Source of the DNA: Lentzea sp. NPDC051838
GTDB taxonomy: Bacteria; Actinomycetota; Actinomycetes; Mycobacteriales; Pseudonocardiaceae
Direction: 5' to 3'
Length of the DNA: 32,000 bases
Assembly (NCBI RefSeq): GCF_040681245.1
Contig: NZ_JBFAYI010000006.1
Span: 19,198-51,197, forward strand
This document shows, piece by piece, positions 1 through 32,000 of the stretch (within the stretch, counting starts at the first letter, position 1; every line of letters begins with the position of its first letter). The notes under the pieces were generated by a model, which saw only the letters and a program-made list of their open reading frames with translations, was not told the DNA's origin and did no database searches. A program made the position numbers and the translations under genes.

Positions 1-243
1 GCAGACGCGTTCGACCGCCTCGCCGAGGAGTTCCAGGTCTGCCAGGAATTCCAGGCGGCGGCGTTTGGGCAGGTTGGTGAGGCGCTCGACGTTCGGTGTG
101 TCGACCAGCAGGACGCAGTAGCCCGGTAGGAACTGCACGTCACCGATGGCCGCGAAGCCCGCGTTGAGGCGCCGCAGCACGGTGGGGTTCAGGCCGCGCA
201 ACGACGACCCGATCCGGTCCTGTTTCCAGTCGTCCACCCTCAC
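1..243 (-). CDS. HIT-family-like protein, N-terminal part (gene runs off the window's left edge)
   Basis: Minus-strand translation from GTG (241-243) is open to position 1: VRVDDWKQDRIGSSLRGLNPTVLRRLNAGFAAIGDVQFLPGYCVLLVDTPNVERLTNLPKRRRLEFLADLELLGEAVERVC. I recognise this as the N-terminal region of actinobacterial HIT-family proteins. The GTG overlaps the stop of the upstream gene (GTGA at 240-243), which suggests translational coupling. It is absent from the ORF track because it is open-ended. Confidence 0.55.
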   Translation of the reverse strand, partial: MRVDDWKQDRIGSSLRGLNPTVLRRLNAGFAAIGDVQFLPGYCVLLVDTPNVERLTNLPKRRRLEFLADLELLGEAVERVC

Positions 244-965
244 ACCTTCCCGAGCGGTCCTGGATCGGGCAAACCGAACTGGCCCGCGAAGTCCGCTTGG
301 AAGGCGAGCTGCTCCCGCATCGAGACGGCGCTGCGCGTGGTGCCTGCGACGTCCTCCGCGCCCTCCTTGGAGAACAGCGGCGGGAACATGGTGATCACGT
401 CGCGCAGGCCGAGTTGTGCCACCTCGTCCCGCCAGGTCGGCCAGAACACGGTGGAGTAGTACTCCTCCAGGCCGCCCTCCAGCATCCACATGAGCCACGC
501 GCTGTGCCCGCCGTCGAAGGTCTCCCACTCCAGCGAGTCCGGCGCGAAGTAGACGACCTGGCCCGGCTCACCCGGCCGCCCGTACGACGCGCAGTCCATG
601 CCGTTCAAGGCGAACGCACCGCCGAGCACGTCATGAGCGAGGACCAATCCCGCCTGTGGCGCCCACGACGGGTCGGGATCCGCGGGGAACCCGTTCACCT
701 CGGCCAGGCTCGGCAGGTCGGCACCCGATCCGCCGTAGACGCGCAGCCAGCCGTGGTGCAGCAACAGCCCACCGCTGTTCAGCGTCACGGCGCCCAGCAA
801 CGACCGCGCTGTCACCTGCAACTGCAGCAGCGTCGCGCGGCAGGCCTCCGAGTCCGGCGGCAGTGCGGCGTGATCCCCCTCGGCCAGCGCCTCCACCACC
901 ACGGGCCAGCCCGGCTCGTCGACGTCGACGAGTTCGGTGAGGTCGCGCATCACCGGCGCCACCAC
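240..965 (-). CDS. DUF2625-family protein
   Basis: 241-aa ORF with a coding-like composition. Motifs LLQLQVTARS, HHGWLRVYGG, VLGGAFALNG, YFAPDSLEWE and GLPDPG match my memory of DUF2625 proteins. It overlaps both neighbouring genes, consistent with an operon. Confidence 0.7.
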   Translation of the reverse strand: MVAPVMRDLTELVDVDEPGWPVVVEALAEGDHAALPPDSEACRATLLQLQVTARSLLGAVTLNSGGLLLHHGWLRVYGGSGADLPSLAEVNGFPADPDPSWAPQAGLVLAHDVLGGAFALNGMDCASYGRPGEPGQVVYFAPDSLEWETFDGGHSAWLMWMLEGGLEEYYSTVFWPTWRDEVAQLGLRDVITMFPPLFSKEGAEDVAGTTRSAVSMREQLAFQADFAGQFGLPDPGPLGKV

Positions 966-1675
966 CGCTTGGGCCGCTGTTGGGGCGCCCTCACCGGATC
1001 CAGTTCCAACGCGTCCAGCTCGGCGATCGAGTCGGCGTGGGTGGCGACGTTGAGGGCGAGTGTGCCCAGCTGAGGGGCCTCGTCACCGAGCGGCACCTCA
1101 GCGAGCAGGACCTCCATCAGCCGCTCCCCCGATGCCGACGGAAGCGGCTCGTCCACGGCCAGGTGCAGCATCAGGTGCTCCGCTCCGGTGTCGCGCCATC
1201 GCGCCTGCGACACCCAGACCGCCCGGATCGCCGGGAACTCGGGAAGACGGCGCCCCAGGGCCTCTCGCAGGGCCAGAGCCACCGGGTGGGTGGTCGGGCG
1301 CAGCAGGAGCTCCTGTCCCGCGCCCCGCAGGCCTCGCTGACGCAACGTGTGGAGCAGCAGCGGGGTGGGCACGCGCGCCCAGCCGTGATCCGAGTGCAGG
1401 GCCAGGCCACCGACGCCCGTCTGCTGCGTGATGTCCACCAGGCGCAGGGCGTCGCAGTGCACGGATCCGGCCGCGTCCGGCAGCTTGTCGGCGCAGCACG
1501 CTTCGCTGACGAAGCCGGGCAGGACAGGCTCGTCGTCCGAGCCCTTGAGGAACACCACGGACCCGTTGGCGTGCACGGGAACGAACACCCCGTGGTCGAC
1601 CAGCGCTCCGAGCAGCTGCTCGGATTCGGACTCGGCTGCTTGGCGGTCGAGTATGTCGGCCAGCGCGTCGTTCAC
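950..1675 (-). CDS. SseB-family (enhanced serine sensitivity-like) protein
   Basis: 241-aa ORF starting at GTG 1673-1675, with a GGGGGAA purine run just upstream. The N-terminal LLGALVDHGVFVPV...VVFLKGSDDEPVLPGFVSE pattern is typical of SseB-family proteins. Its 16-nt overlap with the downstream DUF2625 gene supports co-translation. Confidence 0.6.
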   Translation of the reverse strand: MNDALADILDRQAAESESEQLLGALVDHGVFVPVHANGSVVFLKGSDDEPVLPGFVSEACCADKLPDAAGSVHCDALRLVDITQQTGVGGLALHSDHGWARVPTPLLLHTLRQRGLRGAGQELLLRPTTHPVALALREALGRRLPEFPAIRAVWVSQARWRDTGAEHLMLHLAVDEPLPSASGERLMEVLLAEVPLGDEAPQLGTLALNVATHADSIAELDALELDPVRAPQQRPKRWWRR

Positions 1676-1692
1676 GGTTCCCCCAGGAAGAA

Positions 1693-1723
1693 GCCCGGCC
1701 GCCCCAACGCGGGGCGACCGGGC
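1693..1723 (-). terminator. Hairpin immediately downstream of the carboxylase gene (putative intrinsic terminator)
   Basis: gcccggccgcccc-aacgc-ggggcgaccgggc forms a 13-bp GC-rich stem with one mismatch and a 5-nt loop. It lies 14 nt past the carboxylase stop (1737-1739) and is followed on the minus strand by TTCTTCC. Confidence 0.5.
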
Positions 1724-1736
1724 TCAACCCTAGAGG

Positions 1737-7205
<5,469 letters not shown>

Positions 7206-7387
7206 CGACTTGACTCCTCGCGGACGCACAAACCTCAGCGGCAGTCGCCGCTCAATCGATGTACACACTCTCGTCTACTACCCGGTAGGAAAACCGCTAG
7301 ATCGAAGCGAGTTGAGCAGCGTGCTTTGTATGAAACCAACAAGCAACCAGGTCCTCGGCACAGGATCACTTGAGCCCGTGGCCCAAC

Positions 7388-8521
7388 TCACGGCTTCACC
7401 CGCGACCACCCGAACAACGCGGCGAACACGAGCGGTAGCGCTGTGATGACCAAAGCGGCCCGCACCGACAGCGCGTCGGCCAGAACTCCCCCGGCCAGCG
7501 CCCCCGTGGGCTGCCCGATTCCGAAGGTCACCATGCGTCCGGCCAGGTTGACCCTCCCCTGTAGCCGGTCGGGCGTCGCGAGCTGACGCACGGTGAGCCC
7601 GTTGACGATCACGATCGTCGAGGTCAGGCCCCACAGCGCGGTGCAGGCCACGGCGAGCCACCACAGGTCCACTCCGGCCAGCAGCGCGAGCACACCGACC
7701 CCTGCGGACAGTCCTGATGTCGTCACTCGACGGGGCGGGCACGCTTCGCTGATCTTGGGCATCAGGACGGTCGCGGCGAACGACCCGGCGGCCAGCGCGC
7801 TGAACAGCACTCCGACCTGTTCCGGGGCGGCGAAGACGCGGAAGGCGTAGACGACGATCAGACCGGACACCGCGCCGCCCGCGATCGCCTGACCGACCCC
7901 CAAGGCGGTGAAGAGCCGGACTGTGGGTTCCCTCCAGAGGAACTCCAGTCCCTCCCGGATGTCCGCTTTGAGGGAGATTCGCGGTTCCGGGGCCTGGTTC
8001 AGCGGCCTCAGGATCATTCGGACGAGCACGGCGGAAACAGCGAAACTGAGCGCGTCGAGAGCCATCGTCCCGGCCGGGCCGATGGCCGCGATGAGGACTC
8101 CGGCCGCGGACGGGGCCGCGATGTGCACGGCGGTGGAGGCGCTCCAGATCGCGCTGTTCGCCTTGATGAGGTTCTCGCAGCCGACGAGCGCGGGCACGGC
8201 GCCGAAGTTGGCCGCGTCGAACCACACGTTCACGCTCGCCACTCCCCCGGCGACGAGCAGCAGGTGCAGTGGCTTGAGTGCGTCGGCGGCCGCCGCCACG
8301 GGCACGCTCGCGAGGAGCCCGGCGCTGACGAGGTCCGTGACGACCATGACCGTGCGCCGGTGCATGCGATCCACGAGCGCGCCCGCGAGCAGCCCGAACA
8401 CGAGGTACGGCGCGGCGGTCAGTGCCGCGAGTGCTGCCGTGTGCACGGCGCTGCCGGTGAGCGAGTACATGAGGACGGGCAGCGCGACGCCCGACACCGC
8501 GGACCCGGCGGTCGAGATCAC
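7388..8521 (-). CDS. MFS transporter (MFS_3 / EntS-like exporter family)
   Basis: The 377-aa ORF is polytopic and hydrophobic throughout. It carries an LAGALVDRMHRR loop after TM2 (the D-R-x-x-R-R MFS signature). The first canonical start is GTG 8519-8521, but conserved-looking N-terminal sequence continues upstream (see findings). Confidence 0.85.
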   Translation of the reverse strand: MISTAGSAVSGVALPVLMYSLTGSAVHTAALAALTAAPYLVFGLLAGALVDRMHRRTVMVVTDLVSAGLLASVPVAAAADALKPLHLLLVAGGVASVNVWFDAANFGAVPALVGCENLIKANSAIWSASTAVHIAAPSAAGVLIAAIGPAGTMALDALSFAVSAVLVRMILRPLNQAPEPRISLKADIREGLEFLWREPTVRLFTALGVGQAIAGGAVSGLIVVYAFRVFAAPEQVGVLFSALAAGSFAATVLMPKISEACPPRRVTTSGLSAGVGVLALLAGVDLWWLAVACTALWGLTSTIVIVNGLTVRQLATPDRLQGRVNLAGRMVTFGIGQPTGALAGGVLADALSVRAALVITALPLVFAALFGWSRVKP

Positions 8522-8573
8522 CCTGGCGAGCCAGAGCTTCCCGAACTCGCGGTCGGCCCAGAGCGTCTGTTGA

Positions 8574-9065
8574 TCAGGATTGCGGAACTCGGATCACATC
8601 CCCGGGGTGGATCACGTTGGGGTTCGTGATGATGTGCGGGTTCGCGCGGACCAACCGGGTGTAGAGGTTGCCGTTGCCGTAGAACTGCTGGGCGATCCCC
8701 CAGAGCGTGTCGCCGGCCTTGACCGTGTACTCCTGGTAGACGCGGTAGCCGGGCACGATCCGCGGCCCGTACACCACCGGCACGATGATCTTGTCGAGCT
8801 CGGCGCCGTCCTTGGGCGACACCCAGAACACCTCGACGTAGAGCCGGTCGAGCGCGAACGACGCACCGGACACGTCGACGCTCACCTGGAACTGGCCGTG
8901 GCCACCCGTGCCGTCGCCGGCCATGAACCCGCCGGTGACCTCGTCGTGCCCTTCGTGGATGCGGTAGTTGAACTGCGCCTCGAACGCTCGGCCCGCGGTG
9001 CCGCCGATCAGGACGTGGCTGCCGACGAGGCCGAGCGAGCGCGGTTGCTGAACATCGATGGACAT
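8574..9065 (-). CDS. Gmad2 Ig-like domain + C-terminal LysM domain protein
   Basis: I place the start at ATG 9063-9065 (MSIDVQQPRS...), which has GGAAGGGGGA directly upstream, rather than at the track start 9125. The C-terminus YTVKAGDTLWGIAQQFYGNGNLYTRLVRANPHIITNPNVIHPGDVIRVP is a textbook LysM repeat. The N-terminal LIGGTAGRAFEAQFNYRI...GQFQVSV resembles the Gmad2 Ig-like fold. Confidence 0.8.
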   Translation of the reverse strand: MSIDVQQPRSLGLVGSHVLIGGTAGRAFEAQFNYRIHEGHDEVTGGFMAGDGTGGHGQFQVSVDVSGASFALDRLYVEVFWVSPKDGAELDKIIVPVVYGPRIVPGYRVYQEYTVKAGDTLWGIAQQFYGNGNLYTRLVRANPHIITNPNVIHPGDVIRVPQS

Positions 9066-9146
9066 GTAGTCCCCCTTCCACCCCTGTATGTCGTGGGGCG
9101 GAACGGGGGCGTTGCCCCGGGTCACCCCGGTGGCGCAACGTCCAAG

Positions 9147-9226
9147 TGGTGGAGGACGGAGTCGAACCGCCTTTGCCGGAGCTCCCGTTTTACAGACGGG
9201 CGGGGCTCCACAGCCCCATCTCCACC
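9147..9226 (-). tRNA. tRNA-Tyr (anticodon GTA), class II, CCA not encoded, atypical core
   Basis: Hand-folded from the reverse complement GGTGGAG-AT-GGGG-CTGTGGAG-CCCC-G-CCCGT-CTGTAAA-ACGGG-AGCTCCGGCAAA-GGCGG-TTCGACT-CCGTC-CTCCACC-A.
- Perfect 7-bp acceptor stem.
- 5-bp anticodon stem with a CUGUAAA loop.
- 5-bp T stem with a TTCGACT loop.
- 12-nt variable region.
- Positions 8 and 14 are A and C instead of the usual U and A. Confidence 0.7.
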
Positions 9227-9348
9227 ATTGTGCAAATGCATTTTCTACCGCTCTGAGCTGCGGTGATGTGACTATCTTGAGGGTTCTGACGGGTTTGGCT
9301 CAACCGATTATTCGAAACGTGTTCCGGGGTGCGGGCGATATCCGGGAC

Positions 9349-11922
9349 GTGAAGGTGGTGGGGCGGAGTCGCGAGCTCGCGATGGCGCGGTCGTGGCTGG
9401 CGGCGGAGAGCGGCGGGCTGGTGCTGTGCGGCGGTGAGCCCGGCATCGGCAAGACGAGGCTCGCCCAGGAGCTGGCCGGGCATGCGCTCGCGCTGGGTCG
9501 TGAGGTCGTGTGGGGGCACTGCGTCGAAACGTCTGGCGCGCCGGCGTTCTGGCCGTGGCGGCAGGTCCTGAAGGCGGTCGGCGCTGACCCCGACGTGGTG
9601 CTGGCACACGACGCCGAGGTGCCGCAGGACAGATTCCGGGTGTTCGACGCGGTCGCTTCCGCGCTGGACCGTCCCGGCCTGGTGATCGTGCTCGAGGACG
9701 TGCACTGGGCCGACCAGGCGTCGTTGCTCGTGCTCTCCCACCTCGCCACCCAGTTGCGGCCGGTGCTGATCTTCGCGACGTTCCGCGACCCGTGCCCGGC
9801 GGTCGCTGATCTCATGCGCTCGGCGGTGCTGCGCATCGACCTGCACGGCCTGTCCCACGACGAGGTCGCCGAGCTGGTCGGCCTTGAGCGTGCTGCCGCG
9901 GTCATGTCGTTGACCAGCGGAAACCCCTTGTTCGTCACGGAGATCGCACGTGCGGTGGACGACGGGACTTGGCGCCCGGACCAGCCGCCGCGCAGCGTCC
10001 GGGACATCGTGACCGGGCGTCTCGCGCGGCTGTCGTCCGATGCGCGGGAGCTGGTGCGCACAGCCGCGTTGATCGGTCGCGACTTCGACGTTGACCTCGC
10101 CGCCAGCGCTTCCGGGCTGCCGATCTCCGCGTTGGACGAGGCCACGCCGTTGATCGACGCGACCGGGCACCGGTTCACGCACGCGCTGACCCGCGATGCC
10201 GTCGAGGCCTCGCTCACCACCGCCGAACGCCGGGCGATCCACCGCCGGATCGCGTCGGCGATGACCGACAGCACGCGCTATGCCGACGTTGCCCGGCACT
10301 GGAGTGCTTGCGGGGAAGCAGAACTGGCGCGTGCGTGGACGATCCGCGCGGCCGAGGACGCGGTGCGGCGGCTGGCCTACGAGGAAGGCGTGCGGCTCTA
10401 CCGGGCTGCGGCGTCCATTCAGGACAGCTGCGAGGTGCAGGTTGCCTTGGGCCGCGCGGCTTACTTCTCGGGTGATCTCGCGGGATGTGTCGAAGCCGCT
10501 CAGCGCGCCGCCGAGCTGGCCTCGACGCCGGAACAGCTCGCCGAGGCCGCGCTGGTGCTCGAAGCCGCACCGGGCGCCGGGGTGAACGCGGTCGCGACCC
10601 CGTTGTGCGACAACGCACTCCGGCAGCCGGTCAGTCCCGCGACCCGCGCGCGGCTGCTCGCCCAGCGCAGCCATCTCGCGTTCTACCGCGGCGAACAGCA
10701 CCGCCTCGACTCGGTGAGCAGCGAAGCCCTGGTGCTGGCGCGGCAGAGCGGCGACGACCGCGCGCTCGCCGAAGCCCTGCACGCCCGGCAGGAGGCGTGC
10801 CCCGGCCCGTCCGGTCGTGCGGAACGGCTCGGGCTCGCCACCGAGATGATCGACCTCGCGCACCGCACGAGGAGTCCCCGCGGTGCCATGTGGGGCTCGA
10901 TGTGGCGGATCCACGCGTTGATCGAGAGCGGCTCACTCGCTGCCGCACAGGAAGAACTGCCCGCTTTGAAGCTCGCTTGCGACCGGGTCGGCGGCGCGGT
11001 TCCGTTGTGGCACCTGGAGATCGTGACGGCCTGCCTGGCTCAGGCGCAGGGACGGTTCGATGAGGCGCGTTCGGTCGGCCGGCACGCCTACGACCGCATG
11101 CGGGTGATCGAACGCGAACCGGCTTCCGGCGCGTACTTCGCGTTGCAGTGCGGTCTGGCGTGTCATCTGAGCCCGACCGAGGACGGTTTGGAGCTGGCCC
11201 GCCACTTCCACGACCCGCCGCCGCGGTTCCGGCTGATGTCGAAGCTGACGCGGGCGTTCCTGTTGCTGCGCGCGGGTTTCCGCGACGAGGCACTGGAGTG
11301 GTACCGCCGCAGCGGCCCGATCGCCGACTGGGACCTGCCCGCGTTCTTCGTGGTGCCGGGCCTGGTCGACGCCGTGCTCGTCACATCAGGGCTGGGCCTG
11401 CTCGACGACCTCGCCGAGATCCTGCCGCGCCTGGAGGCGTTCCGCGGCGAGCACGCGGCCGGCAACGGCGTCGCGTACATGGGGCCTGCGTCGCTGGCCT
11501 TGGGCCGCGGGCGCCTGGCTTTGGGTGAGTACGAGGACGCTGTCGTGGACCTGACCGCCGCCAAGGACGAGGCGTCTCAGGCGGGCGCGGCTGCGTTCGC
11601 GGCCGAGGCTCGCTGGCATCTCGCGGCCGCGTTGCGCGCGTTGGGCCGTGACGCCGACACCGTGCAACGCGCCGCCGACCGCGCCATCCGCACGTTGGGC
11701 ATGACCGCGTTCACCGTGGCCGAGCTGAGCAGCCGCGAGCACGAGGTGGCCCGGCTGGTCACCGACGGCCTGACCAACCGCCAGATCGCCACGCGGCTGG
11801 TGATCTCCGAACGCACCGCGCAGAACCACGTCCAGCACATCCTGACCAAGCTCGGCTTCAGCACCCGCACCCAGATCGCGGCGTGGATGAGTACCCGTCC
11901 GAGTACTCCGGCGGATGGCTGA
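9349..11922 (+). CDS. LAL-type regulator (N-terminal AAA/P-loop NTPase, helical repeat middle, C-terminal LuxR HTH)
   Basis: The P-loop GGEPGIGKTRLAQE is followed by LVIVLEDVHWADQAS (Walker B-like). The C-terminal LSSREHEVARLVTDGLTNRQIATRLVISERTAQNHVQHILTKLGFSTRTQIAAW is a LuxR/GerE HTH. The track ORF starts at 9088 but would run across the tRNA, so I place the start at GTG 9349 (VKVVGRSRELA...). ATG 9382 is an alternative. Confidence 0.85.
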   Translation: MKVVGRSRELAMARSWLAAESGGLVLCGGEPGIGKTRLAQELAGHALALGREVVWGHCVETSGAPAFWPWRQVLKAVGADPDVVLAHDAEVPQDRFRVFDAVASALDRPGLVIVLEDVHWADQASLLVLSHLATQLRPVLIFATFRDPCPAVADLMRSAVLRIDLHGLSHDEVAELVGLERAAAVMSLTSGNPLFVTEIARAVDDGTWRPDQPPRSVRDIVTGRLARLSSDARELVRTAALIGRDFDVDLAASASGLPISALDEATPLIDATGHRFTHALTRDAVEASLTTAERRAIHRRIASAMTDSTRYADVARHWSACGEAELARAWTIRAAEDAVRRLAYEEGVRLYRAAASIQDSCEVQVALGRAAYFSGDLAGCVEAAQRAAELASTPEQLAEAALVLEAAPGAGVNAVATPLCDNALRQPVSPATRARLLAQRSHLAFYRGEQHRLDSVSSEALVLARQSGDDRALAEALHARQEACPGPSGRAERLGLATEMIDLAHRTRSPRGAMWGSMWRIHALIESGSLAAAQEELPALKLACDRVGGAVPLWHLEIVTACLAQAQGRFDEARSVGRHAYDRMRVIEREPASGAYFALQCGLACHLSPTEDGLELARHFHDPPPRFRLMSKLTRAFLLLRAGFRDEALEWYRRSGPIADWDLPAFFVVPGLVDAVLVTSGLGLLDDLAEILPRLEAFRGEHAAGNGVAYMGPASLALGRGRLALGEYEDAVVDLTAAKDEASQAGAAAFAAEARWHLAAALRALGRDADTVQRAADRAIRTLGMTAFTVAELSSREHEVARLVTDGLTNRQIATRLVISERTAQNHVQHILTKLGFSTRTQIAAWMSTRPSTPADG

Positions 11923-11973
11923 CCAGCTCGTTCTTCCTAGGTTTGGAGCCACACCGCACCGAGGAGGAACACC

Positions 11974-12249
11974 ATGTGGCTCACCATCGCGACCCCGCCC
12001 ACCCAGTCCCTGGACAAGCTCGACCAGATGATGGGCGCACTCGTCCCGGACGGCCTGCGCGCCCGCTACGCCTGCCAGGCCGACGGCAAGTTCCAGATCA
12101 TCGCCGTGTGGGAGACGAAGGACCACGCCGACCGCTTCTTCCGCGAGACCCTCGGCCCCGTGCTGGCTCGTGTGCTGGGCCCGGAACCGGCCGGCGCCCC
12201 CGCGGTCACCGGCTACGAGGTGCTGCGGGAGTTCGTGCCCGTCAGTTGA
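11974..12249 (+). CDS. Small hypothetical protein (91 aa)
   Basis: ATG 11974 is preceded by GAGGAGGAAC at ideal spacing. Codon third positions are GC-rich. I recognise no motif with certainty. Confidence 0.55.
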   Translation: MWLTIATPPTQSLDKLDQMMGALVPDGLRARYACQADGKFQIIAVWETKDHADRFFRETLGPVLARVLGPEPAGAPAVTGYEVLREFVPVS

Positions 12250-12718
12250 GGACGGCGATCGACACGTTGAGGGCCGCCGCGAAGCTCACCCACGCCAGGT
12301 AGGGCGCGAGGAGCAGCGCGGCGGCCCTGCTGCGCCACCAGAACACGACCACCACCGCGACGATCGCGAGCCACAGCAGCACGATCTCGGCGAACGCGAC
12401 CCCGTACCAGCCGAGCCCGAAGAACAACGGCGTCCACGCCGCGTTCAGCACCAGCTGCACCCCGAACACGGTCAGCTCGGCCCGCGACGCGCCGTTCCGC
12501 CACGCCAGCCACCCGGACGCCGCGATCATCGCGTACAGCACCGTCCACACAAGACCGAACAGCCACGCGGGAGGTGCCCAGCCCGGACGGCGCAGCGCGA
12601 GGTACTCGTCGCCGGCCGAGATCGAGAACAGCGATCCGACCACGGCGGTCACGACGACAGCCACGATGAACACGAACAGCACCCGGACGGGGTGGTGCCG
12701 CAGCGGCAACGTCGTCAT
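12242..12718 (-). CDS. tspO: TspO/MBR tryptophan-rich sensory protein (tetrapyrrole-binding membrane protein)
   Basis: Start at ATG 12716-12718 (MTTLPLRHH...), 158 aa, five hydrophobic helices. It is Trp-rich with family-typical stretches: RPGWAPPAWLFGLVWTVLYAMIA, QLVLNAAWTPLFFG and LLLAPYLAWVSFAAALN. The Arg/Gly-rich N-terminal extension in the track ORF (to 12979) is rejected. Confidence 0.9.
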   Translation of the reverse strand: MTTLPLRHHPVRVLFVFIVAVVVTAVVGSLFSISAGDEYLALRRPGWAPPAWLFGLVWTVLYAMIAASGWLAWRNGASRAELTVFGVQLVLNAAWTPLFFGLGWYGVAFAEIVLLWLAIVAVVVVFWWRSRAAALLLAPYLAWVSFAAALNVSIAVLN

Positions 12719-13011
12719 GAGGAACTCCCGAATGGCAGAGCGCGGATGATGGCGAGCACCGTCGCGCGACTCGGGGCCGCGCGTTCGGCGTCGTCGAGCA
12801 GGGAGATCTCGTCCGCCAGCACTGCCTGACGGATCTGGTCGGCGACGCCGGGAAGCTCCCACCGCAACGCCTCGACCAGCCTGCCCCTCAAGGCACGCCC
12901 CGCCGGGTCGTCGGACGGCAGCACCTTCCAGTGCGCGCGCAGGACGCGCTCGGCCACCTCCTCGCCCCCGACCGCCCACAGCAGGCGGATCATCCGGTCG
13001 GCGAGGCCCAT
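12715..13011 (-). CDS. Hypothetical 98-aa protein, translationally coupled to tspO
   Basis: ATG 13009-13011 lies 10 nt downstream of the MerR-type gene's stop. Its own stop overlaps the tspO start (ATGA at 12715-12718). Composition is coding-like and no domain is recognised. Confidence 0.6.
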   Translation of the reverse strand: MGLADRMIRLLWAVGGEEVAERVLRAHWKVLPSDDPAGRALRGRLVEALRWELPGVADQIRQAVLADEISLLDDAERAAPSRATVLAIIRALPFGSSS

Positions 13012-13021
13012 GCCCCGAAGT

Positions 13022-13810
13022 CTAGATTCGATTCAAAATCGTTTCAACCGCAGCGGCGAGCGTGCCCACGCGCTGGACGTCTCCTGAAAGCGGCACGTCC
13101 TCCCAACCTGGGCCCGCCACCAGCACGTGAGTCCCGGCCAGCTCCGCCAACGGCACCTGATCCGCGTGCACCCGATCGTGTGCCCACACGAACACCACCT
13201 CCGGCGCCAGCCGCTTCACGGCACTGACCAGCGCGGTGGCAGGCACCCGAGCGCCGAGGTTCCGCGACGCTTGGCCCCGCTCGGCAAGGGCAGCAGCGAG
13301 CACGTCCAACGGCAGACTGTGCTGCTCCTCCGGCGCACACGCCAGCAGCACCGACGGCACCCCGGCCGCCGCCCCCGACACCCTCATCGCGTCGGAGATG
13401 CTGAGGCTCGCGACGTGCTCGACCTCGACCCCGGAGGCCGTCGCCGACACCCGTTCACCCAGCTCGACCAGGAACGGCATCAGCACCGCGTCCCACGTGT
13501 GCACGACGCCGTGGCGAGCGATCAGCCCCACGGCCACCCGGCGCATTCGTGCCGCGTCGAGCTCGTCGGCCGCAGCCCAGAAGTCGGGGTCACCGGACGA
13601 CGTCAGCGAGGCGGCGGCCGACGCGGGCGCGACACCCGACGCGGTGAGCTCGACCATGCGCTTGAGGCGCACGACGTCGTCATCGTTGTACCGCCGGTGC
13701 TTGCCCTCGTGGCGCGTGCTGGGCCCTAGGCCGTAGCGGCGGTCCCAGGTGCGCAGGGTTGTCGGCGAGATGCCGAGCATCCGCGCGACCGCTCCGGCAC
13801 TCCACTCCAC
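13022..13810 (-). CDS. MerR-family regulator with C-terminal B12-binding-like domain (LitR/CarH-like)
   Basis: GTG start at 13808-13810 with GGAGGTGA 3 nt upstream (GGAGG core 6 nt from the GTG). The N-terminal AGAVARMLGISPTTLRTWDRRYGLGPSTRHEGKHRRYNDDDVVRLKRM is a MerR HTH. The C-terminal half carries W-x9-E-L (TWDAVLMPFLVEL) and E-x-H-x-x-P (PEEQHSLP). These resemble the CarH/LitR W-x9-EH and E/DxHxxG cobalamin motifs but differ from them. Confidence 0.8.
   Translation of the reverse strand: MEWSAGAVARMLGISPTTLRTWDRRYGLGPSTRHEGKHRRYNDDDVVRLKRMVELTASGVAPASAAASLTSSGDPDFWAAADELDAARMRRVAVGLIARHGVVHTWDAVLMPFLVELGERVSATASGVEVEHVASLSISDAMRVSGAAAGVPSVLLACAPEEQHSLPLDVLAAALAERGQASRNLGARVPATALVSAVKRLAPEVVFVWAHDRVHADQVPLAELAGTHVLVAGPGWEDVPLSGDVQRVGTLAAAVETILNRI
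13028..13042. promoter_or_regulatory. AT-rich palindrome tCGATT-caa-AATCGt (operator/RNA hairpin candidate), copy A
   Basis: Read directly from the sequence. The 15-nt string CGATTCAAAATCGTT (13029-13043) recurs exactly as a reverse complement at 13827-13841. Copy A lies inside the last codons of the MerR-type gene, 17-31 nt upstream of the next ATG. Confidence 0.55.
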
Positions 13811-13827
13811 CGCTCACCTCCGCTGCA

Positions 13828-13842
13828 ACGATTTTGAATCGT
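13828..13842. promoter_or_regulatory. Perfect palindrome ACGATT-ttg-AATCGT (operator candidate), copy B
   Basis: A perfect 6-3-6 inverted repeat in an otherwise GC-rich region. On the minus strand it ends 6 nt upstream of the GGAGG RBS of the MerR/B12 regulator gene, within the 81-nt divergent intergenic region. Confidence 0.6.
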
Positions 13843-13891
13843 AATGCGACGGCGCGGGTAACGTGCGGATCGACCCGAACGAGCTTCAGAT

Positions 13892-14002
13892 ATGACAGAG
13901 CGGGAGGACGGCAGCCCTCACCCCGGTGACGGCTCCGTGTATGAAGAACCCGAAGGAATCGACTACGCCGAGTCCGACGTCGTTGCCTGCGACGAGACCT
14001 GA
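13892..14002 (+). CDS. Possible small acidic protein (36 aa), divergent from the MerR/B12 regulator
   Basis: ATG 13892 to TGA 14000-14002 encodes MTEREDGSPHPGDGSVYEEPEGIDYAESDVVACDET. By my count, about three quarters of third positions are G/C. A strong hairpin follows immediately. It is too short for the ORF track and I could not assess homology. Confidence 0.3.
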   Translation: MTEREDGSPHPGDGSVYEEPEGIDYAESDVVACDET

Positions 14003-14010
14003 GCCGAACA

Positions 14011-14041
14011 CCTCGGACCGTCCTGATCAGACGGTCCGAGG
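14011..14041. terminator. Bidirectional hairpin terminator between convergent genes
   Basis: cctcggaccgtc-ctgatca-gacggtccgagg forms a perfect 12-bp stem with a 7-nt loop. It lies 9 nt after the small ORF's stop and 10 nt after the ppm1 stop (14052). Confidence 0.65.
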
Positions 14042-14051
14042 TGGATGAACC

Positions 14052-14816
14052 CTACTTCTTGCCGGTGAACAGCGCCTTCACCTGGTTGCCGCGCCTGCGC
14101 AGCCCCCACTTCGTCACCCGGATCAGCGCCTCGCGGACGATGTTGCCGCTCATCTTCGACTCGCCGAACTCGCGCTCCAGGAACGTGATCGGCACCTCGC
14201 GCACCCGGAAACCGAGCTCCAGCGTCCGCCACAGCAGGTCGATCTGGAAGCAGTAGCCGGCGGAGGCGACCGAGACGAGGTTCAGCTTGCGCAGGGTGTC
14301 CGCGCGGAACGCCCGGTAGCCGCCCGTCATGTCCCTGATCGACGCGCCCAGGGCGAGTCGCGAGTAGAGCGAGCCGCCGAGCGAGAGGAACTTGCGCTTC
14401 GCCGGCCAGTTCACGACCTCGCCGCCGGGCACCCAGCGCGAGCCGAGCACGAGGTCCGCGGAAGGCAGCGCGTCCAGCAGGCGGTGCAGCTGCTCCGGCG
14501 CGTGCGAGCCGTCGGCGTCCATCTCGCAGATGACGCCGTAGTCGCGGTCGAGCGCCCACTGGAAGCCCGCGACGTACGCGGCGCCCAGGCCGGCCTTCTC
14601 GGTGCGGTGCATCACGTGGACGCGGTCGTCGGCGGCGGCCATCTCGTCGGCCAGCTGGCCGGTGCCATCGGGGCTGCCGTCGTCGACCACCAGCACGTGC
14701 ACGTCGGGCAGTGCCGTGTGCAGTCTCTTGACGATCTTTCCGATGTTGTCCCGCTCGTTGTAGGTCGGGATCACCACCAGCACCTGCCCGAGTTCCTGGT
14801 CAGGCTGCTGCGCCAT
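14052..14816 (-). CDS. ppm1: Polyprenol-monophosphomannose synthase (GT2 dolichyl-phosphate mannosyltransferase-like)
   Basis: Start at ATG 14814-14816 ([25 protein letters not shown]). GT2 motifs: [26 protein letters not shown] and GYRAF. It sits directly downstream of lnt and overlaps it by 17 nt, the arrangement known for actinobacterial lnt-ppm1. Confidence 0.9.
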
Positions 14817-16347
14817 TCGAGTCCTTCCGTCGTCGTGTGAAGCCCAGCGCCAACGCCACAAGGCCCGCAGCGGTCAGCACCCACTCGGGCCAGGCTCCTA
14901 GCCAAGTCGCCAGCGTAGTCTGTGACCTGAGCGGCAGTGTCGCGACCAGGGCATCGGGCACGAACAGGCCAGTCTTTTGAGTGACGGAACCGTCGGGCTG
15001 GACGATCGCACTGACCCCTGAGGTGGCCGCCACGACCACCGCCCGGCCGTGCTCCACGGCACGTACCCGTGACATGGAAAGCTGCTGGTAGGTCATCTCC
15101 GTGTAGCCGAACGTGGCGTTGTTCGTCGGGATCGCGATGATCGTCGCGCCGGCCTTCACGGAGTCGCGGACGACTGAGTCGAACGCCACTTCGTAACATG
15201 TGTCAAGTGCGACCTTCGCGGGCCCCATGACGAAACCGTCCGGGTCCGAACCGGGCTGGAACACACCGGCACGGTCCACGGTGGACGAGAACAGCCGGAA
15301 GAACGAGCGCATCGGCATCGTCTCGCCGAACGGCTGCAGCTTCCGCTTGGTGTAGGTGTCGGTCGGCCCCTTCTCCGGGTCCCACAGCACCACCTGGTTG
15401 CGCGGCAGCCCGTCGCCGCGATCGACCACCACGGCACCCACCGCGATCGGCGCCTTGATCGCCTTCGCGGCCGCGTCGATCACCGCGGCGGCGTCGACGT
15501 TGCGGAACGGGTCGATGTCCGACGAGTTCTCCGGCCAGATCACGACGTCCGGCTGCTTCACCTTGCCCGCTGCCACATCGGCGGCGAGCTCCATGGTCTT
15601 TCGAGCGTGGTTGTCGAGCACCGCGCGACGCTGCGAGTTGAAGTCGAGCCCGGCGCGCGGCACGTTGCCCTGGATCGCCGCGACCGTCACCGTCCCGGCC
15701 GAGGCGTCCACCCCGACCGGCACCGCGAACCCCGCGAGCAACGGCACCACGACCAGCGGCGCCCCGAGCTTCCAGTTCTTGAGCACCCAGAACAGCCCGA
15801 ACCCGGTCAGCGCCACCGCGAACGACACCAGCGGCGCCCCGCCGAGCGACGCCAGCGGCAGGAACCACCCCTCCGGCTGCCCGAACGCGATCTTGCCCCA
15901 GGTGAAGCCACCGAACGGGAACACCCCGCGCAACGCCTCGTCCGCCACCCACAGGCACGCCGCCCACAACGGCCAGCCCGGCACGCGGGAGATCGCCGCC
16001 ATCGCCGTGGTGCCGATCGAGATCATCAGCGCGCACGCCAAAGCCAGCGGCAGCCACGCGATCAGACCGACGAACTCACCCGTCCACCGCAGCAGCGGCA
16101 CCATGAACCCGAGCCCGAACAGCACGCCGTACCCGAACCCGGCCCGTGCTCTGCGCTCGTAAATCGTCCAGGCCAGCAGCGCGAACCCGACCGGAGCCAG
16201 GAACCACAGCGGACGCGGCGGGAAGCTGAGGTAGATCAGCACACCGCCACCGACGGCGAGTGCCATGCGCAACAGCACCGGAGGGCTCAACCGGCGCCTG
16301 CGGACGGGCATTTCCGGCGATTCCGGCGCGATGGGGGGTGCGACCAC
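14800..16347 (-). CDS. lnt: Apolipoprotein N-acyltransferase
   Basis: 515-aa maximal ORF. The N-terminal half is polytopic membrane sequence. The C-terminal half is a CN-hydrolase domain (VVIWPENS..., ...CYEVAFD..., NNATFG). The start is uncertain: GTG 16345-16347 or ATG 16309-16311 ([11 protein letters not shown]...). Confidence 0.9.
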
Positions 16348-16359
16348 CCGATCAGCCTA

Positions 16360-17695
16360 CGAGGCCAGGGAGTACACAGGAGATATGGCCTCCGGCTTTC
16401 CCGTTGCACGCGGGATCCGACCCGCGAAGAGGGGACGGCCTGGACCCAATACGATCATCGTTGTGCGAGCCAGGTATCGCTATCGGATCGAGCCGACCGA
16501 CGCGCAGCGGGCCATGCTGGCACGCACGTTCGGGTGTGTCCGTGTCGTGTTCAACGACGCGATCCGGTACCGAGACGAAGCATTCCGAGCCGGCGAGAAG
16601 CCATCACCGACGGATGTGCAGCGGCGCGTGATCACCGAAGCGAAGAACAGCCACGACAGGTCCTGGCTGACCGAGGTCGCGTCGGTCGCGCTGGTGCAGT
16701 CCGTGCGGGACGCACACCGCGCTTACACGAACTTCTTCGACTCGATGAAGGGCAAGCGCCGGGGACGCAAGATCGGCAGGCCGAGATTCAAGTCCCGCAA
16801 GGCCACACGGCAGTCGTTCCGCCTCACGCGCAACGGCTTCAGCATCAGGCCCGACGGTCGGCTGTACATAGCCAAAGTGGGAGACATACGGGTTCGGTGG
16901 TCGCGCGATCTGCCCTCAGTCCCCAGCTCGGTGACGATCATTCGGGAACCAGATGGCCACTTCTACGCCAGCTTCGTGGTCGAGATCGAGCAAACCCCAC
17001 TGCCGCTGACAGAACAGGAAGCAGGTATCGACCTCGGCATTGCCGTTCTTGCGACCGTGGTGAATACCAACGCACAGCACACCGAAATCCCGAACCCAAG
17101 ACATATTTCAGGCAAACAACGCAAGCTGACCCGCCTGGAACGACAAAAAGCCCGCTGCGCCAAGGGCAGCGCCAACCGTGCGAAGTCCTGCCGCAGGATT
17201 GCGAGACAGCACGGCAGGGTGGCTCGTTGCAGGCGCGACCTTCACCACAAACTGGCCTTCCGCCTGATCCGCGAGAACCAAGCGGTCTACGTGGAAGATC
17301 TGAACATAGCGGGAATGCTGGGCAATCATCGGATGGCGCGAGCAATCTCGGACGCCGGGTGGGCGCAGTTCGTCCGATTGCTGGAAGAGAAAGCGGAGAA
17401 GTACGGCCGGACGGTGCACAAAGTGTCGCGATGGCGACCGAGTTCGAAGATGTGCTCCGGTTGTGGGCAAATCACGGACACGATGACGCTGCACGTCAGG
17501 ACATGGACCTGCCCCATGTGCAAGTCAAGGCATCACCGAGACCGCAACGCGGCTCAAAACATCCTCGCCGCCGGACGGGCGGAGAGGCGAAACGCCTGTG
17601 GAGCCTCGGTAAGTCCTCCCTTAAGGAAGGCGGTGGGCGATGAATCAGGAAGCACCCCGGGAGCGGTATGACCGCACGGGAAACCCTGGTCCTCG
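16360..17695 (+). mobile_element. IS200/IS605-family tnpB-only element (boundaries tentative)
   Basis: It contains only tnpB. GC is lower than the flanks (55-58 % in two lines I counted). The imperfect inverted repeat CGAGG-CCAGGG (16360-16370) / CCCTGGTCCTCG (17684-17695) brackets the gene. No Y1 transposase (tnpA) is present in the window. Confidence 0.4.
16385..17671 (+). CDS. tnpB: TnpB (OrfB) RNA-guided endonuclease-type transposase accessory protein
   Basis: ATG 16385 with ACAGGAGAT upstream.
- The N-terminal RARYRYRIEPTDAQ is typical of TnpB.
- RuvC triad candidates: GIDLGI (D), YVEDLN (E), HHRDRNAAQNI (D).
- Zinc finger: CSGCG...CPMC.
- The tail NACGASVSPPLRKAVGDESGSTPG resembles actinobacterial TnpB C-termini. 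Confidence 0.9.
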   Translation: MASGFPVARGIRPAKRGRPGPNTIIVVRARYRYRIEPTDAQRAMLARTFGCVRVVFNDAIRYRDEAFRAGEKPSPTDVQRRVITEAKNSHDRSWLTEVASVALVQSVRDAHRAYTNFFDSMKGKRRGRKIGRPRFKSRKATRQSFRLTRNGFSIRPDGRLYIAKVGDIRVRWSRDLPSVPSSVTIIREPDGHFYASFVVEIEQTPLPLTEQEAGIDLGIAVLATVVNTNAQHTEIPNPRHISGKQRKLTRLERQKARCAKGSANRAKSCRRIARQHGRVARCRRDLHHKLAFRLIRENQAVYVEDLNIAGMLGNHRMARAISDAGWAQFVRLLEEKAEKYGRTVHKVSRWRPSSKMCSGCGQITDTMTLHVRTWTCPMCKSRHHRDRNAAQNILAAGRAERRNACGASVSPPLRKAVGDESGSTPGAV

Positions 17696-19088
17696 GGCCA
17701 AGGCGCACGTCAACTATGTCGATCTCGTGGTGCAACGCTTGTCGACGGACGGACACCGCGAGGCAATCGTCGGCGGCGACACCCGGCTGACCCGCTCACA
17801 GGCCCGCGACCTGCTGTTTCGACTCGCCGACGGACTCGTCCAACGCGGCATCAAACCTGGCGACGGTGTGGGTGTGTACGTCGGCAACACCCCCGAGGCG
17901 GTCCTGCTGAACCTGGCGGTCCACCTCCTAGGCGGCCGGCTGGTCTACATCCCTCCGGAGCCCGGCCCAGCAGAGCTCAAGGCGCTCGTCGAACGCGCCG
18001 AGGTCGCGGGCGTCGTGGTCGACCCGGAGTTCGGCACTCAGATCGACGGCTGGCACCTCCAGGACCTCCCGGGCGAGCCGGAAGAACGCACCCCCGCGCC
18101 CGAGTTCTCGACCGTCTCCTACACCGGCGGCACGACCGGGCTGCCGAAGCTCGCGGTGCACCGGCCCAACCGCGACATCGCTTCGGATCCGCGCGCGTCC
18201 ATGCCTCCGATGAACTTGCTGTGCAACACCCTCATCACCCACGGCAGTGGCGCCTCCACGGCGAAGGCCGCACTGCTCAGCGGGTCGAAGCTCGTGCTGG
18301 GCCCGTCGAAGTTCGACGCGGACACGTTCATCAGGCTGGCTCGCGACGAGCAGGTCACCATGACCGTCTTCGTGCCGCCGATGATGTACGAGGTCCTCGA
18401 CCACCCCGACTGCCCGGGCCCGCAGTTCAGCGTGATGGTCGGGGGGTCGGCTCTCGCCCCGCGACGGCTGCGGCAGGCGATCGAGAGGTGGGGCCCGGTC
18501 GTCAACCAGGGCTACGGCCTGACCGAGGCGCTGGGCATCACGATGATGCCCGCCACCGAGATCGACCTCGACCGGCCGGACACCTTGCGCACGGTCGGCA
18601 AACCGCACCCGCTCATGGAGGTCGAGACCCGCGACGGCGACGTGTGGGTGCGCGGACCGTTCGTGATGGAGGGCTATTGGGGCGAACCTCCGTTGAGCGA
18701 AACGGCCGACGGCTGGTTCAACACCGGCGACATGGGCTACTTCGACGACGACGGCCACCTCTACCTGAACGACCGCAGCAAGGACGTGATCGTCACCGGC
18801 CGGACGTCGGACAACGTCTACTCACGGTTGCTTGACGACTTCCTCGTCACGCTTCCCGGTATCCGGCAGGCGGCGGCGGTCGCGCAGCCGGACGAGGCGC
18901 TCGGCGAAGCGGTGCACCTGTTCCTGGTCACCGACGGCTCGGATGTCGATGTCGACAGAATCCGTGATTCGGTCGTCGCCGAACTGGGTGAGCTTTACCA
19001 GCCCAGAGGGGTCACGATCGTTGACCGATTGCCCCTCACCAACGTGGGAAAGGTCGACAAGCGCAAGCTTCGTGCCCTGTTTCGGTAA
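17640..19088 (+). CDS. AMP-dependent acyl-CoA synthetase/ligase (class I adenylate-forming enzyme)
   Basis: Core motifs: SYTGGTTGLPK, GYGLTE, TGDMGYFDDDGHLYLNDRSKDVI and GKVDKRKL. The only canonical in-frame start upstream of the conserved NYVDLVVQRL region is ATG 17640, which lies 32 nt inside tnpB. Confidence 0.85.
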   Translation: MNQEAPRERYDRTGNPGPRAKAHVNYVDLVVQRLSTDGHREAIVGGDTRLTRSQARDLLFRLADGLVQRGIKPGDGVGVYVGNTPEAVLLNLAVHLLGGRLVYIPPEPGPAELKALVERAEVAGVVVDPEFGTQIDGWHLQDLPGEPEERTPAPEFSTVSYTGGTTGLPKLAVHRPNRDIASDPRASMPPMNLLCNTLITHGSGASTAKAALLSGSKLVLGPSKFDADTFIRLARDEQVTMTVFVPPMMYEVLDHPDCPGPQFSVMVGGSALAPRRLRQAIERWGPVVNQGYGLTEALGITMMPATEIDLDRPDTLRTVGKPHPLMEVETRDGDVWVRGPFVMEGYWGEPPLSETADGWFNTGDMGYFDDDGHLYLNDRSKDVIVTGRTSDNVYSRLLDDFLVTLPGIRQAAAVAQPDEALGEAVHLFLVTDGSDVDVDRIRDSVVAELGELYQPRGVTIVDRLPLTNVGKVDKRKLRALFR

Positions 19089-19115
19089 GGTTCGGAGTAA
19101 ATCAGGAGGTGACGG

Positions 19116-19721
19116 ATGCCCCGTCCAAGCGTGGAAGCCGAACGCAAGGCGCAGATCCTCGCGTCCACCTGCAAGGTGATCGCGGCAGAGGGTTTCCGCC
19201 ACCTCCGGGTGTCCGACGTGGCGAAGGACGCCGGCGTGTCCGGCGGAACGGTCCACTACTACTTCGAGACCAAGCGCGAGCTGACCGACGCCGCGTTCGA
19301 GCACTGCTTCGAACTGTCGGTGACGCGCCGCCGCTGGATCCTCGAGTCGGACGAGCCGCCGCTGTCCCGGTTGCGCATGGTCGTCGAGTCGTACCTGCCC
19401 GAGGGCGCGGAGACCGTCGAGGCGTGGAAGGTCTGGGCCGAACTGTGGGTCGAGGCGATCCGCAACCCCGAGCTGCAGGAGCTCAACGAGCGCTTCTACG
19501 GCGAGTGGCGCGACATCGTGGCGAGCATCTTCCGCGACGGCCAGGCGTCCGGTGACATCCACGCGCCCGGCGACCCGGTGGAGCTGGCGAACATGATGGT
19601 GAGCATGCTGGACGGCCTCGCGCTTCAGGTGCTGGCGGGCTCGAAGGCCATGACGGTCGACGCCATGCGCACCACCTGCCTGAGGTTCGTCGACCAGCTC
19701 TCCACGGCGTCCGTCGGATAG
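19116..19721 (+). CDS. TetR/AcrR-family transcriptional regulator
   Basis: ATG 19116 is preceded by AGGAGGTGA. The N-terminal KAQILASTCKVIAAEGFRHLRVSDVAKDAGVSGGTVHYYFETKRELTDAAF is the TetR HTH. It lies 27 nt downstream of the ligase gene. Confidence 0.9.
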   Translation: MPRPSVEAERKAQILASTCKVIAAEGFRHLRVSDVAKDAGVSGGTVHYYFETKRELTDAAFEHCFELSVTRRRWILESDEPPLSRLRMVVESYLPEGAETVEAWKVWAELWVEAIRNPELQELNERFYGEWRDIVASIFRDGQASGDIHAPGDPVELANMMVSMLDGLALQVLAGSKAMTVDAMRTTCLRFVDQLSTASVG

Positions 19722-20887
19722 CTCAGCCCGCCGACGGCGAGGCACAGGGTCAGCAGCAGCGCGACCGGCGTGCGCGTGAAACCGAGGAACAGCAACCCCT
19801 TCGGCACCGGCACGGTCTCCGCGAACCGCTGCGCCTCGCTCAGCAGCAGCCCGGCGAACATCAGGAACACCACCACGAGCGGCAACGTGCGTCCCATCGC
19901 ACCGACCGCGACGAGTGAACCGCTGGTGATGACGACGATCGCCGCCGTGAACCACCAGTGATGCGGCGAGTGCCAGGGCCCCTTGGCACTGCGGGCCATC
20001 AGCCAGTTGCCGAACAGCACCGCGACCGCGGTCAGCACCAGCACCCGCATCGCCGTCGGCACGCCCTGCCCGTCCGGCTCGTAAGCCATGGGTACGTAAG
20101 CGATCCCGAGCGCGACGAGCGGCAGCACGGCGAAGGTTCGCGCGACCCGCATGGCCGCGACCCGGTGTTCCTGGTTCGGCCTGTTCGCCGCCTTGACCCG
20201 CGCCTCGTTCGCCTCACCGAGCTTGCTGCGCGCGGCTTCGGCGTCCCCTTGCTCCCAGACGACCCACACCAACCCGAGGAACACCACGACGCCGAGCACC
20301 ACCGCGTACCCGGTCAGTTGCCGCGGCCCGTAGACCCAGCCGACAGCCCCGACCAGAACGCACAAACCCAGCCGTATCAACGATCCCAGCTCCGGCCGGG
20401 CACTGCGCCACGTCTTCTGCGGCCACGACGTCAGCACCAGCCGCCGCGTCACGAACCACACACTGGCCCCGAGCGCCACGGCCGCGATCCACATAGCGAG
20501 CCCGACCCCGGGCTGCCGCAATGACCTCGTGTCGCCGAACAACAGCAGCGCCACCACGACAGCTGTGACCGCCGCCGGAACCCTGAGGCGCCCCAACGCC
20601 CACAGGTGCGCCCGCACCCACCGGTCGCGGTTGCGCCACGCCGACTCACCGGCCACCAGCCCCAGCAACCCGAGCGCGCCGTAGCCGACGGGATTGCCAC
20701 CGAGGTGCGCTATGGCGAGCACGCCGATCGGCACCGCCCGCGGAATGGGACTCTCCGCGAGAGTGACGCTGCGCAACGGCGACGGTTGCGCATTCAGTTC
20801 CTTTGTCCGAAGCCACTGCCAAGCGCGCCACAGCAGTGGGACGTACACCGCGATGAAGACCGCGTCGACGAGGAGTGCAATGCTCAT
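19625..20887 (-). CDS. Polytopic integral membrane protein of unknown function (420 aa)
   Basis: ATG 20885-20887 has GGGAGG 5 nt upstream. By eye there are about 11-12 hydrophobic segments. No family is recognised. Its 3' end overlaps the convergent TetR gene by 97 nt. Confidence 0.65.
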   Translation of the reverse strand: MSIALLVDAVFIAVYVPLLWRAWQWLRTKELNAQPSPLRSVTLAESPIPRAVPIGVLAIAHLGGNPVGYGALGLLGLVAGESAWRNRDRWVRAHLWALGRLRVPAAVTAVVVALLLFGDTRSLRQPGVGLAMWIAAVALGASVWFVTRRLVLTSWPQKTWRSARPELGSLIRLGLCVLVGAVGWVYGPRQLTGYAVVLGVVVFLGLVWVVWEQGDAEAARSKLGEANEARVKAANRPNQEHRVAAMRVARTFAVLPLVALGIAYVPMAYEPDGQGVPTAMRVLVLTAVAVLFGNWLMARSAKGPWHSPHHWWFTAAIVVITSGSLVAVGAMGRTLPLVVVFLMFAGLLLSEAQRFAETVPVPKGLLFLGFTRTPVALLLTLCLAVGGLSYPTDAVESWSTNLRQVVRMASTVMAFEPAST

Positions 20888-21021
20888 CTCGGCCTCCCAA
20901 GGTTCGGGACAACCGTGGAGTCGCAGGTCACAGCCTCGGGGTTACCTGCTTTAGCTCGTCCGGGTGAAATCAGGGTTCATCCCCGATGCAACAGGTGGAC
21001 TAGTTGCCGCATTGTGGGTAT

Positions 21022-21216
21022 ATGACCACGACAGTTGCATTGAGCAGGCCCAGGACCAACCGGATGATCGCGGGTGTGTGCGCGGGGCTCGCCCAGCGCT
21101 GGGGCATGAAGGCGGGCACAGTGCGCCTTCTGTTCCTGCTGTCCTGCCTTCTGCCGGGACCGCAGTTCGTCGTCTACCTCGTGCTGTGGGTGATCATGCC
21201 CGACCGCGGCTACTGA
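21022..21216 (+). CDS. PspC-domain membrane protein (64 aa)
   Basis: MTTTVALSRPRTNRMIAGVCAGLAQRWGMKAGTVRLLFLL...VLWVIMP carries the R-x-x-x-x-x-IAGVCAGLA signature of PspC domains. Confidence 0.8.
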   Translation: MTTTVALSRPRTNRMIAGVCAGLAQRWGMKAGTVRLLFLLSCLLPGPQFVVYLVLWVIMPDRGY

Positions 21217-21228
21217 TTCACTGGCCGG

Positions 21229-21483
21229 GTGCCAGAAAAACTGACCGTCGACCTGCACCCGATCTACCGCAGCGACCGCGACATCGCCGCCGCGGTGCGC
21301 ACCGTGCTCTTCCGGGCCGCCGGGGAGAAGGTGCCGCTGGTGGAGATCATCGTGGGCAAGGGTTCGGGGAAGCTGCGGGGCCGGGTGCTCGCGATGCTGA
21401 AGCAGCCTCACGTGAAGAAGCTGTACCGGCGCGTCGAGGTGGCGCCGGGCAACGACGGAATGGTGCTCGTGCACCTGAAGTAG
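21229..21483 (+). CDS. Smr-domain protein (84 aa)
   Basis: LTVDLHP...VEIIVGKGSGKLRGRVLAMLKQ...V resembles the Smr pattern (LDLHG ... IIHGKGSG.L). GTG start. It lies 12 nt after the PspC gene. Confidence 0.65.
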   Translation: MPEKLTVDLHPIYRSDRDIAAAVRTVLFRAAGEKVPLVEIIVGKGSGKLRGRVLAMLKQPHVKKLYRRVEVAPGNDGMVLVHLK

Positions 21484-21484
21484 G

Positions 21485-21640
21485 TCAGGCGCCGACCAGC
21501 CGCAGGAACGCCTCCCACGCTGCCGGGCTCACCGGCACGTGGGCGGCGGGCGCTTTGGAGTCCCGGATACCGATGCCGCGACCGATCTCGACGCAGTCCG
21601 AGCTGGTAGCGCTGTAGCTGCTCTTCCGCCACTCCGCCAT
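21485..21640 (-). CDS. DUF397-domain protein (51 aa)
   Basis: My own translation is MAEWRKSSYSATSSDCVEIGRGIGIRDSKAPAAHVPVSPAAWEAFLRLVGA. The W-R-K-S-S-Y-S...C-V-E motif is diagnostic for DUF397. GGAGG lies 8 nt upstream of ATG 21638-21640, and the start is 13 nt after the XRE-type gene's stop. The track lists only a wrong-frame ORF here. Confidence 0.8.
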   Translation of the reverse strand: MAEWRKSSYSATSSDCVEIGRGIGIRDSKAPAAHVPVSPAAWEAFLRLVGA

Positions 21641-21653
21641 CCGAGTCGCCTCC

Positions 21654-22472
21654 TCAGGACACGATGCTGGTGATCAACTCCCTCGATTCTTCCTTACCGA
21701 GGGCGACGCGGTCCATCATCTTCAGCGCGTCCTGGTAGAGGCTGACCGATGCCTTGTCGTCGAGGAACAACGCCGAGTTCAGCCCGCCTTCGAAGACGAC
21801 CGGCTCGTACTTCTCGAACTTCAGCAGGGTGAAGTCACTGGTCAAAGCGCGACCCGCGGGAAGCACTCGCAAGGTGATGTACGGCCGCACCAACATGCGG
21901 AGCAGTTCGTGGAGTTGCGCCCTCAACACTGCGTCGCTACCCACCGGCGAGTGCAGCACCGGTTCGTACAGATAGAAAACGAACTTCTTGTGCCCCGCGA
22001 CGATTCCTCGGCGTTCGGTCCGAGCCGCGACCCATTCCCAGATGTTCTCGTCCTCGACGAACGGCGAGTCCTCGGCCAAGGCGCGCGCGTACGGCTCGAT
22101 CTGCAGCAGTCCGGAGATGAACAGCGAACTCCAGTGCACGATCTCCTTGGCGAGCCGTTCGTGCAGGATCAGCGTCCGGACGTGGGGCGGCAGCACTGAC
22201 TCGTAGACCTGCAGCCACCCCTTCTCCCGCGACTCCAGGAACAGACCCTTCAGATACTGGAACTCGTCCGGCTTGACGCCACACACTCCGAGCAGGAAGG
22301 CGAACTCTTCGAGCGACGTGCCACCCTTGCCGTTGACGAGATCCGACAACTTGGCGTGCTCCCAGCCGAGCCGCCGGGCGAGCTCAGCCTCCTTCATGCC
22401 GGTTCGTGCGATCATCTCGCGGAGGCGCTCACCGAACTCTCGTCCCAGCACTGTGGACACTCGCTTTGGCAT
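21654..22472 (-). CDS. XRE-family HTH regulator with DUF5753-type C-terminal domain
   Basis: The N-terminal LGREFGERLREMIARTGMKEAELARRLGWEHAKLSDLVNGK is an XRE/Cro-type HTH. The roughly 190-aa C-terminal domain and the downstream DUF397 partner match the common actinomycete HTH_31-DUF5753/DUF397 pair. Confidence 0.85.
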   Translation of the reverse strand: MPKRVSTVLGREFGERLREMIARTGMKEAELARRLGWEHAKLSDLVNGKGGTSLEEFAFLLGVCGVKPDEFQYLKGLFLESREKGWLQVYESVLPPHVRTLILHERLAKEIVHWSSLFISGLLQIEPYARALAEDSPFVEDENIWEWVAARTERRGIVAGHKKFVFYLYEPVLHSPVGSDAVLRAQLHELLRMLVRPYITLRVLPAGRALTSDFTLLKFEKYEPVVFEGGLNSALFLDDKASVSLYQDALKMMDRVALGKEESRELITSIVS

Positions 22473-22478
22473 GGCTCG

Positions 22479-22484
22479 AAATTA
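22479..22484 (-). promoter_or_regulatory. Candidate -10 hexamer TAATTT placed for a leaderless transcript of the XRE-type gene
   Basis: The minus strand reads GTGGAC-16 nt-TAATTT-cgagcc-ATG. The hexamer ends 6 nt before the start codon and I see no RBS-like purine run. This is pattern-based only. Confidence 0.3.
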
Positions 22485-22544
22485 GCGCCGTGACGCTTCC
22501 GTCCACTATCGTTTCGGGCCCAAAATGACCTGAAAGAAGCAGAT

Positions 22545-22559
22545 GTAGAAGGGTTCTAC
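22545..22559 (-). terminator. Short hairpin after the VWA gene (weak terminator candidate)
   Basis: GTAGAA-ggg-TTCTAC forms a perfect 6-bp stem. It begins 5 nt past the stop codon at 22564-22566 and is followed on the minus strand by ATCTGCTTCTTTC. Confidence 0.3.
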
Positions 22560-22563
22560 GGAT

Positions 22564-23766
22564 TCAGCCGATCGTCACCACCCGAGCCCAGTCGGGTGGC
22601 AGGCGTGGGCGGTAGTCGGGGTCGTACTCGCGCACCCGACGCTCCCGCTCGAACAACCCCACCACCGTCCGACAGGCGGGTTTCGCGTCGGGCCACGGCG
22701 TGTGGCCGTCGGTCAGAGCGACGACCACATCGGGGCGTGTGCGCAGCGCACGAGTGAAGCCCTCGCGCAGATCCGTGCCACCACCACCGATCAACGGGAT
22801 CCCTTCCGCAGCACACAACGGCCCGGTGATGTGGGCGGCGGCATCGCAGGACATGACCGAGACGAGGTCACGCCGTCCACCCACCGCCCGGACGATCGCG
22901 GCGATCTCCAGAAGCGCGCTCCCGAGTTCGGTGTCGCTCACCGAACCGGACGTGTCGACGATTACGACGACCCGCGGCGGACGGCGGCGCAGGCTCGGGA
23001 GCACGACTCCGGGCACGCTGGCTGACCGGCGTGCGGGGCGGCCGTAGGTGTAGTCCTCCCCCACTCCGGGGCCGGACACCGCTGAACGCACGGCCGCGCC
23101 CAGCAGGTCGCGCCACGGCTGCGGCGGGTGGAACGCCTCCTCCGCCCACCGCTGCCAGCCGGCAGGAACTGAGCCCGGCGAAGCGTTGATGCCTTGTGCC
23201 ACGCGGAATCTGACGGCGTCGCGCTCCTGGACGCTGAGCCCGTGCGCGCCATCGGGTCCCAGGTCCCATGCCCGGTCCAGGCCGTCCGCGCCGCTGCCGC
23301 AGTCGAGCCACGCGAACGCGTTGGTCAGCCGCCCGAGCCGGAACTGGCGCAGGTAGTCCTCCATCAGCTCCCCCGGAGACAACCGCAACGTCTCCGGCTG
23401 GACCGCGCCCTCGGCGCATTCCAGGCCGTCGCCGAACACGTCGTCGTTGATCTCGCAGTCCGCGGCGATGTTCATCCGCAACCGCTCTCCCGGCCCGGCC
23501 AGTTCGTTAGCGATCGCGTATCGGTCGCCGCGCCCGTGGTGGTCGCGGAGCAGGTGCGAGACCTCGTGCACCCACACGCCGGCCAGCTCCTCCAACGGCG
23601 TCCGGGAGACGAACGCCGGTGAGACGTAGCAGCGCCAGTGACGGTCCACGGCCATCGTCGGCACCTGCCGCGACTCCACTACGTGCAGGGCGAACAAAGC
23701 CGTTGCCAGGTAAGGACGGCACCGGACCGCGTACAACCGCGCGGCGAACAGCTTCTCGGTGTCCAT
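22564..23766 (-). CDS. HExxH metallopeptidase-like N-domain fused to VWA-like domain (DUF2201_N + DUF2201 architecture)
   Basis: 400 aa. The N-terminal half has WVHEVSHLLRDHH (HExxH). The C-terminal half has VVVIVDTSGSVS (DxSxS MIDAS), GGGGTDL and ALTDGHTPWP. Its ATG (23764-23766) overlaps the upstream gene's TGA (TGATG). Confidence 0.85.
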   Translation of the reverse strand: MDTEKLFAARLYAVRCRPYLATALFALHVVESRQVPTMAVDRHWRCYVSPAFVSRTPLEELAGVWVHEVSHLLRDHHGRGDRYAIANELAGPGERLRMNIAADCEINDDVFGDGLECAEGAVQPETLRLSPGELMEDYLRQFRLGRLTNAFAWLDCGSGADGLDRAWDLGPDGAHGLSVQERDAVRFRVAQGINASPGSVPAGWQRWAEEAFHPPQPWRDLLGAAVRSAVSGPGVGEDYTYGRPARRSASVPGVVLPSLRRRPPRVVVIVDTSGSVSDTELGSALLEIAAIVRAVGGRRDLVSVMSCDAAAHITGPLCAAEGIPLIGGGGTDLREGFTRALRTRPDVVVALTDGHTPWPDAKPACRTVVGLFERERRVREYDPDYRPRLPPDWARVVTIG

Positions 23767-24935
23767 CAGCGCGCACCCACGAGGTCGGCTCGGGCCGACA
23801 ACGACACCGCCCCGGCCAGCTTCTCGATCTCCGCCGGAACCTGCCAGTCGTCCTGCCGCAGCGATGCCAACGTGGCCGCGGGCACGACCACCAGGTCAGG
23901 TGCCCCGGTTTCCAGTGCCAGCACCAAAAGCGCCCACGCCGCGTTCCAGCGGGACTCCTCCGGACGCTTGCGCACCGCCGCGACCACACCGTCGAGCACC
24001 ACCTGACGCAGATCGCCGCGCTCGGGCAGAACCGCAGACGCCGGATCTGCCAACAACGTCTCGGGGTCGGGCAGGTCCATCCGGTCCAGGCTCGCGAGGA
24101 GCTCCAGACCGGGGCCGTCCCCCACCGCGCCCCGCACCAGCGTCGACAGCACCTCGCGAGAAGTGCTTGCGGCGGTGGCGAAAGCGATCAGCCGCAACGC
24201 CATCTCCCAGCTGCGAGGCGATGGCCACGCTCCGCCACGGCGTGCTTCGTTCTTCGGGAGCTGATGCACGAGGTTCGGCCGCACCGCGAGAAGTTCGCAC
24301 ACGGCCCGCCGAGCGAAGGCGACCGACTCGGTCAGTCGCGAGGAATCCAGCTGTGGCAACGATGCCTGAGGCCACGTGCCACCCAGGCCTCGCACCACGA
24401 CGTCGTGGTCGTACGTCCACTGCAGATGGACGAACCTGTTGGCCAGCGGCGGACTCAGCTCCCAGCCGTCGGCGGCGGACGATCGCGGGTTCGCGGCGGC
24501 CACGATCCGGATGCCAGGAGGAAGCTTCAACGCGCCGACCCGGCGTTCGAGCACAACCCGCAACAACGCGGCCTGGACTGCAGGAGGGGCAGTGGACAAC
24601 TCGTCCAGGAACAGGAGCCCGTGGCCATCACGGACCAGCCGCACCGCCCAGTCCGGCGGCGCCATCGGCACGCCCTGAGTGGCGGGATCGTCGCCCACCA
24701 CGGGCAGGCCGGAGAAGTCGGACGGCTCGTGCACGCTGGCGATCACCGTCGTCAACGGGAGTCCGAGCTCGTCGGCGAGCTGGGTGAGGGCCGCGGTCTT
24801 GCCGATTCCCGGCTCGCCCCACAGCAGTACGGGCAGGTCGGCCGAGACCGCGAGCATCAACGCCTCCAGCTGGAGGTCGGTGCGTGGCTCGGTGGTCGTG
24901 TCGTTCAGGAGTGCGAGCAGAGCAGCAGCAGTCAT
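23766..24935 (-). CDS. MoxR-like AAA+ ATPase (AAA_5 type)
   Basis: I place the start at ATG 24933-24935 (MTAAALLALL...), which has GAAGGTGA upstream. The Arg/Pro-rich extension to 25175 in the track is rejected. Motifs: Walker A LLWGEPGIGKTA, Walker B GLLFLDELS, then RIVAAANP and PPLANRF. Confidence 0.85.
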   Translation of the reverse strand: MTAAALLALLNDTTTEPRTDLQLEALMLAVSADLPVLLWGEPGIGKTAALTQLADELGLPLTTVIASVHEPSDFSGLPVVGDDPATQGVPMAPPDWAVRLVRDGHGLLFLDELSTAPPAVQAALLRVVLERRVGALKLPPGIRIVAAANPRSSAADGWELSPPLANRFVHLQWTYDHDVVVRGLGGTWPQASLPQLDSSRLTESVAFARRAVCELLAVRPNLVHQLPKNEARRGGAWPSPRSWEMALRLIAFATAASTSREVLSTLVRGAVGDGPGLELLASLDRMDLPDPETLLADPASAVLPERGDLRQVVLDGVVAAVRKRPEESRWNAAWALLVLALETGAPDLVVVPAATLASLRQDDWQVPAEIEKLAGAVSLSARADLVGAR

Positions 24936-24949
24936 GATCACCTTCGAGG

Positions 24950-26062
24950 TCAGCAGAAAGCGGCGAGACCGGCGCGGTAGAGGCCGTGCAGCACCTTGCG
25001 GCGCGCGGCCGTCTCCAGTTCGTCGCGCAGTTCGCCGTCGCGCAGGAGCGCGTCGGGTCCGAGGAGGTCTTCGACCACGGCGAGAGCACCGGCGGTGTCG
25101 CCGTGGTCCAGGCGGGCGCGCACGTCCACGAGGCTGGCCGGATGCCGGTGTGCCGCGTCGATCGCTTGCAGGCACGGCACACCGTTGCCTCCCAACGCGA
25201 CCAGCAGCTCTTCGCGGCGGATCTCATCAGGCGAGTGGTCCAACGGCACGAGCACGCCGTCCACGACGCCGATGCGGTGCGTGGAGCCACGGCACTGGAC
25301 GAGACGTGAATCCCTTGGCGTGCCAGGACTTCGTGCCACAGCGGACGTGCCGAGAAGCGCGGACGCGACCAGCGGGTGCAACCGATCGGCGTCGATCAGC
25401 CCGGCGCGCAACAGTTCCACGTCGGGAGGCACCCAGATCGAGGCGTCGGGCAGCTGGAACGGCTTGCCCGGAGCGTCCGGGTTCAGCACGATTCGACGCC
25501 GGTGACCCAGCCGCACGACGACGGGTCTGTCCGCACCGCCCAGCAACGCGGCCTCGCCCTGCCACCGCTCGGGCGGGTCGCCGCACGACCGTTCTCGCAG
25601 CTCAGAGGCCCTACGTGCGTCCCAGAGGTGGCGGTGCTGGTCGAGGCGGAAACGCCGATCGGGCCGAGGCGAGTCCAGCAACGCGAGGCTGATCCGTTGG
25701 CCGGCGCTCGCCCACGCCGGCGGCGTCCGCGCGACCAGGTGCAGCTCGCCGTAACGAGCCAGGGAAACGGTGAGCCCCGGCCGCAGCAGACCGTCGGGAC
25801 TGATTCGAGGAAAGTGCCATCGCAGCAGGTCAGGAGCCAGGTGACGCAGATCAGCGCGGATGGTGGACGCGACGTGGCTGCCGTGAACACGGCTCACAGC
25901 ACGAAGGTTCAGATCCACGTCGACCCGCGCGGCAGCACAGGCAGCCGACCAGTCACCCGCAAGGCGGCGGGCGGTCGCGGACTCGATCATCGATGCCGGC
26001 ACGGCGAACTCGCGCACGTGCGACCAGAAAGCGAGGCGGGAGTCGTTCGCGGTCAAGTGCAT
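24950..26062 (-). CDS. Conserved-looking hypothetical protein (370 aa), first gene of the AAA/VWA operon
   Basis: ATG 26060-26062 has GGTGAG 5 nt upstream (GTG 26066-26068 is an alternative). The stop lies 14 nt before the AAA gene's start. No domain is recognised. There is a Cys/His cluster: VQCRGSTHRIGVVDGVLVPLDH...VPCLQAIDAAHRH. Confidence 0.7.
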   Translation of the reverse strand: MHLTANDSRLAFWSHVREFAVPASMIESATARRLAGDWSAACAAARVDVDLNLRAVSRVHGSHVASTIRADLRHLAPDLLRWHFPRISPDGLLRPGLTVSLARYGELHLVARTPPAWASAGQRISLALLDSPRPDRRFRLDQHRHLWDARRASELRERSCGDPPERWQGEAALLGGADRPVVVRLGHRRRIVLNPDAPGKPFQLPDASIWVPPDVELLRAGLIDADRLHPLVASALLGTSAVARSPGTPRDSRLVQCRGSTHRIGVVDGVLVPLDHSPDEIRREELLVALGGNGVPCLQAIDAAHRHPASLVDVRARLDHGDTAGALAVVEDLLGPDALLRDGELRDELETAARRKVLHGLYRAGLAAFC

Positions 26063-26148
26063 CAGCACTCACCTTGAGCGAACGAAACCCCCGATCTGTT
26101 CGAGGTGGTGATCATCGCCGCAACCGTAGCAGGGCGCGCAAGGGACTT

Positions 26149-26952
26149 TCACCGGTCCGAGTCCACCGGGATGCCCTCAAGCTCCTCCGTGACGCTCGTG
26201 AACGCCTCCGGCTGCACCCGCAACACCCCGCTGAACGGATGCGTCATGCCAAGGCACAACGCACACACGAACGCGAGCACCGCAGCGGTGACGGACATCT
26301 GCACGACGTGCCGCGCCCGAGCCGTGAACCCGATGAGCAACGGGAACACGATCATGCCGATGGCACCGACGATGGTGCCGATGAGCATGAACTTCCCGGT
26401 GTTGTCGAGCCCGCCGGCCTGGTCCAGCCGGTCACGCCGCAGGTCCGTGATCTCCCGGATCCGCTCCAGCACCCGCTCCCGCGCGCTCTTCACCTGGTCC
26501 GGAGTGGACGGCAGCGTCAGCACCTCGGTGTGCAGCGAGTTCAACGTCGACGTGGTGCTGTCGTCGGCCGAACCGTCGGCCAGCGCGGGCCATTCCTTGT
26601 CCGCCACCAGTTTCGGGTACTCGACCAGCAGCGAGCGGATGCGATCACGTTGCGGTTGCGGCATCACACCGGTCTGCCAGTACGCATCTGCGATGGCGGC
26701 GGCCTCACGGGCCGCGTTGTCCTCGGCAGCGCCGTTCTCCTCCCACACGATCACCATGTAGAACGCCAGCGCCACGATGAACAGGCCGGAGACCACCGCG
26801 CCCAGGAATCCGCGGGAGTCGGCGTCGCGGTCGTCTGCCTGTTCGTGTGCGCGGGAGCGGCCGAACAGGAGACAGGCGGCGATGGTCACGACCACCGACG
26901 CGACGACGATGACGAGCGCGGTCCACATGGCCTCCATCTCCCCACACCCCAC
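26149..26952 (-). CDS. DUF4239-like membrane protein
   Basis: There are two N-terminal and two C-terminal hydrophobic helices flanking a soluble helical middle (AAAIADAYWQT...RERVLERIREITDLRRDRL), which matches my memory of DUF4239 proteins. The start is ambiguous: GTG 26952, ATG 26937 or ATG 26928. Confidence 0.6.
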   Translation of the reverse strand: MGCGEMEAMWTALVIVVASVVVTIAACLLFGRSRAHEQADDRDADSRGFLGAVVSGLFIVALAFYMVIVWEENGAAEDNAAREAAAIADAYWQTGVMPQPQRDRIRSLLVEYPKLVADKEWPALADGSADDSTTSTLNSLHTEVLTLPSTPDQVKSARERVLERIREITDLRRDRLDQAGGLDNTGKFMLIGTIVGAIGMIVFPLLIGFTARARHVVQMSVTAAVLAFVCALCLGMTHPFSGVLRVQPEAFTSVTEELEGIPVDSDR

Positions 26953-27195
26953 CGCCGTTTGACCACCAACACCACGCTTCTCGGCGGTCTTCCCCGCCCA
27001 TCAAGAGCAATGCGGCGTTGATCAAGCACACAGCAAGTCCACATCGGATGACACACGCAGAAGCCGTTGACACGAATAGGAGAACCGAACCACGAGCGTC
27101 CTCGACGGAGAGTGAGCACGCCGTGATCAACCGCCGGTGACAACGACCGGAATGCGTGCCAACCTGTGCGCCGAAGCCGACCGGGAAGGCGTCGC

Positions 27196-29250
27196 ATGCG
27201 CGTACCGATCCTCATCGCCGTCGTCCTGCTGGTTCCGCTGCTCACCCCCGGCCCACCGGTGGCCGCCGCCGAGGTGTGGCACACCCAGTTCAACGACGCG
27301 GTGCGCGGAGACGTCGCGGTCGTCGGCAACAGCGTCGTCACCTGTCCGACGCCCGAACAGGCGGGGCCAAACCCCAAGTACCCACCGCAGTCCTGTGTGG
27401 ACGCGATGAACCGCAAGGGTCACGGCCCGTCCGCGCAGAACAACGGCCATCGCATGTCGTGGACCGACAACGACAACGACGCCAGAACGTTCAACTCGTC
27501 CAGCGCACAGCTCACTCTCCCATCCGGGGCGAGCATCGCCTACGCCAAGCTCGGCTGGGCGGGCACCGCGACCTGCCACGGCTCCACGGAACTGCCACCG
27601 GGCAGCCCACGCGACCCGGTCCTGCTCAACGGCACGAGCATTACCCCAGGCCAGTTCGTCATCGACTCCCCCGACGACCTCGCGAACACCGACAACGCCT
27701 TCTACAGCGCCGAAGCCGACGTCACGAAAACGATCAGGCCCGGCACTGTCACGGTCGGCAACGTCTGGACGCCCCAAGGGTTCGACTGCTTCGGCGGCTG
27801 GTCCCTGACCGTCGTGTGGAAGTCCGAAACAGCAGCACAGCGCCACATCTCGGTGCACGGCGGGCACATCCGCCTCCCCACCAAACGCCCGGTCCTGAGC
27901 ACCCCGATCGCCCCGACGCACGCAGCGGGCGGCGCGACCCGCCTGAGCTTCACGGCCTACGAGGGCGACTGGGCCACCGACGGCGACCAGCTGCTGGTCA
28001 ACGACTCCTCGGTCGCGGGCCGCAACGCATTCCTCTCGCAGGCCCAAGGCGCTCCCGCCCTCAACAACATGAGCGTCGACGCCCGCACGGTCACCCTGAC
28101 CGAAGACCTGCCCAAACCGGGCACGAAGAGCGCCGACCTGACGTTCCGCAGAGCCGAGGACGCCTTCCTCGTCCAAAGTGTCGCGTGGTCGTTCCCACTG
28201 CCCGAACTGGCGCTCAACGTCACGCCGGAACAACCAGCCGCTCATCCCAAGGACAACGTCACGCAAACCGCGACCGTCACCAACACCGGCGACGCTCCCG
28301 CGGCGGACGTGACGGTGTGCGGGCAGAAAATCGGCACAATTGCCCCACACGCCAAATCCACCCGCACGTGCACGTCGCAAGCTCAAGAAGACGACTACCA
28401 GACCACTGTCACCGCAAACGGCAGCAGCCTCGCCGGCGACCCGCTAACCGCGCAGAAGTCGGCAAAGGTCGACGTACTGCATCCGGCATTGCGCGCAACC
28501 ACGACAACCGAACCAATGACCGCATTGCCGGGACAGATGGTCAAATTCTCAACAACTGTCACGAACACCGGCGACACCCCGTTGTTCGACCTCAACGCGC
28601 GCACGGCCACCAACGGCTGCAACCCCATGCAAGGTCAGCTCGACCCCGGCGCCACCACCACCGTCGACTGCACGGCGAAAGCAGGCGATGAGACGGGCAC
28701 GCTCACGTCCACCGTCAGCGCCACCGACAAGATCGGCAAGAAGGTCGACGCCAGCGCATCGGTGCAGGTCAGGGTGATCTACCCGAGGCTGACGATCACC
28801 GCGCTGTGGTCGAAGGACAGGGCAGAGGACGGCGAGCTCGTCACGGTCACGGTGACCGTCGGCAACCCGTCGGACTTCCCGATCAAGGACGTGAAAGTCG
28901 AAGGCGAGCCCGCCGCGTGCCACCGCACGTTCCCGGAACTGCAGCCGAACCAACGCCTCACCTACACCTGCCAGGTCGCCGCGCCGGTTAATTCTCGGTT
29001 GACGGTGTCGGGCGCCGGAGCGGGTGCGGCCATCAGTGAAAGTGCCGTCGTGCGGATCGAATCGCTAAACGCGCCACTGCCTCCCGAGCCGCGACAGCCA
29101 CAGCCGCAACCTGACGAACCGGCACCTCCACGGCCGGTCGCGCACGTTCAGCAGCTGTCGAAACCGGCCGTCGGTGGTGTGGCCGCGGTAATCGGCGTGA
29201 TCGGCATGGTGATCGTCGCGAGCGCGTTTTCCGGCCTGGGAAAGCGGTAA
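27196..29250 (+). CDS. Secreted, C-terminally membrane-anchored surface protein with three Ig-like (DUF11/CARDB-type) repeats
   Basis: ATG 27196 with GGGAAGG upstream.
- Signal peptide: MRVPILIAVVLLVPLLTPGPPVAAA.
- A roughly 330-aa N-terminal domain (GDVAVVGNSVVTCP...TFNSSSAQLTLPSGASIAYAKLGWAG).
- Three roughly 95-aa repeats containing TVTNTGD-type strands.
- A Pro-rich spacer, then the TM helix VGGVAAVIGVIGMVIVASAF and a GKR tail. Confidence 0.8.
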   Translation: MRVPILIAVVLLVPLLTPGPPVAAAEVWHTQFNDAVRGDVAVVGNSVVTCPTPEQAGPNPKYPPQSCVDAMNRKGHGPSAQNNGHRMSWTDNDNDARTFNSSSAQLTLPSGASIAYAKLGWAGTATCHGSTELPPGSPRDPVLLNGTSITPGQFVIDSPDDLANTDNAFYSAEADVTKTIRPGTVTVGNVWTPQGFDCFGGWSLTVVWKSETAAQRHISVHGGHIRLPTKRPVLSTPIAPTHAAGGATRLSFTAYEGDWATDGDQLLVNDSSVAGRNAFLSQAQGAPALNNMSVDARTVTLTEDLPKPGTKSADLTFRRAEDAFLVQSVAWSFPLPELALNVTPEQPAAHPKDNVTQTATVTNTGDAPAADVTVCGQKIGTIAPHAKSTRTCTSQAQEDDYQTTVTANGSSLAGDPLTAQKSAKVDVLHPALRATTTTEPMTALPGQMVKFSTTVTNTGDTPLFDLNARTATNGCNPMQGQLDPGATTTVDCTAKAGDETGTLTSTVSATDKIGKKVDASASVQVRVIYPRLTITALWSKDRAEDGELVTVTVTVGNPSDFPIKDVKVEGEPAACHRTFPELQPNQRLTYTCQVAAPVNSRLTVSGAGAGAAISESAVVRIESLNAPLPPEPRQPQPQPDEPAPPRPVAHVQQLSKPAVGGVAAVIGVIGMVIVASAFSGLGKR

Positions 29251-29325
29251 AAGTCTGAAAACGTTTGCAATTCCAGAGTGAACACATCCGTGTTCCTGCG
29301 GCCCGCAATGCGGTAGAAGAGGCTC

Positions 29326-29880
29326 ATGGAGATCACCGCCTTCCTGGACCGCAAGCTGGCCCGCCGGTTCCGGACCTACGACTCCGACGGCGACGGGTTC
29401 ATCGGGCGGGACGACTTCACACAGGCGGGCGAGCGCACCACCAAGGCGTTCGGGCTGCCCGACGACGACCCGAAGGCGGTCCGGTTCCACGCCATGCTGG
29501 CCGGGCTGTGGGACCAGCTCCACTCGGTGACGGATCAGGACCACAACGGGCGGATCAGCCTGGAGGAGTACAAGAAGGCGTTCGCGAACGGGCTGCTGGA
29601 GACGCCGGAGTCGTTCGACGAGGGGTACGCGCCGTTCCTGGACGCGATCATGGCGATCGCGGACGAGGACGGCGACGGCAAGCTCACGATCGAGGAGCAC
29701 ATCGCGTGGACCGGCGCGCTGATGAACCTCTCGGAGGCCGACGCGCGCGGGATCCACGACCTGCTGTCGGACGAGGACGGGTTGCTGTCCACCAGGGCAC
29801 TGCTGGAGGCGATCCGCGAGTTCTACTTCTCGGAGGATCCCGCGGAGGCCGGCAACTGGCTGCTCGGCTCGCTGGACTGA
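29326..29880 (+). CDS. EF-hand calcium-binding protein (calerythrin / sarcoplasmic Ca-binding protein-like)
   Basis: Three canonical 12-residue loops (DSDGDGFIGRDD, DQDHNGRISLEE, DEDGDGKLTIEE) and one degenerate loop (SDEDGLLSTRAL). The size and layout resemble calerythrin. Confidence 0.85.
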   Translation: MEITAFLDRKLARRFRTYDSDGDGFIGRDDFTQAGERTTKAFGLPDDDPKAVRFHAMLAGLWDQLHSVTDQDHNGRISLEEYKKAFANGLLETPESFDEGYAPFLDAIMAIADEDGDGKLTIEEHIAWTGALMNLSEADARGIHDLLSDEDGLLSTRALLEAIREFYFSEDPAEAGNWLLGSLD

Positions 29881-29881
29881 C

Positions 29882-30598
29882 GTGCTGCTGAAGACGCTGC
29901 AGGAGTACGCGGCGCGCGCCCAGCCGGCGGCGCACGTCGAAGAAGCGGGTGGCTGGTGGCTGCGGCACTCCCCCGGCGACGCCTGGTGGGTGAGCGCGGT
30001 GTTACCCCACGATCGCGAGGACCGGGTCGAACGCGCCGAAGAGTTCTGCGCGGAGCACGGGTCCGGGGCGCGGTTCCAGATCACGCCGGGCGTGTGCGCG
30101 GACGACCTCGACGTGCGGCTCGACGGCCGCGGCTACGAGCGCGGTCACGACATGTCGTTGCAGATCGCCTCGACCGCGGAGGTCATCAGGCACGCCCGCG
30201 CGGACGCCGGAGAGGTGAGCACGCGGCCGACCGACGAGTGGCTGGCGGCGTGGCAGGCGGTGACCACACGCGATGTGAGCGCCGAACGCGACCTGCTCAG
30301 CCGGGTGGAGCACCCGAGCGCCTACGCGTACACCGAGGTGGACGGGCAGGTCGTGGCGGTGGGACGCGCGGTGGCCGAGCAGGGTTGGGCGGGCGTGTTC
30401 GGAATGGCGACGTTGCCGCACGCACGGGGTCAGGGCGCCGCACGGTCCGTGCTTGCCGCCTTAGCTTCATGGGCGGCCGCGCGCGAGGCCAACCACCTCT
30501 ACCTGCAGATGGAGAAGGCGAACACCGCGGCGTTCCGGCTGTACGAACGCACTGGGTTCCGCGAGGTCTGCACCTATCACTACCGGATCCGCGCGTAA
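29882..30598 (+). CDS. GNAT-family N-acetyltransferase
   Basis: The C-terminal VVAVGRAV...GVFGMATLPHARGQGAARSVLAALASWAAAREANHLYLQMEKANTAAFRLYERTGF contains the acetyl-CoA motif (R/Q-x-x-G-x-G/A). The GTG start lies 1 nt after the EF-hand gene's stop. Confidence 0.8.
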   Translation: MLLKTLQEYAARAQPAAHVEEAGGWWLRHSPGDAWWVSAVLPHDREDRVERAEEFCAEHGSGARFQITPGVCADDLDVRLDGRGYERGHDMSLQIASTAEVIRHARADAGEVSTRPTDEWLAAWQAVTTRDVSAERDLLSRVEHPSAYAYTEVDGQVVAVGRAVAEQGWAGVFGMATLPHARGQGAARSVLAALASWAAAREANHLYLQMEKANTAAFRLYERTGFREVCTYHYRIRA

Positions 30599-30650
30599 CC
30601 AATCACGAATCGAGAAGCACGGGCCGCGTCGCGGAGTTAGGTTCTGCGGC

Positions 30651-32000
30651 ATGACGCATGAGGCCGACACCCACGATCTGATCCGCGTGCAGGGCGCGCG
30701 CGTGAACAACCTGAAAGACGTCGACGTCGAGATCCCGAAGCGCCGCCTGACGGTGTTCACCGGCGTCTCCGGCTCCGGCAAGAGCTCGCTGGTGTTCGGC
30801 ACGATCGCCGCCGAGTCACAGCGGCTGATCAACGAGACCTACAGCGCGTTCATCCAGGGCTTCATGCCGACGCTGCCGCGGCCCGAGGTGTACCTGCTGG
30901 AGGGCATCACCACGGCGATCCTGGTCGACCAGCAGCGGATGGGCGCCGACCCGCGCTCGACGGTCGGCACCGCGACTGACGTGAACGCGATGCTGCGGAT
31001 CCTGTTCAGCAGACTCGGCGCGCCGCACATCGGCGGCCCGCAGGCGTTCTCGTTCAACGTCGCCTCGATCTCCGGCGCGGGTGCCGTGGTGATCGAGAAG
31101 GCCGGGCAGAAGGTCAAGGAGCGGCGCGAGTTCTCCATCACCGGCGGCATGTGCCCGAAGTGCGAGGGCCGCGGGCAGGTCTCGGACATCGACATGACCG
31201 AGGTGTACGACGAGTCGAAGTCGATCCTCGAGGGCGCGATCAAGGTGCCCGGCTACAACGTCGACAACCAGTGGACCGTGCAGACGTTCGCGCAGTCCGG
31301 TTTCCTCGACCCGGCCAAGCCGATCCGCAAGTACACCAAGAAGGAACTGTTCGACTTCCTGTACAAGGACCCGGTCAAGATCAAGGTCAACGGCATCAAC
31401 CTGACCTACGAAGGCCTGATCCCCAAGCTGCAGAAGTCGATGCTGTCGAAGGACCGCGAGGCGCTGCAGCCGCACATCCGCGCGTTCGTGGACCGCGCGG
31501 CGACGTTCGGGACGTGTCCTGAGTGCGGCGGCACGCGGCTCACCGAGGCCGCCAGGTCGTCCAAGATCAAGGGTGTGTCGATCGCGGACCTGTGCGACAT
31601 GCAGATCAGCGATCTCGCCGACTGGATGCGCGGCCTGAAGGACAAGTCCGTCGCGCCGCTGGTCGACAAGCTCGTGCACACGCTGGACTCGTTCGTCGAG
31701 ATCGGTCTCGGTTACCTGTCGCTGAACCGTCCTGCCGGGACGTTGTCCGGTGGTGAGGCGCAGCGGGTGAAGATGATCCGGCACCTCGGCTCGGCGCTGA
31801 CCGACGTGACGTACGTGTTCGACGAGCCCACGATCGGGCTGCACCCGCACGACATCGAGCGCATGAACAACCTGCTGCTCCGCTTGCGGGACAAGGGGAA
31901 CACCGTGCTCGTGGTCGAGCACAAGCCGGAGACGATCGCGATCGCGGACCACATCGTCGACCTCGGGCCCGGCGCCGGGCGCAACGGCGGCACGATCTGC
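30651..32000 (+). CDS. UvrA-like ABC ATPase paralogue, N-terminal 450 aa (runs off the window's right edge)
   Basis: My own translation from ATG 30651 is in frame to position 32000. Motifs: [41 protein letters not shown] (Walker A), zinc modules CPKCEGRG and CPECGGTR, signature [11 protein letters not shown] at residues 365-375, and Walker [15 protein letters not shown]. It is absent from the ORF track because it is open-ended. Confidence 0.9.

Follow-up and report, generated by a model that had tools for sequence, protein, structure and literature searches.

Pairs of a MoxR-type ATPase and a VWA-domain protein rank with the most widespread of the poorly understood AAA+ systems, and we know of none with a built-in peptidase that has been studied experimentally. 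The maturation couples NorQ-NorD, CbbQ-CbbO, CoxD-CoxE and RavA-ViaA, as well as Midasin, join an AAA_5/MoxR motor to a client-binding VWA partner that bears a MIDAS site. MoxR-vWA ternary systems, described as the VMAP, iSTAND, FtsH, beta-propeller, iSTAND2 and TERNS3 types, carry effectors C-terminal to the vWA domain, attached through vWA-L (Kaur et al. 2020, PMC7159879; 2021, PMC8195603). Finally, jumbo phages of group 2.2 encode a pair made of MoxR and a metallopeptidase-vWA protein (Iyer et al. 2021, PMC7824862).

It is useful to compare these systems with a three-gene cassette (genes A, B and C) found in a 32,000-nucleotide stretch of the Lentzea sp. NPDC051838 genome, hereafter the window. 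As in ternary systems, the three parts form an operon in which a family-specific 5′ component is followed by a MoxR ATPase and then a vWA protein. Both kinds of system are common in filamentous actinomycetes, and in both the third component evolves more rapidly than the core and bears modules for recognition or of repeat type. However, protein C carries its zincin at the N-terminus and lacks a vWA-L/effector array at the other end, and the catalytic module of the triad is constant rather than swapped. Protein A probably belongs to another family; it has no Pfam match and shows no AAA/STAND, FtsH or propeller features. Protein B scores 16.9 bits with the bpMoxR model, under its cut-off of 27. 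The first-pass annotation had pointed to comparative-genomics work on vWA-MoxR ternary modules; an architecture with a zincin at the N-terminus and nothing C-terminal is not among the published types. It is a new version of the MoxR-vWA ternary theme.

Direct reading of the sequence bore out the three co-directional minus-strand genes and both of their proposed junctions (Table 1), although the GC content of the operon, put at 75 %, was computed as 69-71 %. With thousands of homologues and dN/dS values of 0.06-0.33, A, B and C are genuine genes and not chance reading frames. In the loci of relatives, the start and stop codons of A, B and C likewise overlap or lie close together.

Table 1. Features of the cassette and its surroundings, in window coordinates
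Feature	Position	Strand	Description
Motif upstream of gene A	26075-26068		AAGGTGAG, upstream of the gene A ATG
Gene A	24950..26062	minus	370 aa; actinomycete-only family, no Pfam model; start ATG at 26062 agrees with homologue N-termini (MH.LT); stop TGA 24952-24950
Cys/His cluster of A	25172..25294	minus	Codons of C257-x4-H262-x13-H276-x20-C297 plus E280, R283, E284; family-invariant columns in diverse alignments
A-B junction	24936..24949	minus	14 nt after the gene A stop, read directly: CCTCGAAGGTGATC, including the Shine-Dalgarno GAAGGTGATC for gene B
Gene B	23766..24935	minus	389 aa; MoxR-like AAA+ ATPase, AAA_5 type; ATG at 24935
Walker A of B	24795-24818	minus	GEPGIGKT, read in translation
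Walker B of B	24594-24617	minus	LLFLDELS, read in translation
B-C overlap	23768-23764	minus	TGATG: gene B TGA 23768-23766, gene C ATG 23766-23764
Gene C	22564..23766	minus	400 aa; fusion of DUF2201_N zincin-like peptidase and DUF2201 VWA-like domain
HExxH of C	23536-23568	minus	HEVSHLLRDHH, read in translation
MIDAS of C	22942-22956	minus	DTSGS (in VVIVDTSGS), read in translation
DUF397 gene	21485-21640

Gene B encodes a MoxR-class AAA+ ATPase whose VWA/MIDAS partner is encoded next to it. It matches Pfam AAA_5 at 35 bits (cut-off 22; E = 1.7e-8), and its GEPGIGKT motif and the acidic pair D111 and E112 are invariant across six diverse homologues. The closest solved structures are the AAA modules of Midasin (1e-15) and NorQ (3e-6). 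Identity of B across actinomycete orders is 78-88 %, with dN/dS of 0.06-0.17. Protein C is predicted to be a metallopeptidase-VWA-like protein, with the peptidase N-terminal (DUF2201_N, residues 4-259, 88.2 bits against a cut-off of 23, E = 9e-25) and the VWA domain C-terminal (DUF2201, residues 266-373, 54.7 bits against 26, E = 1.4e-14). It ends about 25 residues past the VWA-like domain, and the zincin, its sole other domain, is constant in all homologues. Among 53 homologues, residues H67, E68, H71, D271, S273, S275, T331 and D353 are invariant. C was modelled poorly (pLDDT 57.8), and in this weak model its N-terminal part resembles the minigluzincin selecase (4qhi; probability 1.0, TM 0.53). 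The motifs and domains proposed earlier for both proteins thus held up: Walker A and Walker B are intact, T331 and D353 complete the MIDAS that accompanies HExxH, and the predicted AAA_5, DUF2201_N and DUF2201 matches all exceed their cut-offs.

The B-C core, an AAA_5-type ATPase plus a DUF2201_N-DUF2201 protein, is shared with the pair of jumbo and N4-like (Schitoviridae) phages. The homology was detected with tblastn and with phage families: B matches phrog_1297, annotated as an ATPase (3e-50), and C matches phrog_1314 (1e-36), with C homologues in N4-like, PA5oct-like and Thermus phages. These matches, and the MoxR and metallopeptidase-vWA pair on record in jumbo phages (PMC7824862), could suggest that the locus is a prophage remnant of this phage pair, which has been proposed to aid virion assembly; the first-pass annotation had missed the phage homologues. 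We regard a prophage remnant as highly improbable. The phage homologues are only 21-29 % identical, the two genes may lie apart in phages, and the N4-like gene adjoins replication genes. By comparison, the cellular triad has no phage context: phage genes are absent from its flanks in the Lentzea sp. NPDC051838 window and in related loci, and its synteny is stable across orders. Moreover, A has no homologue in 50,697 phage records or in 2.9 million viral contigs.

In soil actinomycetes the operon is tightly conserved: all 80 genome loci compared, from five or more actinomycete orders, have the order A-B-C, as do all the other loci inspected. The 370-aa gene thus passed a test set in advance, its synteny with the AAA/VWA pair. 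No flanking gene is conserved across the 80 loci, where the commonest neighbour cluster occurs in at most 8, and the neighbours in the loci inspected are ordinary metabolic and regulatory genes rather than defence islands. The XRE/DUF397 pair, pointed out earlier as lying immediately downstream on the same strand, accompanies none of the 80 loci and is thus unlinked. Among antibiotic-producing actinomycetes, at least 562 representative species genomes carry the cassette; it also occurs on Streptomyces linear plasmids, and it lies within the terminal 10 % in three of four complete Streptomyces chromosomes. Its distribution is autonomous and accessory.

These observations bear on whether B and C act as a maturation chaperone of the NorQ-NorD, CbbQ-CbbO, CoxD-CoxE or RavA-ViaA type, with A as an assembly factor, that inserts metal into, or activates, a specific enzyme encoded elsewhere. 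As far as is known, all MoxR-VWA pairs with established biochemistry have such a role, B is detectably similar to NorQ, and A carries a candidate metal-binding Cys/His cluster. However, the known couples are encoded beside their client enzymes, whereas a linked client gene appears in none of the 80 loci. The VWA partners of these couples and of Midasin have no peptidase, and an invariant HExxH domain has no role in metal insertion; an A-like subunit is also absent from them. Patchy, plasmid-borne distribution fits poorly with a core metabolic role, and a chaperone function appears improbable. As first proposed, the three genes form an uncharacterised module, and none of the HMM matches points to a characterised pathway.

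The product of gene A is 100 % identical to a Lentzea sp. NPDC051838 entry named "hypothetical protein" and belongs to a family of 425 representatives at 50 % identity. Consistent with the initial failure to name a motif in it, A matches nothing in Pfam, NCBIfam, PADLOC, PHROGs or PDB sequences; at E <= 1, 86 family members match nothing in Pfam except ankyrin repeats, with Ank families matching 43 of them. The protein consists of a conserved core of about 300 aa and a degenerate, ankyrin-like helical end. Its AlphaFold2 model (pLDDT 89.3, pTM 0.83) has no Foldseek neighbours in PDB or BFVD, and A is predicted, from a confident model, to have a new fold. In the model, strands 253-257, 260-267 and 270-273 and helix 278-289 place the Cys/His cluster on a three-strand sheet plus a helix. 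The spacings read from the sequence are C-x4-H-x13-H and C-x7-H-x-H, correcting the C-x4-H-x15-H and C-x8-H-x-H given in the first-pass annotation. Of these Cys and His residues, C257, H262, H276 and C297 alone are invariant family-wide, and H-x-H is not. The cluster is a candidate metal site.

Diverged paralogues of A end in C-terminal ankyrin repeats (A-ANK), in operons that read LRR protein, A-ANK, AAA_5, DUF2201; a separate LRR_6 protein gene precedes A-ANK in all five distinct long-type loci. In Actinoplanes italicus, four tandem A-ANK genes accompany one B-C pair. Identities are 53-77 % (A), 78-88 % (B) and 71-87 % (C) for the short type, and 32-43 %, 59-61 % and 45-50 %, respectively, for the LRR/ANK type. 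A, B and C co-diverge into these subtypes, both of which can reside within a single genome, such as that of Plantactinospora soyae or Micromonospora citrea. Purifying selection acts on each of the three; conservation is unusually high for B and C (dN/dS about 0.1), and A evolves fastest, with a dN/dS 2-4 times that of B.

We tentatively favor a reading in which the three proteins make up a single ATP-driven machine, a metalloprotease or remodeller bridged by the VWA domain, and A serves as the subunit for specificity or regulation. This possibility is suggested by the strict, translationally coupled linkage of the three genes, the close or overlapping codons and the absence of any other conserved neighbor; by the domain identities, invariant motifs and subtype co-divergence; and by the fact that the nearest relatives of B, Midasin and NorQ, both have a MIDAS/VWA partner. 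B would form a MoxR-type AAA+ ring onto which the VWA domain docks C, as NorD docks on NorQ and the MIDAS domain on the Midasin ring. The MIDAS site of C may capture an acidic group of the client, and ATP hydrolysis by B would then pull or remodel the client, leading to cleavage by the zincin of C, held in cis. A would be the dedicated third subunit, its core (residues 1 to ~300, with the Cys/His cluster) binding the B-C pair and its variable C-terminal end picking the target or sensing a signal. That end would be the ankyrin repeats in long forms, which also have the LRR partner, and the basic RPRHATxR tail in short forms. Such a role for A is suggested because the core is constant, the ankyrin end is variable, tandem paralogues and an LRR partner exist, and A has a higher dN/dS than B. 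A physical complex, proteolysis, the role of A and the biological purpose are all points that we infer. The machine may act as the ATP-gated protease switch suggested in the first-pass annotation.

The whole would amount to an AAA+ metalloprotease analogue in split form, bridged by the VWA domain. In FtsH, too, an HExxH zincin goes together with an AAA+ motor, a parallel that suggests ATP-coupled proteolysis by functional analogy only. FtsH is one polypeptide, anchored in the membrane, whose AAA module is of the classical clade and whose peptidase is M41, whereas in the triad the motor is of the MoxR clade, the peptidase is a minimal zincin of the DUF2201_N type and the presumed bridge is a VWA domain. 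To our knowledge, however, the MoxR ATPases characterised to date remodel clients or insert metal and do not feed proteases, which argues against the protease form of this reading.

Alternatively, the operon could be an immune system against phages or other invaders, of the MoxR-vWA ternary kind, in which A (ANK) and the LRR protein sense invader proteins while B-C sets a threshold and releases a destructive protease. MoxR-vWA conflict systems are a published precedent. The autonomy of the cassette amid variable flanks, its plasmid carriage and its position near the ends of Streptomyces chromosomes, the co-occurrence of short and LRR/ANK subtypes in one genome, the tandem expansion of A-ANK and repeat-type sensors resembling those of eukaryotic immunity are all consistent with this reading. 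Nevertheless, conflict systems swap their effectors and here the zincin "effector" is constant, B and C are conserved to an unusual degree, and the surroundings are not defence islands. PADLOC-DB 2.0.0 has no model that matches A, C or the LRR partner, and gives weak generic AAA matches only for B. On balance, an immune function seems unlikely. Similarly doubtful is the broader proposal that the triad and its four-gene LRR/ankyrin sibling represent an undescribed class of actinomycete innate immunity or surveillance. Here, proteins that are foreign or damaged would be recognised by eukaryote-like repeat proteins whose core has a novel fold, and recognition would license a MoxR-gated, MIDAS-coupled zinc protease. 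Its two-gene core would be common to N4-like and jumbo phages, perhaps through exchange with them.

The cassette may be relevant in several ways. Its small size, autonomy and extreme conservation make it a tractable model. First, it could reveal the function of the DUF2201 zincin-VWA fusion and the way in which a catalytic domain is coupled to a MoxR ring by a VWA domain. Second, it could reveal what the B-C-like pair does in N4-like and jumbo phages. Finally, the existence of A in ankyrin and LRR-partnered versions offers a natural handle for finding targets.

A different part for A is suggested by its invariant polar residues (D37, C42, H83, D148, D214, H229, C257, H262, H276, E280, E284 and C297). 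Because they exceed the needs of a pure docking domain, A might have an enzymatic or effector function of its own. It would then be the substrate of the pair, a novel-fold enzyme or toxin kept inactive until it is remodelled or cleaved by B-C, perhaps with loss of its basic tail; sensing in the four-gene form would fall to the LRR protein. About a dozen invariant Cys, His, Asp and Glu residues in the core, a high-confidence fold with no known neighbours and the LRR_6 gene before A-ANK agree with such a pro-effector. However, a catalytic family for A was recognised in none of the libraries searched, and an ankyrin end and tandem paralogues suit target recognition better. We consider it somewhat unlikely that A is the substrate or a pro-effector.

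The tail provides evidence on both sides of this question. In most relatives, A has a basic C-terminal tail ending in ...RPRHATxR, whose motif is fixed in position relative to the C-terminus (64 of 80 have R at -10 and 61 of 80 have R at -6), as expected of a recognition or cleavage element. The Lentzea sp. NPDC051838 protein has no tail, a truncation that the first-pass annotation missed, and its 370 aa are atypical of a family whose members measure 405-470 aa; yet it is still under purifying selection (dN/dS 0.24-0.27), which counts against a pro-effector activated through the tail. Since the conserved tail is absent from this copy, either it is dispensable or the Lentzea sp. NPDC051838 A is impaired. 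In relatives, AAGGTGATC likewise lies 5′ of gene B, but after an extra ~90-140 nt that encode the A tail.

Three minus-strand genes of the window, here called A, B and C, lie head to tail and form a genuine, widespread and uncharacterised operon. The families to which its B–C core belongs are known, though unstudied, and that of A is the new part. B contains Walker A and Walker B motifs, and C combines an HExxH motif with a complete MIDAS (D271-x-S273-x-S275, T331, D353); all of these are invariant among homologues. The Pfam matches to AAA_5 in B and to DUF2201_N and DUF2201 in C exceed the curated cut-offs in three of three cases. A and B are separated by a 14-nt gap with GAAGGTGATC, and the stop codon of B overlaps the start codon of C in TGATG. 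Database entries of Lentzea sp. NPDC051838 are 100 % identical to A ("hypothetical protein") and to C ("VWA-like domain-containing protein"). The first-pass annotation had described this three-gene module, and its description stands with small corrections, because the open reading frames, junctions, Pfam domains, invariant motifs and a match-less A are all present. Its figure of 75 % for the GC content of the operon becomes 69–71 % when measured. A promoter scan returned zero matches and terminator matches occurred at chance level, both scans being uninformative.

Features of the window, followed by the comparison loci that carry related operons or gene pairs
Feature	Position	Strand	Description
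1843-aa protein	1737-7268	-	single polypeptide: biotin carboxylase, biotinyl domain, ACC central region, carboxyltransferase
TspO/MBR and MerR genes	12242-13810	-	TspO/MBR protein adjoining a MerR regulator with B12-binding domain (CarH/LitR-like)
TnpB/IS605 OrfB-type gene	16265-17671	+	OrfB_IS605, Cas12f1-like TNB and HTH_OrfB domains; marks a mobile element some 5 kb away from the operon
Smr-domain protein	21229-21483	+	small, stand-alone, 84 aa; convergent with the DUF397 gene
DUF397 protein	21485-21640	-	BldB-like, 51 aa; pairs with the XRE/DUF5753 gene
XRE/DUF5753 regulator	21654-22472	-	Sco1979/WhiJ-like; adjoins the operon
Gene C	22564-23766	-	400 aa; DUF2201_N (putative metallopeptidase) then DUF2201 (VWA-like) by Pfam
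Gene B	23766-24935	-	389 aa; AAA_5 by Pfam
A–B junction	24936-25000		only the conserved AAGGTGATC ribosome-binding site left between A and B
Gene A	24950-26062	-	370 aa
Terminator-like hairpin	26089-26105		between the bestrophin-like gene and A; such matches at chance level in the scanned region
Bestrophin-like membrane protein	26149-26952	-	directly upstream of A
Secreted protein	27166-29250	+	694 aa; CARDB, DUF11 and DUF7507 repeats, C-terminal membrane anchor
Sibling operon, locus L081	8910-19391		LRR_6 protein (about 378 aa), A-ANK, AAA_5, DUF2201_N-DUF2201
Sibling operon, locus L083	8871-14020		same gene order
Sibling operon, loci L086, L087, L088			same gene order
Rhodococcus erythropolis pREL1 (L084)	162170-167251		diverged AAA + DUF2201 pair

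The three genes travel together. When one genome per species was scanned, a relative of A was found to be encoded in at least 562 species genomes, and A is followed by B and then C on the same strand in all 80 retrieved loci, which span Pseudonocardiales, Micromonosporales, Streptomycetales, Streptosporangiales and Nocardia. When all ORFs in the flanks were clustered, no conserved neighbour emerged beyond the triad itself, the best cluster being common to 8 of the 80 loci. Across orders, B is 78–88 % identical, C 71–83 % and A 53–70 %, and dN/dS in eight close genome pairs is 0.06–0.17 for B, 0.11–0.22 for C and 0.24–0.33 for A. The three are functional genes, with A changing fastest. The triad also occurs on Streptomyces linear plasmids and lies inside the terminal 10 % of three of four complete Streptomyces chromosomes, and ordinary accessory genes surround it in the inspected loci. 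Thus, given its variable flanks, plasmid carriage, chromosome-end location and accessory neighbours, the triad behaves as an autonomous accessory cassette. The adjoining XRE/DUF397 pair, to which the first-pass annotation had drawn attention, occurs in none of the 80 loci, and a linkage to the triad is rejected on that count; it is an unrelated WhiJ/BldB-like pair of a kind common in actinomycetes. It is very unlikely that the module serves as a chaperone for inserting a cofactor into a client encoded at another locus.

The A family comprises 425 representatives at 50 % identity, and its named members are all from actinomycetes. The window's protein has zero matches in Pfam, NCBIfam, PADLOC and PHROGs, and zero among PDB sequences by phmmer and profile search. 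Its AlphaFold2 model, built from an 86-sequence alignment (pLDDT 89.3, pTM 0.83), is confident: it is helical at its N-terminal part and again at its end, and has small sheets and an element of three strands plus a helix. Used as a Foldseek query, it had no hit with E below 0.8 in PDB or BFVD. The family of A is new, its fold is apparently new as well, and it has ankyrin and LRR-partnered variants. Residues invariant in diverse members include C42, W82-H83, D148, D214 and H229, as well as a C257-x4-H262-x13-H276-x20-C297 cluster together with E280, R283 and E284. The spacings of the cluster replace the Cys/His spacings originally proposed, and we regard it as a candidate metal site. Among 86 members scanned with Pfam, Ank models match 43 and no other family matches. 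The ankyrin-bearing long forms (A-ANK) are diverged paralogues of 500–650 aa, only 32–43 % identical, in which genuine ankyrin repeats replace the short helical end; the window A segment ...LDHGDTAGALAVVEDLLGPDALLRDG aligns with their first repeat.

All inspected long-form genes sit in a four-gene sibling operon with 4-nt overlaps, seen in Allocatelliglobosispora, Streptomyces, Actinomadura, Fodinicola and Actinoplanes. In Actinoplanes italicus, one B–C pair is common to four tandem A-ANK paralogues. Sibling-type B and C have also diverged from those of the window (59–61 % and 45–50 % identical, respectively), and thus the three components co-diverge. Both types coexist in some genomes, such as those of Plantactinospora soyae and Micromonospora citrea. 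A more distant B–C pair (about 40 % identity) occurs without A on Rhodococcus and Mycobacterium plasmids; on pREL1, two unknown proteins come after it, along with an SF1-helicase-like ATPase weakly similar to Mokosh MkoC, and a MazF toxin gene is nearby. In hhalign comparisons, the A profile showed no relation to the LRR partner or to the proteins on either side of the pair on the Rhodococcus plasmid.

The window's copy of A is itself unusual. Its length of 370 aa, as first annotated, was confirmed but is atypically short compared with its homologues. Short-type A, the form found in triads like this one, usually ends in a basic tail of 17–46 residues (about 35 % R/K/H), the final ten being R-[SRA]-[RH]-P-R-H-A-T-x-R; R occurs at −10 in 64 of 80 sequences, R at −6 in 61 and PRH in 45. 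Window A ends ...YRAGLAAFC, without the tail that most short-type homologues keep. A 12-residue GGHPHP insert is likewise missing, and window B is shorter by some 18 variable residues at its N-terminus. In DNA alignment, the conserved AAGGTGATC ribosome-binding site is kept, with sequence missing to either side. Pseudogenisation of the truncated gene is rejected, as its dN/dS against other Lentzea copies (0.24–0.27) shows no sign of decay.

How might these proteins work together? The nearest solved relatives of B are Midasin AAA modules (1e-15) and NorQ (3e-6), which both operate together with a MIDAS/VWA element. An AlphaFold2 model of C from a shallow alignment is poor (pLDDT 57.8), and the selecase-like match of its N-terminal part is to be taken with caution. 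The best model overall, which we hold tentatively, is VWA-bridged, ATP-driven client cleavage by B and C, with A giving specificity or control. We infer that the proteins form a complex in which B would assemble as a MoxR ring, the VWA domain of C would dock on that ring and its MIDAS site would capture a client. ATP hydrolysis could then deliver this client to the zincin domain that C holds in cis, which would cleave it. The conserved core of A would bind the B–C pair, while its variable end, either ankyrin repeats plus the LRR partner or the basic tail, might supply the specificity or control. Alternatively, A could be the substrate or a latent effector, which we regard as rather unlikely.

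B and C have phage counterparts. In PHROGs, B matches phrog_1297 (3e-50) and C matches phrog_1314 (1e-36), and tblastn finds C homologues of 21–29 % identity in N4-like, PA5oct-like, cyanobacterial and Thermus phages. This "MoxR plus metallopeptidase-vWA" pair has been noted in group 2.2 jumbo phages, with a proposed role in virion assembly and processing (Iyer et al., PMC7824862). The "HNH endonuclease" label of phrog_1314 is wrong, and phage C homologues are widely mis-annotated as "HNH/homing endonuclease". This label may exist because a homing-endonuclease gene adjoins the C homologue in PA5oct-like phages, lying between it and the ATPase gene (Pseudomonas phage PAC2, L092). In the N4-like Vibrio phage 1.097.O (L091), the C homologue is in the replication region, near the DNA polymerase. 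Phage records and IMG/VR contain no A homologue; a prophage origin of the triad is rejected, and its being a prophage remnant is exceedingly improbable.

The triad is best placed within the MoxR-vWA ternary theme, as a variant of it. The known ternary conflict systems (PMC7159879, PMC8195603) are described with third components that appear to differ from A, and with effectors C-terminal to the vWA domain; none of them is described with the architecture of the triad. B scores below the cut-off of the bpMoxR model, and PADLOC provides models neither for A and C nor for the LRR protein. Immunity may be the biological role and is compatible with either mechanistic reading, A as a controller of cleavage or as its substrate or effector, although we consider it unlikely. 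Literature searches on DUF2201, PF09967, PF13203, COG3864 and ankyrin/AAA_5/VWA/metallopeptidase combinations found no study of the triad or of DUF2201 function. The triad is clearly worth experiments, and nothing found contradicts current expectations for MoxR-VWA systems.

Elsewhere in the window, the 1843-aa protein is a eukaryote-like single-chain acyl-CoA carboxylase, and the TspO/MBR and MerR genes are possibly a light-responsive pair.
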